A stretch of DNA of 64,000 nt, taken from IMG/VR virus record IMGVR_UViG_3300033571_014591, positions 4,185-68,184 of that record. One strand, written 5' to 3'. Source of the DNA: a virus. The notes under the pieces are model-generated. The model worked only from the letters and a program-made list of their open reading frames with translations. It did not search any database and was not told the origin of the DNA. The position numbers and the translations under genes were made by a program. Positions 1 through 64,000 of the stretch are shown here, in pieces; positions within the stretch are counted from its first letter, which is position 1, and every line of letters begins with the position of its first letter.

Positions 1-1866
1 TTCAAGCTTGCCGTTCTCGATGTATCCAATGTAACGGCTGCTAATGGTCTGTAGTTCACGGAACTCCAGCACTGACGGGTAGACCCTGTCCTCTGGGTGG
101 CGTCCCATGAGCTTCTTAATGGCCTTCTCGTCTGTAGTGGGCTTCTTCTCATCTCCCTTGCCTACGAAGATAAGGGGATGCTTCTTGGCCTGCTGATACT
201 TGATGATGCCCTTGGTGGAGGGGACAAACCGCCCCATCTTGGCCCACCGCTTCTCTCCCTCTAGTCGTTCGACGGGGTGAGCTCCTGCACAGGGGTTGGA
301 TTCGACCTCTGTGTAGAGTTGCCCTTCACAAGGGTTAGGTGACTTCTTGCTGGCTTTGACGTGGGCTGCTGTCCATTTGGAGCCGCACCGGGTGCACTGT
401 TTGACTGGCTTTGCCTTGAAGTGAGCTTTCTTCGGGGCGCTTTCGTTGCAGGCAGAGCAGTAGATGTTAGTGATTCCATTAAAAGTGACCTCTGTAAGTC
501 CTGACGTGTCCTTAGGGGGCTTCTTGTAGCCCTCTTTGGGAGTAATCGGCTTAATGCTCTGAGGAACCAGTGAATTAATGCGCTCAAGGACTTCAGCTTT
601 CTTCTCTGTGAGCATTTGTGCTGAGTTGAAGCGCATCTTTGCGTCAATCGGCATGCCTGCCCGAGTCATCTCGGCGTAGACTGGGTCCAATTCGAGCACG
701 AATTCCTGGTACACACGGTAAAGGTTGTGCTTCTTCAGTAGCTCAATGGTGCCTCTCAGGTTGGACCCTGCTGAGTCCGCATCGACAGCGTTGTAGAAGG
801 CTGGCTGGGAACCCGACAGGTGCTTCCACATGCGTAGGTTCTTGCGGAACCACGGCGTGACGAAGTTCAGGGACTTCTTCAGGTCACTATTGAGGATGTG
901 CCATGCGTCCATGCCGTCATGGGATGCGCCCCCGATGGTGATACCCTGCGAAATGATGCGTGGTTGGTCATAAGAACCGTTCCACCAGCACTTGGCAGCG
1001 GGATGGTTCAGCAACCGTTCATGAACCAAGCGATAAGGACCATCCCAAGGAATCGAGAGAGCATGTCCATCACGATAAGAATAGCCACACCGCAGAATAA
1101 TGTAGTCGCTATTTGATTCAAGATCCAGCTCGGCCTCGTCAGCATCTTTTCCTGGAGTCTCGATGTCAGCTGAGAGAAATAGGTCAGGATGCGATTCATA
1201 GTATTCCTCGAATTTATTGACCCATTCGTGGGCTTCAGCTGGTGTGCAGTCTAGGGTGTAATCCCCGACTTCGTAGGAGTAGCCGTAACGGGCGTTTTCA
1301 ACAGCACGCTGCAGGCAGAAGATCAATGACTGCGCCCATGCCGTCTGGCCTCGCAGGATGAAGCTTGGGTGCACAGTAGGAGTGACCCAGCAGTTGTACT
1401 TCTCGCTCCAGAAGGTGTAGCCTACGACCCCCTTGCTCTTCTTGGAGTCTAGTAGGCCTACACCGTGCTGATTGGCGATCTCAGGTAGTACACGGTGGAA
1501 TGCCGTAGCGCCTAACGTGACAATGGCCTTGGGTTTCATTTCTGTGATGGCCTTGTCAAGGTTAGGCGAGCAGTGGTTGATAGCGTCCTGCATGTACCAC
1601 ATACCGGCCAGTTTGTTGGCTGGCGGTTGGCAAAACAGGACGTTAGCAACCCTGAACTCTTCACGGTTAAGTCCTCCGCGCTGCAGGAGCTTATCAAGGG
1701 TGAAGCCAGCTTTGCCTACGAAGGGCTTGCCAGCCGCTGCTTCGTCTGCACCGAGGGCTTCACCGATGATAAGAACTCCATTAGAGCCGGTACCGGTCAC
1801 CTCCATGAACCCGGTACCGGAGCTCTGTAGCGCACATCCATTGCACGACGACGGTTTGTTAAGCAA
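1..1866 (-). CDS. polA: Family A DNA polymerase with N-terminal family-4 uracil-DNA glycosylase domain and 3'-5' exonuclease (3'-truncated by window edge)
   Basis: Not in the ORF track; translated by hand from TTG at 1866 (AAGGAG upstream), open to base 1. UDG motifs CNGC, IIGEALG, PFVGKAG, NVLFCQPP, VHPS; exonuclease motifs SADIET, WWNGSYD, YNAVDAD; then AGMPID and PTTDEKAI thumb-region motifs. Confidence 0.9.
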   Translation of the reverse strand, partial: MLNKPSSCNGCALQSSGTGFMEVTGTGSNGVLIIGEALGADEAAAGKPFVGKAGFTLDKLLQRGGLNREEFRVANVLFCQPPANKLAGMWYMQDAINHCSPNLDKAITEMKPKAIVTLGATAFHRVLPEIANQHGVGLLDSKKSKGVVGYTFWSEKYNCWVTPTVHPSFILRGQTAWAQSLIFCLQRAVENARYGYSYEVGDYTLDCTPAEAHEWVNKFEEYYESHPDLFLSADIETPGKDADEAELDLESNSDYIILRCGYSYRDGHALSIPWDGPYRLVHERLLNHPAAKCWWNGSYDQPRIISQGITIGGASHDGMDAWHILNSDLKKSLNFVTPWFRKNLRMWKHLSGSQPAFYNAVDADSAGSNLRGTIELLKKHNLYRVYQEFVLELDPVYAEMTRAGMPIDAKMRFNSAQMLTEKKAEVLERINSLVPQSIKPITPKEGYKKPPKDTSGLTEVTFNGITNIYCSACNESAPKKAHFKAKPVKQCTRCGSKWTAAHVKASKKSPNPCEGQLYTEVESNPCAGAHPVERLEGEKRWAKMGRFVPSTKGIIKYQQAKKHPLIFVGKGDEKKPTTDEKAIKKLMGRHPEDRVYPSVLEFRELQTISSRYIGYIENGKLE

Positions 1867-1867
1867 T

Positions 1868-2476
1868 CTATCTCCTTAGTTGCTTAACATTATATGCATC
1901 AACTGTTCCCTGAGCAATCGCCAATGCTACGGTTGTCCACAATACAGCCTTTGGGTGCTTCTCTTTCTGTGATGACAACCAGAGTGCAATGCCGGTGTGC
2001 ATAGCGCCCTTGACGGCCATGGCTGTGACAATACCGTGGCGGTCAACAATGGGGCGCAGGACGGGGTTCTGTTCGCTGCACTTGTTGGCTCCGTGGCACC
2101 AGGAGGTAACACTGGTGTCAATGAAGGCAGCCGTGCCGTAGGCGAAGAACGCGGCCTTAGTTGCTGCTGAGGTCCGTGTCTTCGTCGGCGCTGAATCCAT
2201 CGGGGTGTTGATTACTGTCCAGTTCCAGATCGATTCCAGCGGAAGTGGGCTGTAGAACCTCGCTTCCGGCTCTGCTGGGAGTGTCGTCCCACTCAGGGGG
2301 AGGGGCCGCAAAGAATCCGTCTTCGGTAATGACGGCTCCACCCGTGCTCCCAGTGACGTTACTTCCAGCGTCAGCTGCGGCTGTGCCCATGTTAGCGTTG
2401 AGGCTGGTGGCAACAGGAGCATCACTAGGGGGAGCAACGACTTTCTTAGGCTTGACAGGACGAATGAGCTTCTCAT
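1868..2476 (-). CDS. Hypothetical membrane protein (start uncertain)
   Basis: C-terminal half has hydrophobic helices and an EQNPVLRP motif; its stop abuts the polA start. The 5' part overlaps another plausible ORF. Confidence 0.55.
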   Translation of the reverse strand: MRSSFVLSSLRKSLLPLVMLLLPPASTLTWAQPQLTLEVTSLGARVEPSLPKTDSLRPLPLSGTTLPAEPEARFYSPLPLESIWNWTVINTPMDSAPTKTRTSAATKAAFFAYGTAAFIDTSVTSWCHGANKCSEQNPVLRPIVDRHGIVTAMAVKGAMHTGIALWLSSQKEKHPKAVLWTTVALAIAQGTVDAYNVKQLRR

Positions 2477-2567
2477 AGATTTCTTTTCCTTCTGTAGAGA
2501 GTGTGTTAGCGAGCTGGTCTTCCAACCAATACTGCTGCTTCTGAGTGAGACTAAGAACGAGTGCCAC
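2157..2567 (-). CDS. Hypothetical protein with acidic disordered tail
   Basis: GTG at 2567 is preceded by AGGAG; lies within track ORF 2157..2624. Confidence 0.5.
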   Translation of the reverse strand: MALVLSLTQKQQYWLEDQLANTLSTEGKEIYEKLIRPVKPKKVVAPPSDAPVATSLNANMGTAAADAGSNVTGSTGGAVITEDGFFAAPPPEWDDTPSRAGSEVLQPTSAGIDLELDSNQHPDGFSADEDTDLSSN

Positions 2568-2601
2568 GATAGATTCTCCTAAGCTAAAGTGCAGCCCTGC
2601 A

Positions 2602-2796
2602 TTAGTTGTTGCATACAGGGTCAAACGGACAGCGACCTGTGACGTAGCAGGAGCCGTGGCCCCTGCAAGGATTGCCTTCAGCCTTCATTCGGTAGAGCAG
2701 GGCTAGAATCAGGCGTTGAGTCCCCTGCTGAGGATCCACTTGCAGGGCTTCGTTCAGCATCTCCTGTGCTTTCTTCTGCATCCATTCCTGTGACAT
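2602..2796 (-). CDS. Small Cys-rich hypothetical protein
   Basis: Track ORF; C-terminal CRGHGSC..C...C; GGAG upstream. Confidence 0.5.
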   Translation of the reverse strand: MSQEWMQKKAQEMLNEALQVDPQQGTQRLILALLYRMKAEGNPCRGHGSCYVTGRCPFDPVCNN

Positions 2797-3043
2797 GTGA
2801 CGGCTCCTGTAGTGAGGCTACGTAGCGTGTGTATTCCTTGGCGACCCAATCAACAATTAATCGGCTGCCTGCTGTAAGGCCTGCCGTGGGTGCTTCGATG
2901 CCTTGGAGATGCTGGTACGCTGCATTTGCATAAATCCTGCCAGCGCTGCGGCGGAACTTTCGCGGCACCTCGCCCAGGATTTGTCCAATGGCTCTCTCGC
3001 TGAGGACACGCAGGACAGCCTTAGTGGACTGTTTAGATGACAT
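2678..3043 (-). CDS. Hypothetical protein
   Basis: ATG at 3043 with GAGGA upstream, overlapping the end of the preceding ORF. Confidence 0.5.
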   Translation of the reverse strand: MSSKQSTKAVLRVLSERAIGQILGEVPRKFRRSAGRIYANAAYQHLQGIEAPTAGLTAGSRLIVDWVAKEYTRYVASLQEPSHVTGMDAEESTGDAERSPASGSSAGDSTPDSSPALPNEG

Positions 3044-3206
3044 AGTCGTCCTCACCTGCGGACATCTCTTCAACGATGGCGGCCAGGAACTGGTCGGCGT
3101 CAGTGATTTCTTCAATGCGGGGGGCTGGTGCAGTGAAGTTGATGCTCTTGATCTTGAGGTCGGTTGAAGCAGGAACAAACGAAATGGACTTAATCTTGAG
3201 GTTCAT
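3033..3206 (-). CDS. Small acidic protein with internal LKIKSI repeat
   Basis: ATG at 3206 with GGAG; LKIKSISF and LKIKSINF duplicated. Confidence 0.55.
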   Translation of the reverse strand: MNLKIKSISFVPASTDLKIKSINFTAPAPRIEEITDADQFLAAIVEEMSAGEDDYVI

Positions 3207-3250
3207 GTGAGACTCCAATATAAAGGTTATAGGTACAGTAAAAGAGGGGT

Positions 3251-3293
3251 GAAAATGAAAACCCCCGAGCAGTGGGAGGAGACTGCTCAGGGG
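3251..3293 (-). terminator. Rho-independent terminator
   Basis: Minus strand CCCCTGAGCAGT-loop-ACTGCTCGGGGG followed by TTTTCATTTT. Confidence 0.75.
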
Positions 3294-3336
3294 CTCTCAA
3301 CAGGCGCAGGTAAGTTCTGCACCCTCTCAGGCGCAG

Positions 3337-3462
3337 CTAAGGATGGAGCTTAGCGGTGCCAGAGTCTGTAGATGGCTTGACCTCAGGAGTAGGCCGACCC
3401 CGCTCTAGAGCAGTGCGGCGTTCTGGGTCAATACGTGGATCCATCGGACGGTTGAAACTCAT
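3337..3462 (-). CDS. 41-aa hypothetical protein
   Basis: Hand-translated MSFNRPMDPRIDPERR...; GAGGA RBS. Confidence 0.45.
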   Translation of the reverse strand: MSFNRPMDPRIDPERRTALERGRPTPEVKPSTDSGTAKLHP

Positions 3463-3469
3463 GTGGTCC

Positions 3470-3640
3470 TCAGGATCGTGGGTCGATTGCAGGCTCAATG
3501 TAGTCGCACTTGCCGCACATCAAAACCGAGCCTGAGGCATGAACCCCAAGACGCCCGTGTGAGGGGTCATTGGCGCAGAGCCGCCCCGTGGTGGGGTTGC
3601 TCTGCTGCATGTCAAGTGCATGAACCAATGAGGTGGACAT
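3470..3640 (-). CDS. 56-aa putative zinc-binding protein
   Basis: Hand-translated; TAATG coupling with the upstream gene; C-x5-H ... CGKC. Confidence 0.5.
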   Translation of the reverse strand: MSTSLVHALDMQQSNPTTGRLCANDPSHGRLGVHASGSVLMCGKCDYIEPAIDPRS

Positions 3641-4257
3641 TAAGCGTTCTTCTGGAATGCGCTAACGAAGTAGCGAACCTTGCCGTTGGCAAACCAGCGC
3701 TTGCTGGAGTCAAACTCGTCCTTGATCCAGGACTGGGGATTGCCGTTGGCGTCCTTGGGGAAGTTCTCGGCCCCAGTGGTGTTCTCCTGCGTGTCCTTGT
3801 TGTAGGCCTCCCAGACGAGCTGGAACTGGAACGGACGGCCTACTGCGGTCTTGAGGATGGCGCGGAGTTCAGCCTCGCTCTTGGGACGGGCATCAATGCC
3901 GCACGCACGGAGGAAGTCCATGACCTGCGAGCCGTTGCGCTTGGCGTACTTCTTTGAGGAGAGGCGGGTGAAGCGGACCTGATAGCCATTGGCCTGTGGG
4001 TCCATGATCTCAATGCTGTCGAGGACGACCTTCAGGTAGCCCTCCTGTGTGCGGCCGAAGGCGTTGTTGGGGCCGGTGACATCTGTGCCGTCATCGGGCA
4101 GCGATGTCAGACGACCGGTGTAGCGCCCTTCAGCGGGAGGGGCGAAGGACTTTGTTGGACCAGCAGAACCGCCATCCTCGTAGTTGTCGAAGTCGAGAAT
4201 GTCGAAGGGGGTGAGGTCCATCTGCGCTACGTTTGCATCCATTTTTCTAATCTCCAA
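3640..4257 (-). CDS. Putative ssDNA-binding protein (DUF669-like)
   Basis: PAEGRY motif and beta-rich sequence; follows the AAA ATPase and Cas4-like nuclease as in Sak4-type recombination modules. Confidence 0.6.
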   Translation of the reverse strand: MEIRKMDANVAQMDLTPFDILDFDNYEDGGSAGPTKSFAPPAEGRYTGRLTSLPDDGTDVTGPNNAFGRTQEGYLKVVLDSIEIMDPQANGYQVRFTRLSSKKYAKRNGSQVMDFLRACGIDARPKSEAELRAILKTAVGRPFQFQLVWEAYNKDTQENTTGAENFPKDANGNPQSWIKDEFDSSKRWFANGKVRYFVSAFQKNA

Positions 4258-4294
4258 TTAAAGTTAACAAAGACGACAAAGAAAGAAGGTGAAA

Positions 4295-5206
4295 TCAGAG
4301 TCCAAGGCGGCGTTTGATTTCGTCTTCCGCTGCTGACTGCCGTTTATCGAGCAGCTCCAAGACTGTGACCAGTGAGGCTGGCTCAATCTTCTGTGGTACT
4401 GCAACCGCCGTGCCAGATAGTGGCACCCGGCTGTTTGAGATGCCCTGAGCTAGACCCTTGGACTGCATCTCAACGTGTCGATCAGTATACAGCACGTGCT
4501 TGGCTGCCTGACCGGGTAAAACTTCGACGCCAATGCGGAAAGTGTACTTGAACCAGCGGGGGACTTCGCCTGCTTGGGCCTTGCCTGCCGTCTGGGGGCC
4601 GACAACCCCGCCGTTGGCGTCATCTTCACCTCGCCGGTCGCCAGCCGTCCAGAGCACGATGCCGGGGAGGAACTGGCTCTGCGTGGACTTCTCAAAGACC
4701 TGCTGCTGGACGACTGAGTAATGCGCCATGTTGTTGCTGCCGATCTTGAGATCTCGGTCGCCGTTGACGCCCTTGACGGTAAAGCTGAAGGCACCCCCGC
4801 CGCCGACATTGACGCCCTTGGAGGCTGCGTCCGATAACCAAGACATTTCGGCGTCAGCCATGGAGGTCATGCCCTCAAAAGCGTACAGGCCGATCTCGGC
4901 ATCAACGCCAGGAGCCCACTTGCCGTCAACGAGCTTGTCGCCGCGCACTGCGTGGTCAATCCAGCTGAAGGGTTCACCGAACATGGGGATTGCGTCGATG
5001 ATGCCTAGCTTAACATAAGGCTTGATTGTTTCCCAGCCGCCTCGGTCTGCACTGTAGAGGCGAGTGCGAAGCTTGCGAGTTTTGAAGATGTATTCGGCCA
5101 GTTCACCAATCTGGGCCGTCTTGCCTGCACCAGTGGGGCCAAACAGGAGGATCGTGTTGTTATCGCTGACGACGATTTTGTTGGCGACGTGGTTTGTGAG
5201 TGACAT
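4295..5206 (-). CDS. AAA/RecA-like ATPase (Sak4/AAA_24-like)
   Basis: Walker A LLFGPTGAGKT; gene context. Confidence 0.75.
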   Translation of the reverse strand: MSLTNHVANKIVVSDNNTILLFGPTGAGKTAQIGELAEYIFKTRKLRTRLYSADRGGWETIKPYVKLGIIDAIPMFGEPFSWIDHAVRGDKLVDGKWAPGVDAEIGLYAFEGMTSMADAEMSWLSDAASKGVNVGGGGAFSFTVKGVNGDRDLKIGSNNMAHYSVVQQQVFEKSTQSQFLPGIVLWTAGDRRGEDDANGGVVGPQTAGKAQAGEVPRWFKYTFRIGVEVLPGQAAKHVLYTDRHVEMQSKGLAQGISNSRVPLSGTAVAVPQKIEPASLVTVLELLDKRQSAAEDEIKRRLGL

Positions 5207-5219
5207 GCAGTTCCTTGGT

Positions 5220-5444
5220 TTAGTTTGATTCAGTTTGGTCTAATGAGTTGAGTATGGTGCTGAATTCATGACGTAGTAGTGTGACTGCATATTGTATGCC
5301 GTCAATCTTGCCTAACCGGAAAATAATGTAACCTCCTAACCCTGCGATCGCTGCGCTCAGCAGAGGGTGAATCAGGGCACCGACCATGGCACCCACAGCG
5401 GCAACTGTGTTGATGACGATTGCAGTCTTTTCTGTTCGGCTCAT
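5220..5444 (-). CDS. Small two-TM membrane protein
   Basis: Two hydrophobic segments; overlaps the methyltransferase stop. Confidence 0.55.
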   Translation of the reverse strand: MSRTEKTAIVINTVAAVGAMVGALIHPLLSAAIAGLGGYIIFRLGKIDGIQYAVTLLRHEFSTILNSLDQTESN

Positions 5445-6028
5445 AGATTACTCCATTGAGAGGCCATGGCGTGGGCAATTCCCTCATAGGTGATAGAGCG
5501 CAGTTTCCACCGGTCTTCTGAGGGGCCAAGCTTGTTCTGCCCTGAGGGGGTCTGATTGTCCCAACGACCTGATTCTGGCAGAGCCAGCACGTTTGTGGGC
5601 TGCAGCAGGGGCAACCCTTTAAGCCAGAGGCATGTGGACTTGGATTCAGGATGTCCGAACTGCCAAGGTTGAATGATCTGGTCAGGTTTGCGGTAGAGCC
5701 TGCTCATGATGCCAATGGGGTTCTCTACTGCAATGCGGTCGATGGACGCTGAGGCTAGCTTCATGAAGAAGTCAATTGATGCCTGCTGACGCCCATCTGC
5801 CTGCTTGGTTTTGAACCACTTGGCCCCTGAGACTGCAAGGTCTGTGCAAGGTGGGTGGGCAATCATTAGGTCCCACTCACGGTCAAGGACTTCAAGCACA
5901 TCACCCTGCATATGATGATGTGAGTTGTCCTCAGCAGGGAGCAGGTCGCAGCTCCATGCTTCGTGGCCCAGGTTTGCAAAAGCACGCCTGACTACTCCGC
6001 TAAACTCACAGGCAACCAGGACGCGCAT
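5441..6028 (-). CDS. Phage DNA cytosine-5 methyltransferase (short type)
   Basis: MRVLVACEFSG, SCDL, AHPPCT (catalytic PC), ENP, QPWQFGH, KSTCLWL, RSITYEGIA motifs. Confidence 0.9.
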   Translation of the reverse strand: MRVLVACEFSGVVRRAFANLGHEAWSCDLLPAEDNSHHHMQGDVLEVLDREWDLMIAHPPCTDLAVSGAKWFKTKQADGRQQASIDFFMKLASASIDRIAVENPIGIMSRLYRKPDQIIQPWQFGHPESKSTCLWLKGLPLLQPTNVLALPESGRWDNQTPSGQNKLGPSEDRWKLRSITYEGIAHAMASQWSNL

Positions 6029-6193
6029 TTAATCCTCCTCAATATGTTCGGTAATTTCAAGGTCTACAAAGTGCATAGGATGAGCAATAATATGAACTAC
6101 TGCAGCTGCGAAGGAGGTAAAAATGTGATCGTCTCCTTTTACTTCTGGGTCATCTGCACAGTCGTAGCAGTAATAGCGAACTTCATTGATCAT
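6029..6193 (-). CDS. 54-aa C2H2-like zinc-finger protein
   Basis: Hand-translated MINEVRYYCYDC...FTSFAAAVVHIIAH. Confidence 0.55.
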   Translation of the reverse strand: MINEVRYYCYDCADDPEVKGDDHIFTSFAAAVVHIIAHPMHFVDLEITEHIEED

Positions 6194-6356
6194 CCCAGGT
6201 CTCCTTAAGAGCTAATATGTCCTCTTCTGCCTTTATTAAGCAGTCAGGGCACATATACTGCTCCTCATCTTCATTTATAGTAGGGCACAACCAGTTGGGG
6301 TCAGTGCATCTGTAGTAGTTACCGCAATAACATATATGTTCAGTGAGGTCGCACAT
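6183..6356 (-). CDS. 57-aa Cys-rich protein
   Basis: Hand-translated MCDLTEHICYCG...CPDC; coupled to the nuclease stop. Confidence 0.5.
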   Translation of the reverse strand: MCDLTEHICYCGNYYRCTDPNWLCPTINEDEEQYMCPDCLIKAEEDILALKETWDDQ

Positions 6357-7444
6357 CATTCAACCTCCAACTCGCTGATGTAACGCTTGAAGAGACCTGA
6401 CCCCACCGGGTCGGCCTCGATGTGCGGAATCCAGCAGAGTTCTTCAAATTCACACCCGTAGCCGTAAGCTGGCTTGCAGTGTGAGAAGTTCTGCTTGTAG
6501 TGGGCTCTCAGGATGCCCTTGATGTCGTCAACTGTGGTGGCCTTTTGGAGGGCTTCTGAAGCATTGGCGACTTCAGCCTCCCGGATGAGCTGCTGGGCAA
6601 ACCACTCGGAGGCGATGTCCTCACGGTACATGATGGGTGCCGTCTGCGGGAACTGCTGACTGAGGAGTTCCTTGGGCATCTTGGCAACCCATTCTTCAAG
6701 GTCGGAGAATTCTTCGGCAGTGGAGAAGAGTTCCCAGCCTCGAGAGCGTTGGTATTCGTAGGAATACTGCGGCACCATGCCGAATTCCCTGTTGACCCAG
6801 CCGTAGTTGAAGATGGAGCGCTGAGTGTTGAGCTTTTCGTCCTTGTAGCCCTTGGAGAGGCCAATGACAATGCACCGCTCCACGTGGATATCTGCGGAGT
6901 GGTTAATGGCGTAAAGTGACGAATGCATCTGCACTGAGCGGCCCCAGGAGGCAATCCACTGCGGCTTGGTGGAGGAGGTGTTCTTGTAATCCACCATGCA
7001 GTAGTGGCCGTCGAACTTGGACTTGAGCAGAAGGTCTTGACGGGCGCGGAATTTAAAGCCTCCAGGGCAGTCGAGCTCAATCCACTTCTCAGCCTCAACA
7101 AGGTCGTATTCGGCCATCAGGAGAGGCCATACGGAGCGAATGAAGCCCCGCACTTGGCCCTCAACGAGTGCTGCCCAATCCCGGGCTGCGATCTGGTCCA
7201 TGCCGCTGTCGAGGGCAGCCTGACGCACAGTGGCGCGGAGTGCCGTGAAGTCCACTGTGGAGGTCTTGGCATAGTCTTCCAGGGCTTTGTGGACTAGATT
7301 GCCGTGCAGCAGGGGCCATGCATCACGAATGCACTGAAGACCCGTGCCGCCCCACTCCCTGCTGAGGTAGCGTTTGCGACGGCACTCTTCGTCGGACGAT
7401 GCGCGGGTGTAGCTAAACAGTCGGAGTGGTTTGGTTTCGCTCAT
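6356..7444 (-). CDS. PD-(D/E)XK Cas4-like exonuclease
   Basis: N-terminal C and GNLVH, E...ARQDLL...VDYK, Q...Y, C-terminal C-x7-C-x5-C Fe-S ligands. Confidence 0.85.
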   Translation of the reverse strand: MSETKPLRLFSYTRASSDEECRRKRYLSREWGGTGLQCIRDAWPLLHGNLVHKALEDYAKTSTVDFTALRATVRQAALDSGMDQIAARDWAALVEGQVRGFIRSVWPLLMAEYDLVEAEKWIELDCPGGFKFRARQDLLLKSKFDGHYCMVDYKNTSSTKPQWIASWGRSVQMHSSLYAINHSADIHVERCIVIGLSKGYKDEKLNTQRSIFNYGWVNREFGMVPQYSYEYQRSRGWELFSTAEEFSDLEEWVAKMPKELLSQQFPQTAPIMYREDIASEWFAQQLIREAEVANASEALQKATTVDDIKGILRAHYKQNFSHCKPAYGYGCEFEELCWIPHIEADPVGSGLFKRYISELEVE

Positions 7445-7601
7445 CTTTTAATCTCTCTAAGGCAGCTTCAGCCCGGTGCTGGGCACACACCCAATTGGCA
7501 CCGGGGTCGCAGCCGCACGGTCTGGCTGACTCATGATAAGTGGAGCATTCCCCTCCATCACAGCAGCTTTCGTTGAACACTTCAGTAGTTAGCTTGCCCA
7601 T
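7413..7601 (-). CDS. Small Cys-rich protein
   Basis: GGAG RBS; CC...C...CGC...C..H. Confidence 0.5.
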   Translation of the reverse strand: MGKLTTEVFNESCCDGGECSTYHESARPCGCDPGANWVCAQHRAEAALERLKDERNQTTPTV

Positions 7602-7673
7602 AGTTTAATTAGCTCCTGCAGCTGTTCGTCAGTGTACACTTGGCTCATGAAGTAGAGGAGGGGAAACTCCATT

Positions 7674-7871
7674 TTAGCCTACTTTTGAGCCCTGCGCTGG
7701 GCCTTTGAGGTCCACCAAAGTGGCGTCCTGAAGGAAGCGGTTGCGGTCAAACTGGGGGTTAATCAGAGTGAAGTAGCTTGCCATCTGCTCTGCATTAACC
7801 ATGCCGCCCCCCTGCTTGAGGAGGGCAGCGATTGCAATGAAGTGCTTCTTGGTGAACATTGGGTATGCCAT
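7674..7871 (-). CDS. Hypothetical phage protein
   Basis: AGGAGG RBS; TKKHF..IA and NPQFDRNRF motifs, a type common in phage early genes. Confidence 0.65.
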   Translation of the reverse strand: MAYPMFTKKHFIAIAALLKQGGGMVNAEQMASYFTLINPQFDRNRFLQDATLVDLKGPAQGSKVG

Positions 7872-7888
7872 GATTTAAGTCCTCCTAA

Positions 7889-8545
7889 TTAAACTGCGCG
7901 GAGCCAGTTAATCTGGCCCTTCTTGAGGTTCTTGCTGCCGTGGTAGACGAGTCCAATCTTGAGCTCACCGTTGATGGCAGGTGAGTCGTTGATGTTGCCG
8001 TCAATGTAGCCAGCGGCGATACGGTCACTGTCGGTGGCGAAGATTCTCGAATGTGATTTAGTTAAATCGATGTCCTTGTCCATGATGCCGCCAGCAGACT
8101 GGATAATCTGCAGATTGGACGGCACTCCATTGAAGTTCAGGTGCAGCGACTTCGTGTAGGCGTAGAACTTCTTCTCCGGGAAGAGTTCTGCCAGCTTAAT
8201 CCACACGTTCAGGTAGGCCTGATTGAAGAAGTCACCTGAATCGTGCAGCCGGATGGAGGTCTGCTTGATCTGCTTGAGGTCAGCAATGGCCTTGGCCCGG
8301 AAGTCTTTGAGGCTCTTTCGGATGATGCCCAGGTTGAATTCTCTGGTGGCTGCCACGGAGGGCATCACGTAGTAGCCTTGTCGGGCGTAGCAGACAGTGG
8401 CGCAGCCCCCGGCTTTGGGGCACACCGTGAAGCCGTCTGCGGAGCGAAAGGCTGGCAGGTTGAAGCTGACGGTGTTGGTTTTCTTCAGCTTGCTGTTGTT
8501 GAAGGACCATTTTAGGTTCAGTTTAGATTTCATGGTTGTGTTCAC
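7889..8545 (-). CDS. Gp88-like protein (radical-SAM-like Cys cluster)
   Basis: NSKL, FNLPA, CPKAGGCATVCYA, RLHDSGDF, YAYTK. Confidence 0.8.
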   Translation of the reverse strand: MNTTMKSKLNLKWSFNNSKLKKTNTVSFNLPAFRSADGFTVCPKAGGCATVCYARQGYYVMPSVAATREFNLGIIRKSLKDFRAKAIADLKQIKQTSIRLHDSGDFFNQAYLNVWIKLAELFPEKKFYAYTKSLHLNFNGVPSNLQIIQSAGGIMDKDIDLTKSHSRIFATDSDRIAAGYIDGNINDSPAINGELKIGLVYHGSKNLKKGQINWLRAV

Positions 8546-8673
8546 TCAGTTCTGATTTTCATCATCATCTAAATAGTTGTCCGCTGCAGCTCACTCATGG
8601 CTGGTCCTCCGACGCACGAAGTTGATCAACCACGCGCCAACCGCCACGCCGTAGGTGAATGACAACCAGTGGC

Positions 8674-8841
8674 TCATGTCCGGTCCTCCGGTGTCCTCAA
8701 CAAGGTTTCAGCGCCACGGCCCCACATCTCGTGCTTTTCCAGAAGGGATTCAGCCAGACCGACCGTGAGTGCCGTGAGTAGACCAGCCACCATAAAGAAC
8801 GGCCAGAACGCCAACCAGACGAGATAGCGCCACGTTCTCAT
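8674..8841 (-). CDS. Small membrane protein
   Basis: GGAGG RBS, one TM segment. Confidence 0.5.
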   Translation of the reverse strand: MRTWRYLVWLAFWPFFMVAGLLTALTVGLAESLLEKHEMWGRGAETLLRTPEDRT

Positions 8842-9359
8842 CGGTCCTCCGGTGTCTGGGGTGACGTGGGGGTGAGGGCCGCTTTCGCGCAGTCCCGTAG
8901 CCATGCCCCTTCGTCGGTATCGCCACACAACGTGGCGTTAGCGATATGAGTCAACGCCTGCTCCACGGCGGTGAGGCGCGAGCGCACCTGCGTGAGTTCG
9001 GCGGCTTCAGCCTCGGACTTCGCCACCATCGCGTCACGCTCCTGCTGCCACTCGGCCTGCTCTTTCGCGTGGTCTGTCCCGTGGTAGGACTCGCGCCACA
9101 TGTCCCGTTCCGCCTTCAGGTCCGCGATCTCCTGCGCCTGCGCCGCGAGGGCGTCACGGTGCTGCTGGCGTTCGCGGGTGAGGATGGCACGGCCGCCCTC
9201 AATGATCTGCCGCAACTCCTTCGCCACTGACGGCACCAGCGGATAGCGTGGCCCTCCAGCCTGTTGTCCACCAGGAGGACGCAGCGCGTTTGCCTCTACC
9301 CACTCCGCGAGGTATTCCCACGGGTCGATCGGCTCGGGGGTGTCCTTAGTCTCCGTCAT
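8838..9359 (-). CDS. Coiled-coil hypothetical protein
   Basis: ATG at 9359 overlapping the upstream stop; GC-rich block. Confidence 0.6.
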   Translation of the reverse strand: MTETKDTPEPIDPWEYLAEWVEANALRPPGGQQAGGPRYPLVPSVAKELRQIIEGGRAILTRERQQHRDALAAQAQEIADLKAERDMWRESYHGTDHAKEQAEWQQERDAMVAKSEAEAAELTQVRSRLTAVEQALTHIANATLCGDTDEGAWLRDCAKAALTPTSPQTPEDR

Positions 9360-9760
9360 CGGCGCTCTCCTGTCAGGCGGGTGATCTCCAACGGTTTGCC
9401 GCAGTAGGGGCAATGCTTCCACATGTCGTTTACCCGCTGATGGAACGCTTGCGGACTCGACGCCGACGCGCAGCCGTTCGTCCACGCCCCGGCCATCTCC
9501 TGATGCCACTCGCATGTCTCCTGCGCCGTCACGGTCGCCTGCGCCTCAAGGAGGCGGCGGGTCAGCTCGGCCCGTTCGTCCAGCCAGCTTTCCCGCTCCT
9601 CGGCGTGATTGGCCTCGACCTGGGCGCGGGTGGTGTCTACCGCATCTGCGTGGTAGAGCGTGGCTTCCGTCGCACCGCTCTGGAGGTCGCTCATCAGCAG
9701 TAACTTGAATGGCTTCACTGCGTCCCACGGGGACGGCTGCTTGTCACTTAAAGTGGTCAT
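9356..9760 (-). CDS. Hypothetical protein with C-terminal zinc ribbon
   Basis: Coiled coil followed by CEW...C...HCPYCG. Confidence 0.6.
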   Translation of the reverse strand: MTTLSDKQPSPWDAVKPFKLLLMSDLQSGATEATLYHADAVDTTRAQVEANHAEERESWLDERAELTRRLLEAQATVTAQETCEWHQEMAGAWTNGCASASSPQAFHQRVNDMWKHCPYCGKPLEITRLTGERR

Positions 9761-10044
9761 CTATCACCCCGGTTCCAGTAGGTATTCCACACGGCAGTTC
9801 TGACTGTTCGGGGCAGCTGGGCCTCATGGAGGGCTCTTTCAAGTGAAAGCTTACGGCCCTGCTCTTTACTGAAGATGTCCTCCTTAAGGCAGGCTGCGAG
9901 GGAATTAAAGTCCTCTCCGTTCACCCTGAGGAGGCAACTTGTAATGTCTGTAATGACCTTACCCGGTTTCACCTCAAAATTAGCGTCTCTGGTGTGCCGA
10001 AATGTAAACTCAACCTCATATGGTCCGACGACTGTTTTAAACAT
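9757..10044 (-). CDS. Hypothetical phage protein
   Basis: ATG at 10044; A-C..ED.FSK..GRKLSL.RA motif. Confidence 0.6.
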   Translation of the reverse strand: MFKTVVGPYEVEFTFRHTRDANFEVKPGKVITDITSCLLRVNGEDFNSLAACLKEDIFSKEQGRKLSLERALHEAQLPRTVRTAVWNTYWNRGDR

Positions 10045-10285
10045 TTTTAGCCCCTCTAGAATTGTACATTCCGTACTTAGATGCCCACATCTTGGCAGCC
10101 TGCTCCAAATCACCCCGTAGAAGCTCTTTATGGGCTCTACAGACGACTTTCTTTCCGCACCGGTATATCCCCCTACCCCCGCAGACATCGCACGTCTTAC
10201 GCCAGTATGGGGCGTCTGGCGGGGGTCCGGCAATTTGGTCAGCTGGCTGCCTCCAAAACTGCTTGCCACCTTTCTTATTCGCCAC
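10037..10285 (-). CDS. Small zinc-finger protein
   Basis: CDVC...CRAH. Confidence 0.5.
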   Translation of the reverse strand: MANKKGGKQFWRQPADQIAGPPPDAPYWRKTCDVCGGRGIYRCGKKVVCRAHKELLRGDLEQAAKMWASKYGMYNSRGAKNV

Positions 10286-10451
10286 GGGGATCCTTTCTGT
10301 TGAGCCACGCCTTAAGGTGCATTAAGTCTAAAGCCGCATAAACCCTGCCCAGCTCGTCAATAAGCTTAACTGCCTTGGCACAGGTCGCTGAGCAGGCTTG
10401 CTGGTTATCCACAATGGGCTCGAACAGACTTTTGCACACTTTACACCTCAT
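10275..10451 (-). CDS. Small zinc-finger protein
   Basis: GGAGG RBS; CKVC...CSATC. Confidence 0.55.
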   Translation of the reverse strand: MRCKVCKSLFEPIVDNQQACSATCAKAVKLIDELGRVYAALDLMHLKAWLNRKDPRGE

Positions 10452-10471
10452 CGTGACTCCTCCAAACCTGC

Positions 10472-10745
10472 TTGGCCACATTTGGCCAGTCCGTGGCCAA
10501 TTTTGCTGAAATCATCAGATTTGCTGAATAAAAACGCGATTGGCCACGCTATTGGCCATTTTCAGGATTTGGCCAGTCACTTTCAAATTTCCTAATGCTT
10601 TCATCGATTTGACCCCCAAAAACGTGGCCAATTTCATTTCCAGAATTCTTTGGCCAATTGGCCAGCTCACTTGGCCAACTCGCCAAAACATTAGGAAAAC
10701 CACCACATTGGCCTACTGGCAGTGTTGGCCAGGCCAAGTGGCCAC
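10472..10745. repeat. Cluster of 12 TGGCCA palindromes; candidate replication origin
   Basis: Exact TGGCCA at about 10473, 10483, 10494, 10541, 10553, 10570, 10625, 10651, 10659, 10672, 10726 and 10739, with AT-rich spacers, in an intergenic gap downstream of the helicase. Confidence 0.8.
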
Positions 10746-10806
10746 TACTATATACTCTAAAGGATATTGTAGTAGGCCTTTTTAGAGCCTACACATACAA
10801 TAGATA

Positions 10807-11013
10807 CTACCTGTCTTGGTTGTATTCTTCCCATGTGTCACAGCCCCCGTCAGCGAGCCTCTGCAGGCGTTCGTGACGGGAGAGCCGTCTAGCCTCCACC
10901 TCACGCTTGATCTCGCTCCTACAGTCCCCGCAGAAGCCGTATGCGTCCATCCAGACGTCGATGTAGCTCATGCCGCAGCGGTTGCAGGGAACTTCTTCGC
11001 CTTCGATCTGCAT
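10807..11013 (-). CDS. Small zinc-finger protein
   Basis: CNRC...CGDC; AAGGA RBS. Confidence 0.55.
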   Translation of the reverse strand: MQIEGEEVPCNRCGMSYIDVWMDAYGFCGDCRSEIKREVEARRLSRHERLQRLADGGCDTWEEYNQDR

Positions 11014-11015
11014 AA

Positions 11016-11861
11016 TTAATCCTTCACTCGCCACCGGCGAGCAGTTCTGGCGCTGACGCCAAAGCGCTCGGCCACGGCGGTATCGATTTCCTTAAACTTT
11101 AAGCCCTTCTGGGTTAAATTATCAATTAACTCATCAGCCTGCTCAACCTGGTCATGAGTAGTAAACGTGCCGTCGTCCTGCTGGAAGATCCGCAGCTCCT
11201 CTTCAATGTCGCTACGTGCCTCAAATTTGAGACGTTTCTTTGTCATGTGAATGAGACAGTCAACCGCACCTGCCACACTCGACGCCCCTCTAGCCTTAGC
11301 TTCTTGGCCTTCTTGGATATTCTTGGCCTGATGGGTCAGGATCACCATAGCTGCCGGGTGGGTTAAATTGACAAATGTGTCATAAATAATAGCCATCTCA
11401 TCGTTATCGTTCTCCTTACAGCGGTGCATGCGGCGAAACGTGTCAATAATGACCAGCACAGGTTTAATGCGGTCAATCTCAGCCTTCACCCACATCAGGC
11501 ATTCCCTTGTCCTGATATCAAAGGGCATGGGCATATCTTCCATCTCACGGTCCATGATGTAGACATTATCCCGTGCCTTCTGACTGTTGACGTTTTTCAG
11601 GTAATTTTTAATCCACAAGCCCCGTGGGGTGTCGAGCTGGATGTACAGCACTGGCCCATGCTGACCAATCGCTTGGCCCAGATAATGTGTAATGGCATCA
11701 TCTGCCACGGCTTCAGCCAAGCTCAAAGCCAAGAAGGACTTACCAATCTTCTGGGCTGCAAACAACAGTGCAGCTCCGCTTTTGGGAACAATGCCGTCCC
11801 ACAACCACACCTCTTCTTTCTCTTGGAGTTTCTCGTACTCAGTAATTGAATAGGCTGGCAT
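11016..11861 (-). CDS. RepA/AAA_25-type RecA-fold helicase with C-terminal HTH
   Basis: WLWDGIVP, Walker A AAQKIGKS, VLYI, Walker B VIIDT, ENDN, RGASS...VD; C-terminal VAERFGVSARTARRW. Confidence 0.85.
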   Translation of the reverse strand: MPAYSITEYEKLQEKEEVWLWDGIVPKSGAALLFAAQKIGKSFLALSLAEAVADDAITHYLGQAIGQHGPVLYIQLDTPRGLWIKNYLKNVNSQKARDNVYIMDREMEDMPMPFDIRTRECLMWVKAEIDRIKPVLVIIDTFRRMHRCKENDNDEMAIIYDTFVNLTHPAAMVILTHQAKNIQEGQEAKARGASSVAGAVDCLIHMTKKRLKFEARSDIEEELRIFQQDDGTFTTHDQVEQADELIDNLTQKGLKFKEIDTAVAERFGVSARTARRWRVKD

Positions 11862-11882
11862 TTAGGTACCTGGGGAATAGGA

Positions 11883-12530
11883 TTACATTACCAAAGATGT
11901 TACAGGGACTCTTTCAGGTTTGGGCACGGGCCACACTAACCCCATTTGCTGCCGGGTTACCTTTGCCATGCCTGTCACATTCAGCTTCTCATCTTCTCGG
12001 TGAAAGACAAAGCCCTCAATCTCTGGAGACTCTTCTAGTTCCTGCTTGATGGCGTTAAAGAATGCAGCAGGGCTGACGTCTTCGCCACGGCAAACAATCG
12101 TTTTATGCTCCTGTACAACAAGCTGATGAGTAATAGGCATAAACGATGCCATCAAGGTCTTGCTCAGTCTATGCGGATTGCCGTTAATTGCAGCGCCGTA
12201 AACAAGATACTTGCCCATCTTTCTCGTAGGCATTGAATCGAAGGCTTCCCACACGGCACCACCACTGGGAGAGTTTCTAAACAGCCGTTCATCGGGCAGT
12301 CCATTTGAGTGCAGCCGGTGAATAGTCCAGCACGTGCCCTTTTGATCCCACCCAACCTCAACAGCAATGCTGTCAAGCTTGATGGTCATCAATGAACCGT
12401 TCAACTTAGCCCACTCACTACCAGGAAACAACTCAGGCTTCGCCATACCTTGCAGATCAGACTTAAAGAGATTAGATACAGTTATTGGCATTGTTGTCCT
12501 CATATTAAAGTGGCCCATCCCCTGGGGCAT
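11883..12530 (-). CDS. RNA-ligase-like nucleotidyltransferase (RLIG1/DUF5565-like), divergent
   Basis: Motif I-like TIKLDS, G..INGNP, motif IV EGFVFH, motif V MAKV. Start may be about 12491. Confidence 0.6.
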   Translation of the reverse strand: MPQGMGHFNMRTTMPITVSNLFKSDLQGMAKPELFPGSEWAKLNGSLMTIKLDSIAVEVGWDQKGTCWTIHRLHSNGLPDERLFRNSPSGGAVWEAFDSMPTRKMGKYLVYGAAINGNPHRLSKTLMASFMPITHQLVVQEHKTIVCRGEDVSPAAFFNAIKQELEESPEIEGFVFHREDEKLNVTGMAKVTRQQMGLVWPVPKPERVPVTSLVM

Positions 12531-12613
12531 CCTGCTTTACAGTACAGGAAGAAAGGATGAGCCACTATCCTGTGGGTTATTAGCTTCCCAGCCCCCACAG
12601 AATCTGATTAAAT

Positions 12614-12699
12614 TGGTGCGCCCAGCAGGAGTCGAACCTGCACGACCGTAAGGCCAGCAGATTTTAAGTCTGCAGTGTCTGCCGTTCCACCATGAGCGC
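12614..12699 (-). tRNA. tRNA-Leu(UAA), type II, CCA encoded
   Basis: GCGCTCA/TGGGCGC acceptor stem, TGGTGGAACGG D region, GCAGA-CTTAAAA-TCTGC anticodon arm, long variable arm, GGTTCGACTCC, ACCA end. Confidence 0.95.
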
Positions 12700-13023
12700 C
12701 TTCTGCTCTGCATCTTGGAGTCGTCCAAGTAGTTCCTTCAGCTTGGCTCCCGTGCGCTTGGAGCCACCGTAATAGATGAACTCTTCTTCGGTCAATTGCA
12801 ACAGGTGCAATTGGTCAGGCGTAAATCCGGCCTCCAGCAGGATAACAGCAGCAGCTCTAGCCAGCTTTTTGCGGCGAGCCATCACACCCTTCATCCCGGC
12901 AGCCTTTGCAGTAAATACATTTAATTTGTGCCCAGCGCCACTCTGCTGGGACTTTTGCCCACCCTTTCGCCCGATTAATCGCTTGGCTTCTTTGGTGAGT
13001 GATGCGAATCCTTTATTTGACAT
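12664..13023 (-). CDS. KGG-motif (stress-induced, YciG/Con-10-like) basic protein
   Basis: NKGFASL...IGRKGG...GH...AKAAGMKG; 3' end runs into the tRNA. Confidence 0.7.
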   Translation of the reverse strand: MSNKGFASLTKEAKRLIGRKGGQKSQQSGAGHKLNVFTAKAAGMKGVMARRKKLARAAAVILLEAGFTPDQLHLLQLTEEEFIYYGGSKRTGAKLKELLGRLQDAEQKALMVERQTLQT

Positions 13024-13105
13024 GATTGAGTGCCCTTGGAGGTTCAATGCGGAAAGCCCCCACAAGCCCAGTCAGGCCTGCAGGGGCAATCCCATCTTAC
13101 ACTAA

Positions 13106-13393
13106 TTACAGCTCGGACTTGCTGATTGCACGAACAACAGTGGTGTTGTCCGCGATGTACAGCACCTGATCATCAGGATCAAATCCGTCAATGTAGCTAA
13201 ACCGGCTCGACGGCTTGACCACAGTTGCTGGCCCATACTTGGTATTGATGCGGTCGCCAGGAAAAACCTCAGTGCTCCCCAGAGAGTTCACCTGAAGCTG
13301 ACCCTGACCCACAACAGTCAGCACAGAACCCACCGGCAGGTTGTTGATTACAGAGTTACCGGTCTTGAAAATCTCATTGAGGCTAGCCATCAT
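13106..13393 (-). CDS. Hypothetical protein
   Basis: AAGGAG RBS; track ORF. Confidence 0.6.
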   Translation of the reverse strand: MMASLNEIFKTGNSVINNLPVGSVLTVVGQGQLQVNSLGSTEVFPGDRINTKYGPATVVKPSSRFSYIDGFDPDDQVLYIADNTTVVRAISKSEL

Positions 13394-13477
13394 TCATTCT
13401 CCTTTAAGTGGACACCGAAACCCGGAGGGGAGCGGAATTGCCCCCATCCTTAGGTGTCATCGTCGCCGCGACCGAAT

Positions 13478-14716
13478 CTAAAACTGCTTACCGAGGGCTC
13501 GCTCAACCTTGGTAGAACTGTAGTCCCAAGCTTTCCAGTCCTGATGACTGTTGATCGTACAGTTCACCTTGATGCAGCCTTCGTGAATACATTCTTCTAC
13601 AAACACAACACCGTTGACAGTCCTGACATCACGCCCACTTGAGATAGCGTCTGCAAGTTTACTGCCAACTGAAACATTGTGCTTCTTGCTCGCTGGATAA
13701 TACACAGTAGTGTTCTTATCCTTGCTGCCGTTGCTGTGGTAATACCTGGCGTACTCACTGGTGTCAGCAACACTATCTCCCCAGCCAGCATAACGGGCTG
13801 TAGTGTTACTGTGAGACGGCTTGTTTGCCAGTGCATAATTAATGTCCTCATTGAGATCAATAATCAGCTTGGCATTCACGTCAGGGCGCTTCTCAGCTTC
13901 AACCAGCTCAGCTTCCATGCGCTGTACATACAACTCATGCAGATACCGTTCCTGCCCAATAGTCTCGATTGCCTTATGGCAGTGCTCAGTTCTCACAGTC
14001 TCGACAGCGCTATAGTAGTCCACACCGTTAGTGATCATGAACGATGCTAGACATGTACCAGTGCGGCCATGACCGCCCATACAGGCAATCACAGTCTTTG
14101 CAGGCAGCTGCTCCCACAATGATTGCCAGAAGGCCAGACCCACAGGGGGAATACCCATGTCAGTCCAGTAAAGCCTAAGCACCTCAGAGGGCAGCTCACG
14201 CTCCTTGCCCACATACTTACTCAGCTCCTTAAAGCGTGCAGGGGCAGCAGTGGAGATAAACGGCGCAGTATTTGGTACAGACACCACACCGGCAAGATCA
14301 ATAATCAGCTGCCACTTGCCGCTCCACTCATCAAGACTGCTGTTGTTGCTGGCACACAACTGCTTGCCCTGGGATTCAAAGATGACTTTGTCTCCCTTAT
14401 GGCTGCATGACTTATAGCTCGTCGTTGTGCTTGAATATGGGCTGCCAGTAGTCACTGTGCTAGCTACTGTATTAGTGCCATTCTTGATGGCTTCGGGCAA
14501 TGTAATCACTTTGTCTTCTCCATCAACCAGCACCAGCATACCGATGCAACCCTTCTCAGAGCACTGGGATCCGATAAAGTCTGCATCAAACTCATACTCT
14601 TGTTCGCATTCGTCGCAGACAAGAGCGATCTCACCCTCATCTGCCATGTCAGCCAAAAGTGCTGCATTGATTTCGTCAAACTCAGGATTCAGGCTGCTAC
14701 TCTTATGCTTAGCCAA
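13478..14716 (-). CDS. Cys-based (CX5R) protein tyrosine/dual-specificity-type phosphatase with N-terminal zinc ribbon
   Basis: WTDMGIP loop, IACMGGHGRTG, AIETIGQE Q-loop; CDEC...CSEKGC at the N-terminus. Confidence 0.85.
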   Translation of the reverse strand: MAKHKSSSLNPEFDEINAALLADMADEGEIALVCDECEQEYEFDADFIGSQCSEKGCIGMLVLVDGEDKVITLPEAIKNGTNTVASTVTTGSPYSSTTTSYKSCSHKGDKVIFESQGKQLCASNNSSLDEWSGKWQLIIDLAGVVSVPNTAPFISTAAPARFKELSKYVGKERELPSEVLRLYWTDMGIPPVGLAFWQSLWEQLPAKTVIACMGGHGRTGTCLASFMITNGVDYYSAVETVRTEHCHKAIETIGQERYLHELYVQRMEAELVEAEKRPDVNAKLIIDLNEDINYALANKPSHSNTTARYAGWGDSVADTSEYARYYHSNGSKDKNTTVYYPASKKHNVSVGSKLADAISSGRDVRTVNGVVFVEECIHEGCIKVNCTINSHQDWKAWDYSSTKVERALGKQF

Positions 14717-17267
14717 GGATAAACTCTCCAGTCTTTAAGTCCAGCCTGAACCTCACGTCCAGTTGACCCTGATATAGGGTAATGAAGCCCACATCGTGAA
14801 TAACCAAGAGCGGCCAATAGTTATACACTCCGCTGCCACTCCAGCTCACAAGGGGAGTTTCACTGCCCTCATAGATTGCCTCTGCGACTGACGGCTTAAA
14901 GTACCCAGAAGGTACAAACACTGAACGACTAAGGTACTTATTAGCTACACCGTCCACAGTGAACTGCACATGAACCCCAATGACTTGCTTAAGATCATGG
15001 TTAATCGTGAAATTGCACTGTGCCTGCTGCACTGTAGTAAACGAGGGCACTGAAGAGTTAATATTCTTCCATGCAATGTTATCTCCAGGATTCACCTTAA
15101 TCGGCGGCCATGAGCTAACATCATGAGATTTATGACTACCGCTCGGCATGTTCTTAAACGAAGGCACAGGCTTCACATAAGGCGTTAAATCCTCATCCTC
15201 GTCGTAATCTTCACCGTCATCGTCATCTTCGCTAGGGTCATCGTCGTCATCACTAGTGCTTGACCCCATTATCTTGTACTTCGTGGTGCACTCACCGTTC
15301 TCAGCCCACCCAAGTGTAGAGAAGCAAGTAACGCCGCTTTTCTGATCAGAACAAGTGCGCCCCACAGTTTCCTCTTCAGTGAAGTCATACTTTGTATGGC
15401 ACAATGGGCAGATGGCACCTGTGTAATCCTTAAACTGCTCAGGGAGCTCAAGGATAGAGCATGCATAATTATCAGCTGGGGCATTCTTCTGAGCATTGCC
15501 CATATACACAGTTTGGTCTACACTACTCTTGGCTAACTGTACCTGAAGCTTGCCGCCAGGTTTTGCTTCAATCACTGAGCACTTGCCCCACTCAGCAATC
15601 AGCTCATCTACAGCACTGCCCAGATCAGTTCGCTTCATCTTGTACATGCATGCAGCCGCCACAGACAGCGTAATCAGTGACTGCGACGATGCAAGGTCAA
15701 ACCAAGACTTCTCGATGAACTTATTGAGCCACCAGCCACCATTGTGAGCCTGATTGACAGCAACATTCAGCGCGCTCACAACCTTAGCCACTGCCTCATC
15801 TGACGGCTGATTGATCAGCTGCAGAATAGCTGCATCAAGATCAATGATGCTCTGCGTGCAGCGTGCCCACGCCTTGCCGCCGTATGAGCTGCTCCACTTA
15901 AGGTTTTCAAACATCCACTGAGCTGTGCCCAACGTATTGCGGCTGCCCATGAAATCCTTCAGGGCCACCCTGTAGACAAACCCACGCATTGAGCCCATAT
16001 CAGTGAGCTTATGGCGTGCCTCACCGTGCGATGCAGCCATGCCAGCTCGCATCATGATTGATGCACTGACGCCCAGCCAAAAACCATGATCAGCACTCAT
16101 GGCACCAGCATTATGCAGCGTAGTCATCATGCTAATCAGTGCTGCATCAATCTTCAGGACATCAGATGACTTTGTTAGCCCCTTCAGCTCAAGAGGTATC
16201 ACAGCACCGCAACCCAAACCGCGAATAACAGATTGCGGATCCGGCGTAGGTGTTACTGATACAGCCTCCAGCACCTCACCGATGCTTGGACGACGCGATG
16301 TAAAGCACGGCACCTTGTTGTAGAGACAGTGCACACCGTAGTGACTAATAAGCGTGCCGCCCAGCTTCACCACCACTGTACCTGGGCTGATAGTCTTTAC
16401 TTGCTTCTCCCATTCGAGCAGATCACCCTCAGCATCAATGACTGCTGTGACACGAACAGGATGCGGCACATAATCAGCACCCACAGCGCTTGGAATGCGT
16501 ACACCAGAGCGAATCTGTGTGAAGAAGGGGCGCGTGACTTCATTAGTTAGCACCACCTCCACATACGGATCCTCATCGGGCTTAATCCCTGCACGTGTTG
16601 TCAGTGCATTTGCGCTGTCTTCATTGAACCCGCTGCCCACTAGAGGAATAGAGATGCTCTCATAGCCAGCCGTAGCACCGTCATGGTTTGGGCCAACTGC
16701 CATGCGCGACGGTGTAATGATGACGTTGTACATTGCATCCACAAACGGTAGCAGCAGCAATTCTGCCGCATGCTCTTCGTCAGCTTCGTTGGCTGCATTG
16801 AAGATATGCCGAATCTGTGCAGCAAAGTTCGCCAAACGCTCATCGTAGGTAAGAATGCCACCACTCTTGAACTCTACAATGCGTGATTCCTCAAAGCCGT
16901 GGCGAGCACGCACAGGGCAAGGGCGCACAAACAACCGATGAATACCCTTACCAACTGCAGCTTTCACCACTTCCTCGATATCGCTATCCTCGAGGACAAT
17001 GAAATAGGGATTAGGAACATTCAATCCCCTATGCGCCAGTGCCACAAAACCCTTAGCCTTCTGAGTGCGTGTCCTCAGATGCTTGTACTTCATTGCAGTC
17101 TTGGAGTCGAACACACCCAAGTCAATAAAGCAGCAACTTGGCGTGTGACAGACTGCACAAACATTGCACAGTGGCATGTCACACTCAAGACAATGCTTAA
17201 TCTTGCTAGACCTCAGCGGGGGAGCAGCCACGTTTCCTGCAAGTGGAACTGATGTGTTAGTTTGCAT
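14709..17267 (-). CDS. Large PEP-utiliser/PPDK-like protein (ATP-grasp-like region, phospho-His swivel domain, unknown C-terminal domains)
   Basis: KAKG...L...GLNVP, FVRPCP and TQIR resemble the PPDK nucleotide-binding domain; PGTVVV..GGTLISHYGVHC...VPC resembles the PEP-utiliser mobile domain. Confidence 0.65.
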   Translation of the reverse strand: MQTNTSVPLAGNVAAPPLRSSKIKHCLECDMPLCNVCAVCHTPSCCFIDLGVFDSKTAMKYKHLRTRTQKAKGFVALAHRGLNVPNPYFIVLEDSDIEEVVKAAVGKGIHRLFVRPCPVRARHGFEESRIVEFKSGGILTYDERLANFAAQIRHIFNAANEADEEHAAELLLLPFVDAMYNVIITPSRMAVGPNHDGATAGYESISIPLVGSGFNEDSANALTTRAGIKPDEDPYVEVVLTNEVTRPFFTQIRSGVRIPSAVGADYVPHPVRVTAVIDAEGDLLEWEKQVKTISPGTVVVKLGGTLISHYGVHCLYNKVPCFTSRRPSIGEVLEAVSVTPTPDPQSVIRGLGCGAVIPLELKGLTKSSDVLKIDAALISMMTTLHNAGAMSADHGFWLGVSASIMMRAGMAASHGEARHKLTDMGSMRGFVYRVALKDFMGSRNTLGTAQWMFENLKWSSSYGGKAWARCTQSIIDLDAAILQLINQPSDEAVAKVVSALNVAVNQAHNGGWWLNKFIEKSWFDLASSQSLITLSVAAACMYKMKRTDLGSAVDELIAEWGKCSVIEAKPGGKLQVQLAKSSVDQTVYMGNAQKNAPADNYACSILELPEQFKDYTGAICPLCHTKYDFTEEETVGRTCSDQKSGVTCFSTLGWAENGECTTKYKIMGSSTSDDDDDPSEDDDDGEDYDEDEDLTPYVKPVPSFKNMPSGSHKSHDVSSWPPIKVNPGDNIAWKNINSSVPSFTTVQQAQCNFTINHDLKQVIGVHVQFTVDGVANKYLSRSVFVPSGYFKPSVAEAIYEGSETPLVSWSGSGVYNYWPLLVIHDVGFITLYQGQLDVRFRLDLKTGEFILG

Positions 17268-17643
17268 GCTTGTTCACCTTCACATTCAAGTCACGATGAA
17301 TTACTTTTACTTCAATTCCCTGGTCAGCTGCCCACTTTGCTAGCAGCTCAACGATAGCGACCGATCGATGCCTGCCACCATGACAGCCAATGGTGAGGTT
17401 ATGACCGTACATCCTCAACTGGAACGTCAGATTGTCAATCAATGCCCGTGTTCGCTTGCACCGCATCAGGTAATCCTGAATCTCTGTATGCGTGCCGTCA
17501 AGCGCACGATATGCCTTAACGCGCCACGGATTGATTACCGTGTTAACAACATTGATGTTCTTGGTGAGGTTAAAAGTATAGTTTGGATCATGCTCAATTT
17601 TAGGCACGCCATTCTTCACTGAATAACTCATGAGTGTGATCAT
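17257..17643 (-). CDS. Stand-alone RapZ C-terminal-domain protein
   Basis: LMSYS, NP...LDG, TIGCHGGRHRSVAIVE, HRDL. Confidence 0.85.
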   Translation of the reverse strand: MITLMSYSVKNGVPKIEHDPNYTFNLTKNINVVNTVINPWRVKAYRALDGTHTEIQDYLMRCKRTRALIDNLTFQLRMYGHNLTIGCHGGRHRSVAIVELLAKWAADQGIEVKVIHRDLNVKVNKHAN

Positions 17644-17792
17644 TTATGCACCTCCTGCCCAACTAATGCGGTACCCACACCCGTAATAGGGCATGTTCAT
17701 TGGGCAATACACGTAGATCTTCAAGTTAATCCTTTCGAGTATCATGTTGTGCCCACAGCTAGGGCATTTGCCCATGACAATTACCTCAGGTT

Positions 17793-18143
17793 CTACCACA
17801 GACTTATCTTTTGCCATGAATGACCCTTGGATTCTATCCAGACAAACCGAATCCCCCTTTTGGTTACACGATTAGCGCAATCAGCACAAGGAAACGAAAC
17901 AACAACTGCACCGTTTCGTTTTCGTCTACCGGCAATGGCAATAGAAGCACCCTCTAATCTGGATTTATTGCTTCTACGGATTGCATGCGCTTCGGCGTGT
18001 TCACCAAACCCGTCAGGGCCAGCAGAATTCCATCCCCATGCAAACACTCCATGCTTATCAAAGATGACCGCAGCCACCTGAACTGCACAAATGCTACGCT
18101 TGGTAAGATCAACTGCTAGCTCTGACGGGCTCAATTTCTTCAT
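17793..18143 (-). CDS. Cytidine/dCMP deaminase-family protein
   Basis: VAAVI, GWN, HAE, PCADC. Confidence 0.85.
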   Translation of the reverse strand: MKKLSPSELAVDLTKRSICAVQVAAVIFDKHGVFAWGWNSAGPDGFGEHAEAHAIRRSNKSRLEGASIAIAGRRKRNGAVVVSFPCADCANRVTKRGIRFVWIESKGHSWQKISLW

Positions 18144-18156
18144 GATTTAACTCAGA

Positions 18157-18552
18157 TTAGTGCACCTTATCGTTACCGGGCACCATGATGGCTTCACTAA
18201 TAGTGCTGCCCAGCTCAGTATTAAATGCCGTCTTTGACTTGGCCTTCAGGTTCATCTCTGCATATTTCTGTTGCAGCTCTGCCACATATGCGGAATCCTT
18301 CATCAGGTTGTCCACATCTTTAAGCAGCTTAACCATAGTTTCAGTCTCAAGCCCAACAACCTTATGGTACATGGCTGCAAACAACATCGACGCCACCACA
18401 CCAGTACGTGTAGTACCCACAAAGATACCCACCATGTCTGTCCTGGCAATGACACGTTCAACGTCCATGTCAGACGGCAGATACTTCAGTGTCAGTTCTT
18501 CAAGACCCTTAGCGACACGCTCGGATTCTGCGTTCTTTTCCTGCTCAGTCAT
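18157..18552 (-). CDS. Hypothetical protein
   Basis: GAGG RBS; track ORF. Confidence 0.6.
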   Translation of the reverse strand: MTEQEKNAESERVAKGLEELTLKYLPSDMDVERVIARTDMVGIFVGTTRTGVVASMLFAAMYHKVVGLETETMVKLLKDVDNLMKDSAYVAELQQKYAEMNLKAKSKTAFNTELGSTISEAIMVPGNDKVH

Positions 18553-19560
18553 GTTTACCTCTTAATGAAGATGCGAATAAACGGGGCCACCGTCATGATG
18601 GCCCCTACAATTGCACTGCACTCCACACACTTGCGCTCAGTCATCATATGAGTCGTCCTCATCATAGTTGACACGCATTTGGCGCTTGGGCTTCATCTGG
18701 ACATGACATGTACAATCACAGCGAAACCGCTTACCATCAGGCTGCATAAGCACCTGTTGGCAGTTCTCATGATGATTACCCTTACACATTGCAGACTTCA
18801 TCAGATCAGCCCCCACGAAATGACAACAAACAACAGCGAGAGGAGGAATTCGACAAACAGCACGAATGTAATCAAGGCAGACGGCACATTTGAGTGCAAC
18901 ACGGCTGCAATACATATTGTTACTAGTGCTGCAAGCCACACTGCCGATACCAGCATCATCAACACAAGCTACTCCTGCTTTGTATTACGAGTGCTCAGGT
19001 AATGCTCAGTGCAGAGCCACCCATGAGTAACTGACTGATTCTGTCTGGCTTCCTTTGAGCACTTAATTGTGCCTTCAGGTGTCTTGCGAACATGAATGCA
19101 TTTAGAGCCATGAATATTTGCAGACTGAGCCACGTTATCGCCTCTCTCTCTGGATATGTAGTGCTTTACACCGGCTGCACCAAATTGGATACAGCCGTGT
19201 CTTTGACTGAGGTGCTTTACGCGCATTCATGGCATAAATTGCCGTGCGCACGTGCGACTCAGACTTGAACGCTTTACGGATGCATTTGATCACTGATTAC
19301 ACCCTCTTGTATCTTATTGGAATTACGCCACCCTCAATGTGAGCTTTGCAGCGCCCATAAGGGCCAATCTTAGGATCCTGGAAGCGCCTCAGTGCAGGCT
19401 TACCACATACATTGCATGTGGCAGACTTCACCTCATAGGCCATCTTCACGTCAATTTCTAGCTGCTTGGGCATCAGATGAGTTTTCTTAAACATCCTGGT
19501 ATTAGGCGCACTCATCCTTCGCACTGAGAGACCGCAACCACTAATTCTGCCTCTAATCAT
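18549..19560 (-). other. Run of short, mostly Cys-rich early ORFs (boundaries uncertain)
   Basis: Track ORFs 18637..18939, 18969..19226 and 19297..19560 contain CxxC/CxxH pairs. Confidence 0.4.
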
Positions 19561-19719
19561 GACAACCTCTACAGATACTCATCCGGAGGATTAGAATCAC
19601 TATTAAATGCCAGAATGATTGCAATCCCTACCAGTGCCACCACACCAATCAAGATAACTAAATCTTGCATTCAGCACCTCACTATAAGTTTGGCGCAAGC
19701 CAAACGGCCCATCTGAACA

Positions 19720-19772
19720 CCATGCACTCATCATGCATTAAGTATGCACTAATCATGCACTCATCATGCACT
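19720..19772. repeat. Five imperfect 11-bp tandem units (consensus ATGCACTCATC)
   Basis: catgcactcat-catgcattaag-tatgcactaat-catgcactcat-catgcact. Confidence 0.75.
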
Positions 19773-19775
19773 AGC

Positions 19776-20012
19776 TTAAACATTCAACTAGCTAATCAAG
19801 AGCTATATAAACCCTGGCCGCTGAATCGCAGGGGCGCACCACATCAGTATTCCTAGACTGACGCTTCATTTTACTTTGGGTTTGTTGATTGCAGCCCATT
19901 TCATCAGCTACACAGCTTTGGTAATACTGATTCAAATGATGCTATAACCACCAATATCATGGGTCGAGTATGAATTGAGCGGTTGCCCTTGATTAGCTAA
20001 TTGAGTGTTTAA
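19776..20012. ncRNA. Candidate structured RNA closed by a ~28-bp imperfect inverted repeat
   Basis: 19776-19803 pairs with 19985-20012; inner stem ATCAGTATT/AATACTGAT. Confidence 0.45.
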
Positions 20013-20047
20013 ACGGATGCCCCACTGTTGCAGCAGGGCATCACAAA

Positions 20048-20290
20048 TTAACTCACACGCTTGTTATCAGTAGGCAGATTGGCACCATAGCCGCGCCTAT
20101 GATTGACAGACTGAATGTACTGATGCTGCTGCTCTGAGATGATCTGAATATGACTACCAGTCTTATGTGGGGTAATCATATGACCACGTAGTGGCTTTAC
20201 ATCTGAGCACTGAATACACACTTTCGTATGTGGTAGTGCCTCAATGCGCTTGGCTGATATCACAGTAGAGCATTTAATGCATGTTCTCAT
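20048..20290 (-). CDS. TraR/DksA C4-type zinc-finger protein
   Basis: CIKC..I...RIEALP....CIQC signature; GAGG RBS. Confidence 0.8.
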   Translation of the reverse strand: MRTCIKCSTVISAKRIEALPHTKVCIQCSDVKPLRGHMITPHKTGSHIQIISEQQHQYIQSVNHRRGYGANLPTDNKRVS

Positions 20291-20304
20291 GTTGACCTCA
20301 CACC

Positions 20305-20766
20305 TTACTGGGTAATTCTGGTGTTGAATCCCTTGTAGCTTTTGCTGCCTTCTCGCTGATCTCTTACAGTTAAAACTGGAAGAGGATCTGTCACCACTAC
20401 AGGGAAACTCTCAACACTGCCGTCTCGATTGTGTCTGTAGACTACACTGTAATCAGCAGCACAGGTGTCACACAGGTAACCCTTTACATAATCAATAGTA
20501 GGGATACGAAACTCAGTCACAACCGGCTGATAGGTAACATGCTCAGTCTTTACTTTCTGCCGTTTGATGTCACTGAATCCTCTAATCACCTTGCCACGAT
20601 AGCAAAGGCCGGGATTCACTTCAGTAGAGCAGCAACAGCACACAAGGCCATGATTAACCTTAAGGCCTGGGGAAACCTGAATTACCTTACGCGGCGGTTT
20701 TGCAGTATTGATTTTGCGCCAATCCCACTTTCGAGCTAGCTGCTCTTCGGTCAACTTGTCTGCCAT
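20305..20766 (-). CDS. Hypothetical protein with split zinc ribbon
   Basis: GAGGTG RBS; CCCC and CDTC. Confidence 0.6.
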   Translation of the reverse strand: MADKLTEEQLARKWDWRKINTAKPPRKVIQVSPGLKVNHGLVCCCCSTEVNPGLCYRGKVIRGFSDIKRQKVKTEHVTYQPVVTEFRIPTIDYVKGYLCDTCAADYSVVYRHNRDGSVESFPVVVTDPLPVLTVRDQREGSKSYKGFNTRITQ

Positions 20767-20774
20767 GTTTGCAC

Positions 20775-21200
20775 CTCATTAGAGGATTCACTTTAAGGTG
20801 AACTATCTAATCAAATGCAGCGGGGTTTTATGTTATTGGATAACCCCGCGAACCTCATGCAGTGCTTTTCGCCACTGCAACCGACAGCGTTTTCTTATAC
20901 AGTGGTTACTAAGGCTGTAACTCACCACCGTAATATGTGCATTAACTCCACATACAGAGTGTTTCGACTAAGCGCTTAGTCTAGCTAGTTTTGAGCGGGA
21001 ACTAGCAAACCCGCGATTATCAGCGTCATCCTGTCACCTCAGCGACATTCTAGGCTAATTAGTTAATATTCTTATGTGTGGATTCACCCTTGGGCTAGCC
21101 ACCATTAATTACATATTGTGCCACCACGATAATATGTAATTAATGCTAGTTAGTCCTGGCGAACGCGCACCGTCAATCCGCTGACGCCTTGTGTCCGCTT
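20775..21200 (-). ncRNA. Candidate multi-hairpin/pseudoknot non-coding RNA
   Basis: No ORF of 60 aa or more; consecutive stems, an H-type pseudoknot and a perfect 15-bp inverted repeat at 21103-21145. Confidence 0.45.
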
Positions 21201-21210
21201 TCGAGGACGC

Positions 21211-21281
21211 TGGCATGCGGCTTGCATGGAGCCGACCTGGATAGTAAGTATCCAAGCCGGCCCTATGGCATGAATTGTGCT
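21211..21281 (+). promoter_or_regulatory. Two sigma54 -24/-12 motifs
   Basis: TGGCATGCGGCTTGCA at 21211-21226; TGGCATGAATTGTGCT at 21266-21281. Confidence 0.6.
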
Positions 21282-21687
21282 ACTCAGTAGGCGTCAAAGA
21301 ATTGTCTACGATGTTGTTAACTACGCGACGAACGAGCTTACCCGACTTGGCGGTCGGCTTTACCTCATGGGTAAGCCTATACTCTGCCTTATCGCATAGA
21401 CTCGGGAACATCGACCATACTTCAGCGTGTGAGAGAATTTCGGATTGGAACTCTTCGAGCTGTTCCTGAGTGCTGAACTTAACACCGCGCGGGATACCGG
21501 GAGAAAACGTGACTGAAACATCTTTCGTTGTTTTGTCGGTTTCGAGCCCTGCCCAAATGACGCACTCAAGGGTCAAACCATTGTCAAAGGTGACAATTGC
21601 CTTCGCTGTCTGGCAGTATTTCCGCCCATATTTTTCGCCAGCTTCAGGCCTATCAGGAAGGGTCATCAAAACATCTTCAATGATCAT
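21280..21687 (-). CDS. Hypothetical early protein
   Basis: Track ORF, 135 aa, first gene downstream of the control region. Confidence 0.65.
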   Translation of the reverse strand: MIIEDVLMTLPDRPEAGEKYGRKYCQTAKAIVTFDNGLTLECVIWAGLETDKTTKDVSVTFSPGIPRGVKFSTQEQLEEFQSEILSHAEVWSMFPSLCDKAEYRLTHEVKPTAKSGKLVRRVVNNIVDNSLTPTE

Positions 21688-21758
21688 AACTTAACCTATA
21701 CTTAAAGGTTTATGCGTTCATCGTGGCGGGAGTGCCGCGAAGCCGCACCGGAGCCTAG

Positions 21759-21774
21759 AGCATCGAGCATGCCA
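21759..21774 (-). promoter_or_regulatory. sigma54 -24/-12 motif upstream of ORF 21280..21687
   Basis: Minus strand TGGCATGCTCGATGCT, about 70 bp before the ATG. Confidence 0.6.
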
Positions 21775-22264
21775 GCCAGGGAGCTTCGCCCCAAAACGTG
21801 AGATTTTGCTAGGAAAATCGCTCAGTTTCGCTTTGGCTATACCTTGCGATAGAGGCGGAAATGCGTATGGTTTCGATACGCAAGAAAAGCGAAAGGTGCA
21901 GCGATGAACTCTGCCGTTTGGCTGTAAATCGTTGAGCCGCATGGGGTTAGCTGCTGTGTATGGAATCGCTACAGGTGGTGTGTAAAAATTGCTTGGTCAA
22001 TTTTGCCCATTAGAGGGTGGCTTTCGCCTCGTTTTCGCTCCCCCCAGTATCTACCCATTCCAGGCCTAACGATCGTTCAATGGCGGTGCCTCAGAACGCC
22101 GGCAAAAGGCATTCTGAGAGCTGTCCTAACCGGCGTTTTGCAGGTCATTCCGGCGACAGCGGCAAATCCAAGATATTGGAGAGAGCAATCCAATGTTTTG
22201 GTGCCGGATAAGGATTTAGTTAACGTGGGTGTCAATGGATTGACAATAGAGCGTGCGCGCACGT

Positions 22265-22444
22265 AGCAAGGCGCATGCCAGGTTTTGACATGCATAAGGT
22301 GTGCCATAGGGGATTGTATGCATGATGCATGCCAGCCAGGTGCAAGCAAGGCGCATGCCAAGATGATGATGCATGCATAAAGGGTGCCAAGTTCATCTGG
22401 TATGCACAAAGGGTGCCAAGATCCGGTATGCATCCCCCATGCCA
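22265..22444 (-). promoter_or_regulatory. Tandem array of seven sigma54 -24/-12 motifs (period 26-29 bp)
   Basis: 16-mers starting at 22265, 22291, 22319, 22345, 22374, 22403 and 22429 all read TGGCAY-N5-[T/A/G]TGCW on the minus strand. Confidence 0.8.
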
Positions 22445-22514
22445 TTAGGTCATACCCCAGAACTCGCTTCAGGTCAAATGCCCTATCCTCAGCCAAATGC
22501 CCTAATCCTCCATC

Positions 22515-22597
22515 TGGCACAAACCTTGCATGCGTAGGGCAACTGCCCCAGGCGCATGGCATGGCTGTTGCATGCGTCGATTGGCACAACAATTGCA
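22515..22597 (+). promoter_or_regulatory. Three sigma54 -24/-12 motifs pointing rightwards
   Basis: TGGCACAAACCTTGCA (22515), TGGCATGGCTGTTGCA (22557), TGGCACAACAATTGCA (22582). Confidence 0.8.
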
Positions 22598-22804
22598 TGT
22601 CTAGGTCATCTGCCCTAGTTGTCGCAAGGGTGACGGCGAGGCGAAGTTAAAGTGTACCGGATCCCCATAACTCTATTTCATATCGCCCATATGGTTCAGC
22701 AATTTCTCCATAGAAACCCTCTAATTCCCTAACAATTTCACCATTTCCCAGCTCGTTCCATTTCAACCCTGAATCTCCACCCTATGGTTCAGCTCAAGCA
22801 CCCC

Positions 22805-23230
22805 TTAAATCTCCTTCTCTGGTCCCTTCACCGCCTTCTTCGCCCCCGCAGCCGCTTTTGCGCCTGTTTTCCTCCCATCCAGCGCCAAAATCCTCCCCCA
22901 CGGCGCAGCATCATAGATGTCCTGCATGGTGCCAGTTTCAGCAATCTGCTTTAACTTCTCTGCCCTCTTACTGCTCTTCTTAATTACCAGCCCCTGAAAC
23001 TCAGGTATATCCTTAATACTCATCAAAAACTCATAGCCACCCACCAGCGCCTGCCCATTCGAGTTCAAAACAAGCTCCTCCGAGATAATCTCATTGTGGG
23101 CAACCCAAGGCTTGCTGATCCACATCACATAATGTTTCGTGCCGATCGAAGACTGCTCGCAACACAGCACCACACCCTCCTCCAGCGCCTTCAACTTCAG
23201 TTCCTTAATCACCTTCTCAATATGTGTCAT
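22805..23230 (-). CDS. Hypothetical protein
   Basis: GAGGAG RBS; track ORF. Confidence 0.65.
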   Translation of the reverse strand: MTHIEKVIKELKLKALEEGVVLCCEQSSIGTKHYVMWISKPWVAHNEIISEELVLNSNGQALVGGYEFLMSIKDIPEFQGLVIKKSSKRAEKLKQIAETGTMQDIYDAAPWGRILALDGRKTGAKAAAGAKKAVKGPEKEI

Positions 23231-23318
23231 CTGAGTCTCCTCGACTAAACTGTTCTATTTATGCTACTATGCAGCATTACTTGACGCCCGACCGACCACT
23301 TTAAGCTACGGACACCCT

Positions 23319-23888
23319 ATGTCAAAGAACCATGATGCAATTCCTGTGCCAGATGTCGAGGTCTACGCCCGACTCGTCGGCAAGATCCAATACACCTGCC
23401 CCAACTGCAGTCAGGCCTATCCGCTTAAACTGGTTCACTGGCGTAGGGCCGACCTCTACTGCCAACGCTGCCACACCAAATTCCAGCTTGGGCTCGGGTT
23501 TAGCTCAACCGCTACCTCCTCGTCCTTCATTATGGGCAAGTGGAACTCCTACACGGCCAACCGCATCAACCCTGAAGGCACCCACTACGACGCAGCCAAG
23601 GTCTACGGCACCATCGAATTCCAGTGCCCCTCCTGTCTGCACCCCCAGCGAGGCTTCTGCGCCCACGACGGGCGACTCTCCTGCGAGTCCTGCTCAGAGT
23701 CCTTCTACGTCTCTGCACTGCTCTACAGGCTCCCTAAGGTCTCCCGCCTTAAGCTGAAGGCCCCTTTCGACTCCATTGTTAAAGGTTTAAATCCAGATGC
23801 GTCTACCAAGACTCCTAAACCCATTCATGCTTCGTCGCCTGATTCGCGCCCAGGAACGCCAAGCGGACGCGCTCGAAAGGATAGCTAA
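23319..23888 (+). CDS. Duplicated zinc-ribbon protein
   Basis: Two repeats: A++.G.I...CP.C...L.C..C...F. Confidence 0.7.
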   Translation: MSKNHDAIPVPDVEVYARLVGKIQYTCPNCSQAYPLKLVHWRRADLYCQRCHTKFQLGLGFSSTATSSSFIMGKWNSYTANRINPEGTHYDAAKVYGTIEFQCPSCLHPQRGFCAHDGRLSCESCSESFYVSALLYRLPKVSRLKLKAPFDSIVKGLNPDASTKTPKPIHASSPDSRPGTPSGRARKDS

Positions 23889-24039
23889 AATTGTCAGCTT
23901 TGAGTTTGGACGAACTTCAGAAATTATCGAGCAATACCCCGAAGAAGAAGACGACATCATCTACTCAACTGATGAAGAGACCTTCTACAGACAGCTCGCA
24001 GACAGAAGCCGTCTCTCTCACACTCCCGAAGACGAATAG
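23797..24039 (+). CDS. Hypothetical protein
   Basis: Track ORF; QERQADALERIA heptad. Confidence 0.5.
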   Translation: MRLPRLLNPFMLRRLIRAQERQADALERIAKIVSFEFGRTSEIIEQYPEEEDDIIYSTDEETFYRQLADRSRLSHTPEDE

Positions 24040-24637
24040 GAGCGCCCTGGAGCAATTCGAGGCAGCCATTGGCGGTCGGGACGCCTTGGTCGAAACCCTC
24101 GAATTAGCCCAGCTCGACAAGAAGCAGGAACACCTCCTGAACCTGCTCCTTGACCCTCGACGCCAGAAGGACACCATTAACACCATTGCCCGTGACGCGG
24201 GAATGAAGCCAGCAGGAGTCATCGAGCTCTTCCGCTCTGCAACCTTCGCCATGGCCCATGCCCTCGCCATGTCCAAGATGGCCTCTGCCCTACCCGCCGT
24301 TGTAGATGACATTGCAGCCAAAGCCGTAGACTCCAAAATCGAATGCCCCACCTGCTTTGGGCAAAAACAAATCAACCACGTTGATTGCCCAACCTGCTTC
24401 GGTAAGGGCGAAGTCATGCGCTACAGCGACCTGGACCGCCAAAAGATCCTCCTCGAATCTGCTGGAGTCACCAAGAAGGGCGGCGGCGTCAATGTTAACG
24501 TCAGCCAAGCTGTGGGCATTGTCAACCCCGGGTCGTTCTTCTCTAACTTCGTCAAAGGCTCCGACGCTGACGCCTACTCAATTGAGCCTATCGACGCTGA
24601 CGTCATTACCCCTGAGGATCCTTCCCATGGCAGCTAA
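23891..24637 (+). CDS. Putative terminase small subunit with DnaJ-like zinc finger (start possibly 23972)
   Basis: HTH-like TINTIARDAGM, CPTCFG..CPTCFGKG, C-terminal VNVNVSQ and IDADVI; lies upstream of the large terminase. Confidence 0.55.
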   Translation: MSALSLDELQKLSSNTPKKKTTSSTQLMKRPSTDSSQTEAVSLTLPKTNRSALEQFEAAIGGRDALVETLELAQLDKKQEHLLNLLLDPRRQKDTINTIARDAGMKPAGVIELFRSATFAMAHALAMSKMASALPAVVDDIAAKAVDSKIECPTCFGQKQINHVDCPTCFGKGEVMRYSDLDRQKILLESAGVTKKGGGVNVNVSQAVGIVNPGSFFSNFVKGSDADAYSIEPIDADVITPEDPSHGS

Positions 24638-24821
24638 GGTAGACGAAGCCGTATTCAAACGCATTATGCAGCTTAAAGCTCTTGGCCTCACCGACAAGGT
24701 CATCTCCATCCGCCTTGGCGTTTCAGAGCGCACCATCAGGGTCTACACCCGAGCGGCTAAAACCGGCTTAAAGCCCTACGAGGCACCTTCAGCAGATGTA
24801 TCATCCAACGGTATCGAGTAA
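24627..24821 (+). CDS. Small HTH DNA-binding protein
   Basis: GLTDKVISIRLGVSERTIR; GAGGA RBS. Confidence 0.7.
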   Translation: MAAKVDEAVFKRIMQLKALGLTDKVISIRLGVSERTIRVYTRAAKTGLKPYEAPSADVSSNGIE

Positions 24822-26064
24822 GCGGCTCGACAATCTAGCCTCAGCCATCCGCAAAACAAGCGACCCGGCCTTCCAGTTCATCGATCTCCCCGTAGATCGA
24901 CGCGAAGGCATGATTGCACGCCTCAATTCCATCTGGAACGCCGAAGAGGGCACCCTCAAGCGCCCTTTGGGACTGGACGAAGAGGCCTTCATTCGCCATG
25001 AAATCAACCGCTGCAAGGGCGACTTCTACTATTGGCTTACGTCTTACTGCAAAATTAAGTCAAAAAACGCCGAACTCGTCAAAGTCAAGCCAACTCACGT
25101 CCAGGATCTCTTCCTGCAGCGCATTGGAGAGGTCGAAAAGGCCTCAGTCTTCGACAAATCCGGCGACGGCATCCTCTTCGCGGTCCTCAAGGCTCGTCAG
25201 CTGGGCGTTTCCACCATCTCAGAGTGCATTATTTCGCACCGGATCGTCTTCTACGGCTCCATCGCGGCCCTAATCGCCTCTGACGTCGATGACCACACCA
25301 TTAACCTCTACGAAATGGTCATCAGAGTCCTCGAAAACCTCCCGTGGTGGATGGTTCCGCGCTCGACTGACCCCAAAAAGGACTACCGGGCCAAAAACCA
25401 GCTGATCTCCTTCTACGATCAGGACTCAATCATCAGATTTGGCTCTGGCAAGAACATGCAGGGCTCAAAGTTCCAGGAAAAGGGCTCAATCGGCACCGGC
25501 CAGACCCTCCATCAAGTCCACATTTCTGAGTTTGCCCTCTGGGCCAACGCCGAACAGATCTACGACTCACTGCTCCCTGCTGTGCCCATGAGTTCCAAGA
25601 CCTTTCTGGTGCTTGAATCAACCGCCAAGGGGCGCAACAACGAGTGGCACAAGACCTGGGAGCGAGCCAAGCGTGGTTTAGGCCGCCTTAAGCCCATTTT
25701 CTTCCCTTACTACACTGATCCCAACGACTACCGCCTGCCAGCACCCGTTGATTGGGTTCCATTAGCCCACACTGTCAACCATGCTGAGCGTGTAGCTGCC
25801 ACATCTCACAAATGGGTGGGGAAAACAGTCATTCTCACCCGCGAACAGATGTTTTGGTACGAGCAAACCTATGCCCAATACAAGGACTCACGTATGCTCT
25901 ATAAATTCCTTGCCGAATACTGCGCCGACGACCTTGAAGCCTTCCAGGCGTCCTCCCAGGGCGTCTTTCCTGCCGAACTCATCGATGATATTCGCCAAAA
26001 GGTCACCAAAGACCCGGTCCTCATCGATATTCGCCCAAAAATGTACCGTGAGGTCGGTCAATGA
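24796..26064 (+). CDS. terL: Terminase large subunit, ATPase domain
   Basis: VLKARQLGVST Walker A, VHISEFA Walker B, LESTA coupling motif, FFPYY, EY..D..EAF. Confidence 0.9.
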   Translation: MYHPTVSSKRLDNLASAIRKTSDPAFQFIDLPVDRREGMIARLNSIWNAEEGTLKRPLGLDEEAFIRHEINRCKGDFYYWLTSYCKIKSKNAELVKVKPTHVQDLFLQRIGEVEKASVFDKSGDGILFAVLKARQLGVSTISECIISHRIVFYGSIAALIASDVDDHTINLYEMVIRVLENLPWWMVPRSTDPKKDYRAKNQLISFYDQDSIIRFGSGKNMQGSKFQEKGSIGTGQTLHQVHISEFALWANAEQIYDSLLPAVPMSSKTFLVLESTAKGRNNEWHKTWERAKRGLGRLKPIFFPYYTDPNDYRLPAPVDWVPLAHTVNHAERVAATSHKWVGKTVILTREQMFWYEQTYAQYKDSRMLYKFLAEYCADDLEAFQASSQGVFPAELIDDIRQKVTKDPVLIDIRPKMYREVGQ

Positions 26065-26921
26065 GCTTAACTGCCCTTGAAAAGCTGAAAAACGCCAACC
26101 TCGGTGTCCAAATGAAGGTCATCGAGGCCTCTTCCTACGATTGGGAGGCCTGGAACGGGCGATTACTCTGTTTTGAGCCCCCTGAACCCGGAGAAATCTA
26201 CGCCCTCGGTGTAGACCCCGCAGAAGGCGTCAGAATGGATCGTTCTGTCTGCCAAGTCATCAAAATGGGCAACCTCAAGCACCCAGACGTCCAAGTTGCC
26301 GAGTTTGCCTGCGATTACCTCGATCCGGTTGACTTTGGGGCAGTTGTTGATGCCATTGGACGCTTCTACTGCGACCCAGACGGTACAGAGGCCTTCCTGA
26401 CACTCGAAATCAACGCCCCCTGCGGCGATACCATGATGAGCGACCTTAGGTTCCGCCTCGACTACGGAAACCTTTACATTCGTCGTAGTTATGATAGAGT
26501 TAACTCTACCTATACCAACACATACGGCTGGAGCACCAATAAAGCCTCAAGGCCCAAATTAATCGCCAGAGGCCTTCATGCTTTAACCTACGGGGACTTA
26601 ATTATCAACTCCCCCTATCTGCTCGATGAAATGTCGGACTTCCGCCGTGACCGCTTTGACGAAAAGCCCGAAGCACGTGTTGGTCGCCATGATGACCGTC
26701 TTATGGCTCTACTCATCGCCTACTACGGGGCGCACGACGACGAATGGATCTCAGGCGAAGACATCGGAGAACAACGCCGAGCCGCAGAGAAGGCCGGTCA
26801 GGTTATTGAAGTGAAAGCAGCTGTAGCTGAGCCGGGGCGCAAGGTCAGCTATCAGAATCGACCCATTACAGCTCGTCAGGCCAACCAGGAATGGGAAGAT
26901 AACTTTTTCGGCGCAGATTAA
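26061..26921 (+). CDS. Terminase large subunit, nuclease domain (separate ORF)
   Basis: YALGVDPAEG, DRS, LEIN, GWST, HDDRLMA; ATGA overlap with its own GAGG RBS. Confidence 0.9.
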   Translation: MSLTALEKLKNANLGVQMKVIEASSYDWEAWNGRLLCFEPPEPGEIYALGVDPAEGVRMDRSVCQVIKMGNLKHPDVQVAEFACDYLDPVDFGAVVDAIGRFYCDPDGTEAFLTLEINAPCGDTMMSDLRFRLDYGNLYIRRSYDRVNSTYTNTYGWSTNKASRPKLIARGLHALTYGDLIINSPYLLDEMSDFRRDRFDEKPEARVGRHDDRLMALLIAYYGAHDDEWISGEDIGEQRRAAEKAGQVIEVKAAVAEPGRKVSYQNRPITARQANQEWEDNFFGAD

Positions 26922-26925
26922 TTGA

Positions 26926-27318
26926 TTGGAGAACCCTATGAAGGTAAACATTACGATGCCAGATTCGCTCTTTGAAGAATACGTAGTTAAGTTCGGCCTC
27001 CCCGCCGCCTATGCCCGTATGCGCGATGCCATTGAAGCCTACAAGGGGGTCAACAAGGACGACCGCACAGTGCTTCTAAGCGGCGACAACCGGCGTGCTC
27101 TTGAGAAGGTCTTCCAGACCACCATTGATAGCCCCGAGAAGCTCATCAAGCTGACTCAGAATATGAACACGGTTAAGCTCGGTAACATCGATATGGAGTT
27201 CTCCTCTGACCAGCTTGAACGACTCGCCGCCCAGGCAGGCTTCCACGGGCGCACTCTTGAGACCTACATGAGAGAAACCGTCGAAGAGCTAAAGCAGACC
27301 ATGCTGGAGCGGGTCTAA
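26926..27318 (+). CDS. Putative ribbon-helix-helix DNA-binding protein (start probably 26938)
   Basis: MKVNITMPDSLF and MEFSSDQLERL..QA...GRT...YM. Confidence 0.55.
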   Translation: MENPMKVNITMPDSLFEEYVVKFGLPAAYARMRDAIEAYKGVNKDDRTVLLSGDNRRALEKVFQTTIDSPEKLIKLTQNMNTVKLGNIDMEFSSDQLERLAAQAGFHGRTLETYMRETVEELKQTMLERV

Positions 27319-27326
27319 TCACGCTG

Positions 27327-27575
27327 GTGCCCAAAAAGCCCTGCCCCTGCGCCCAAATGAAACAAGAGTGGAAGGACAAGAAGATGGCCTCTACAGAGAA
27401 TCCTGAAACCCCTGCAGTTAGTTTCTACACAATCAGCTGCTTCTGTGGCCTTCGCCGGGTGCTTCCGGACGGCCTCCAGGTTGGCGATGAGTTCACGCTT
27501 ATCCCCTGCCCTCGCTGCGGTAACGCCCTAAAGGGTCGGCGCGAGGCTGAGGGCATCCGTGAAATCCTTGATTGA
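27327..27575 (+). CDS. Small zinc-ribbon protein
   Basis: CFCG ... CPRCG. Confidence 0.5.
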   Translation: MPKKPCPCAQMKQEWKDKKMASTENPETPAVSFYTISCFCGLRRVLPDGLQVGDEFTLIPCPRCGNALKGRREAEGIREILD

Positions 27576-27612
27576 TTCCCACCTGTTAACCCGCTTAATT
27601 TAAGAGTAGCTT

Positions 27613-27945
27613 ATGGCGACCTTTTGGAATCTTAACTGCCCGACCTGTGAAGACATTCACGAAAATGTCCAGTGCTCCATGTACGATATCCCGCGCTGCC
27701 CCACCTGTGGCGGTGAGCAGTTCCTCGCTCCCTCTGCTTCAGTTCGCAAGTCAGGCATCTTCCCCTTCATCGTGCCTCACGTGAACGGCAAGCCCATGGA
27801 GATCCGTGATATCACCCATCTCCGCCAAGTCGAGCGCGACTACGGTGTGGCCTTCTCTGCCTTCTCCAAGGCTAACATCAACGACACCGACCCCATGAAG
27901 GAAGTCCCACGCTACCGGGGTGAAGAATTCGAGCGCCGTCGATGA
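27613..27945 (+). CDS. FmdB-like zinc-ribbon protein
   Basis: MAT...CPTC...CPTCG; typical position just before the portal. Confidence 0.7.
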   Translation: MATFWNLNCPTCEDIHENVQCSMYDIPRCPTCGGEQFLAPSASVRKSGIFPFIVPHVNGKPMEIRDITHLRQVERDYGVAFSAFSKANINDTDPMKEVPRYRGEEFERRR

Positions 27946-28093
27946 CTGAATACCTCGTCAAGTGCAGTTGGCTCTCTACGTCATTCACCCTGAAGGTCTG
28001 GGCTACTGATGAAGCCCATGCCATCAAGCGTGCTTCACGTAATCCCCAAGCCCGTACAGCGCTCTCCTACAAAGTGATTGGATCCCGCTAATT

Positions 28094-30205
28094 ATGCCTG
28101 ATGTTTCATCGACCCTCGGCAATTTCAGCCCTCTTGAACCGGGCGGCAGTGGTGCCCCAGACGAGAACTACGAAAGTGGTGTCCTCAGCTGGCTCTATGA
28201 AGCCATCCAGGAGGGCGAAGGTATCATCAAGGACGAGCCTGCCTACGAGGAAATCGACCGCCACATCAACTACATCATGGGCGACCAGATCGACTGGAGA
28301 CGCCCCTCTGAGCTCTCGTCAGTTAACGACAACCGGCTAAAGTCGATCTTGAACCAAACCGTAGCCGCCCTCACCGACATCCACCCCCTCTTCGGGTTCA
28401 AGACCTATAATGCCAAGTTCAAGGATCAAGAAGATGTACTGGTTAAACTTTCACAGGCTTGGTGGGTCAATACATTCGCTGACCTCAAACTTGCAGATGT
28501 CATCAAATTTGCTGCAGGTGTGGGCACTGGATATTGCGAGGTTAGCTGGGATGCCTCTGCCGCCAACGGGGCTGGGGACATTACTCTGCGCCCTCTTGAC
28601 CCACGCGACGTGCTACCTATTCGGCCTAACCTCGGCGGATCAGTACAGGACTGGGAAGGCGTCATTATCCGGACTGCGAAGTCCCCAGGAGAGCTAAAGA
28701 CCCGCTTCCCCGACAAGGCCCACCGCATCGAAGCTGACAACCAGCCCTCAATTGTCGGGCGCACATGGAGCCGCGCTCGCAAGCTGATGTCGCACATTGT
28801 GTCCCCTTCAGCGGTAGACAATCTCAATGCCTCAAACGGGCGCAATCTGCCCCGTAAGATGCCAACCCTCGATCTCTACACAGTTTACCTGAAGGACCGC
28901 CGCCTTAGCACAGATGCTCAGCCTCGCATCATGGGCGACCCCCGCACCACATGGAGCTACACAGTCTACCCCACAGGCTGGACTCAGGTACCTGACGGCA
29001 CCGACTCCATGGGTAACCCCAAGTACCGCAAGGCCAACATCGAGGATTCCAAGCTCTACCCGCGTGGTCGCCTGATCATCGCCACCAAGAAGTGCATCCT
29101 CTACGACGGCCCTAACCCCTACTGGCACGGCATGTTCCCTGTCGCCAAGCTGTGCCTCGACCCGTGGCCGTGGAGCCTCCTCGGTCTAGGGCTGGTCCAC
29201 GACATCATTCCGCTCCAGGACGCCCTCAACGAGACCCTGAACGGCATCCTCGACCACGTCAGGAAGCTTCTGCGCCCTGCAGTCGTAGCCGACAAGAAGT
29301 CCGTAGCCTCCTCTGTGTGGGAGCGTATTGACACCCGCGTCCCCGGCATCAAGCTCAAGACCAATGCCTCAGCAGGCAAGGGCATCGAGTTTGTTTCACC
29401 TGAAGCCCTACCGCAGTACACCTTCGACATGCTCCAGTTCATCACTGGAGAAATGGACTACCAAGCCGGAACCGCTAACTTGGCTGCCCTCAGTCAGCTC
29501 AACCAAGTCCCCGGCGAGAACACCATTGAAAAGATGCAGGAAGCCCTCTCGCCAGTGCTGCGCCTCAAGGGCCGTCTCCTGGAGTTCTTCCTCCGGGAAA
29601 TCGGAGAAATGGTCAAGGCCAACTTCTTCCAGTTCTACAACATGCCCCGCCGAGTGTCCATGCTTGGCGACCAGGGCATTGTGTTTAACGACTTTGACTT
29701 CGACCCAGGTTCTCTGATCCCCTCCTACGGCAAGGACGACCCAGAATACATGTGGGAACTCGACAAGGCTCGCCCACGTGCAGACCGTGCCCAGTGGTAT
29801 CACAAGAACTTTACCTTCACCATTACGCCTAACAGCCTGCTGGCTATCAGCCAGATGACCCGCAAGCTCATGTACATGCAGCTACGCACCATGAGTCCAC
29901 CCCTCGTAGACAAGTGGACCCTGTGGGAAGTTCTTGAAGTCCCGAACGGCGGCACCCCGCCCAACGGTGAAAACACCATCGATCAGCGCTTGATGGCTGA
30001 ACAGATGGAAATGATGCAGGCTCAGATGGCTATGCAGCAGTCTGCCATGATGGGCGGTATGGGTATGGATCCCTCCATGGGCGGTGGTGCTCAGGAGGGT
30101 CGTCCACCAACCTACCAAGAATCGCCCTCAATGCAGCAGAAGTCAGATGAGAACGGTGTGCCTCGCCAGACCATCTCAGCATCGGGCAGCGGAGGCCCCA
30201 GCTAG
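28094..30205 (+). CDS. Portal protein (P22-like)
   Basis: 703 aa; GDQ, N.LK.I, GTGY, PYWHGMFP, GLGLVHDIIPLQD.LN, Q/M-rich tail; lies between terminase and capsid genes. Confidence 0.88.
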   Translation: MPDVSSTLGNFSPLEPGGSGAPDENYESGVLSWLYEAIQEGEGIIKDEPAYEEIDRHINYIMGDQIDWRRPSELSSVNDNRLKSILNQTVAALTDIHPLFGFKTYNAKFKDQEDVLVKLSQAWWVNTFADLKLADVIKFAAGVGTGYCEVSWDASAANGAGDITLRPLDPRDVLPIRPNLGGSVQDWEGVIIRTAKSPGELKTRFPDKAHRIEADNQPSIVGRTWSRARKLMSHIVSPSAVDNLNASNGRNLPRKMPTLDLYTVYLKDRRLSTDAQPRIMGDPRTTWSYTVYPTGWTQVPDGTDSMGNPKYRKANIEDSKLYPRGRLIIATKKCILYDGPNPYWHGMFPVAKLCLDPWPWSLLGLGLVHDIIPLQDALNETLNGILDHVRKLLRPAVVADKKSVASSVWERIDTRVPGIKLKTNASAGKGIEFVSPEALPQYTFDMLQFITGEMDYQAGTANLAALSQLNQVPGENTIEKMQEALSPVLRLKGRLLEFFLREIGEMVKANFFQFYNMPRRVSMLGDQGIVFNDFDFDPGSLIPSYGKDDPEYMWELDKARPRADRAQWYHKNFTFTITPNSLLAISQMTRKLMYMQLRTMSPPLVDKWTLWEVLEVPNGGTPPNGENTIDQRLMAEQMEMMQAQMAMQQSAMMGGMGMDPSMGGGAQEGRPPTYQESPSMQQKSDENGVPRQTISASGSGGPS

Positions 30206-30211
30206 CAGCTA

Positions 30212-31234
30212 ATGCCACCAAAACCTACTAACGCCTTTGGCCAACAGCTTCCTCTCAGCGAAGACCAAGATTACCTCGGGAAGGCCATTCAGGGCTTTCT
30301 CGGGGCAATCGGTTTAGGTGACGACGGAGGTAGCACTACAACTCCCTCACCACTTCAGCGATCCAATCGCGGAGGTCAACTAGTAGGATCAGTTCCCGGA
30401 GAAGTTCTTAAGGGATTAGGCGCCACTAAAGCAATTCCTGGGTTGGCTGTCACTGCGGTTCCTCCTGAATATTTAGCTAAGCTGCGCTATAGAGGAACTC
30501 AATTGATGCAAAAGCTTTTGGCATCGGGGGCTCTTGAAGAGCGGTCGATTGGGATGAATATTAAGAAGAAGCCGGGACTGGTTCAGCGTATTACAGGAGC
30601 TACACCTGAATTAGCAACTGTAGATGCCCATCCTGAGCTACTAGATGCTTTAAACTATGCACGTCAGCGATATCCTCGACTGTTTGCCCATAATATGGAC
30701 ATTACAGACATTGACGCATTTACTAAATTAACCGGGGCTGGAACAACAATCGGTTCCAGTGGTAAAGCAACAATACCTAATGTTGTAAATGATAATTCCC
30801 GTCTGCGAGAACCTAAAATCCCCGGGATTGGTGCAACTCCGTTCAGTAACATCCCCCCAACAGATATTCCTGTATTGCCACACAAGAAGGAAAATTTATC
30901 AAATCTATCGTTTAATCCACCTGCAATGCGTAATCAAGCAAGCGGCCCGTATCAAGACCTACGCCCCGGACAATATCAGTATCCTCAAGGTAGGCCTGCT
31001 GCAGACGTGGTTGGCCATGAAATGCTTCACTCGGCAGATCGTCTAACGTGGGGTAACGATTACTTAAATGATCTATATGAATACTCTAATAAGACATTTG
31101 GGTATAACAACAATGCACAGGAGATCCGTGCTCGCCTACAGGGAGGGGAATTTAATCGCCAATACCAAGAATGGGTTAAAGCAGGGCGACCTCAGACTAA
31201 ATATAAATTAAGTAAATCTAACCCCAAGAGATAA
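30212..31234 (+). CDS. Protein with C-terminal zincin metallopeptidase-like domain
   Basis: GHEMLH ... Y.N...EIRAR. Confidence 0.6.
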   Translation: MPPKPTNAFGQQLPLSEDQDYLGKAIQGFLGAIGLGDDGGSTTTPSPLQRSNRGGQLVGSVPGEVLKGLGATKAIPGLAVTAVPPEYLAKLRYRGTQLMQKLLASGALEERSIGMNIKKKPGLVQRITGATPELATVDAHPELLDALNYARQRYPRLFAHNMDITDIDAFTKLTGAGTTIGSSGKATIPNVVNDNSRLREPKIPGIGATPFSNIPPTDIPVLPHKKENLSNLSFNPPAMRNQASGPYQDLRPGQYQYPQGRPAADVVGHEMLHSADRLTWGNDYLNDLYEYSNKTFGYNNNAQEIRARLQGGEFNRQYQEWVKAGRPQTKYKLSKSNPKR

Positions 31235-31397
31235 TTGACGTAATCCTCAAACTTAAAGGACACTGGTGCTAGATGCAAACGGTAAACTCAATTCTCAACG
31301 ACTTAGATGAGCATTGGTATAAGCCACAAGATTACGTAGCAAATAGAGAGCGAAAGACAACCCTACCCGACTAATGAAAGCAGCTGAGTATTTAAAT

Positions 31398-31532
31398 ATG
31401 GCATCAATCAAGTCAGGCCAGAAATCAAACGACAACTTCACTACGTTGCCCACAAAGCCAACCGGCGATAAAACCCAGGGCAGCATGAAGATTGACCTTC
31501 CGACCTCATCGAAGTACGGAAAAGGTAACTAA
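31398..31532 (+). CDS. 44-aa hypothetical protein
   Basis: Hand-translated MASIKSGQKSND...KYGKGN. Confidence 0.45.
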   Translation: MASIKSGQKSNDNFTTLPTKPTGDKTQGSMKIDLPTSSKYGKGN

Positions 31533-31537
31533 CTCCC

Positions 31538-31687
31538 GTGCCCAAGCAATACGAGAAGATCCGCGACACCTATATTGCTAAGGGCAAGTCCGAGAAGGAC
31601 GCCAAAACCATCGCAGCAAAGACCTTCATTGCTCGCGGTAAGGGCGGCAACCGCTCAAAACGTGCAAAAGCACTTCACAAGGATTAA
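31538..31687 (+). CDS. Small basic ChaB-like protein
   Basis: Hand-translated MPKQYEKIRD...GKSEKDAKTIAAKT. Confidence 0.55.
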   Translation: MPKQYEKIRDTYIAKGKSEKDAKTIAAKTFIARGKGGNRSKRAKALHKD

Positions 31688-31691
31688 TACT

Positions 31692-31763
31692 ATGGCAACT
31701 GAACCGATCACAAGCACCCCCTTCAAGGACGCAATCCAGAGCTGCATCGGGAAGAAGAAGTAA
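31692..31763 (+). CDS. 23-aa peptide with PFKDAI motif
   Basis: MATEPITSTPFKDAIQSCIGKKK; AAGGA RBS. Confidence 0.5.
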   Translation: MATEPITSTPFKDAIQSCIGKKK

Positions 31764-32123
31764 ATGCCCGTATTAGGCGTTCCTCCTCTCCCGTCCAGCA
31801 TGCAGGGTGCAGCGGCTCCTGGTGGCGGTGGTCAGCCCTCAATGATGCAGTTAGCTGGCATGGGCGGCGGCACTCCGGGTATGCAGCCCGGTCAGTCATC
31901 CGGCATGAGCCAGATCTCCGAATCCGCTGTCCGTATGGGCAGTGAAATCGACCAAGCCCTCAAGATGCTAGCGCAGGCAATCCCTCAGCTAGCTCCGTGG
32001 GTGGAAAAGACCGTGTTTGAGCTGCGGTTCCAGATTGGTACAGCTCTACAGGGCGGCGGGGTTCCAACTAACCCAACCCCAGTGGATAACGAGTCGATGC
32101 CAGACGGATCTGGGCGACTGTAA
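31764..32123 (+). CDS. Pro/Gly/Met-rich head-assembly region protein
   Basis: Track ORF located between portal and scaffold. Confidence 0.65.
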   Translation: MPVLGVPPLPSSMQGAAAPGGGGQPSMMQLAGMGGGTPGMQPGQSSGMSQISESAVRMGSEIDQALKMLAQAIPQLAPWVEKTVFELRFQIGTALQGGGVPTNPTPVDNESMPDGSGRL

Positions 32124-32255
32124 ATTTAACACGTGTACGACCGCATCGCTCCAGTGGCGGCAAACTACAGGAGTTTCAAGAGGAGACACAAGGCTAGCGT
32201 TAGGCAATCCAGCTTAACAGGTCAACTGTCAAATTAGCTGAAAGAGACAACAACT

Positions 32256-33017
32256 ATGGCCAAGAAGAACGATGCCGCGTATGAATCATTTCTAGCCGAC
32301 CTGAAGGCACTTAACCCTCAGATCGAGGAAATCCTGAAAGACGATAAGGTATCGACCAAGATTCGTGAAGGCGTCCTAGCCCGAGCCGACTACAGCTCGC
32401 ACATGGACACACTCCGTGCAGAGCGCGAGGCATTCGCGTCAGAGGTTCAGGAAGCACGCCAGAAGATCTCGGGATGGCAGAACTGGTACGGTCAGGCAAC
32501 AGAAGAGGTCGCAAACGTACAGAGCCGACTGCAGCAGTATGAAAGCTTATACGGACCAATTGAATCCGCAGACAAGAGGGAAGCAGCAAAAGTTATGGGT
32601 ATCTCAAAGGAAGAAATGGATCGCGCACTAGAAGATCGCATGAACCAGCGAGACATTGCTGCCCTGAAGTTTGCGGACGACCTGACCGACATCAAGATGG
32701 ATTATCGTGACCGATTCAAGGACAAACTAGACACGACAGCAGTTTTCAAGCTTGCCGGTGAACGCGGCGTAGACCTGAACACTGCCTATAACTTGCACAT
32801 TGCAGACCGACTCGAAGAAGTTCGTAACAAGGACGTCGAGGAACGCATCAAGCAGGCACGTGAGGAGGCCGTATCCGAATACGCTTCTAAGCACAATCTG
32901 CCCGTGGTTCCATCCAGTAACGACATCGTTCACGTGCTGGACGCCAAAGATGTCCCTGCTACACAGAGGGATCGGGTTGCAGCCGCAGTTGCCGCAATGA
33001 ATGCGGGACGACGGTAA
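32256..33017 (+). CDS. Capsid scaffolding protein
   Basis: Coiled-coil, ADYS motif, directly before the major capsid gene. Confidence 0.75.
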   Translation: MAKKNDAAYESFLADLKALNPQIEEILKDDKVSTKIREGVLARADYSSHMDTLRAEREAFASEVQEARQKISGWQNWYGQATEEVANVQSRLQQYESLYGPIESADKREAAKVMGISKEEMDRALEDRMNQRDIAALKFADDLTDIKMDYRDRFKDKLDTTAVFKLAGERGVDLNTAYNLHIADRLEEVRNKDVEERIKQAREEAVSEYASKHNLPVVPSSNDIVHVLDAKDVPATQRDRVAAAVAAMNAGRR

Positions 33018-33042
33018 TAACCCCCAAAGGAGCTAATCAACT

Positions 33043-34089
33043 ATGGCAGGACTCACAGGGTTCTTAGACGAACTCAATACATCTACACAGCGTTTCATCG
33101 TTCCGGGCATCATTGACAACGTCTTCAAGAATGACCCGCTACTCGCCTACATGAAGAAGAACAACCTGGAGAAGTTCCCAGGCGGTACTCAGATTCAGGA
33201 GAACCTCGTCTATGCAGCCCTGCCAAACGGCGGTGCCTACGCGGACGGCGATACCTCGACCATCGACATCGTCCAGACAGAAACCGGCGCGACCTTCCTG
33301 CCAAAGAACTACTGGGTTCCAGTAGGTATCAGCAAGAACCAGGCGCAGGTCTTCAACAAGGGCCCAGAAGCGGTCTTCCGTCTCGTAGATTCCCGCCTCC
33401 AGAACGCTGCCCTCACCATGTCGGCCATTCTTGCCATCGCCCTCTACAACGAGGGTCAGAGCGCAGGCCGCGCACTGCAGCTAAACGGTCTTGCTGAAAT
33501 GCTGAACGACGGCACCAACAACAGCTGGAACGGCTCGACCTACACCACCTACGGTACCCTAACTCGTAACGGCACGATTGGCGCTGCCCTCAACAGCCCA
33601 ATGACTGGCCCGACCTCAAACGTCAACGGCCCCATCACCTACAAGATCCTCGAGGAAGCCTATAACTCCGTCGTTATCGGTGACGAGTATCCCAACCTGA
33701 TGGTTACAACCAACCTTGGCATGAGCTACATCAAGGAGAAGTTCCAGCCCCAGTGGCGTGTTGAGACCCAGGATCCCAAGATTGGCTTCAACGGCGTGAA
33801 GTTCAACCAGGCGATGGTCATCCAGTCGCAGTATGCTCCCGGTACTGTTGCTCCCTCCGACGCGACCAAGCTCGGTTGGACCACAGTAACTGCGGGTGAG
33901 TCACTGTTCTATCTCAACACCAAATACTTCCGCATGTATGTCACTGATGACCCAGAGTTCGGCTTTGGCTTCACTGGCTTCAAGCCTGCCCAGGACACAC
34001 TCGTTGTGGCTGGTCAGTATCTCTTCACCGGCAACGTAACCTGCCAGTCGCCACGACTGAACAAGCAGCTCTTTGCTATCACTGGCTAA
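33043..34089 (+). CDS. Major capsid protein (HK97 fold)
   Basis: 348 aa; IIDNVF..DPLL, GGTQI, LNGL; AAGGAG RBS; strong codon bias; followed by a terminator. Confidence 0.9.
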   Translation: MAGLTGFLDELNTSTQRFIVPGIIDNVFKNDPLLAYMKKNNLEKFPGGTQIQENLVYAALPNGGAYADGDTSTIDIVQTETGATFLPKNYWVPVGISKNQAQVFNKGPEAVFRLVDSRLQNAALTMSAILAIALYNEGQSAGRALQLNGLAEMLNDGTNNSWNGSTYTTYGTLTRNGTIGAALNSPMTGPTSNVNGPITYKILEEAYNSVVIGDEYPNLMVTTNLGMSYIKEKFQPQWRVETQDPKIGFNGVKFNQAMVIQSQYAPGTVAPSDATKLGWTTVTAGESLFYLNTKYFRMYVTDDPEFGFGFTGFKPAQDTLVVAGQYLFTGNVTCQSPRLNKQLFAITG

Positions 34090-34106
34090 TTAATTATTGG
34101 CAAATC

Positions 34107-34144
34107 GGTAGGGGCTTGGGATTCACCTGAGCCCCCGCCTTTTC
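34107..34144 (+). terminator. Rho-independent terminator after the major capsid gene
   Basis: GGGGCTTGGG/CCTGAGCCCC stem, then TTTT. Confidence 0.65.
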
Positions 34145-34165
34145 ACCTTTAAAGGAGAATCACAT

Positions 34166-34702
34166 ATGGCAGGCGTTTCAGGTCGTTTCTTCCCGATGGT
34201 TGGAGTATCACTTGGTGAGTTCCAGTCCTTCGACACATTCAATGCTTCTGCGCTCTCAAACGCAGGCATCCCCCCTTATGCGGGTCAGCTTGGCCAGGTC
34301 TTTGAAAAGAACGGCAAAGTCTACCGCATGGTGCAGTTTGACAACGGCACAGGCAACGTCGCCGCAGCCGCTGGCGGTGTAGCGCACTGGAAGACCCGTG
34401 CGAGCTACATTGTCACGTCAGACCAGACTGATGCCGAAGCCTCGCTCAACGGCGTAGCTGGCGGCTTCCTCATGGCGGTAACCGACCAGTATTACTGCTT
34501 CGTGCAGCTTGGCGGTGTTCAGGCCGTTACTGTGGACACCACAGCGACTGCCGGTACTGCGCTCATTGCGTCAACCACAGACCTTACCTTGGTAGCGACC
34601 ACGACCAACACCAAGGGTAATCAGCTCATTTACGCAATCAGCTACGGCACCAATAGCACCACATCCGCCAACGCCTATTGGGTATTCGGTAACCTTCTGT
34701 AA
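34166..34702 (+). CDS. Putative capsid decoration/cement protein
   Basis: GQLGQ...GKVYRMVQ and YCFVQ..G beta-tulip-like pattern; directly after the major capsid gene. Confidence 0.7.
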   Translation: MAGVSGRFFPMVGVSLGEFQSFDTFNASALSNAGIPPYAGQLGQVFEKNGKVYRMVQFDNGTGNVAAAAGGVAHWKTRASYIVTSDQTDAEASLNGVAGGFLMAVTDQYYCFVQLGGVQAVTVDTTATAGTALIASTTDLTLVATTTNTKGNQLIYAISYGTNSTTSANAYWVFGNLL

Positions 34703-34763
34703 TCCATCTTGGCAGGGGCAGGCGGGATAAACTCCGTCTGCTCCCACCTTAAGGAGACTTCAC

Positions 34764-35246
34764 ATGGCCTCAACTATTACTCTCTCTGGCGACTGGCTTG
34801 TTTCGCTCGGCAGTGCAATGCAGACCTCGGGCACGGGTAACCTCGGTACCTATGCTACAGGCGGTATTGCTGTCTCGGCTCAGCAGGTAGGCCTCGGCGT
34901 CATCAAGTCGATGGTGATTGATCCTGCAGGCGGCTACACCTTTGAATGGGTAGCTTCGACAGGAAAGATCAAGGCGTATTACGGGAACGGCGGCCTTGTC
35001 GCCCACTCGCACGACCTCAAGATCATCGGCGGTCAGGCAGCTACAACTACTAACGAGCTTGGTTACTACGCCACTGACATCCTCGGTAAGGAAGCTGCGA
35101 CAGACACAACCATCGCTGGTGCAGATTCTGCAACCAAGGGCGGCGTCGTTGCAGTGTCAGCTGGATCGGCTGCTGCAGGTACAGAAGTCACTACAGCCAC
35201 ATCACTTAGCGGTGTGACCTTTAACTGGAGAGCCATCGGCATCTAA
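34764..35246 (+). CDS. Putative capsid-associated structural protein
   Basis: YATGG...LG, KIKAY, EV....LS...AIG pattern; AAGGAG RBS. Confidence 0.65.
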   Translation: MASTITLSGDWLVSLGSAMQTSGTGNLGTYATGGIAVSAQQVGLGVIKSMVIDPAGGYTFEWVASTGKIKAYYGNGGLVAHSHDLKIIGGQAATTTNELGYYATDILGKEAATDTTIAGADSATKGGVVAVSAGSAAAGTEVTTATSLSGVTFNWRAIGI

Positions 35247-35270
35247 GTTATACTAGGCACTAAAGTCACT

Positions 35271-35302
35271 CGGGGCCAAGGAGTAATCTTTGGCCTCGTT
35301 TT
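35271..35302 (+). terminator. Rho-independent terminator
   Basis: CGGGGCCAAGG-loop-CTTTGGCCTCG-TTTT. Confidence 0.7.
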
Positions 35303-35315
35303 ATAAGGGAGCTTT

Positions 35316-35996
35316 ATGTCTGGTGTGATTGGGATTTCTACTGCTGAATCTGGCCGCTTCTCTATCTTCTACGCAGCCCTTGAGGGTCTTCAGATGCCCG
35401 ATGAACCTGTGCAGAAGGTCTTTGCCCGGTCAGCTCAAATCTCAGAGAACCGTAATGCCATCACCAAACATGCCCTCGACGCTGGAGCCGATTGGGTACT
35501 CTACCTGGACGACGACCATATCCTTAGCGGCGACGTCCTACTGCGTCTCCTTGCAACAGGTAAGGACGTAGTCTCAGCCCACTACGTGAGACGTCAGCCC
35601 CCTTTCGGTACATGTGCCATGGGTGTAGAGCTTCCCTCAGGAGCCTTCATGTGGAAAACCTTGGAGCCTGCCGAAACAGGCCTCGTCTCAGTTGCTGCTG
35701 CTGGTGCAGGTTGCCTGTTGGTTCGCCGTGCAGCCCTTGAAGCCCTAGACCCGCCCTACTGGACCCTCGGACAGATCCACCCCTCATCATGGGGAGACGA
35801 TTTGGACTTCTGCCGCCGACTGCGCCGGAAGGGTTTTGAAGTCTTCGTTGACCTTGATAACCCTATCGGGCACATGATGACGGGCACTGTATGGCCCTCT
35901 AATAGCCCCAAGCAGGGCTGGATTGCCAACTTCGCCCAAGACCCGACTCAACCCATTTTAGCTCAGTGGCCTATGCCCCTGCCCGGAGACATTTAA
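35316..35996 (+). CDS. GT-A fold glycosyltransferase (GT2-like)
   Basis: RN, DWVLYLDDDH, GAGCLLVRR, GDDLDFC, GH. Confidence 0.85.
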   Translation: MSGVIGISTAESGRFSIFYAALEGLQMPDEPVQKVFARSAQISENRNAITKHALDAGADWVLYLDDDHILSGDVLLRLLATGKDVVSAHYVRRQPPFGTCAMGVELPSGAFMWKTLEPAETGLVSVAAAGAGCLLVRRAALEALDPPYWTLGQIHPSSWGDDLDFCRRLRRKGFEVFVDLDNPIGHMMTGTVWPSNSPKQGWIANFAQDPTQPILAQWPMPLPGDI

Positions 35997-35999
35997 ACT

Positions 36000-36938
36000 A
36001 TGGCCAATACATTCGAGGAAATGAGCAGGTCGCTACGCCTCTATGTGCCGCAGCTTCCCATTACTCTCGCAGAGCAGTTCATCAGGGACCGCTACCGCCG
36101 TATCCTCGAACGCCGGGACTGGAGTGGCCTGCGGCGGGAATCCCAGTTCCTCCTGAGAGCACAGAAGGATGCAGGCACGGTAAGCTTCACCAGAGGTAGC
36201 ACTACCATCACCGGCACGGGCACGGCCTTTGACGCCACTGACATTGGCCGTCAGTTCAAGGCCGGGGTGGGATCCCCTGTCTACACCATCACAGACGTAG
36301 ACGTCCCGCTGCAGACTCTCACCCTGAACATGCCCATCGGGGTGGCCACCTCAGTGGACGTCACCTACCGCATTATTGACGCCTACGTGACCCCGCCCAC
36401 GGACTTCCTGCGCTTCATCACTGTAGCTGATCCACAGCAGGGCTGGCGACTGCGGCACTGGATTACCTCAGGGGAGCTTATGTCCATGGACCCCCAGCGG
36501 ACCTTCTTTGGTCAACCCTACTTGCTGGCTGACCGGATGTATGACGTCGCCACTGCTGCAACGGCCAATGATTACCGCCCACAATATGAAGCTTGGCCCT
36601 ACACAACTGCCGCCAGAACCCTTTACTATACATACATTACGAAGGGGGCAGATTTAATCAATCCAACAGACCAGCCTATCTACCCTGTGCGGTCTGATGC
36701 GATTGTTTCGGGGGCACTTGCAGATGTGGTTCGCTGGCCAGGGACTGCAGATCAGCCCAATCCATACTTTAGTAGACCAGAATACTGGAAAGCCTACGAA
36801 GGTGAATTTGAGGACAAGATGATTGAAATCGAGCGCCGTGATGAAGACCTCTACATGACTCAGCTCGAAATGTACCCAATGCTGAACTACTCGCTCGCCC
36901 CGCTCAGTGCGTCGTTCATCCAGAGCCACGCTATTTAA
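36000..36938 (+). CDS. Head-tail adaptor/tail-collar-like protein with beta insertion
   Basis: N-terminal helical pair, W..LR, GTVS..GST.ITGTGT insertion, P.DF, WP, L....DQP...DAIV.GAL. Confidence 0.65.
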   Translation: MANTFEEMSRSLRLYVPQLPITLAEQFIRDRYRRILERRDWSGLRRESQFLLRAQKDAGTVSFTRGSTTITGTGTAFDATDIGRQFKAGVGSPVYTITDVDVPLQTLTLNMPIGVATSVDVTYRIIDAYVTPPTDFLRFITVADPQQGWRLRHWITSGELMSMDPQRTFFGQPYLLADRMYDVATAATANDYRPQYEAWPYTTAARTLYYTYITKGADLINPTDQPIYPVRSDAIVSGALADVVRWPGTADQPNPYFSRPEYWKAYEGEFEDKMIEIERRDEDLYMTQLEMYPMLNYSLAPLSASFIQSHAI

Positions 36939-36956
36939 CTTTAAGGAGATCCCATT

Positions 36957-37175
36957 ATGTCCATCTATCAGAAGTCGCCGTTCAAGGACGCCATTGAGTC
37001 GAACCCAATCCCCACTCGGGGCAGCAAGGGCGGCCAGTATGATTCATCGGAAGTCCCAGACACCCCAGGTCGTTCGGGCGGCATGTATCCCGAACTTCAC
37101 CGCGATACCCAGTTTGGCAATCCCTCTGGTAGCGGTCCCTACAGCACTCCTTACAAGGACAAGGTAGGCAAGTAA
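36957..37175 (+). CDS. Small disordered protein with two P[FY]KD motifs
   Basis: AAGGAG RBS; KSPFKDAI and STPYKDKV. Confidence 0.65.
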   Translation: MSIYQKSPFKDAIESNPIPTRGSKGGQYDSSEVPDTPGRSGGMYPELHRDTQFGNPSGSGPYSTPYKDKVGK

Positions 37176-37336
37176 CTTCGTGCTCATCAGTGTGATGTAT
37201 GGGGGCATCCTGGATCCATGGGAGCCCCCACCGCCCGGGGAAAGTACAACCGATAACAAGCTAGACTTGGGCTCAATCCACACCGCATACACTGGGCAGC
37301 AGCATACGTCCCTCGGGGGCTACAGAGGATTATTCT

Positions 37337-37684
37337 ATGGCATTACAGAGTTTTGGAAAGGTCACGGTGTCAGCGGCTGGAACTATTGTGCGCGCTACAT
37401 CGGGGCAGTCAGATCCCGCAGCGCGAGTTGCCTTACAAAGTATTCAGTTTCAGGCGCTGCCGAGCAATACCGGACTGATCTATATTGGTTTGAGCACACT
37501 TAACAAGTCCACAGGAGCCGGGGTACTTGCAGTGCTCTCTGCACCAGCCTCAGCCACCACGGGAGCCTTCGCCTCAGCCAGCTTCAGTGAACCTCTTGCA
37601 CCTGCAGGGCTCAATCTAGCTGACCTCTACGTTGACTCCACAGTTAACGGTGAGGGAGTCTTCATTAGCGGGGCCGTGCAGTAA
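37337..37684 (+). CDS. Small beta-rich virion protein
   Basis: QA...NTG.IYIG and L..LYVD...GEGV. Confidence 0.65.
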   Translation: MALQSFGKVTVSAAGTIVRATSGQSDPAARVALQSIQFQALPSNTGLIYIGLSTLNKSTGAGVLAVLSAPASATTGAFASASFSEPLAPAGLNLADLYVDSTVNGEGVFISGAVQ

Positions 37685-37977
37685 TGATCTATGTGCTGCT
37701 TGGCATCATTATTGCGCTGCAACTAAAGCCCATCCACAGCTTCCGCATCAAGAAGGACAAGCCAGTTGAGGCTCCGGTAGAAGCTACGCGCATGCTAGAC
37801 GCCCAAGTAGCCATTGCCTCTGCCCTCTTCGACGTTGGCCTAAACGTGGAAGACTATAACCTCAATGGTGACCTCAAAGGTTCCAATAAGTTTGGGGAGA
37901 TTATTTTCCACGCGGCCAAGCACATGGGCATGCCGCTTAACACTTATGCAGATTTGCATAAGTTCTTGGTGAAGTAA
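37684..37977 (+). CDS. Hypothetical protein with N-terminal TM segment
   Basis: TAATG coupling on both sides. Confidence 0.6.
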   Translation: MIYVLLGIIIALQLKPIHSFRIKKDKPVEAPVEATRMLDAQVAIASALFDVGLNVEDYNLNGDLKGSNKFGEIIFHAAKHMGMPLNTYADLHKFLVK

Positions 37978-38846
37978 TGCCTACTCAAGTATTTGTCCAG
38001 CTTCCCTCTGATGTCGCCAATACAGGCAAACAGATTGAGCATGTTCAGCTAAACCCCTCTGGGTTCTACCGAGAAGTTATTGCGATTGGCAACCCGGACT
38101 CTGACACAGCTGTTGCTCCTGTGTCAGCTACTGCGGGTCTTAAGGTAGACCTCGGAACTGACAATGACGTAACTATTAGCGGATCCGTCGCTGTTACCAA
38201 CGCAGACATCACAGCTACAGCTACCGTCAGCGGCACCACTGCTGACGCTGCGGTCACTGGAGACAACTCAGGAACACTCAGTGCCAAGCTGCGGGGTATG
38301 AATAAAATCCTTGCGGACGTCTGGGACTCAGTCAACAGCCGCCTCAAGGTCTACATTCAGAACGCAACTCTAGCTGTCGAAGGTACTGTTGCCAGCGACA
38401 GCGTAGATTCCGGTAATCCCGTCAAGGTTGGTGCACAGGCGCGCAGCACAGACATCACTGCAGTAGCCTCTGCAGACCGAGTAAATCTCATTGCCGATCT
38501 ACTTGGAAAACTAGTTACTCTACCGTATACTATTCCTGAAAACAGTTTAAGTGGTACTGCAAGCAGCACAGGGACGTCCAACACGGAAATCATTGCTGCC
38601 CAAGGTGCAAACACTCGGGTGTACGTGACAAGCCTAATCATTTCAAATAGTAGTGACACAACTACAGAAGTGAACATCAAGAGTGCAAGCACAACGCTCA
38701 TTACCGTTCCCGCTCCAGCAGGGGGAGGCGCAGTCATTCAGCTTCCTACTCCGTTGCGGTTAACGTCTAATGAGGCACTTAACTTTGCATCCGCTGCATC
38801 TGTAACAACAATGAGGGTATCTGCAGTAGGATTTAAGGGAATTTAA
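37977..38846 (+). CDS. Putative fibre/spike-like virion protein
   Basis: Thr/Ser/Ala-rich; GNPVKVG; C-terminal beta-sandwich-like domain. Confidence 0.6.
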   Translation: MPTQVFVQLPSDVANTGKQIEHVQLNPSGFYREVIAIGNPDSDTAVAPVSATAGLKVDLGTDNDVTISGSVAVTNADITATATVSGTTADAAVTGDNSGTLSAKLRGMNKILADVWDSVNSRLKVYIQNATLAVEGTVASDSVDSGNPVKVGAQARSTDITAVASADRVNLIADLLGKLVTLPYTIPENSLSGTASSTGTSNTEIIAAQGANTRVYVTSLIISNSSDTTTEVNIKSASTTLITVPAPAGGGAVIQLPTPLRLTSNEALNFASAASVTTMRVSAVGFKGI

Positions 38847-38866
38847 CCCATGACCGAGCGCCTCCG

Positions 38867-39763
38867 ATGAAGACCAGCATTATCATTCCTGCGCGAAATG
38901 AGCAATTCCTGGTCCCCACTGTAGCTGATGTCCTGTCCAAGGCGCGGGGCGACATCGAAGTTATTGCTGTGCTCGACGGGTATTGGCCTAATCCCATGCC
39001 AGCAGATCACCCAAACCTACGACTCCTCCACGTAGCTCCCGCTCGGGGCATGCGCCCAGGCATTACCGCAGCTGCACGTATGGCCACAGGAGACTTCATT
39101 ATGAAGCTCGACGGCCACTGTATGGTCGCTGAGGGCTTCGATGAGCAGCTCAAGGCGGATTATCTGGAAGACGACTGGATCCTGACGCCGCGCCGGTATC
39201 CACTGGATGCCGAGAACTGGACTATCGAAGAAGGCAACCCCAAGTACCCCATCGATTACGAATATCTCTCCTACCCGTTTGAGCGGCTCGATGACCCCAC
39301 CTGCGGGTTGCACGGCACGTTCTGGACTGCCCGTCGAGACGCCCGTAAGGACATCATGCTGGACGAGGACATGAGTTCACAGGGCTCCTGCTGGTTTATG
39401 TCCCGGTCAAATTGGGAGCGCATTACTCCCCTCAGGGTAGACCTCTTCGGGAACTTCTACGGGGAATCCCAGGAGATCGGGCTGCAGACCCAAATGCGCG
39501 GTGGTGCCATGATGCGGACCAAGAACACCTGGTACGCCCACCTGCGTAAGGGCAAGAAGTACGGGCGCGGCTACGCACTTGGAGCAGAGGGTCACCGCCG
39601 TGGAGCCTACGCCATGCTCCGTATGTGCATGCTCAACGAGTGGCCGGGGCAGACAAAAACCCTGCAGTCTCTTGTTGAACGGTTCATGCCAGTCCCTGGC
39701 TGGCCAGCTGATCTCGATAAATGTTTTGCAGAAGCGAAGGCGAGGATTTCCGGTGCCGTCTAA
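38867..39763 (+). CDS. Glycosyltransferase, GT-A fold, ppGalNAc-T-like
   Basis: SIIIPARNE, KLDGHC (DxH), GSCWFM, GESQEIG...GG...AHLRK. Confidence 0.85.
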   Translation: MKTSIIIPARNEQFLVPTVADVLSKARGDIEVIAVLDGYWPNPMPADHPNLRLLHVAPARGMRPGITAAARMATGDFIMKLDGHCMVAEGFDEQLKADYLEDDWILTPRRYPLDAENWTIEEGNPKYPIDYEYLSYPFERLDDPTCGLHGTFWTARRDARKDIMLDEDMSSQGSCWFMSRSNWERITPLRVDLFGNFYGESQEIGLQTQMRGGAMMRTKNTWYAHLRKGKKYGRGYALGAEGHRRGAYAMLRMCMLNEWPGQTKTLQSLVERFMPVPGWPADLDKCFAEAKARISGAV

Positions 39764-40358
39764 TACACTTCAGGCGTGGCTCGATGCTCAGAATATTGCC
39801 CTTCCCGATGACCCTCTCGGTGTGCGGCTGCCCATTTCACGCTGGGAACACCTCCCTGCGCTGTTTGCCCACATGGGCTTCACACACGGAGCCGAAGTAG
39901 GCGTCGAGCAGGGACGCTACAGTCAGCGCCTCTGTGAACGGATCCCTAACCTCAAGCTTCTGGCTGTAGACGCATGGCTGGCTTACGGCGGCTACCGTGA
40001 CCATGTGTCGCAGGAGAAGCTAGACGGCTTCTATGCAGACACAGTTAACCGCTTAGCCCCGTATGACCCTGACATTCGCCGTGGCCTCAGTGTCAATGTG
40101 GCTTCGACCATCCCTAACGGCTCGCTGGACTTTGTCTACATTGACGGCAACCACACCCTACCCTACGTCATTGCAGACATTGCTGCGTGGGCACCAAAGG
40201 TCCGCAAGGGCGGCATTGTCGCAGGGCATGACTACGGCAGGCGTTCAGTAGGGCACGTTGCGGAGGGGGTTCAGGCATGGACAGCTGCATACGACATTAG
40301 CCCCTGGTACATCTGCACAGGAGACAAATCTCCCTCATGGTTCTGGGAGGTCAAGTAA
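39753..40358 (+). CDS. Class I SAM-dependent methyltransferase (Methyltransf_24-like)
   Basis: GAEVGV..G.YS, VDAW, DFVYIDGNH, GGIVAGHDY; GTG at 39753 with GAGGA. Confidence 0.88.
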   Translation: MPSNTLQAWLDAQNIALPDDPLGVRLPISRWEHLPALFAHMGFTHGAEVGVEQGRYSQRLCERIPNLKLLAVDAWLAYGGYRDHVSQEKLDGFYADTVNRLAPYDPDIRRGLSVNVASTIPNGSLDFVYIDGNHTLPYVIADIAAWAPKVRKGGIVAGHDYGRRSVGHVAEGVQAWTAAYDISPWYICTGDKSPSWFWEVK

Positions 40359-42079
40359 TGGCCGACCTCTCTGTGCTGATTCCTGCTCGAAACGAGCAGT
40401 GGCTATCTAAGACCATTGAAGACGTGCTCTCTAACATGAGAGGCGATACAGAAATCATCGCTGTGCTTGACGGAGCATGGGCAGATCCGCCTATTGCAGA
40501 CCACCCGAAGGTTACACTCATCTATCTGTCTCAGCCCATTGGGCAGCGAGCGGCGACCAACTTAGCTGCACGGCTCTCCACAGCCAAGTACATCATGAAG
40601 CTGGATGCCCACTGCGCTGTTGCAGAGGGGTTTGACCTTGAGCTCATCCGGGCTGCCGAAGAGCTTGGCCCACAGACCACACAGATCCCTGCCCAGACCA
40701 ACCTGCACGTCTATGACCGGGTATGCCAATCCTGCGGCAAACGGAGCTATCAGGGGCCACAACAGAACCCCTGTGACCACTGCGGTGGCCCATGCACAAT
40801 TGAAGTCGTCTGGAGGCCTCGGAGGGGCACCAAGACCACAAATTGGACCTTTTCCCCTGAGCCCAAGTTTCAATACGGCGGCACCGCCCAGGGCAGCAGT
40901 GACATCGAAGACGTCATGTCCTCACTGGGTGCCTGCTTCTTCATGGAGCGGGAGTTCTTTCATAACATCGGAGGACTGGACGAGCGGCACGGCTCTTGGG
41001 GGTCGTTTGGTATTGAGATTGCCTGTAAGACCTGGCTCTCAGGAGGCCGTCACGTGGTCAACAAGCGCACGTGGTTTTCACACTTCTTCCGCGTTGGTGG
41101 TATTGGGTTTCCCTACCCCATCTCCGGGGCCGAACAGGAACGTGCACGGACCTACTCCAAGAACATCTGGTTCCGCAACCAGTGGCCCCTGCAGAAGCAC
41201 CAACTCCTCTGGCTGGTTGATAAGTTCTGGCCCATCAAGGGCTGGACTGACGAAGACCGGGACCGCCTCATTAACATGGCAAACGGTGCCGATGAGCAGC
41301 CAGCCGACTCTGATGCCCACAACACCGCTGTGCCCTCTGCTGTAAATGTTCCTGCCCTACCCGTAGCAAAATCCACAGCAGGCATCCTCTACTACACAGA
41401 CGGCAACCTGGACAACACAGTTGTAGGCGATGCCGTGCGTAGTCAACTCGCTACCATCGGGCTACCTATCACAGCGGTCTCTATCAAGCCCTTGGGGTTT
41501 GGCGACCAGCGTATTGTGTTGCCGCTTGAACGGGGATACCTCACCATGTTCAAGCAGATCTTGGCAGGACTTGAGGCCATGGATACCGATATTGTCTTCT
41601 TCTGTGAACATGACGTGCTCTATCACCCGTCCCACTTTGACTTCGTTCCCCCTGACCGCGAGCAGTATCACTACAACCTGCACGTGTGGAAAGTGGACGC
41701 TACCTCTGGGCGTGCTGTCCACTACCTCACCAAGCAGACATCAGGCCTCTGCGCCTACCGGGACATCCTTATTGAGCATTACCGGGAGCGAGTAGCCCGA
41801 GTCGAGCGCGATGGATTCAGCCGCCGTATGGGGTTTGAACCTGGCTCCCATCGTCGGGCCGAACGAGTAGATGACCGCACCTCAGCTACCTGGATGTCCT
41901 CGGGCGCTAACCTTGACATCAGGCATGACCGCAACCTCACCCAAACCCGCTGGAGTCCTACACAGTTCCGCGACCAGCGCAATTGCCAAGGCTGGACAGA
42001 GGCAGACGAAGTACCCGGCTGGGGTCTCGTCAAGGGCCGCATTGAAGAGATCCTCACAGCAGTGGGTGCCCGTGTATGA
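40358..42079 (+). CDS. Two-domain glycosyltransferase (ppGalNAc-T-like domain with zinc-ribbon insert plus second GT-A domain)
   Basis: KLDAHC, CQSC..CDHC, GGLDE..GSWG..GIEIA.K.WLSGG...SHFFR; second domain VFFCEHDVLY. Confidence 0.85.
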   Translation: MADLSVLIPARNEQWLSKTIEDVLSNMRGDTEIIAVLDGAWADPPIADHPKVTLIYLSQPIGQRAATNLAARLSTAKYIMKLDAHCAVAEGFDLELIRAAEELGPQTTQIPAQTNLHVYDRVCQSCGKRSYQGPQQNPCDHCGGPCTIEVVWRPRRGTKTTNWTFSPEPKFQYGGTAQGSSDIEDVMSSLGACFFMEREFFHNIGGLDERHGSWGSFGIEIACKTWLSGGRHVVNKRTWFSHFFRVGGIGFPYPISGAEQERARTYSKNIWFRNQWPLQKHQLLWLVDKFWPIKGWTDEDRDRLINMANGADEQPADSDAHNTAVPSAVNVPALPVAKSTAGILYYTDGNLDNTVVGDAVRSQLATIGLPITAVSIKPLGFGDQRIVLPLERGYLTMFKQILAGLEAMDTDIVFFCEHDVLYHPSHFDFVPPDREQYHYNLHVWKVDATSGRAVHYLTKQTSGLCAYRDILIEHYRERVARVERDGFSRRMGFEPGSHRRAERVDDRTSATWMSSGANLDIRHDRNLTQTRWSPTQFRDQRNCQGWTEADEVPGWGLVKGRIEEILTAVGARV

Positions 42080-42459
42080 GCCGTAAAGCCCTGCGTATGC
42101 TCTATGCTACGCTCCCGACTATTAACTGCAAGGGACTATGCTACCAAGAGTGCCAACACCCGGTTGCAGCGTGGCCTATTGAGCGGCGTGAAATGGAACG
42201 TACAACGGGTAAGCCCTATGTGTATCACACAGTAGAGCATCGATGCACTTATTTAAATGCAGCCCGTCAATGTGAAGCTCATGATGTGCGCCCTTATGTC
42301 TGCCGCGCTTACGGTACTGCAGATACCATGCGCTGTGCGTTTGGCTGTGAAACTACCGAGGGCACTTATCTGACTGACGCGCAAGCAGCAGATGACTTCA
42401 GAACATTAGACCAGTTGAGTGGGAATCGTACCATGCAGAAGCCCAAGGCAGTACGCTAA
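42076..42459 (+). CDS. YkgJ/FliB-like Cys-cluster protein
   Basis: CKGLCYQEC, CTYL....CEAHDVRPYVCRAYG. Confidence 0.8.
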   Translation: MSRKALRMLYATLPTINCKGLCYQECQHPVAAWPIERREMERTTGKPYVYHTVEHRCTYLNAARQCEAHDVRPYVCRAYGTADTMRCAFGCETTEGTYLTDAQAADDFRTLDQLSGNRTMQKPKAVR

Positions 42460-43943
42460 TGGCGATTAGTTCTACACCTGTCCAGTCGAAGATAGTCGCG
42501 GCTTCAAGTTCATCCAGTATCACGCTTGACTCGACACCGACTCAGGGTAACGTCCTAATCCTGTTTGAACGGCAGGGCAACGGTAATACCGTCAACCAGA
42601 ATCCTTTGACCGCTGTGACGCAAACAGGCGTGACGTGGACATTGGTAGTACAGCAGGTCGCTCAGAATAACGTCGTCGGTATCTGGTACGGCATTGTTGG
42701 CGCAAGCCCAAGCGCCACAATCAATTTCACTTTCACCAGTCCAGGTAACATCAATAGTGTTGCTACCTCGGTGGGAGAGTGGTCTGGTATCGATACGACG
42801 TCCCCTGTAGAAGCATCCAGAGCTGACCAAAACGGTAGCAGCACTTCTGCGACAACAGGAAGCATTTCAACTACAGCAGCCGCGGAACGTCTAATTGTTG
42901 CAGCCAATCGCAATATCAGTTTAACAACGACCTGCGACACCGCTGGGTTTGCAGAAGTAGTCACAGGCAGTCAAAACGCAGTCTATTTGAGAGCTGCCTC
43001 TGCCGCAAGTAGTTACACAGTTACTTGGACACTAAGCACGAAGGAGCGCTGGGTTACTGCCATTGCTGCATTTAAACCTTCTCTGGGCTCTCCCTCGGTT
43101 TCGCCCTCGGCGTCACAAAGCCCTAGCAGTTCGGTTAGCCCCAGTGTAAGCCCGTCAGCGTCAGTATCTCCTTCTGCGAGCCTTAGTCCATCATCGAGTG
43201 TATCCGCGTCAGTGTCGCCAAGCTCGTCTGTGAGCCCCTCGTCTAGTGCATCAGCTAGTGTAAGTCCATCTGCATCAGTTAGCCCTAGCAGCTCGAATTC
43301 TCCTTCGGTCTCACCATCCGCATCGGTATCACCATCGTCAAGCGTATCGCCGTCAGTTTCTCCGAGTGCATCAGTCAGTCCTAGCAGTTCAGCCAGTGCC
43401 TCCGTCTCGCCCTCCGCGAGCGTAAGCCCTAGTTCATCCGCGTCGGCATCTGTATCACCTAGCGCCAGCGTCAGTCCGTCATCGAGCATTTCGCCGTCGA
43501 TTTCGCCCTCGGCGTCAACATCGCCGTCAGCCTCAGTGAGTCCCTCTCCAGGGTCAACACAGTCAGCCTACCCGGTCTCTGACATTGCGGCAGGCGGATG
43601 GACCCCCTCGACGGGCACTGATCTCTTCGCCATGGTGGACGAGCCAAATGTCCCCAACGACAGTGACTGGATTAACTCCCCCTCAACCACAGGGGATTTA
43701 ACCGTTGAGCTTCGCCAGGGCACTACGTTAATCGCTACTCGTACCCAAGCAGCACCAACGTCTTACACCACCTACATCTTTACTCTCACAGGGGGCGAAG
43801 TGGCAACGATCACCAATTGGAGCAACCTGGCTGTGTGGCTTTCAGTTAATGGTACAGCTATCGCCAAACTGCAGCTGGGGACACTGTCCACCCCTGTTGA
43901 TGCCTCCGGGACCAAGCTTTACATCAGGATGACGTCAGTATAA
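42459..43943 (+). CDS. Ser/Pro-repeat (mucin-like) virion protein 1
   Basis: Beta-rich N-domain, about 150 aa of [11 protein letters not shown] repeats, then a C-domain. Confidence 0.85.
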
Positions 43944-46057
43944 TGCCAGCTACACGTACTGCAAAAGGCACAGCAGCGTCAAAGAATCAAGCTGCCGGGG
44001 CGTGGTCTCCTGCTTCATTGTCTTCAGTCACCATAGCTAATGGTGCCTCAATTATTGTAGGTGTAGCCAGTCTTGGTAATAACAACGTCACAGCTGTGTC
44101 TTGGAACGGCCAAGCACTAGCAAAGAAGACTGGATCAGGGTTCTATACAGCTATATGGGCTCTGCACAACGTCACCGGAGCTACCGGGCAGGTCACGATT
44201 ACGCAAGCTACTGGAGGTACTGGCTGGAACCTAGCAGCCTTCGTAATTCAAGTTACAGGCCTTGCAACCTCACCAGATGACAAATCCGCAGGGCCAGTAA
44301 CAGGCACGTCAACTGCTCCGTCTTCCGGTGCCACCGCAACTACCGCCCAGAATGATGAATTTCTGGTCGGATGTATCACAACCCAAGGGCCAGACGGCGA
44401 CACACTCAATACTGGCTGGAGCAACGGATTTAGCACTGGACAGGCACTCGGCACAACAGGTGCGTCGGCTGCATCAAACACCAAGGTGTGGGAAGGTTAT
44501 AATACTGTATCCACAACAGGGACTTATACTGCAGCAGCCACCCTGACAACATCGCGTGACTGGGGTGCAGTCATTGCTACGTTTAAGATTGCTGCAGCTG
44601 GTTCACCTTCGGTTAGCCCAAGCAGCTCGGCCTCAGCCTCGGTGTCGCCCTCGGCATCTGTATCGCCTTCAAGCAGTGCTTCCGCATCAATTAGTCCAAG
44701 TTCGTCGGTGTCACCATCGGTGTCGCCGTCAGCTTCGGTCAGTCCGAGTAGTTCTGCGTCTGCATCTGTTAGCCCTTCGTCAAGTGCATCTCGGTCAGTC
44801 AGCCCTTCGGCATCTGTCAGTCCCAGCTCGTCTGCCAGTGCTAGTGTCAGTCCATCGGCATCTGTTAGTCCATCGAGTTCGGTCAGTGCTAGCGTATCGC
44901 CAAGTGCGTCAGTTAGTCCGTCAAGCTCTGCCAGTGCATCTGTATCTCCCAGTGCGTCGGTATCACCATCGGCATCGGTAAGCCCTAGCTCCTCAGCTTC
45001 AGCATCCATTTCGCCCAGCTCTAGTGCCAGCCCGTCAATTGCTCCCTTTGTGGTGCGGGTATCGTGGGTTCGCCTGGAGACAGGCAATGGCACGTCGCCC
45101 TCTGCGTCGGTGTCACCGTCCAGCTCAGTATCGCCTTCGGTGTCGCCTTCGGCGTCGGTGAGTCCATCGAGCAGTGCTAGTGCGTCAACTTCGCCATCAT
45201 CAAGTGTTAGCCCGTCAAGCTCAGTAAGCCCATCGGTTAGCCCGTCAGCTAGCGTATCTCCGAGTAGTTCGGCCAGCCCTTCGGTTAGCCCGAGCGCATC
45301 TGTTAGCCCAAGCTCAAGTGCAAGCCGCTCAGTAAGTCCATCGGCTTCAGTATCGCCGTCGTCAAGCGCGTCGGCCAGTGTGAGTCCCTCGGCGTCAGTG
45401 AGTCCCAGCTCATCAGCTTCGGCTTCGGTCTCACCCAGTGCGTCGGTAAGCCCATCAAGTAGCGTCTCTGCATCGGTCTCCCCGTCTGCCAGTGTGAGTC
45501 CGTCCAGCAGTGCTTCGGCTTCAGTATCTCCGAGTGCCAGCACTTCACCCTCATCAAGTGTGTCGGCATCAGTATCACCATCGGCCTCAGTCAGTCCGTC
45601 TAGTAGTGCAAGCCGATCAGTCAGCCCTTCTGCTTCAGTAAGTCCATCGTCGTCGGCTTCAGCCTCGGTTAGCCCGTCGAGTTCAACTAGTCCGTCCTCC
45701 TCGGCTAGCGCATCGACTTCCCCGTCTGCTTCACAGAGCCCATCGAGCAGCACGTCTCCTAGTGTTTCTCCAAGTGCATCTGTAAGCCCGAGTGCTTCGC
45801 TATCGACAAGTATTTCGCCCTCGTCGTCAGTAAGCCCGTCGAGTTCAGCGAGTGCCAGTGCTTCGCCCTCAAGCTCAGCGAGCGCTTCAGTATCTCCGTC
45901 AGCATCGACCAGCCCGTCAAGTAGCGTCTCACCGAGCGTGTCACCCTCGGCTTCACAGAGTCCCAGCTCTTCGCCTAGCTCCTCTGCGTCAGCTAGCCCG
46001 TCCCCCTCACCCAGTGTCAACAGGGGTAGCCTGCTCCTGCTGGGTGTCGGCATCTAA
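43943..46057 (+). CDS. Ser/Pro-repeat (mucin-like) virion protein 2
   Basis: N-domain similar to protein 1, two long SPSASV tracts, C-terminal LLLLGVG motif. Confidence 0.85.
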
Positions 46058-46085
46058 TTCCTATCAGACAGGAGATAATTATTTG

Positions 46086-46574
46086 ATGAAACCTGAGCTA
46101 CAACCCGGAGATTGCCTTCTCTACAGCCCCGCCCCCAAGTCTGTCTTTGGATGGCTGATTGCCATTAAAACTTGGCACGCCGTGTCGCACTGCGAAGTTT
46201 ACATCGGAGAGGGCATGAGTGTAGCCAGTCGGGACGGGAAGGGTGTCGATAGCTACCCAGTAAGGTGGGATAACCTCTCCATCATCATGAGGCCTAAGGG
46301 GGAGTATAAGTTTAACCTGCAGGCAGCCTTAAAGTGGTTCATCACTGAAGCCAAGGGGCAGAAATATGACTGGGTTGGGCTGCTGCGTTTTAGCTGGCGG
46401 TCGGACTTTGTGAAGGGCGGGGAGAATAACAAGCAGTTCTGCAGTGAGTTCGCCACCAGGTTCTACCGAGCTGGGGGACTTGACCCCTTCAACGGAGAAG
46501 ACGCCGATGCAGTGCCGCCCTATTTATTCAGTATCTCTCCGGTGTTTAGCCGGGTGCCTTTGAAGGAGGCCTAG
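46086..46574 (+). CDS. Permuted papain-like NlpC/P60 (YiiX/YebB-like) enzyme
   Basis: LQPGD.LL, SH...YIG, G.KYD, FCSEF. Confidence 0.85.
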   Translation: MKPELQPGDCLLYSPAPKSVFGWLIAIKTWHAVSHCEVYIGEGMSVASRDGKGVDSYPVRWDNLSIIMRPKGEYKFNLQAALKWFITEAKGQKYDWVGLLRFSWRSDFVKGGENNKQFCSEFATRFYRAGGLDPFNGEDADAVPPYLFSISPVFSRVPLKEA

Positions 46575-46688
46575 ATGTGGAAGTCAGTTGGCAAGTGGGC
46601 AATTAAGTTAGCCGTTTTTGCTTTTAATCACCGTGACGAGCTGATCGCAGCCGTTGACGCCGTGGAAGCCGCAAAGAAGAACAAATAA
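46575..46688 (+). CDS. 37-aa amphipathic peptide
   Basis: GGAGG RBS; MWKSVGKWAIKLAVFAF... Confidence 0.5.
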   Translation: MWKSVGKWAIKLAVFAFNHRDELIAAVDAVEAAKKNK

Positions 46689-46694
46689 GCTCTC

Positions 46695-47975
46695 ATGAAG
46701 GCTAAGACATTAGTTGTTGCAGCCCTATCAGGCACTGGAGTTCAGACTGTTACAGGAGTAACCGATAGTACAGGTGCGCCTTTCACTGGAGAGGCGTTCC
46801 TGATTTACGGCAACTCAGCTGCAGACACCTTGGCAACCTTCTGCCGTGCCTCTTACGGCATGGACGATTTGGTATCACCCCGTGGTATGGCATTTGACGA
46901 GACCAACGAGTTCGGGGGCAAGATTGTTTCTTCGGGGGCAGGCAATAAGTCTATCCTTGACGAGCGAGGATCTGTGTTCTTCGGCGGGGCTATTGAGAGG
47001 CAAGCTTACATTAGTGCATCCCGCTCTGGTGAGTTCGATATTACCTATACAGTCAATAACCGCACCGGAGACAGCTTTATTGTTACTGTGCTAGGCGGGG
47101 ATGATCTTCAGGCCAAGATTGGAGTAAATCCCACATCTGAAGTGTATACCGTTGGGTTTGCACCCGAAGCGGTTATTGGCCACCAGCAGGTAAATGGGGG
47201 CAGCTCTCCTGCTACCTCAGGGGGCGGCGGTAGTTCCTACGGGTGGGCAACTAAGTCCAGCGGCATGGGCACGTCTGCTATTGCTATCGTTCCTCAGGGG
47301 GGCAATGCCCGGTACCAGGTAAGCACCCTTTCAGGTGCTGTGCTTGATCAGGCATCTCTAGGATCTGTTTCTGTCTCTGGCACAGTCACAGATTTTGGCT
47401 CTGATAGCTTTACACTTTCTGGGGCGTCCTTTGGCGGATCCTATGCATATTTAGCTGTCGGAGGAGGAATTCTTGCTCGGGCAGGAATTATTACTCAGCC
47501 TCTTACTGCAGGGTCTGTAGAGGTTATCACCGGCATTACCAACAGGCTCGTCCTGCTGATGAGCGTAGGGTCGACAACGTCTACAGCTGTACAAACCGAT
47601 AGGGCGACATTAAGCCTTGGTTCTTATGACGGTATCAGTGCCGCTGTTCATCTTGTGGGAGACGCGACCGTTGGCAACCCTGCCAGCACAGGATTTCGCT
47701 ACTTAAGCACATCTGATGTGGGCCTTATGGCTACCCCAAACGGGGGCAGTACAGCGCTGACAACTAAAGTCCAGGGCAGCGGATTCTCTGAAACTAACTC
47801 GTCTTTTACCTTGAACTTCTCAGACGTAGACGGGGCTGCTGTTGAATGGTACTGGCTGGCCCTTGGAGAGACTCCTGCCCCTCCCCCGCCGCCAATTCCT
47901 GGGTGTGTGCCGTTTTTGTCCAATAATGCGCCGGTGACGACTGCAAGTTGTATCCCCGGAATTCCTAGAACTTAA
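46695..47975 (+). CDS. Putative tail-associated protein (three repeated beta modules)
   Basis: Recurring G-F-x-P ... F-T-L ... YLA-G modules; Pro-rich tail. Confidence 0.65.
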   Translation: MKAKTLVVAALSGTGVQTVTGVTDSTGAPFTGEAFLIYGNSAADTLATFCRASYGMDDLVSPRGMAFDETNEFGGKIVSSGAGNKSILDERGSVFFGGAIERQAYISASRSGEFDITYTVNNRTGDSFIVTVLGGDDLQAKIGVNPTSEVYTVGFAPEAVIGHQQVNGGSSPATSGGGGSSYGWATKSSGMGTSAIAIVPQGGNARYQVSTLSGAVLDQASLGSVSVSGTVTDFGSDSFTLSGASFGGSYAYLAVGGGILARAGIITQPLTAGSVEVITGITNRLVLLMSVGSTTSTAVQTDRATLSLGSYDGISAAVHLVGDATVGNPASTGFRYLSTSDVGLMATPNGGSTALTTKVQGSGFSETNSSFTLNFSDVDGAAVEWYWLALGETPAPPPPPIPGCVPFLSNNAPVTTASCIPGIPRT

Positions 47976-47990
47976 GCTACCTTAGGAGAT

Positions 47991-49610
47991 ATGGTGAAGA
48001 AAACACTACTTTATACCGCTGCCCTCCTTGGCGCAGTCCTGGTTACAGACGCTGCCGCACAGGGCTCCCTCAGCAACCAGGTGCTACGCCTGCTCAGCCG
48101 AGCCAACACCTGGACGGGCATTAATATCTACGACCCCTCAGTGGGCATTGTGCTTGATTCTGACGGCACTGACCCTGACGCGGGGACCACCAATACCCTC
48201 TACAACAAGGGGGGTAACCTGTACTTCAACGGTGCCCTGCTGGAGTCTAGCGCGTCGAGCGGCACGGTTACGTCTGTTGGGTTGACAGCCCCCACGGACG
48301 TGTTTAACGTGGCCAACAGCCCAATCACCTCTGCTGGCACCCTGGCGATTACCTTCGACACCCAGTCAGCTAACCGGGTCTTTGCGGGACCAACTACCGG
48401 TTCAGCTGCAGCGCCAGCTTTCAGGTCTCTGGTGGCTGCGGATATCCCGGACATCTCCTCCACGTATTTAACTGCGTCCAGCTCGGCCACCCTTACCAAT
48501 AAGTCGGGCAATATCTCCCAGTGGACAAACAACTCAGGCTACATCACCAACTCAGTAGCCACCCTGAGCAGCCTGACCTCTATTGGGACTATTGCTACTG
48601 GTACCTGGAACGGTACGGTTGTGGCTGGGCTATACGGCGGCACCGGAGTGGCTAACTCGGGTAAGACCATTACGCTTGGGGGCAATCTGACGACTTCAGG
48701 AGCCAACAACGTAACCCTGACCACCTCAGGAGCCACTAACGTCACACTGCCTACCTCAGGCACCCTCGCAACTACAGCAGCGACCTCACTAAGCAGCCTT
48801 GCGACAGTCGGGACCATCACGTCAGGCACCTGGAACGCCACAGCCATTGGCCCAACCTACGGAGGCACAGGGCTTACTTCGGCCACCCAAGGCGACATCA
48901 TTTACGCGTCAGCGACTAACACGTGGGCAAAGCTAGCCAAGAGCGCCACGGCTACTCGCTATTTAAGCAATACGGGCACCACTAATAACCCCGCGTGGGC
49001 GCAGATTAACCTCACGAACGGGGTCACTGGAGTTCTGCCCTCGGCTAACGGAGGCCTTGGTGTAGACACCTCAGGGGTAACCAACGGCCAACTGCTGATT
49101 GGCAAGACCTCAGATAACTCGTTGAATCTGGCGACCATTACCGGCACCACAGATCAGATCACTGTAACCAACGGAGCCGCCAGCATCACCCTAAGCACAC
49201 CGCAGGGCATTAACACCACCTCAACCCCCCGGTTTGCACGGCTAGGGCTGGGCACCGGCGCGGGGGCTACTGCTGTATTGACCACCTCGGGCGTCTTCGA
49301 TGTGGGCTACTACGACAACGGCAACTCAGGCACAGCCAAGACAGTTACGTGGACAAACGGCATGGTGCAGAAGATTACCCTCAACAACACCACGACCCTA
49401 ACCTTCGCAGGAGCCACGAACGGTGTCGCAGAGTACCGGCTTGATGTTATCCAGGACGGCACAGGATCCCGCACAGTAACGTGGCCAGCTGCAGTCACGT
49501 GGCAGGGAGGCTCTGCACCTACGCTAACCACCACGGGAGGCAAGACAGACATCTGTACGTTCAGGTGGAACGGGTCGGTTTACTTCGGCAGCTGCTCACT
49601 TAACTACTAA
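47991..49610 (+). CDS. Tail-fibre-like protein with signal-peptide-like N-terminus
   Basis: GTVTSVGL and GTWN...YGGTG repeats; C-terminal QDGTGSRTVTWP...P.LT...D domain. Confidence 0.75.
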   Translation: MVKKTLLYTAALLGAVLVTDAAAQGSLSNQVLRLLSRANTWTGINIYDPSVGIVLDSDGTDPDAGTTNTLYNKGGNLYFNGALLESSASSGTVTSVGLTAPTDVFNVANSPITSAGTLAITFDTQSANRVFAGPTTGSAAAPAFRSLVAADIPDISSTYLTASSSATLTNKSGNISQWTNNSGYITNSVATLSSLTSIGTIATGTWNGTVVAGLYGGTGVANSGKTITLGGNLTTSGANNVTLTTSGATNVTLPTSGTLATTAATSLSSLATVGTITSGTWNATAIGPTYGGTGLTSATQGDIIYASATNTWAKLAKSATATRYLSNTGTTNNPAWAQINLTNGVTGVLPSANGGLGVDTSGVTNGQLLIGKTSDNSLNLATITGTTDQITVTNGAASITLSTPQGINTTSTPRFARLGLGTGAGATAVLTTSGVFDVGYYDNGNSGTAKTVTWTNGMVQKITLNNTTTLTFAGATNGVAEYRLDVIQDGTGSRTVTWPAAVTWQGGSAPTLTTTGGKTDICTFRWNGSVYFGSCSLNY

Positions 49611-49625
49611 GTTATAATGAGAACT

Positions 49626-49772
49626 ATGAAGAAAAACATCGCAATCGGATTGATTCTACTGTTCAGCCTCTACGGAGCGGTGAACTTTATCGGTAAGGGC
49701 TGGTATTACCTGAAGGTCATTCGCACAACCGAGCGCATCCTCAAGGCTCAGAACGTGCAGTTCCAGTTCTAA
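49626..49772 (+). CDS. 48-aa membrane protein
   Basis: Hand-translated MKKNIAIGLILLFSLYGAV... Confidence 0.5.
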   Translation: MKKNIAIGLILLFSLYGAVNFIGKGWYYLKVIRTTERILKAQNVQFQF

Positions 49773-49787
49773 CATGAGCACCCAGTA

Positions 49788-50507
49788 ATGGCAAACTATG
49801 TTGCATACACTCTGGCGGATTTGCAGGCTCAACTGGCTCAGCGTGCAGATGGGTCGCCTTTTTGGACGTCAAGCGAAGCGACCGACGCCATTAATGAAGC
49901 ACTTCTGACGTGGAATGCCCTTACTGGGTTCTGGCGCGACACTATTACCCTGACCACTACGCCCAATAATTGGGACTATGCACTGCCTGCCTCGCTGGTG
50001 TTTGGCACCCGTGTGGAGTATGAGGGCAAGTCTCTGGCACAGGCGTCAATCGGTGACATGGATTATGGGCATCCCGGCTGGCAGGGACAAACCACAGCGT
50101 CAGGGGGATCCGTGCCAAACGTCCCCCGCGTGTGGTTGCCCCTTTCAGTTGACATGATTGCTATCTGGCCTGCAGATGCTACCGGAGGTCACACTCTTAC
50201 TGTAGACGGCGTGGCTGCTACTCCCAAGCTCAGTGCACCTGGGGACTACATTAACATTGGCAATGAGGAGCTGAGCGCAGTGCTCGGCTATGCCCTGCAC
50301 GTCATGGCCCTGAAGGAAGGTGGTGCACGTTTTGAAGGCACTATGGGGTATCTGCAGGACTTCCTCCGCGCTGCTGCAGAGGAGAACGATCAGCTCACTA
50401 TGAGCAGTGAGTTTAGGAACTTCATTGGCACTGATGAGAACCGGCAGACCCGCGTTACTCGCGGTGGCAAGACTGCCTATGATGATCTCTCGGGCAGGAC
50501 TCCCTAA
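49788..50507 (+). CDS. Adaptor/tail-collar-like protein, paralogue 2
   Basis: TLADL, FW...E..DAINEA, Y.LP, IWP, YA. Confidence 0.7.
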   Translation: MANYVAYTLADLQAQLAQRADGSPFWTSSEATDAINEALLTWNALTGFWRDTITLTTTPNNWDYALPASLVFGTRVEYEGKSLAQASIGDMDYGHPGWQGQTTASGGSVPNVPRVWLPLSVDMIAIWPADATGGHTLTVDGVAATPKLSAPGDYINIGNEELSAVLGYALHVMALKEGGARFEGTMGYLQDFLRAAAEENDQLTMSSEFRNFIGTDENRQTRVTRGGKTAYDDLSGRTP

Positions 50508-51082
50508 TGGCTACCTACAAGGGCGTCTCGTTTACTACAGTTACAGCCTACACTGATCCCACACTGACAGATCTTGCCATCATCTATAGTGACGTAGGGC
50601 AAACAGAGGTAGCCAGAAATCCCTTTCCCTGCTACGGAAATTATGAGTTCTACGGCACTGCTGGGCACTACATTGTGCACGGGGATTTCACTAGACTGCT
50701 GGCAGTAAACTCATCAACCAAGCTGTGGATTTATAAAGCGCGCACTACTGCGACTTCTGGGTATCCTGACAACGGGCATCTGCTGTGGGACAACGCCACC
50801 CAGACAAGTGCTACTCACCTTATCCTGAGTCACCTCACTGAAGACGGGCTGGACATTGATATCTTTGTCACTTTCACTCAGGCAGGCGATAAGATCATCC
50901 TGCAGGACTCAGATGACTCGGGGAATAACCAGCAGTGGGACGTGACTGGAGCCCCGGTTAACACTAACGGAGGCACTCCAACAAGCTACTGGACTATTCC
51001 AGTCACACTTGATTCGTCAGCAGGCGACGGCACTACAGGATTTGCCAACAATCACATCCTCGTTTTGGGGGTTTTATCATGA
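50507..51082 (+). CDS. Hypothetical virion protein
   Basis: TAATG coupling; beta-rich. Confidence 0.6.
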   Translation: MATYKGVSFTTVTAYTDPTLTDLAIIYSDVGQTEVARNPFPCYGNYEFYGTAGHYIVHGDFTRLLAVNSSTKLWIYKARTTATSGYPDNGHLLWDNATQTSATHLILSHLTEDGLDIDIFVTFTQAGDKIILQDSDDSGNNQQWDVTGAPVNTNGGTPTSYWTIPVTLDSSAGDGTTGFANNHILVLGVLS

Positions 51083-51711
51083 GCTTCACCGACCAGCAGG
51101 TCATGACGCAGCTGCAATACACAGTCATTGAAGACCCTGACGGGGGACAAACCTGGGCGTCCGGGCTGTGGGATATGGATGAGGTTATTGCTTATCTGAA
51201 TGATAGGCAGAACCAGTTCCTGAAGGACACCCACTTCCAGTTCGGCATCGCCCTGATTGACGCCGTGCAGGGGACATATATTTATGACCTCCCTGACGAC
51301 TGGATTAACACTATCCGGGTGCTGTGGATCAATGCTGCAGGGGAGACCAAGGAGTTAACCCGCAGTGACATCTGGGAAGCCGACTACGGTATGCCCAACT
51401 GGTCTGTGGTTCAGGGTATTCCGAATATCTTCTATGACGGGGATAAGCCCATCACACTGAGGGTCATGCCGGTGCCTTCTGAGAACGCCACCATTCAAAT
51501 CCACTACGTCCCCTACGCCGCGCTACTTGATGGTTCAGGTGAGTTGATGACCCTGCCTGATGAGTTTGTGCCGTCCATCAAGTACGGGGCGCTTGCAGAC
51601 ATGTTCTCCAAGGTGGGCCGTGCAGCGGATCCGGTGAGGGCTGAATACTGTGCCAAGCGCTACCGCATGGGCGTAGAGATCGCCAGGTTGCTTGTGAAAG
51701 GGTTCGCCTAA
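51079..51711 (+). CDS. Adaptor/tail-collar-like protein, paralogue 3
   Basis: W..DEV..YLN, YDLPDD, P.P, LPDEF...I.YGALA. Confidence 0.72.
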   Translation: MSFTDQQVMTQLQYTVIEDPDGGQTWASGLWDMDEVIAYLNDRQNQFLKDTHFQFGIALIDAVQGTYIYDLPDDWINTIRVLWINAAGETKELTRSDIWEADYGMPNWSVVQGIPNIFYDGDKPITLRVMPVPSENATIQIHYVPYAALLDGSGELMTLPDEFVPSIKYGALADMFSKVGRAADPVRAEYCAKRYRMGVEIARLLVKGFA

Positions 51712-51790
51712 TGGCATTGTGGGCTGCCCATACTTCGGGCCAAGATGCTAATAACATGTCTATTCCGACTCCCCCAGGAGCTGAGCAGTA

Positions 51791-54700
51791 ATGCCAATCC
51801 AGAAGTCCTTAATGGGCACCCCAGTCGTTCCGGCCCAACTTGATGCCCCATTTGAATCCCACTTTACCCGGTTCGGATTAAAGGGCATTGACATTAACAA
51901 TGCCGTCGACGCGGTGGAACCCAATGAGCTGACCCGCATGCTCAATGTTACCCACCGTATGGATTCGAGCATTACCTCACGGGCGGGGCAGACGAATATC
52001 TACGGCAGTGCAGTGGGGACTAATCACCACTCAATCAAGCGGTTGAACTCTCCCAATGATGCTTCTTATACGCGGCTTATTGGTGTAGACACAGCTCTCT
52101 ACGGCGGCGTTAACTCACTCAGTCTGATTGAAACCGGATTCAGCGGTGAGCCTCTGAGCATGGTGCAGTATCATCCACCCCTCAGTGGAGCCAGCTGGAT
52201 GTACATTGGTGACACCAATAAGATGCGTAAGGTGCGTGCTGATGGGCTCAGTCTGCCTATTGGCCTCCCTGCTCCTTCGACTGCTGCCTCTACTGCACTG
52301 AGTGCTGAGAACAAAACCGTCATTGCCTCCTTCACATCTGCAGACGGCACTGATCCTAGCAGCTGGACGGGCAACCCTGGATACACCTACGACAGCCCCC
52401 CGGTTCCTATTGGTGGCACTGAAATCTACGCCGTAAGTGAGCCTGCTGTAGGCCCAGGTATTGCCTTTGGCGCGCTGTATCCGCAGCTGACCCGGAGTGG
52501 CTACTACGCCTTCTACGGTGTTCCTCATACTGTGGATCTTAGTCAGGTGGGCGGCGTGCCTGCTCAGGATGATGACTACATTCATCTGCAGCTGAACTTC
52601 TCACACACGCAGTTCATTAAAGAGTTCCGTATTTATCTGGTGTGCAGCCAGACCTTCAGCCCTTCAGTGCTGCCGGGTGTGTCAGGGGAAGACGGAGCGA
52701 ACTCTGATGCCTACGTGAAGGCTTTCAGTGCCAACGACTTTGCGGCCTTTGTGCAGGCGCAGTTGACACAGTTTGACGCAGCTGAGCTCGCTCGTATTAG
52801 AAGTCTGCGGAACCAGAATCTCACAGAGAGCAGCCCGACCATCAGCGATGCACGCTACGACAGCATGCTCGATAACCCGAACCTCAACACTGTGGTGGCG
52901 GGTGGAGAGATTGCGCGTACCATCACGGCAGCATCGAACGCCGCGTCAGACCAATGGCAGCCCTACGGTGTTGTGAGTATTCCGCTACGTCGAGGTGATT
53001 GGCAGCGCATTGGTACTACTGCAGGGCGTAACTGGAGCAACATCACAGGAATTGTCTGCTATATCCAGACGGGGCCGTCCGGTGAGAACCAGGTCGGCAC
53101 AGTAGCTGTACGCCTCAGTGAACTCTACATGACAGGCGGCAGCGGACCAGACTCGGGCGAGGCTGAGGACTCACCATATGACTACCGCTACACCCACTAT
53201 GACCCGCGCACAGGTGCAGAGGGCAACCCGTCTCCGGTGCAAAGCGAGACAGCATATCTTGATGCCCTCAGGCGGTCGATTGTGGTTACGCCTGCAGCTT
53301 ATGGGGACAGCAGCATCAGGCAGCGCATTTATAGGCGTGGTGGTTCAGCAGTATCGGACTGGTTCTACGTTGGGCAGAATGACTCTGACGGCGGGGCGTT
53401 TGTCGATGAAGAGACAGACGGGGAAGCCATTGCTTCAACTTCACTGCAGATTGATAACTATCAGCCAGTCGCTACAGTCAATGCCTCAGGGGACACTGTC
53501 CTTGGGCAGCCGCTGAATAGCATCTGGGGGCCGCTGCAGGATCTCATCTTTGGCTGTGGGGATCCGTATAGACCAGGAGACGTGTACTTCTGCAAGCCCG
53601 GAACCCCCGATAGCTGGCCTGATGATTATAGGACTGAAGTAACTGCCCCGTCAGAGCCGCTGCTGACAGGGTGCATGTATAACAGCCAGAGCTTTGTCTT
53701 CAGCTCAGAGCGTGGGTTTATTCTCTACCCGAACTTCAGTGGAGAGATCCCCTCGGTTTCTGCGGCTAATACAGGCTGCACCAGAGGTCCAGTGTGCCGG
53801 TGGGGGCTTGCTGTTGGGCTGGGCGGGATTTACTTCGTTAACAACGACGGCATCTACCGCACGGTTGGTGGAGCTGAAGAATGGTTGAGCATCGACATCG
53901 ATCCTATCTTCAGGAACAAGGTCAAGAATGGGTACTACCCTGTAGACTTCAGTGACCTCACAGCTATCAGGTTGGAGATCTTTGAGAACGAACTGTATTT
54001 CCAGTATAGAGACACTGCTGGCGACATGCAGGTCATGATCTACTCGATTCCCTTCCAGTTCTGGCGGCACTATCAGTTTGGTGCAGACCCCAGCTGCTTC
54101 TACGCAGACGAGGGCAATGATGACTCTGTGCTGCTGATTGGCGGTATGACGACGGGTAAGACCTACTCGTATTCGGGTACCAGTGATGACGGCGCAGCCA
54201 TTGAATGCAGCATGAGGACTGGAGCCATTGACTTCGGCAGACCTCGCTTGGAGAAGCGCTTCGGGGACCAGACTCTAGACTATGACAGCCCCATTGAGCT
54301 GACCCTGGTGAACTACGTCGATTACGAGGCTGTTCAAAACGCTGACGTGCTGGTTCCGGCTTCGTCTGGACGGCAGGTGGCAGTGCTTGATGACTTCGGG
54401 ACAACCCCGGAGCGTGCCAAGAACATTGCCACAGACATCTCCTGGAGCACTACAGGAACGTCACCGATCATCTATCAGCTCGGCACTACCATGCAGGCTG
54501 AGCCTGACATTACAGTCAACCGGGTGACGCAGTGGGATGACCTTGGACATGCAGATGCCAGCTACCTGATGGGCGTCACGTTTGACTGCGACACGGGCGG
54601 TGAAGACCGGACCATCATTATTGAGGGCGATTACGACGGGGCGATTATTACTGTCGCTACCCTGACAGTGAATGCTTCAGGTAGAAGGAAGCTGAAGTTC

Positions 54701-55771
54701 AGCTGGACTGGCACCCTGATTAACAAGGTGCGCGTGCGGCCTAATGATGACTGCCTTGCGTGGCAGCTCTTCAAGGTGGACTGGATTTCACAGCAGGAAC
54801 CCCCGAAGATCTCGAAGTGGGATACGTACTTTGAGAATGGGTGGGATCAGTATTACACCGGGCTTGACCTCTATTGCCATACGTTTGGGCTTGATAAGAC
54901 GATTGAGATTTACGTCGATGACGTCTTGGTGAAGACCGCCACGGTGAATACCAATGCGCGTCTGGTGAGGCACATCACCATTCCGTGGGGCCGTGGACAC
55001 GTGTTCCGGTTTGTGGCGACTGATGATAATCCTGGGGTGCTCTATGACTTCCGGTGGCACCTTGAGGCTGAGCCGTCTGAGCAGACCAACTGGAACCAGA
55101 ACTTCACAACGCAGGCGGCACTGTATGACAAGTACCTGAAGGCTGTTGTCTTTGAGTGTGACACCTTTGGGGAAGACAAAACCGTGACGATTGAATGTGA
55201 CGGTGTGGTTGTCGAGACTCTGACGATTAATGCTGACGGGCGTAAGGTAGTGCAGAAGGCTTTCCCGCAGCACCTCGGGCGGGTGTTCAGGGTGTATCCA
55301 ACCGATGATAATCCGTCGAGGCTGTACTCAGTGCAGTTCGTGTTTGACGGGGAGCCGTTTGCACTGGACCGCTGGGAGACGCAGGAGATTACTCACGGCA
55401 TGAGTGGGTGGAGCTATGCCACCTACGGAAACATTACGCTGAAGTCCACTGCGGACGTCACCCTAAGCGTGACTGCGTTCAATCAGCTGGGAGTTGCCAC
55501 TACGAAGACCTACGTGATTCCCTCAACAGCGGGAGTTAAGGTGAAGACCTTTGTGCCCTTTGAAGCCATGAAGGGGATCCTGCATAAGTATCTGCTGACC
55601 TGTTCGGTGCCCTTTACGCTCTATCAGGAAGAGACAACAGTGTTCATCCGGGAGTGGGGTACTAATCAGACAGCCCTGATGCATCCGTTCGGGGATTCTG
55701 ACCAAGACCCGACGAGGAACATGTTTAATGCGGCCCTCGCTGCCGCTCGTCCAGGAGGGACATCTAACTAA
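51791..55771 (+). CDS. Tail nozzle/tubular protein B-like (beta-propeller with insertions)
   Basis: 1326 aa; F.G...NV, GL.AP, RIYRRGG, FC.P..PDSWP, GC....., IYF...DGIY; position before the ejection proteins. Confidence 0.75.
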   Translation: MPIQKSLMGTPVVPAQLDAPFESHFTRFGLKGIDINNAVDAVEPNELTRMLNVTHRMDSSITSRAGQTNIYGSAVGTNHHSIKRLNSPNDASYTRLIGVDTALYGGVNSLSLIETGFSGEPLSMVQYHPPLSGASWMYIGDTNKMRKVRADGLSLPIGLPAPSTAASTALSAENKTVIASFTSADGTDPSSWTGNPGYTYDSPPVPIGGTEIYAVSEPAVGPGIAFGALYPQLTRSGYYAFYGVPHTVDLSQVGGVPAQDDDYIHLQLNFSHTQFIKEFRIYLVCSQTFSPSVLPGVSGEDGANSDAYVKAFSANDFAAFVQAQLTQFDAAELARIRSLRNQNLTESSPTISDARYDSMLDNPNLNTVVAGGEIARTITAASNAASDQWQPYGVVSIPLRRGDWQRIGTTAGRNWSNITGIVCYIQTGPSGENQVGTVAVRLSELYMTGGSGPDSGEAEDSPYDYRYTHYDPRTGAEGNPSPVQSETAYLDALRRSIVVTPAAYGDSSIRQRIYRRGGSAVSDWFYVGQNDSDGGAFVDEETDGEAIASTSLQIDNYQPVATVNASGDTVLGQPLNSIWGPLQDLIFGCGDPYRPGDVYFCKPGTPDSWPDDYRTEVTAPSEPLLTGCMYNSQSFVFSSERGFILYPNFSGEIPSVSAANTGCTRGPVCRWGLAVGLGGIYFVNNDGIYRTVGGAEEWLSIDIDPIFRNKVKNGYYPVDFSDLTAIRLEIFENELYFQYRDTAGDMQVMIYSIPFQFWRHYQFGADPSCFYADEGNDDSVLLIGGMTTGKTYSYSGTSDDGAAIECSMRTGAIDFGRPRLEKRFGDQTLDYDSPIELTLVNYVDYEAVQNADVLVPASSGRQVAVLDDFGTTPERAKNIATDISWSTTGTSPIIYQLGTTMQAEPDITVNRVTQWDDLGHADASYLMGVTFDCDTGGEDRTIIIEGDYDGAIITVATLTVNASGRRKLKFSWTGTLINKVRVRPNDDCLAWQLFKVDWISQQEPPKISKWDTYFENGWDQYYTGLDLYCHTFGLDKTIEIYVDDVLVKTATVNTNARLVRHITIPWGRGHVFRFVATDDNPGVLYDFRWHLEAEPSEQTNWNQNFTTQAALYDKYLKAVVFECDTFGEDKTVTIECDGVVVETLTINADGRKVVQKAFPQHLGRVFRVYPTDDNPSRLYSVQFVFDGEPFALDRWETQEITHGMSGWSYATYGNITLKSTADVTLSVTAFNQLGVATTKTYVIPSTAGVKVKTFVPFEAMKGILHKYLLTCSVPFTLYQEETTVFIREWGTNQTALMHPFGDSDQDPTRNMFNAALAAARPGGTSN

Positions 55772-56430
55772 TGGCCCCGGCAAAGCAGAAAAGCTACCCG
55801 CGTGTTGCCAATATTAAGGACCAGGACGTCAGGGAGACTATTAGATTGCTCTGGGACGCTGTGCATAACCAGACAGAAACTGCGACGGCCTCTGTTGCAG
55901 ACTTGAGTGCAGCGAACTCAACTATCTCACAGCTGCAGGACACCATCAGTAAGATGCAGAAGCAGATCACCCAAGTCGCCGCTGGTGGAGGTACTGCAAC
56001 ACCTTCGTCTGTGGGCGGGGGCGGGTCTGCGGGAACCTCAGGTGGTTCAGGCAGCGGGACTGCAGGCGGTGGCGGGGGCCCAAGTCCTATCCCTGTGTAT
56101 CATTCGGACCAGTCTGCTGTGGTTATTCAGGCGAAGGCCGATTTGATTGCTGCATCGGTGGACCTGTCTGGGGTATGCGGCAGCTTTCAGATTATCAAGC
56201 TGGCCGTGTGGCGGTTAAAGGATCTGCCAGACCAATCAGGGATCTCTCTGATTGGCAAGGGCGGGACCAACTGTGACGGCTACTCTATTGACGCCATTAT
56301 GTATCTAGACGGGACTGTGTGGGATCTACTGATTGACGCAGATAACGGGACAAATGCAACCCCCACGTGGAATTATGCGGGAACCCGGCCTGTCAGTGAC
56401 GCTCGGCCACCTATTGCACCGGCTATCTAA
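55771..56430 (+). CDS. Coiled-coil/Gly-linker protein with C-terminal Cys-pair domain
   Basis: C-domain clearly similar to the N-domain of 61815..62375. Confidence 0.7.
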   Translation: MAPAKQKSYPRVANIKDQDVRETIRLLWDAVHNQTETATASVADLSAANSTISQLQDTISKMQKQITQVAAGGGTATPSSVGGGGSAGTSGGSGSGTAGGGGGPSPIPVYHSDQSAVVIQAKADLIAASVDLSGVCGSFQIIKLAVWRLKDLPDQSGISLIGKGGTNCDGYSIDAIMYLDGTVWDLLIDADNGTNATPTWNYAGTRPVSDARPPIAPAI

Positions 56431-56462
56431 ATGTTGCCTGCTGCCCCCTTTTAGGGCGAATA

Positions 56463-56837
56463 TTGAGCATTAATATGGTAGTGCGAGAGCTTCCCCACGA
56501 AGAATGGTATCGACTGCAGGATCTGCCCATGGCAGGTGCAGGGCTGCCAGCCCCTGAGGTGCTGGTAGTTGTGGCAGAGGATGACCACGGAGACATCATC
56601 GGCGTGTGGACTGCGGGGCCAATTATTGTACTTGAAGGGCTATGGGTGAGAGAAGACCACCAGAAGAAGAGTGCCCTCTACCGGATGTTCCACTTCATGG
56701 TGGAGCAGCTTAAGGCCATCGGAGTTCCTGTGGTGTATTCCATCGTTCAAACCCCAGACATGCACAGATTGGCAGCACATGGTGGGTTTCAGCCCATCGA
56801 CGGCCAGCTGATTGCCCTCAATTTAGGAGATAAATAA
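56463..56837 (+). CDS. GNAT-like acetyltransferase (T7 gp13-like position)
   Basis: VAED..GDIIG, EGLWV...HQ, GF; start probably 56475. Confidence 0.6.
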   Translation: MSINMVVRELPHEEWYRLQDLPMAGAGLPAPEVLVVVAEDDHGDIIGVWTAGPIIVLEGLWVREDHQKKSALYRMFHFMVEQLKAIGVPVVYSIVQTPDMHRLAAHGGFQPIDGQLIALNLGDK

Positions 56838-56839
56838 GA

Positions 56840-57505
56840 ATGCCAGCTATTCCTATTATTGGGCTGGGAATTGGTGCCTACTCAGCCTACCAGCAAGCAA
56901 GAAACCAGGGGAAGATCGCCAACGCCCAGCGGGACATGATGAACCGGCAGTCAGGGCTGGCCAATGAGATCTCCACCATGGGCAAGGGCCAGATGCAGAT
57001 GGGCCAGCCTGCTATGGCGAAGGCCATGCAGTATTACACCACGCTTGCTGGTGGCGGCAGAGGAGCTATGAACGCAGCCATGGCACCTGAGCGCAACCAG
57101 ATGGCTGAGAGCTTCCGGGGTGCCGAGCAGGGCATGCTCGCCCGTATGGGTCCAGGTGCAGGACGTGACCGTGCGATTGCTGAGATGTACCGCAATAAGG
57201 CAGGAGCCATGGGCATGATGCCGTTCCAGGCACGCCAAGGCGCAATGGGGCAGCTGGCCGGAATGGGTGGTCAGATGATGAACCGGGGTGCGGACATGAT
57301 GGGGGCAGCTGGTGACGTCATGAGCGGTGCTTCAGCCACAGGTCAGAGAGCAAGCCAAGCCCAGCAGACCGCAGGTAATGCGTGGGGTAACTTGATCACG
57401 CAGGGTACGCAGGCTGCAGCAGGCGGGTGGGATTGGTGGAAAAATCGACAGAACGGTGGCGGAAACGGCCAACCCGGTCCATGGTCGGGGGGTTATAAGT
57501 TCTAA
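56840..57505 (+). CDS. Putative ejection/internal virion protein
   Basis: Gly/Ala/Gln/Met-rich; hydrophobic N-terminal G...GAYSA. Confidence 0.7.
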   Translation: MPAIPIIGLGIGAYSAYQQARNQGKIANAQRDMMNRQSGLANEISTMGKGQMQMGQPAMAKAMQYYTTLAGGGRGAMNAAMAPERNQMAESFRGAEQGMLARMGPGAGRDRAIAEMYRNKAGAMGMMPFQARQGAMGQLAGMGGQMMNRGADMMGAAGDVMSGASATGQRASQAQQTAGNAWGNLITQGTQAAAGGWDWWKNRQNGGGNGQPGPWSGGYKF

Positions 57506-59304
57506 TGGCTGACGAATACATTTCTCCGCTTGGCAGTCTGGTTAACTGGATTGAAGGAGAGCGGCAGCGGAATCGCCAGCAGGAAGACGCTGACCTTGAC
57601 CAGAAGATTACCCTGATCCATGACATGATCACTGGCCCGGGAGCTAACCCGGCGCGTACTGCTGACGGTATTAGAAGTATCCTTGAGCTCCAGCAGGCCA
57701 AGGGCGGTCGGCAGAAGGGTAAGCGCAAGGGCGGTATGGCTGGCTTCATGGGTGCCAATGAAGAGATGATGCCGGATTTTCTGGCTCAGCTCATTCATAA
57801 AGACCGCCCATATCAGGGGCCAACCTACGAGGAGAAGCAGACCCCGGTTATGCAGCCTGCCAGTGTGAGCAGACTGCCCGGACAGATGGACCAGCAGCCG
57901 TCGTTTGGGTCGGCTATTGGAATCAATCAGCAGCCTGATGAGCAGATCAGCAGTGCTGCGATTAGCCAACAGATGGGCCGGGGTGCGCCAACAGGTGGAC
58001 AGTCCGTGCTTAGGGATCCCGTGATGATTCCGCCCCCACCGCTTAATGCAGCCCCCACGGGGACTCCCATGCTGAGTGCCGCAAGGCAGATGCAGCAGCA
58101 GCCGCAGAATGTCCAGCTTCCTGGGGCCATGGGCATGCAGACTACACGCACGCAGTTGCCAGATGAGCAGCAGCCGTTCATGCGGAGTCCTCAGGAGATT
58201 GCTGAACTTGAGGGGCAGGCCGCTGGCATCAAGGAGAATGCCATCTATGATGCGCGGAACCAGGCCAAGATTGCCATGTATAAGCGTGCTGGACTCAGCG
58301 ATGAGGAGATCCGGCAGCTGCTTGTACGCGAGGCTACAGGAGCTGGAGCGCAGCTGCAGATTCAGGACGCAGGGTTCTTTAAGATTGGTGACCGGGTTAT
58401 CCATGCTATTCGCCAGTTGAATCCCCGCACAGGGATGTGGGACACCGTAGATCAGGTGTCGGGGCTGCCTGTTCCTCCAGAGGCTGAGGTGATTGCTGCT
58501 CCATCAACTATGAATGATACTGCACCTACTTCGTATAAAGAGTGGCAAAGAAGCAAAACTGATGCTGAGTCCCGTGGTGAAACTGATTTCCCCTCGTATG
58601 AAGAGTGGCTGACGATTGATGCTCGGCGCAGACCAAGTGTTAATGTCACTGTCCCCCGTAATGAGGCTGGGCTGACAAATTCGCAGGCATTGGCCGCAGC
58701 TGCTTCTGCACAAACCCGTTATGAACGGACGCGGCAAGAGCTTAACGACATTGAGCGCAATGTCGGGGTGATGAATACTACCCTACCCATCCTGGAGGCT
58801 GAGGTAAAACAGACAGGTGGTAAGCTTGGCCCATCGCATATCGCACTAATCTATGCGTTTAACCATGCTGTTGAACCTGATTCGGTAGTTCGTGAGGGTG
58901 AGTTTGACCGCGCTACTAAGGGACAGGCATGGTTTGACCGTCTAAGAGGCCTTGCAACTAAGATGAGCAAGGGCGGTGTTGGGATGACCATCGAAGAGGT
59001 CAGAGAATACGTCACTCTTGCTAATGCAATTATGAAGGCTGCCCAGATTAGACATAGGCAGCAAGAGCTGAGCGCATTTGCTGCTCAAGCTAAGGCCGGT
59101 GGATACGGACTAGATCAAGTGTTTAGGAAGGACGACCTGGATTACTGGAACGGACCGAATGCTGGAGGTGCTGGTACACCACAGCCCACAGGGCCACAGG
59201 TGGGTGATACTCGTCAGGCACAAAACGGGCTGACTTTATACTTCGATGGCCAAGGATGGACAGATACCCCAGTGCTTCCTAATCCCCCTGGAGGAAAGCG
59301 GTAA
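57505..59304 (+). CDS. Putative ejection/internal virion protein
   Basis: Q/P-rich; contains the DP/EP.SVVREGEF motif seen in podovirus DNA-transfer proteins. Confidence 0.7.
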   Translation: MADEYISPLGSLVNWIEGERQRNRQQEDADLDQKITLIHDMITGPGANPARTADGIRSILELQQAKGGRQKGKRKGGMAGFMGANEEMMPDFLAQLIHKDRPYQGPTYEEKQTPVMQPASVSRLPGQMDQQPSFGSAIGINQQPDEQISSAAISQQMGRGAPTGGQSVLRDPVMIPPPPLNAAPTGTPMLSAARQMQQQPQNVQLPGAMGMQTTRTQLPDEQQPFMRSPQEIAELEGQAAGIKENAIYDARNQAKIAMYKRAGLSDEEIRQLLVREATGAGAQLQIQDAGFFKIGDRVIHAIRQLNPRTGMWDTVDQVSGLPVPPEAEVIAAPSTMNDTAPTSYKEWQRSKTDAESRGETDFPSYEEWLTIDARRRPSVNVTVPRNEAGLTNSQALAAAASAQTRYERTRQELNDIERNVGVMNTTLPILEAEVKQTGGKLGPSHIALIYAFNHAVEPDSVVREGEFDRATKGQAWFDRLRGLATKMSKGGVGMTIEEVREYVTLANAIMKAAQIRHRQQELSAFAAQAKAGGYGLDQVFRKDDLDYWNGPNAGGAGTPQPTGPQVGDTRQAQNGLTLYFDGQGWTDTPVLPNPPGGKR

Positions 59305-61187
59305 TGGCTCAGAAGAAATACTTTGACCCAGACTCTGGGGAAGAAATTACTCCTCAGGCGCTAGCTAAGCAGCCCAACGTGAAGATCTCAGAGGAGGGCT
59401 ACGGTCAGATGGCACTGAATCCTGAGATTGGCGGCGTCTATACAGGGTTTGGCGCACCGCCACGACAGAAGGCTCCACTACCTACGCGGTCTCCTATTTC
59501 TCCTACAGATATTCCTGAGACCCCAAAGGATAAGTTCTTTGGTGCTGTTGCTGCTACCCCCCGTGTGGCGAAGCAGGTTACAGACTGGGGCTTGGATAAG
59601 TTGGCAGACCCTGAGGTATTAGCTGGGCTGGGTGCCGGGTATCTGACAGGCGGGTTAGGCTTAATACCTGCAATGCTGGCGAGTGGGGGTGCTACAGCTA
59701 GTGTTGCGGCTGCCAGAGAAGGGTATAGCGCATCTAAAGAGGGCAGACAGGCAAATTACACAGCTCCTCTTGCGACAGGTATGGCATCAGGCATGATCAA
59801 TGAGGCTGGGGGCCGTATGCTTATGGCTCCCTTCCGGGTTAGGCCTGAGATGACACCAGCAGGATCGCAGCTAAAAGCCTACTTCGATGCTAAAAATGTC
59901 CCTTACATGGCGAACCAATTGACGGATTCTCCAGGGCTGAATTTTGCAGCGAACTTTGCAAAGTATGCCCCAACCAGCAAGCACATTGTGCAGGATATTG
60001 AAGAGCAGCAGGGCAGCAAATTCTTTGACGATATCCACCGCGCTGCACTTGAGATGAGTCCTAATCAGACAATCCCATTAACAGCAGAGGGAACACTTAA
60101 TACAGGAGTATCAGGCCAGTTAGCCCAGAAAGATATTGCAGAGCAGCTCATTGAGGCACCTAAAACTAGCGGGTTCCCTGAGTTTATGTCTAAGTACGGC
60201 AAAGCACGAAAGACTAAAACAGTAGATATAGGTGATGGCGGCCCTGCTGTTACACAGAAGGGACCAACTGTTGAGGCAAGCCATAAGACTAGAAGTGAAC
60301 TTCTGGCAGAGAGCAGAAATCCCAACATCAGTCGGGCAGAACGTCAAGATCTACTAAGGCAAGCCAGCGGTAAGCTCCGTAGTATTAATGAAGCATTACC
60401 TGACGAGACAGCGCGAGAAGAATATAAAGCAATTGCTACCAAATACAAGACATTAATGGGGCGAATTGATAACCCCACGACTGAAGCCCTGCGTACAGGT
60501 GTAGCTAATGATATTCCTGACCAGCTGTTGGATTCTAAGTTGTATAACTACGAAAACCTCAAGACTAAAACAGGTCATACCTTTGATGATCTTTTAGGCA
60601 AGGTACAGAGTGCCCTTTCTCCCGAGGCATGGGGTCAACTTCAAGCTGACACTGTCTATAGAGCAGCTGAGAGGGCCATAGACAAGAATACCGGCTTTAT
60701 CAATGCTGACGCACTGCAGAAGATTATCAATAATATCGATGAGCCTACAAGAAAACGACTCTTCGGCAAGAGCTTACCTGATGTCAGCCTAACGGCCAAG
60801 CTGCTGTCTCAAGCGCAAAAATACCATAAGGACGAAGCCGGTAGACTGTTTGCTGCTATTAGAACAGGTGGCGCTATTACAGCATTAACTACAGGCGCTG
60901 TTACTGGGAATATTGGTAAGGGCGCTGTAGGTTCAGCCCTGGTGCTTGCCAGTCCAAAACTCTTGGCAAAGGTATTAACTAGTCCTATCGGGCATAGGCT
61001 GCTGGTTCGGTCTCTTGGCAGTACAGCTAAGCCAGGTACTGTGCAGGCGTCCCGTGCGCTAGTGGCATGGCTAACCAAGGCCGCAGGTGAAGAGCTAAGA
61101 GAAGCTGTTGTCGCCCCTGAAGAGGTGCAGCAAGAAAGTGTAGCTGGTCCAGATACCGATATGGGCATCCCCGAGCCACCACAGTAA
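59304..61187 (+). CDS. Putative ejection/DNA-transfer protein
   Basis: Gly/Ala-rich hydrophobic stretches; C-terminal P..LAK.LTSP motif. Confidence 0.7.
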   Translation: MAQKKYFDPDSGEEITPQALAKQPNVKISEEGYGQMALNPEIGGVYTGFGAPPRQKAPLPTRSPISPTDIPETPKDKFFGAVAATPRVAKQVTDWGLDKLADPEVLAGLGAGYLTGGLGLIPAMLASGGATASVAAAREGYSASKEGRQANYTAPLATGMASGMINEAGGRMLMAPFRVRPEMTPAGSQLKAYFDAKNVPYMANQLTDSPGLNFAANFAKYAPTSKHIVQDIEEQQGSKFFDDIHRAALEMSPNQTIPLTAEGTLNTGVSGQLAQKDIAEQLIEAPKTSGFPEFMSKYGKARKTKTVDIGDGGPAVTQKGPTVEASHKTRSELLAESRNPNISRAERQDLLRQASGKLRSINEALPDETAREEYKAIATKYKTLMGRIDNPTTEALRTGVANDIPDQLLDSKLYNYENLKTKTGHTFDDLLGKVQSALSPEAWGQLQADTVYRAAERAIDKNTGFINADALQKIINNIDEPTRKRLFGKSLPDVSLTAKLLSQAQKYHKDEAGRLFAAIRTGGAITALTTGAVTGNIGKGAVGSALVLASPKLLAKVLTSPIGHRLLVRSLGSTAKPGTVQASRALVAWLTKAAGEELREAVVAPEEVQQESVAGPDTDMGIPEPPQ

Positions 61188-61411
61188 TGGCTGACTTCGA
61201 CCTGCAGACCTACCTGATTAACATGGAAGGCCGGTTAACTGACCGGTTTGATGCGATCGACAAGAGGCTTGAAGATATTCCCGAGCTGCAGACGAGGACG
61301 GCATTGCTTGAGCAAACGGTGGGGACGCTGACGAGGGGGCTTTGGGCACTCCTTGCCGCGTTTCTGAGCAGTGCTGTCGCGTATTTGATTTCTGCCTTTC
61401 GCCACTCCTAA
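61187..61411 (+). CDS. Holin-like membrane protein (coiled coil plus C-terminal TM)
   Basis: Directly upstream of the endolysin. Confidence 0.55.
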   Translation: MADFDLQTYLINMEGRLTDRFDAIDKRLEDIPELQTRTALLEQTVGTLTRGLWALLAAFLSSAVAYLISAFRHS

Positions 61412-61417
61412 GGAATT

Positions 61418-61795
61418 ATGGTTAAGCTTGATACGATTTACCCGCCCCTGTTGAAGGCGGTGCAGGGCGTGCTGACTCAGATGGCTGCAGAGGGGCACCC
61501 TATGCGGATCTGTCAGGGTGTGCGGACCACTGAAGAGCAGCAGAAGCTGTGGCAGCAGGGCAGGACTACTCCGGGGAAGATCATTACGAATGCGGACGGG
61601 GTGAAGAAGAAGTCCAACCACCAGGTACGTGAGGACGGTTGGGGGCATGCTGTTGATTGCTGCTTTACCACTGGAGATCCTTTCGGGGAAAGCCAGCCGT
61701 GGGCACGGTTTGGTGAGCTGGTGAGGGCTGCAGGGCTGAAGTGGGGCGGGGACTGGGTGTCATTTAAGGACCGGCCACACGTGGAGTTGGCATAG
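61418..61795 (+). CDS. Endolysin, M15 family peptidase (L-Ala-D-Glu type)
   Basis: G.RT.EEQ..L..QGRT.PG.I.TNA, SNH, AVD, WGGDW, DRPHVE. Confidence 0.92.
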   Translation: MVKLDTIYPPLLKAVQGVLTQMAAEGHPMRICQGVRTTEEQQKLWQQGRTTPGKIITNADGVKKKSNHQVREDGWGHAVDCCFTTGDPFGESQPWARFGELVRAAGLKWGGDWVSFKDRPHVELA

Positions 61796-61814
61796 AAGTT
61801 GCAGAAAGGATAAT

Positions 61815-62375
61815 ATGGCTAAGTCTGATGTAGAGATTGTGAAGGCACAGCTAGAGGCACAGGGGGTCAATGTGAGCACCCCGTGTGGGGCGTTTAAGAT
61901 CACTAAGGGTGTCGCAGAGAGGCTGGCTCATACTGGAGCGGGGCTGCTTAGTAAGCCGTCAGGGAATAACTGCGACGGGTTTGCTGTGGACATCATTGCA
62001 TATGCCGATGGACGGATTTTTGACATCCTGATTGACTCAGGCGGGGCTAATGAGCCGACCTGGGACGCCAAGGGTGAGGTGGACCCGTCACGGTGGGTGC
62101 CTGTGCCGCCCTCTAAGGGGCCGTCAGAGGCCATTCCGGATCCTCCGGTAACTAACCCCTCAGGGTCAGCCTGCAAATGCAACCTGGAGCCTCTGGAGGG
62201 CTCTCTGGAGGGCATTACGGCTCTTCTGAAGGCTATTGGGCCAAAGCTAGATATGGTTCTGGTTCATCTGGACGACCTAGATCAGCTAGGCAGAGAGATT
62301 AAGCAGCGGCAGGATCGGGCGTTCAGTGGAAGGATCTTCGGAGTTAACTTTACGTTAGACGTCCGCAAGGATTAA
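61815..62375 (+). CDS. Lysis-module protein sharing a domain with 55771..56430
   Basis: GLLSK..GNNCDG.AVDII.Y.DG...DIL.D; Pro linker; coiled-coil tail. Confidence 0.7.
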   Translation: MAKSDVEIVKAQLEAQGVNVSTPCGAFKITKGVAERLAHTGAGLLSKPSGNNCDGFAVDIIAYADGRIFDILIDSGGANEPTWDAKGEVDPSRWVPVPPSKGPSEAIPDPPVTNPSGSACKCNLEPLEGSLEGITALLKAIGPKLDMVLVHLDDLDQLGREIKQRQDRAFSGRIFGVNFTLDVRKD

Positions 62376-62408
62376 CTAGGTCGAGTTGGCATAACTATTG
62401 TATACTTC

Positions 62409-62816
62409 ATGGTTATGTCAAAAACACCTGAAAAACTGGCCTATCAGCGCCGATATCGACTGAAAACCGGCAATAGCTGCACTAAGAAGTATGAGAAGTC
62501 ACCTAAAGGGTTTCTCATGCGGACCTATAGAAATATGGAGTCCCGCGTTAAAGGAATTCAGTATAAGAAAGCTCACCTATATTTAGGTTTAGAGCTATTG
62601 CCCCGTGAAGATTTTTATACCTGGGCTACAACAGACTCTAAATTCTGGGCACTATTTGCTGGGTGGGCAGCTGCAGAGTTTAAGAGAACGCTTACCCCCA
62701 GTATAAATAGAATTGACACGTCTAGAGGATATGTATTGGATAATATTGAATGGCTAACTCATTCAGAAAATTCTAGACTAGGTGCAATTAACCGTAAACC
62801 TAAAGGAGCGCAATGA
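62409..62816 (+). CDS. HNH-like homing endonuclease
   Basis: PSINRID...GY..DNIEW.T..EN; AT-rich. Confidence 0.75.
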   Translation: MVMSKTPEKLAYQRRYRLKTGNSCTKKYEKSPKGFLMRTYRNMESRVKGIQYKKAHLYLGLELLPREDFYTWATTDSKFWALFAGWAAAEFKRTLTPSINRIDTSRGYVLDNIEWLTHSENSRLGAINRKPKGAQ

Positions 62817-63577
62817 AGAGCTTCATTTTTGCAACTGATTTTCATTATGGCTTCGAGAGAGTCGGAGGGCACAAACGAGCTCTTCACGATGACAAAGCAA
62901 TTAGCGCCATGTTTAAGTTTGCTGCTGACTTTAAGCCAGATGTTTTCATCTTAGGTGGCGATGTCATTGATGCTGGTTGTATTAGTCACCATAATCACGG
63001 CAAGCCCGGACTTACTGAAGGGCTTAGATTAATCGATGATGTTGCAGGAGCTCATTCCTCAATTATTGCTAAAGCAGAAGCACTGAAGCCTAAGGAGTTG
63101 ATTTATATCACAGGCAACCATTGTGCTTGGTTAGATCAATTGACAGATGTAATGCCAGCTCTTCAGGGAATTATTAATCTAAAATCTCTACTAAAACTAG
63201 ATAAGTGGAAAGTAATCCCTCAAGGGGGCCAATTTGACTTGGGCAAGTTGACCTTTATGCATGGTGACACTATCAGTGGCGGAGAACATAGTGCTAAGGC
63301 GGCAGTTATTAACTATGAGAGGTCTGTTCGTTACGGTCACATGCACACGCATCAGGTCTACACTAAGAACTCACCTATAGACTATAAGAACGCTAAAACT
63401 GGTATGGCGGTTGGGTGTTTGTGCCGAAAGGGACCAGGATATGGGAAGGGAAAACCCAATAAGTGGATTCAAGGCTTTCTGGTGGGCTATGTACAACCCA
63501 ACGGAACCTTTAATGACTTTCACGTTAATATCGTAGATGGCCAGTTCGTGGGGCCAAACGGGAAGATCTACAAGTAG
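62813..63577 (+). CDS. Calcineurin-like metallophosphoesterase
   Basis: TDFH, GGD..D, GNH, HG, GHMH, GCLC, W.QGF. Confidence 0.9.
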   Translation: MKSFIFATDFHYGFERVGGHKRALHDDKAISAMFKFAADFKPDVFILGGDVIDAGCISHHNHGKPGLTEGLRLIDDVAGAHSSIIAKAEALKPKELIYITGNHCAWLDQLTDVMPALQGIINLKSLLKLDKWKVIPQGGQFDLGKLTFMHGDTISGGEHSAKAAVINYERSVRYGHMHTHQVYTKNSPIDYKNAKTGMAVGCLCRKGPGYGKGKPNKWIQGFLVGYVQPNGTFNDFHVNIVDGQFVGPNGKIYK

Positions 63578-63636
63578 GCAATGACTCAATCCGGGGCTTT
63601 CGCCCCTAGTATATATGCACCCGCTAAGATGAACTA

Positions 63637-63960
63637 ATGGCCAAGAAAAATCCTCAACTGCGTGACTTTGTTGTATGTGAATGGCGAGATGCCTTCTCTG
63701 ACGCCGCAGGGGTGTTCAATGAGGAGGAGATCAGCCAGATCAAGTCGGTCAACTTCAAGACCTACGGGGTGCTGGCCAGGAATGACATGGGAGTGCCCTC
63801 TGCTGATGCTGTGGTTGTCATTGCCACTGAGGTAGGTGATGACGGAAACTACCGAGGAATTACCAGTATTCCCGCAGAGATGGTAGTATCACTGGACTTG
63901 TTGAAAGCAGGGAAGCGGAAACGTAAGGCAAAGATTACCAAAGGTGCGGAACAGTCATGA
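63637..63960 (+). CDS. Hypothetical phage protein
   Basis: V..EW.DA, T.G.L, IP..MV pattern. Confidence 0.65.
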   Translation: MAKKNPQLRDFVVCEWRDAFSDAAGVFNEEEISQIKSVNFKTYGVLARNDMGVPSADAVVVIATEVGDDGNYRGITSIPAEMVVSLDLLKAGKRKRKAKITKGAEQS

Positions 63961-64000
63961 GTGAGACACACGTAAAGAATGACAACGGAGTATTGCGGTA

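What the first reader, a model, noticed from the sequence alone, without database searches (positions are those of the whole stretch)
22265..22597. Array of ten sigma54 (RpoN) -24/-12 motifs at the junction of the two genome arms
Seen: seven 16-mers spaced every 26-29 bp read on the minus strand TGGCATGCGCCTTGCT, TGGCACACCTTATGCA, TGGCATGCATCATGCA, TGGCATGCGCCTTGCT, TGGCACCCTTTATGCA, TGGCACCCTTTGTGCA and TGGCATGGGGGATGCA. After a 70-bp gap three more face the other way (TGGCACAAACCTTGCA, TGGCATGGCTGTTGCA, TGGCACAACAATTGCA). The GG and GC dinucleotides and their exact spacing are kept while the N5 spacer and linkers mostly vary, which points to selection on a protein-binding motif rather than simple slippage. 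Known: TGGCAC-N5-TTGC is the sigma54 consensus, and sigma54-RNAP forms a stable closed complex that cannot fire without an enhancer-binding ATPase. No such ATPase was recognised in this window, and the period is shorter than a holoenzyme footprint. Inference: the array may be a decoy or sponge that titrates sigma54 and silences sigma54-dependent stress responses (e.g. Psp, Rtc), a loading platform for RNAP, or a protein-binding ratchet on first-injected DNA. I am not aware of a description of such an array in a phage.
Basis: partly seen in the sequence, partly recalled or inferred. Interest (0 to 1): 0.92.

Follow-up and report, generated by a model that had tools for sequence, protein, structure and literature searches.

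The report
Sigma-54 site array in phage
An uncultured 68-kb phage packs ten landing sites for the bacterial sigma-54 RNA polymerase into 333 gene-free bases of its early control region, one large example of a site array that recurs in many phage contigs and whose job (promoter battery or polymerase trap) is still untested.

Summary
Ten exact TGGCAY-N6-TGC sites lie at 22265-22597, seven on the minus strand and three on the plus strand. The window holds 18 against 2.26 expected. Core bases are 100% identical between units; spacers and linkers are 28-30%.

The motif is sigma-54-like beyond the bases I searched for. In 494 sites from other phage contigs the unforced positions follow the published RpoN consensus.

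Tandem arrays are a phage feature. They occur in 45 prokaryote contigs, about 39 of them coding repeats. Three of 11 inspected portal relatives carry five to seven relaxed sites upstream of the structural arm.

No phage examined encodes an enhancer-binding ATPase or a sigma-54.

Site orientation elsewhere is promoter-like: the downstream gene is co-oriented in 33 of 49 arrays. Here the three rightward sites face the 3' end of a real gene. The promoter-battery reading (0.42) leads the trap or roadblock reading (0.25) only narrowly.

This scan noted the same class before on other DNA. Seven literature searches found no description.

The parts
22265..22444 (-). Seven close-packed sigma-54-type sites (TGGCAY-N5-WTGCW) pointing left, co-directional with the early/replication arm. 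Starts: 22265, 22291, 22319, 22345, 22374, 22403, 22429.
   Evidence: Core identity is 100% against 28-30% for spacers and flanks.
22445..22514 (.). 70-bp gap between the two opposed blocks. It holds copies of a second repeat (AGGTCAAATGCCCTA, CAGCCAAATGCCCTA). It is a candidate regulator or enhancer site, untested.
   Evidence: (family D4).
22515..22597 (+). Three sigma-54-type sites pointing right (22515, 22557, 22582), all with TTGCA at the -12 element. They face the 3' end of gene 22805-23230(-).
22536..22617 (.). Two copies of the imperfect palindrome GGKCA-NN-TGCCC (22537-22548, 22604-22615). Each lies over the predicted start point of a rightward site. A third copy is at 22472-22483 in the gap. 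Operator-like.
   Evidence: Exact copies elsewhere in the window are only at 17322 and 17762.
21759..21774 (-). Single sigma-54-type site about 72 bp upstream of the ATG (21687) of early gene 21280-21687(-).
21211..21281 (+). Two plus-strand sigma-54-type sites (21211, 21266) at the 3' end of gene 21280-21687(-), facing back into it.
23336..23351 (-). Single sigma-54-type site upstream of gene 22805-23230(-). It is followed by a sigma-70-like TTGACA-16-TAAAGT (23325-23298).
22805..23230 (-). 141-aa gene with a GAGGAG ribosome site and a Lys/Ala-rich C-terminal tail. It has no family match and separates the array from the plus arm.
   Evidence: It has no homologue in 80 portal relatives.
21280..21687 (-). 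135-aa early gene, the first clear gene downstream of the leftward block. No family match.
23319..23888 (+). First gene of the plus (packaging and structural) arm, a zinc-ribbon protein. It is conserved in relatives and marks the syntenic position of the array.

Best explanation
The ten repeats are binding sites for the host's sigma-54 (RpoN) RNA polymerase holoenzyme, kept by selection in the phage's early control region. They work mainly as a battery of enhancer-dependent promoters. Each unit spans one complete promoter (-26 to about +1), so units are packed head to tail as tightly as whole promoters can be. The seven leftward units feed the early/replication arm. The three rightward units give antisense or late-directed transcripts through the 141-aa gene, or block the transcripts reading out of it. 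Firing needs an activator that the phage does not visibly encode: a host enhancer-binding protein, or an unrecognised phage factor. Shown: the sites, their excess, selection on the core, the fit to the sigma-54 consensus, recurrence in phages, and absence of a phage activator. Inferred: sigma-54 binding, transcription, and the activator.
For: 1. The sites are exact and far in excess of chance. The core is invariant while spacers and linkers are random-like.
2. In 494 unique sites from other phage contigs, the positions my pattern did not force match the RpoN holoenzyme consensus TGGCACnnTTnTTGC quoted in PMC8743547 (passages read): T before TGG 0.67, G at position 7 0.66, T at positions 9-10 0.48 and 0.57, T at position 12 0.87.
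3. In 7 orthologous arrays of another phage lineage, 0 of 72 core columns vary against 37 of 138 non-core columns, Fisher p = 4e-8.
Triple arrays occur in at least 120 viral contigs against 45 prokaryote contigs in 596 Gb, of which about 39 are in-frame coding repeats.
5. Four array-bearing phage genomes (57-148 kb, 41-53% GC) share only a family-A DNA polymerase at BLASTP E <= 1e-3. No common phage-encoded reader is visible, so a conserved host factor fits better.
6. Orientation in 88 non-redundant arrays: the downstream gene is co-oriented in 33 of 49 (p = 0.02), the upstream gene is divergent in 41 of 53 (p = 8e-5), and the pattern (divergent, co-oriented) occurs in 20 of 39 against 25% expected.
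7. Same-strand spacing peaks at 26-29 bp. With the start point 19 bp past the motif centre (PMC4591121, table footnote read), the next unit begins at the previous unit's start point.
8. In this window 6 of 8 non-array sites are co-oriented with local genes. Two sit 61-95 nt upstream of an ATG.
9. Sigma-70-like promoter matches are not enriched in 20700-23500: 3 found, 3.0 expected.
10. [quoted passage not shown]
11. Four of 5 metagenome-assembled genomes holding a true-looking array encode a sigma-54 DNA-binding domain.
Against: 1. No enhancer-binding ATPase is found in this phage or in five other array-bearing records, and no upstream activator site could be recognised.
2. The host is unknown, so rpoN could not be checked.
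3. The leftmost site is 578 bp from the first clear gene start (21687), which is long for a promoter.
4. Five of the seven leftward units have A or G instead of T before TGC, so they are weaker -12 elements.
5. The three rightward sites, and sites 21211 and 21266, face the 3' ends of minus-strand genes. This is not ordinary promoter placement.
6. Relatives L264 and L283 hold the sites in convergent order, and other phages hold face-to-face pairs 18-21 bp apart. Such sites cannot all fire productively.
7. Most portal relatives have no such sites: L263, L265, L273, L275 and L277 have none near the junction, and only 11 of 74 loci scanned with the strict pattern have a site upstream of the portal, several of them short.
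8. The orientation statistics rest on crude ORF calls of at least 90 aa.
9. No RNA data exist for this phage.
Confidence: 0.42

Rival explanations
1. Non-productive docking. The sites bind sigma-54 holoenzyme (or sigma-54 alone) as stable closed complexes that never fire. Their use would be to trap the host factor (a sponge that mutes sigma-54-dependent host responses), or to act as roadblocks or insulators around the two small early genes and between the arms.
For: The sigma-54 closed complex cannot open without an ATPase (PMC7057263, passages read), and none is encoded by the phage. In E. coli most sigma-54 sites are bound but transcriptionally inactive, and sigma-54 can repress when it overlaps another promoter (PMC4591121, passages read). 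Genes 21280-21687 and 22805-23230 are each bracketed by a sense site upstream and antisense sites downstream. Convergent and face-to-face arrangements occur in relatives and in other phages. Local site density is far above any bacterial genome sampled.
Against: A pure decoy does not predict an orientation bias towards downstream co-oriented genes. It also does not predict that the minimum period equals a whole promoter rather than the 16-bp contact region. The same E. coli study found no effect of intragenic sites on the overlapping genes. No benefit to the phage has been shown. Many close relatives do without the sites.
Confidence: 0.25
2. The repeats are sites for a phage-encoded DNA-binding protein: replication iterons, terminase recognition (pac) repeats, or partition or repressor sites. 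On this view they only resemble the sigma-54 consensus.
For: The array is non-coding, repeated and about 0.7 kb upstream of the packaging arm. The site is weakly palindromic (TGCA ... TGCCA). Arrays often lie at contig ends in other records. An earlier follow-up in this scan read one similar case as an operator array of a downstream ATPase (e1-1368093; unchecked).
Against: The same core, with the sigma-54-like preferences at unforced positions, is kept in phages that share no visible DNA-binding protein. The asymmetry TGGCA against TGCA is kept in all ten units, unlike a homodimer site. The 26-29 bp period is not in helical phase. A better origin candidate exists: 12 of the window's 29 TGGCCA hexamers lie at 10473-10744, beside the helicase/primase-like gene. 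TerL of this phage and of G004 are only 20-28% identical, yet both carry the sites.
Confidence: 0.15
3. The sites are promoters for an unrecognised phage-encoded specificity factor, or for a modified host polymerase that mimics sigma-54 recognition.
For: Most early proteins have no family match. Phages commonly redirect host polymerase (own knowledge). A Pectobacterium phage protein with weak HHpred likeness to sigma-54 has been reported (PMC7693777, passages read).
Against: No PF04552 match at E <= 1 in the six-frame search of this phage, nor at E <= 0.1 in five others. Four array-bearing genomes share no candidate protein.
Confidence: 0.08

Closest known systems
Bacterial enhancer-dependent sigma-54 (RpoN) -24/-12 promoters (consensus TGGCACnnTTnTTGC, PMC8743547; mechanism review PMC7057263)
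   Same: The GG and GC dinucleotides are exactly 10 bp apart. All ten units have TGGCAY and TGC. The flanking preferences in the pooled phage sites match the consensus.
   Different: Bacterial promoters are single, with an activator site about 100-150 bp upstream. Here ten units are packed every 25-42 bp in two opposed blocks. No activator gene and no recognisable activator site are present.
Sigma-54-dependent promoters of Pseudomonas phage YuA (Ceyssens 2008, seen only as cited in 10.1101/2023.10.13.562163)
   Same: A virulent phage that uses host sigma-54 for part of its transcription without being known to encode the activator.
   Different: From my recollection of the 2008 abstract, not from a call: YuA has single promoters, in the particle-formation and lysis region. 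It has no arrays and no detectable kinship with this phage (one search found no near match in cultured phages).
Transcriptionally inactive and intragenic sigma-54 sites of E. coli (PMC4591121)
   Same: Sites that bind holoenzyme without firing, some antisense to genes. -12 variants such as ATGCA are bound in vivo (examples in the tables read).
   Different: Those sites are scattered single sites inside genes. Here they are clustered, non-coding and under clear selection as a set.
Clusters of strong early promoters at the leading end of phage genomes, such as T7 A1-A3 (recalled, no call)
   Same: Several host-polymerase promoters in tandem at the head of the early region.
   Different: Those are sigma-70 promoters spaced about 100 bp or more apart, and they fire without an activator.
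Sigma-54 site arrays noted earlier by this scan in other uncultured phages (e1-3273539, e1-5838169, e1-5739589, e1-6151015, e1-3268899, e1-6073067)
   Same: The same motif, the same tight spacing and an early control region. No activator was reported in the one note whose listing speaks to it (e1-3268899).
   Different: This case has ten strict sites in a divergent 7+3 layout inside the early arm. That is at the top of the size range among the 88 representatives I tabulated (3 to 10 sites). Those notes are AI leads, not publications.

Membership tests
Sigma-54 (RpoN) -24/-12 promoter | GG and GC dinucleotides separated by exactly 10 bp within TGGCAC-N5-TTGC | tested here: met
   10 of 10 units have TGGCAY-N6-TGC. 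C at position 6 occurs in 5 of 10, T before TGC in 5 of 10, and A after TGC in 8 of 10.
Sigma-54 (RpoN) -24/-12 promoter | Placed upstream of, and pointing at, a gene or RNA that it drives | tested here: inconclusive
   The seven leftward units are co-directional with the early arm but lie 578-742 bp from the ATG at 21687. The three rightward units face the 3' end of a minus-strand gene. In other phages 33 of 49 arrays point at a co-oriented gene.
Sigma-54 (RpoN) -24/-12 promoter | An enhancer-binding AAA+ activator (PF00158) is available | tested here: not met
   None was found in the phage record at E <= 1, nor at E <= 0.1 in five other array-bearing records. The control search hit all 14 control genomes. 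A host activator could not be examined.
Sigma-54 (RpoN) -24/-12 promoter | An upstream activator sequence about 100-150 bp from the promoter | tested here: inconclusive
   The 70-bp gap and the rightward block hold a GGKCA-NN-TGCCC palindrome family. It is closer than a classical enhancer and lies over the predicted start points. No known activator site was recognised.
Sigma-54 (RpoN) -24/-12 promoter | The host encodes rpoN, and transcription depends on it | not testable with these tools
   The host is unknown. The only cultured phages with a detectable portal match infect Tunturiibacter (26.7% identity). Four of 5 MAGs holding true-looking arrays have PF04552, but binning of phage contigs is unreliable.
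Iteron-type replication origin | Direct repeats in helical phase beside an initiator or helicase gene, with an AT-rich unwinding element | tested here: not met
   The period is 26-29 bp, not 21-22 or 31-32. No replication gene is adjacent. A separate TGGCCA cluster beside the helicase/primase-like gene fits better.
Terminase recognition (pac/cos) repeats at the genome end | Sites bound by the phage's own small terminase, at or near the physical DNA end | tested here: inconclusive
   The array lies 0.7 kb upstream of the packaging arm. Physical ends are unknown: the terminal repeat is 87 bp and only contigs were available. The motif is shared by phages whose terminases are 20-28% identical or undetectably related, which argues against a phage-specific reader.

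The most novel reading that the evidence does not exclude
Close-packed sigma-54 site arrays are a widespread, undescribed phage device for capturing the host's sigma-54 polymerase. One possibility is a pre-loaded polymerase magazine fired by a non-AAA+ phage factor, or by any active host activator acting from solution. The other is a trap or roadblock that silences sigma-54-dependent host responses and insulates early genes. In this phage the 7+3 array and four outlying sites would bracket and gate its two first early genes.
Probability: 0.3. Interest if true: 0.85.

Novelty: new variant of a known kind. Interest (0 to 1): 0.7.

Why it matters
Sigma-54 is the one bacterial sigma factor that binds DNA stably yet cannot start RNA synthesis without an ATP-driven activator. 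If many phages keep dense arrays of its sites without encoding an activator, one of two things follows. Either phages have an unknown way of firing this polymerase, or they exploit the locked complex itself as a trap or roadblock. Both would be new modes of host takeover. Both are directly testable with a cloned 333-bp fragment, purified sigma-54 holoenzyme and an rpoN mutant. The arrays would also be a simple sequence marker for the early control regions of uncultured phages, and a hint that their hosts carry rpoN.

Tried and rejected
1. Near-identical cultured phages: none found.

2. TerL as a single query in viral contigs: no match. I replaced this with a portal alignment.

3. Rfam scan of 19500-24000: only a chance-level miRNA hit, 21 bits against a gathering score of 113.

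4. ESM Atlas for the 141-aa and 135-aa early proteins: no usable hit. The Atlas model of the 141-aa protein has pLDDT 0.37.

5. Sequencing runs: no RNA holder is listed. One DNA run, possibly the source, is kept as contigs. Laying it shows one contig crossing the array without a break and tells nothing about ends or expression.

6. Motif B with one mismatch is not enriched in the window: 19 found against 12.5 expected. Only the local cluster of exact copies is notable.

7. Mapping scattered sites to small genes in the 147-kb phage (L031): my ORF calls were too unreliable to use.

8. Counting independent lineages by single linkage failed. 124 of 144 array loci plus the window join into one component through any shared ORF; there are 19 components in all. 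I therefore do not claim that all carriers are unrelated. The claim rests on four whole genomes that share only a DNA polymerase.

9. NtrC-box reading of the minus-strand units (TGCAC...GGTGCC): rejected by eye, because the spacing is one base short of the 17-bp box quoted.

10. rpoN and phage-resistance literature (PMC8744999, passages read): the effect there runs through glutamine and RpoS, not phage promoters.

Site lists in the supplements of PMC8743547 and PMC4591121 could have given a proper scoring matrix.

12. Rows dropped: 19 of 167 arrays were dropped as coding-like (all spacings multiples of 3 and at most 2 distinct 16-mers). L063 and L128 were dropped from the matrix. In one search I listed 74 of the 80 portal loci: L285 and L295 were left out as partial matches, and the remaining loci not typed into the list were left out by oversight. 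One search inspected 11 of them.

Full report
**What is there**

The window is bases 4185-68184 of a 68,184-bp virus record whose ends repeat. The repeat is 87 bp, which looks like an assembly overlap, so the physical ends are unknown.

Genes left of about 23230 run on the minus strand. They include a helicase/primase-like protein, an exonuclease, a deaminase, a RapZ-C domain protein and many orphans. Genes from 23319 onward run on the plus strand: two zinc-ribbon proteins, a large terminase in two overlapping ORFs, the portal and a tail fibre.

Seven are on the minus strand with start-to-start spacing 26, 28, 26, 29, 29, 26. A 70-bp gap follows, then three sites on the plus strand.

**More than chance, and selected**

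- The pattern TGGCAYNNNNNNTGC occurs 18 times in the window against 2.26 expected. None of 100 shuffles exceeded 6.
- Ten sites in 333 bp has a Poisson probability near 1e-17.
- Between the ten units the core bases are identical, while the N5 spacer (28%) and the flanks (30%) are near random.
- In a different phage lineage with seven orthologous arrays, 0 of 72 core columns vary against 37 of 138 non-core columns, p = 4e-8.

**Is it the sigma-54 motif?**

I pooled 494 unique sites from other phage contigs, found with a pattern that fixed only TGGCAY and TGCW. The free positions show:

- T before TGG: 0.67
- G, then G or A, after TGGCAY: 0.66 for the first
- T at positions 9-10: 0.48 and 0.57
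- T before TGC: 0.87

This is the RpoN holoenzyme consensus TGGCACnnTTnTTGC quoted in PMC8743547. The window's own units are somewhat weaker: T before TGC occurs in 5 of 10. E. coli sites with ATGCA are nevertheless bound in vivo (tables of PMC4591121).

**A phage feature**

The reversed control pattern hit 6.
- The triple pattern again hit at least 120 viral contigs.
- The triple pattern hit only 45 contigs in 596 Gb of prokaryote genomes. About 39 of those are in-frame coding repeats with periods of 15, 24, 27 or 30. About five look like true arrays, all in metagenome bins.
- After removing 19 coding-like arrays and merging near-identical ones, 88 array groups of 3 to 10 strict sites remain. 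This window's ten sites are at the top of that range.
- Same-strand spacing peaks sharply at 26-29 bp (93, 67, 42 and 62 pairs), with 3 pairs at 24 and 5 at 31, although the pattern allowed 24-31 equally.
- PMC4591121 places the start point 19 bp past the motif centre. A 26-29 bp period therefore puts each unit's first base at the start point of the unit before it. The array is a head-to-tail stack of whole promoters.

**Who reads it?**

- Neither this phage nor five other array-bearing records encode a PF00158 ATPase or a PF04552 sigma-54 domain.
- Four array-bearing genomes (57-148 kb, 41-53% GC) share only a family-A DNA polymerase at BLASTP level. No common phage-encoded reader is visible, and a conserved host factor is the simpler reader.
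- I cannot say that all carriers are unrelated. Single linkage through any shared ORF joins 124 of 144 array loci and this window.

**Relatives of this phage**

The portal has many metagenomic relatives, and 80 loci were fetched.

- The plus-arm genes are conserved. The minus-arm genes 17793-23230 have no homologue in any of the 80 loci.
- Sigma-54-like clusters lie upstream of the structural arm in L257 (69% portal identity, 5 relaxed sites left of the strand switch plus 1 inside the plus arm), L264 (53%, 7 sites) and L283 (35%, 6 sites). In L257 and L264 the first plus-arm gene is conserved and the sites lie about 0.4-1.3 kb and about 0.6-0.9 kb upstream of it.
- L263, L265, L273, L275 and L277 have none, and in L263 the divergent junction is only about 120 bp.
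- The array is therefore a gained and lost accessory of this family, not a fixed part.
- L264 and L283 hold the sites in convergent order, whereas this window holds them in divergent order.
- The only cultured phages with a detectable portal match infect Tunturiibacter, an acidobacterium (26.7% identity). Tunturi_1 has a single site in 63 kb.

**Local anatomy**

The 141-aa ORF 22805-23230(-) has a GAGGAG ribosome site and a sigma-70-like promoter. I take it as real, so the array lies inside the early arm.

The seven leftward units are co-directional with that arm. The three rightward units face the 3' end of the 141-aa gene. In the same way, sites 21211 and 21266 face the 3' end of gene 21280-21687(-).

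Each of these two genes also has a sense site upstream, at 23336 and 21759. They are therefore bracketed by convergent sites.

A second repeat, the imperfect palindrome GGKCA-NN-TGCCC, lies in the gap and over the predicted start points of two rightward units. It looks like an operator for an unknown regulator.

**Promoters or trap?**

For promoters:
- In the 88 groups, uniform arrays point at a co-oriented gene in 33 of 49 cases and have a divergent gene behind them in 41 of 53.
- The period equals a full promoter.
- Sigma-70-like matches are at chance level in this region.
- YuA is a precedent.

For a non-firing role:
- No activator is present.
- The distance to the first clear gene is long (578 bp).
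- Antisense and convergent sites occur here and in relatives.
- Most E. coli sites are bound but silent.

I rank the promoter battery first (0.42), non-productive docking second (0.25), a phage-protein site third (0.15) and an unknown phage specificity factor fourth (0.08).

An origin function is unlikely. The period is out of helical phase, and a better candidate exists: 12 of 29 TGGCCA hexamers lie at 10473-10744 beside the helicase/primase-like gene.

**Novelty**

Seven searches of the paper library found single sigma-54 promoters in phage YuA but no description of arrays.

The scan itself has noted the same class in at least six other genomes. I used those notes as leads and re-derived recurrence, rarity in cellular genomes and absence of activators independently.

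I file this as a new variant of a known kind: known sites in an undescribed dense, phage-specific arrangement.

Noticed in passing
window 10473-10744: Twelve of the window's 29 TGGCCA hexamers lie in about 270 non-coding bases next to the helicase/primase-like gene 11016-11861(-). This is an iteron-like origin candidate.
   Followed up: partly
window 22472, 22537, 22604 (also 17322, 17762): An imperfect palindrome GGKCA-NN-TGCCC is repeated in and beside the rightward sites. It looks like an operator for an unknown dimeric regulator. With one mismatch allowed it is not enriched window-wide.
   Followed up: partly
window 24796-26064 and 26061-26921: The large terminase is encoded as two ORFs overlapping by 4 bases (ATPase part and nuclease part). 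Both halves are found side by side in relatives, while G004 has them in one ORF of about 596 aa.
   Followed up: partly
window 22805-23230 (-): An orphan 141-aa early protein with a strong ribosome site and a Lys/Ala-rich C-terminal tail, possibly DNA-binding. It has no family, Atlas or relative match.
   Followed up: partly
window 17793-23230: The whole block of small minus-strand early genes has no homologue in 80 portal relatives, whereas the plus arm is conserved. It is a hypervariable early region.
   Followed up: partly
window 7889-8545 (-); L019:2997-3701, L051:3392-4093 and others: A GP88 family (PF17338) protein is encoded here and is the first or second gene downstream of sigma-54 arrays in about nine other phage loci. 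Its function is unknown.
   Followed up: partly
L264:4190-4450: In a 53% portal relative, the space between its sigma-54 cluster and the first plus-arm gene holds ten or more copies of GGGTCA/GGGTCG, a second unexplained repeat field.
   Followed up: no
window 12614-12699 (-): A tRNA-Leu (anticodon TAA) gene sits in the replication arm.
   Followed up: no
window 17257-17643 (-) and 20048-20290 (-): A RapZ C-terminal domain protein (E = 7.5e-19) and a weak, below-cut-off DksA/TraR zinc-finger match (E = 0.003) are present. Both touch regulatory circuits that are linked to sigma-54 in bacteria (own knowledge).
   Followed up: no
L210-L254 (prokaryote contigs): Most matches of the triple pattern in cellular genomes are 15-, 24-, 27- or 30-nt coding repeats inside long ORFs of Actinomycetota, Poseidoniales archaea and others. 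Any census of such arrays must filter these false positives.
   Followed up: yes

Follow-up and report, generated by a model that had tools for sequence, protein, structure and literature searches.

The analysed stretch of DNA (64,000 nucleotides of IMG/VR record IMGVR_UViG_3300033571_014591, hereafter the window) belongs to the complete genome of an environmental 68-kb podovirus-like phage. Positions 38867-46057 hold overlapping plus-strand genes, with successive overlaps of 1 to 185 nt, in the order glycosyltransferase GT_A, SAM-dependent methyltransferase, two-domain protein GT_B, a small Cys-rich orphan, and two proteins denoted E and F. A preliminary description had proposed a single tightly coupled run of genes, and the reading frames confirm it. 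The features of this run and of the two genes downstream are as follows.

38867..39763, + strand: GT_A, 298 aa, soluble GT-A glycosyltransferase with the DxH motif LDGHC
39579..40358, + strand: SAM-dependent methyltransferase (Methyltransf_24, PF13578), 259 aa from a TTG start
40337-42079, + strand: GT_B, whole ORF, 580 aa
40337..41329, + strand: GT_B N-domain, GT-A glycosyltransferase with the DxH motif LDAHC and a four-Cys, zinc-ribbon-like inserted loop
41330..42079, + strand: GT_B C-domain, probably GT-A-like, with an invariant E-H-D motif
42076..42459, + strand: Cys-rich small protein, 127 aa, an orphan outside the conserved cassette
42459..43943, + strand: protein E, 494 aa; N-domain, Ser-X/Pro array, C-domain
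43943..46057, + strand: protein F, 704 aa; N-domain, Ser-X/Pro array, hydrophobic tail
46089-46574, + strand: YaeF/NlpC-P60-like permuted papain enzyme (NCBIfam NF008552 at 1e-7)
46695-47975, + strand: 426-aa protein with no function assigned, part of a block that is replaced in a sister phage

The cassette lies inside the structural module of the genome. E and F are part of the late structural run, flanked by a tail fibre gene and by a gene whose product is conserved at its N-terminus in the sister phage. A terminator scan gave no excess of terminator-like sites over shuffled sequence.

GT_A and the N-terminus of GT_B both match PF00535 in Pfam (6e-10 and 3e-14, respectively) and are paralogues, GT_A being 37% identical to GT_B residues 11-309 (E = 5e-43). 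The preliminary description had already pointed to this paralogy, to a resemblance to the polypeptide GalNAc-transferases (ppGalNAc-Ts) of family GT27, and to the motifs LDGHC, LDAHC and GGLDERHGSWGSFGIEIACKTWLSGG...SHFFR; the motifs are present exactly as given there, and the resemblance is borne out for both DxH domains, whose best profile matches in the PDB are ppGalNAc-Ts and which retain the DxH, the second His and part of the Gal/GalNAc-T motif. For a profile of the GT_B N-domain and its relatives (46 sequences), ppGalNAc-Ts make up the 15 best of 19 PDB matches (E = 7.5e-13 to 1.2e-7), with alignments spanning both halves of the catalytic domain, whereas the match to generic GT2 structures is confined to the first ~100 positions. 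The GT_A family profile (alignment A5) matches ppGalNAc-Ts with E = 2.3e-11 over positions 2-253 of 275. Judged by these profiles, both domains are nearer to the GT27 polypeptide GalNAc-transferases than to other solved proteins. The catalytic-type residues are retained: alignments A1 and A5 show no variation at the D-x-H, the later His and the W-G/E positions. Invariant residues comprise D45, D90, H92, C130, C133, C149, W221, G222, E227, H249, F251 and R252 among the 46 GT_B sequences, and D82, H84, E200 and H225 (E203 nearly so) in the GT_A family. The zinc-ribbon-like loop of GT_B is formed by C130, C133, C146 and C149 (about 40724-40783). The Pfam model of the Gal/GalNAc-T motif, PF02709, is not reached (E = 0.071, 13.2 bits against a cut-off of 23) and is found in 0 of 46 GT_B relatives at E ≤ 0.01; the first Glu of the animal WGGENxE motif is missing from GT_B in the profile alignment.

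The preliminary description had called GT_B a double glycosyltransferase. This holds for the N-domain; the C-domain has no Pfam match and no significant PDB sequence match, and its likeness to glycosyltransferases comes solely from the neighbours of its ESM Atlas model, namely viral 'glycosyltransferase family' and GT2 clusters (TM 0.59-0.87 by query). The neighbours also include bacterial fusions of Methyltransf_24, GT2 and C-domain (Bacteroidota, Myxococcota, Acidobacteriota). Residues E424, H425 and D426 form the invariant E-H-D motif, and E93, D95, Y98 and H102 are invariant in alignment A3 of this domain, which on the model evidence is probably a second GT-A-like domain. Fusions of GT_A and GT_B also occur (L008; proteins of 806-884 aa) and, together with the bacterial triple fusions, tie the enzymes to one pathway.

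The methyltransferase matches PF13578 (5e-13, residues 106-219) as well as phrog_2675 (4.5e-17), which PHROG labels 'DNA methyltransferase', and has relatives in 31 of 44 viral and 58 of 80 metagenome-assembled genome (MAG) loci. Its start is uncertain, being either the TTG at 39579, which gives the 185-nt overlap with GT_A, or a GTG at 39822; similarity in two loci (L004 and L005) extends back to query residues 15-25. The Cys-rich protein had been described as YkgJ-like. Its match to PF03692 (E = 7e-4, 20.6 bits) lies under the Pfam cut-off of 23, tblastn found no relative in the 44 viral or 80 MAG loci, and a search of 5.8 billion proteins returned the self-match only, so the assignment is dropped.

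Proteins E and F carry the hundreds of repeat residues that had been reported for them. The array of E (~170 residues; about 43074-43583) contains 90 Ser within residues 206-378, 76 of them with another Ser two residues on, and stands between an N-domain of ~205 aa (42459-43073) and a non-repeat C-domain of ~120 aa (43584-43940). In F, a ~228-aa N-domain is followed by an array of ~460 residues (44627-46012; residues 229-690 with 254 Ser, 220 with Ser two residues on), broken by 19 non-repeat residues (366-384; 45038-45094). The array ends in a 13-residue hydrophobic tail without a C-terminal domain, at odds with the terminal beta domain expected earlier; similar short hydrophobic post-array tails occur in L016, L018 and L176. 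All six Ser codons are used (59 TCN and 31 AGY in E, 156 TCN and 98 AGY in F) and TRF detects almost no DNA-level repeats; the periodicity is therefore maintained at the protein level, in the plus frame. A reverse-strand ORF of 509 aa (44524-46053) is also open, with a compositional entropy of 2.88 as against 2.04 bits in the plus frame, and was rejected as a gene, being a shadow of the repeat; another of 158 aa (43013-43489) is likewise open. Pro occupies position -1, +1 or +3 of 70 of 88 array Ser in E and 179 of 254 in F. These are the positions favoured by animal polypeptide GalNAc-transferases. The N-domain of E has no Pfam match and is part of a family without a name (360 cluster representatives at E ≤ 1e-3) that normally lacks arrays: of 152 members examined, 4 carry them and 148 do not. 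The N-domain of F aligns weakly with that of E (E = 0.004; 24% identity in alignment A6). The Atlas neighbours of the E C-domain are uninformative, NCBIfam yields weak matches on the locus to a 'serine-rich protein' model and to SdrC, and neither E nor F has a detectable signal peptide or transmembrane segment or matches a PHROG or Pfam structural family.

The enzymes and the arrays are genetically coupled. With arrays called as ORFs having at least 30 Ser-x-Ser pairs, a same-strand Ser-X array accompanies a GT_B relative in 32 of the 44 viral loci and in 47 of the 80 MAG loci (37 of 57 among those of at least 12 kb); array ORFs lie on the glycosyltransferase strand in 105 of 106 cases. The median gap between the array ORF and the nearest glycosyltransferase or methyltransferase gene is 50 nt in viral loci, with 22 of 32 within 500 nt. 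For a reverse test, 80 loci were picked solely by matching a degenerate DNA pattern for SPSxSxSPS; of the 5 whose arrays hold at least 80 pairs, 4 have the cassette, against 0 of the remaining 75 (Fisher p = 3e-6). We note that the loci share kinship, and the counts are not independent events. Array-bearing fragments that lack the cassette (L050, L051, L121) are each only 7-13% complete. A strict array is missing from 12 viral and 33 MAG loci, some of them full-length (L046, L212, L235), hence the enzymes can exist away from a nearby array. Outside the repeats, the array proteins form many clusters that are unrelated to one another, none like E or F; it is the repeat, not a protein family, that accompanies the enzymes. 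Named PHROG matches of the non-repeat parts in related loci are all to tail or virion proteins, bar one amidase; Pfam identifies one tail tube protein and three ConA-like lectin domains.

The sister phage (G001; complete, 70.7 kb) is syntenic throughout, with a 69% identical portal and an 83% identical capsid protein. It has no counterpart to any part of 38867-47975, where different genes occupy the place, no GT_B match and no ORF with at least 15 Ser-x-Ser pairs; the arrays of E and F are the only ones in the genome studied here. Together with the viral and MAG collections, this makes the co-occurrence of DxH glycosyltransferases and repeat genes proposed earlier strongly positive. On MAG contigs of 318-744 kb, too, cassette and arrays are found, here amid cellular genes that include those for RmlD, an epimerase and undecaprenyl-diphosphate synthase; being phage-encoded is not a defining trait of the system.

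We consider it fairly probable that the block serves protein O-glycosylation, as a module that is expressed together with the late structural genes and acts on the arrays of E and F. GT_A and the GT_B N-domain, each with a DxH...H metal site, would transfer sugars from host nucleotide-sugars onto Ser hydroxyls of the (Ser-X)n/Pro arrays, in the cytoplasm and prior to or during assembly; the GT_B C-domain may then extend the glycan, and the Methyltransf_24 enzyme may O-methylate a sugar. Densely glycosylated in this way, the arrays would form extended, protease-resistant bottle-brush stalks, carried by fibre-like virion proteins that are encoded in the host-recognition region. A virion location of E and F is suggested by gene position and by the repeat-bearing proteins of related loci. 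The cassette enzymes have no transmembrane segment, and the rest of the genome yielded no nucleotide-sugar genes, which fits cytoplasmic modification with host sugar donors. The phage O-glycan reading of the preliminary description is partly supported: it keeps its GT27 kinship and its co-occurrence, and loses the YkgJ protein, the beta domain of F and phage encoding as a defining trait.

It is doubtful that the enzymes act on another glycan acceptor, such as a host envelope polysaccharide or lipid (serotype conversion, exclusion), with the arrays as unmodified flexible linkers that share a variable host-interaction region. GT2-type enzymes and methyltransferases are common in polysaccharide loci, and the bacterial triple fusions, the cellular neighbourhoods with their polysaccharide-type genes and the loci devoid of strict arrays fit this view; it leaves unexplained, however, why arrays on unrelated proteins accompany the cassette and why both are jointly absent from G001, and the enzymes are soluble, with nearest solved relatives that modify polypeptides. 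We regard it as unlikely that E, F and the enzymes form a functional unit whose products are non-structural or released proteins (a mucin-like matrix or decoy made during infection, or a cell-surface coat as for the cellular loci). The missing structural family matches, the occurrence among cellular genes and the membrane-anchor-like C-terminal tails of some E N-domain relatives would agree with such a role, but E and F themselves lack signal peptides and membrane segments, their genes lie inside the late structural run, and where relatives of other array proteins have a named function, it is that of a tail or virion protein. Hypermodification of phage DNA is very improbable: glycosylation of phage DNA is established (bioRxiv 10.1101/2023.12.21.572611; PMC12619734), the methyltransferase family bears its PHROG label and a thymidylate-synthase-like gene lies at 13478-14716, yet the cassette sits in the structural operon outside the replication module, G001 keeps the latter gene (42% identity) while lacking the cassette, and the array association would have no explanation. 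That E and F are ORF artefacts, with repeats that do not code or that code on the opposite strand, can be dismissed despite the open reverse frames, given the use of both Ser codon boxes, the scarcity of DNA repeats, the plus frame having the lowest entropy, the in-frame non-repeat domains (one from the 360-member family) and the strand agreement in other loci.

The favoured reading, cytoplasmic O-glycosylation of serine-repeat fibres, has good comparative support at the sequence level. As in eukaryotic mucin-type O-glycosylation (CAZy GT27), the D-x-H, the later His and the W-G/E of the Gal/GalNAc-T motif align, and the putative acceptors are Ser/Pro-rich tandem repeats. The setting differs, being presumably the cytoplasm and not the Golgi; GT_B has its four-Cys insert, PF02709 is not reached, and neither a ricin-type lectin domain nor a membrane anchor was detected in the phage enzymes. 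The closest known systems are bacterial serine-rich-repeat adhesins and mycobacteriophage virion glycosylation, and related enzymes occur in neither. The serine-rich repeat glycoproteins of Gram-positive bacteria (GspB, Fap1, PsrP, SraP) have a stalk of Ser-X dipeptides and are glycosylated in the cytoplasm by GtfA/GtfB and accessory glycosyltransferases. The phage locus likewise combines hundreds of Ser-X residues with several adjacent glycosyltransferase genes, and its glycosylation would also be cytoplasmic; the locus differs in being carried by a phage, in having GT-A enzymes of the DxH type and in the Pro residues that punctuate its arrays. A GtfA/GtfB pair of GT-B fold was not found (no PF00534 match), nor were accessory Sec genes in the window, and E and F have no LPXTG anchor. 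In mycobacteriophages, virions are glycosylated by phage-encoded glycosyltransferases, in some clusters together with a methyltransferase, and the glycans are reported to sit on the C-termini of capsid and tail-tube subunits (Freeman et al. 2023, Cell Host Microbe, as described in PMC12619734, PMC13313380 and PMC11256854). The present phage similarly encodes glycosyltransferases and a methyltransferase, and any modification, as predicted here from the genes, must occur in the infected cell; in contrast to those C-terminal sites, the arrays are restricted to E and F and are hundreds of residues long. Neither GT_A, GT_B nor the cassette has a match among 50,697 GenBank phage records, hence the enzymes are not detectably related to the mycobacteriophage ones. 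Since GT27-like enzymes adjoin serine arrays, and since this pairing recurs in many uncultured phages and bacteria, the phage probably builds mucin-like, sugar-coated fibres.

The parent virus record comprises 68,184 bp with direct terminal repeats and is rated 100% complete; the window corresponds to its bases 4185-68184. The phage genes in the window include terminase pieces, a portal, a major head protein and a tail fibre, as well as a P22-like portal domain and two SU10-type adaptor proteins. The closest deposited capsids, from Tunturiibacter and Myxococcus phages, are only 26-28% identical, and together with the gene set this identifies a novel podovirus-like phage. Between the capsid/adaptor genes and the tail fibre gene, and thus adjoining structural genes, lies a run of six overlapping or abutting genes:

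38867-39763, plus strand: glycosyltransferase GT_A
ending at 40358, plus strand, start uncertain: methyltransferase, a member of Methyltransf_24
40337-42079, plus strand: two-domain glycosyltransferase GT_B
42076-42459, plus strand: Cys-rich protein of 127 aa
42459-43943, plus strand: protein E, with a Ser-X array
43943-46057, plus strand: protein F, with a Ser-X array

A motif scan of this region reveals no excess of promoter- or terminator-like sites over shuffled sequence. Elsewhere in the window, the terminase large subunit is apparently encoded by two overlapping ORFs (24796-26064 and 26061-26921, plus strand), each of which matches terminase-large-subunit PHROGs; both pieces are retained as separate matches in G001, a syntenic sister phage genome. 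The replication module, on the minus strand, includes an open-ended protein of 622 aa or more, carrying a domain of the uracil-DNA-glycosylase superfamily (1-1866), a 412-aa protein with a thymidylate-synthase-like stretch (13478-14716), and a tRNA-Leu(TAA) (12614-12699).

GT_A is paralogous to the N-domain of GT_B (37% identity, E 5e-43). Both match PF00535 (Glycos_transf_2) with 39.7 and 53.8 bits, respectively, at a gathering cut-off of 23.3, and the family is matched by 46 of 46 GT_B relatives. The closest solved relatives of both domains are GT27 enzymes, that is, polypeptide GalNAc-transferases (ppGalNAc-Ts), rather than GT2 enzymes. A PDB search with the single GT_B sequence retrieves ppGalNAc-Ts only (best E 6.7e-6). 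With a profile of 46 GT_B relatives the E-value drops to 7.5e-13; the 15 best of 19 matches are ppGalNAc-Ts, which align over both halves of the catalytic domain (second-half domain E 1.4e-5). The corresponding GT_A profile (23 relatives) gives one continuous ppGalNAc-T alignment over positions 2-253 of 275 (E 2.3e-11), and 15 of its 22 matches are ppGalNAc-Ts. Both profiles also match 8uhv, in the case of GT_B beside the 15 named ppGalNAc-Ts; the entry occurs in a paper on a Toxoplasma O-glycosyltransferase. Generic GT2 chains align with the first 83-107 positions only, the nucleotide-binding half, and the second-half region of GT_A and GT_B, which corresponds to the Gal/GalNAc-T motif, aligns with ppGalNAc-Ts only.

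Enzymes of GT27 move GalNAc from UDP-GalNAc onto Ser or Thr of a polypeptide, with retention. In animal ppGalNAc-Ts, the D-x-H motif, which closes the nucleotide-binding half, and a later histidine are the Mn ligands; the second half of the catalytic domain carries the Gal/GalNAc-T motif WGGENxE...CGG, including its Glu residues, and the later histidine lies in H-x-F-R. The motifs quoted for the two enzymes in the preliminary description are all present in the sequence. D-x-H (D82-x-H84 in GT_A, D90-x-H92 in GT_B) is invariant in 23 and 46 sequences, respectively, and aligns with DAHC/DSHC of the ppGalNAc-Ts, and a later invariant histidine (H225 in GT_A, H249 in GT_B) is aligned to that of the animal H-x-F-R. 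GT_B has invariant W221, G222 and E227 together with a conserved GG and lacks the first motif Glu; in GT_A, where E200 is invariant and E203 nearly so, both are present. PF02709, the model of the Gal/GalNAc-T motif, scores below its cut-off (E 0.071), and E 0.01 is reached by none of the 46 relatives. Animal ppGalNAc-Ts typically possess a C-terminal ricin-type lectin domain and a type II membrane anchor. The cassette enzymes show no lectin-domain match in Pfam, no membrane helix is predicted in any cassette protein (maximum 19-residue hydropathy 0.95 for GT_A and 1.32 for GT_B), and GT_B contains an inserted loop with four Cys. The subthreshold PF02709 score, the lack of a detected lectin domain or anchor, and the four-Cys insert speak against full membership in GT27.

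The C-domain of GT_B carries an invariant E-H-D motif and gives no significant match among PDB sequences (best E 0.013, to an unrelated protein). Neighbours of its ESM Atlas model (pLDDT 0.81) are viral clusters annotated as glycosyltransferase and GT2 clusters, as well as bacterial fusions of Methyltransf_24, GT2 and the C-domain; this neighbourhood is a lead, not proof, that the domain is glycosyltransferase-like. Domain order varies among relatives. Some fuse a GT_A-like domain to the two-domain enzyme, resulting in three glycosyltransferase domains per chain (locus L008, 10001-12582; proteins P0002-P0009, 806-851 aa), and in others, for example in loci L024, L038 and L224, the C-domain comes first and the N-domain second. 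A PDB search with the methyltransferase sequence alone retrieves nothing. Up to 185 nt of the methyltransferase ORF (39579-39763) lie within the 3' end of GT_A. In loci L004 and L005 the tblastn similarity to the methyltransferase runs back into this overlap (query residues 15-25), which may mean either that the overlapping start is real or that conservation of GT_A is being picked up in a different frame. The assignment of the Cys-rich protein to a YkgJ-like CxxCxxCC family does not hold, with PF03692 reaching 20.6 bits (E 7e-4) against a cut-off of 23. None of the related loci encodes it, and a protein search retrieves no relative; it is not part of the conserved module.

The preliminary description had called for a check of the co-occurrence of D-x-H glycosyltransferases with genes for serine repeats, and this co-occurrence is borne out in two samples. 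The viral sample consists of 44 IMG/VR loci with a GT_B relative, of which 27 have two separate D-x-H domains, 31 a methyltransferase and 30 the C-domain. A strict array, defined as an ORF with at least 30 Ser-x-Ser pairs, is found in 32 of these loci; looser criteria add six loci with Ser- or Thr-rich arrays (38 of 44 in total). The remaining six comprise four fragments of 4-8 kb and two loci of 13 and 22 kb (L026 and L046). The arrays are encoded on the same strand as the enzymes, and the nearest glycosyltransferase or methyltransferase gene is a median of 50 nt away. Relatives of E, F, the Cys-rich protein or the structural genes of this phage are found in none of the 44 loci (tblastn, E 1e-4), and the cassette therefore moves between unrelated phages. 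The MAG sample consists of the best 80 of 98 candidate loci encoding a GT_B relative in species-representative genomes, all of them MAG contigs and from many phyla. Arrays occur in 47 of the 80 loci (37 of 57 among those of at least 12 kb), all on the enzyme strand. By a looser measure, 85 of 124 loci have Ser/Thr arrays. Thr-rich arrays are found in 9 of 46 loci without a C-domain fused directly after the N-domain versus 0 of 39 fused ones, related loci being counted separately.

The coupling concerns the arrays and not a particular carrier protein: outside their repeats, array proteins sort into many unrelated clusters, and the N-domain of E belongs to an unnamed family (360 cluster representatives) in which only 4 of 152 proteins examined have arrays. 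In the reverse direction, 80 loci were chosen by a degenerate DNA pattern for SPSxSxSPS, mostly chance matches. The cassette is present in 4 of 5 loci with long arrays versus 0 of 75 others (Fisher p = 3e-6; L113, among these four, and L014 are a single contig). In three loci with arrays, the cassette is missing from the whole record, the records being only 7-13% complete. With the repeat region as protein query, more than 593 stretches are matched, of which only 3 are confirmed by tblastn. Control queries with the capsid and with the protein encoded at 35316-35996 retrieve 2 loci each, too few relatives.

The cleanest test of coupling is the comparison with G001. This genome (70,714 bp, complete) is syntenic throughout, with a capsid 83% and a portal 69% identical. 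It contains no GT_B match, and none of its ORFs reaches 15 Ser-x-Ser pairs. In place of window positions 38867-47975 it has other genes; synteny ends 55 residues into the upstream protein and is regained at the tail fibre. Enzymes and arrays are both missing, and thus were gained or lost together, within a variable host-recognition region. A third GT-A-like glycosyltransferase, encoded within the head module (35316-35996, plus strand; phrog_12406 at 1e-5), is probably the source of the Pfam matches to Glyco_tranf_2_3 and Anp1. It is 55% conserved in G001, where the copy has a DDD motif. Since it is kept in a sister that has neither cassette nor arrays, it serves another purpose.

We consider it probable that the cassette O-glycosylates the serine arrays. 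The pair of D-x-H domains would start, and perhaps densify, glycosylation of array serines in the cytoplasm, with extension of the glycan falling to the C-domain of GT_B and capping of a sugar to the methyltransferase. Arrays modified in this way would form bottle-brush stalks that project the terminal domain of E or coat the particle. No nucleotide-sugar genes are detected in the rest of the genome, and any sugar donor would therefore come from the host cytoplasm. Alternatively, the enzymes might use another acceptor, the arrays being plain linkers, an explanation that is opposed by the coupling data and that we regard as unlikely.

Glycosylation of the arrays could also concern proteins outside the virion, since E and F themselves match no named family; we judge this rather improbable. 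That E and F are virion proteins is suggested by their position and by the array proteins of related loci, of which 67 non-repeat segments were scanned against PHROG and Pfam. Functionally named PHROG member hits are to minor tail proteins (7), virion structural proteins (5), tail proteins (2) and an amidase (1), and Pfam matches comprise one tail tube domain (PF18906) and three ConA-like lectin domains. None of ten array proteins checked for Phage_tube_2 match. The C-domain of E is uninformative in the Atlas (best score 0.86), and its N-domain family has no Pfam family and only a weak match to PixA (E 0.0019). The C-terminus of many array proteins is a small conserved module of about 45 residues; in others, including F, it is a short hydrophobic tail. 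The module, with the pattern RP..K.GT.GFN..T..LE.W.G..W, follows the arrays in L005, L011, L187, L195, L200, L211, L217, L218, L220, L243 and L252, and perhaps serves as a small terminal domain for binding or anchoring.

Modification of DNA by the enzymes is likewise opposed by the coupling data and appears very improbable. That the repeat ORFs are artefacts is next to impossible given their codons. Residues 206-378 of E contain 90 Ser, 76 of which are followed by Ser at +2, and residues 229-690 of F contain 254 (220 with Ser at +2); most other positions are Pro, Ala or Val. All six serine codons are used (59 TCN and 31 AGY in E, 156 TCN and 98 AGY in F), Tandem Repeats Finder reports three short rows only, and amino-acid entropy is lowest in the plus frame (2.04 bits), so that serine is kept by selection and not by a DNA repeat. 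An equally open reverse-strand ORF (2.88 bits) was rejected as a shadow ORF on the codon data and entropy. A 19-residue non-repeat insert (residues 366-384, window 45038-45094) divides the array of F into two blocks. Animal ppGalNAc-Ts favour Pro at -1, +1 and +3. Pro occupies at least one of these positions for 70 of 88 array Ser in E and 179 of 254 in F, a resemblance to the animal preference and not a test of it.

Many of the 80 MAG loci are from Patescibacteria. In L207, L252, L247, L216 and L195, the cassette lies on contigs of 318-744 kb. These five loci show 12 GT2 and 9 Methyltransf_24 matches among cellular genes (TatC, undecaprenyl-diphosphate synthase, RmlD), few phage genes, and giant Ser-X array proteins (the longest has 2,705 aa), some with an E-like domain at the start and none with an obvious signal peptide. 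The system therefore extends beyond phages; the large-contig loci may represent a cellular surface-glycoprotein system or unrecognised prophages, and in cells the cassette could serve surface glycoproteins.

The module would work like Gram-positive serine-rich repeat adhesins, and its enzymes are nearest to animal mucin glycosylation; it belongs to neither system, because it lacks defining features of both. Loci for serine-rich repeat proteins encode a GT-B pair, GtfA/GtfB, an accessory SecA2/SecY2 system, and an adhesin with an LPXTG anchor. The long Ser-X dipeptide repeat region is shared, whereas neither PF00534 nor a Sec family is among the Pfam matches of the cassette and 51 other ORFs of the window (11 families), and no LPXTG occurs at the ends of E (...RMTSV) or F (...LGVGI). 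To our knowledge, phage virion glycosylation has been documented so far only in mycobacteriophages, with short acceptor tails. As citing papers describe that system, phage glycosyltransferases and, in some clusters, a methyltransferase adjoin structural genes there as well, but the acceptors are C-termini of capsid and tail-tube proteins, whereas arrays in the window are found only on E and F; one related locus does show the tail tube domain PF18906 on an array protein. The enzymes are not detectably related to the mycobacteriophage ones: GT_A and GT_B match none of 50,697 deposited GenBank phage genomes. In the open-access literature searched, neither the cassette nor phage proteins bearing Ser-X arrays are described. 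The two-domain enzyme has more than 4,034 metagenomic relatives at E<=1e-5, and in both samples examined, viral and MAG, the enzymes are usually accompanied by Ser-X arrays.

A bolder proposal, which we hold to be quite doubtful, is that GT27 has a large sister group in prokaryotes and viruses, formed by the D-x-H enzymes, that mucin-type initiation on Ser/Pro repeats is not a eukaryotic invention, and that bottle-brush fibres of a truly mucin-like kind are produced by uncultured phages and Patescibacteria-like cells. Were it true, adsorption could run in reverse, the phage carrying the sugar and the host surface the lectin. The module points to a much wider, unrecognised practice of virion glycosylation. 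If the arrays are glycosylated, the enzymes would be soluble cytoplasmic relatives of ppGalNAc-Ts whose simple, repetitive acceptor would suit enzymology and glyco-engineering, and a pair of D-x-H glycosyltransferases with a Methyltransf_24 protein would serve as an annotation rule for Ser-X array proteins nearby. Many environmental phages would then carry mucin-like fibres, with a bearing on adsorption, stability, protease resistance and lectin recognition.
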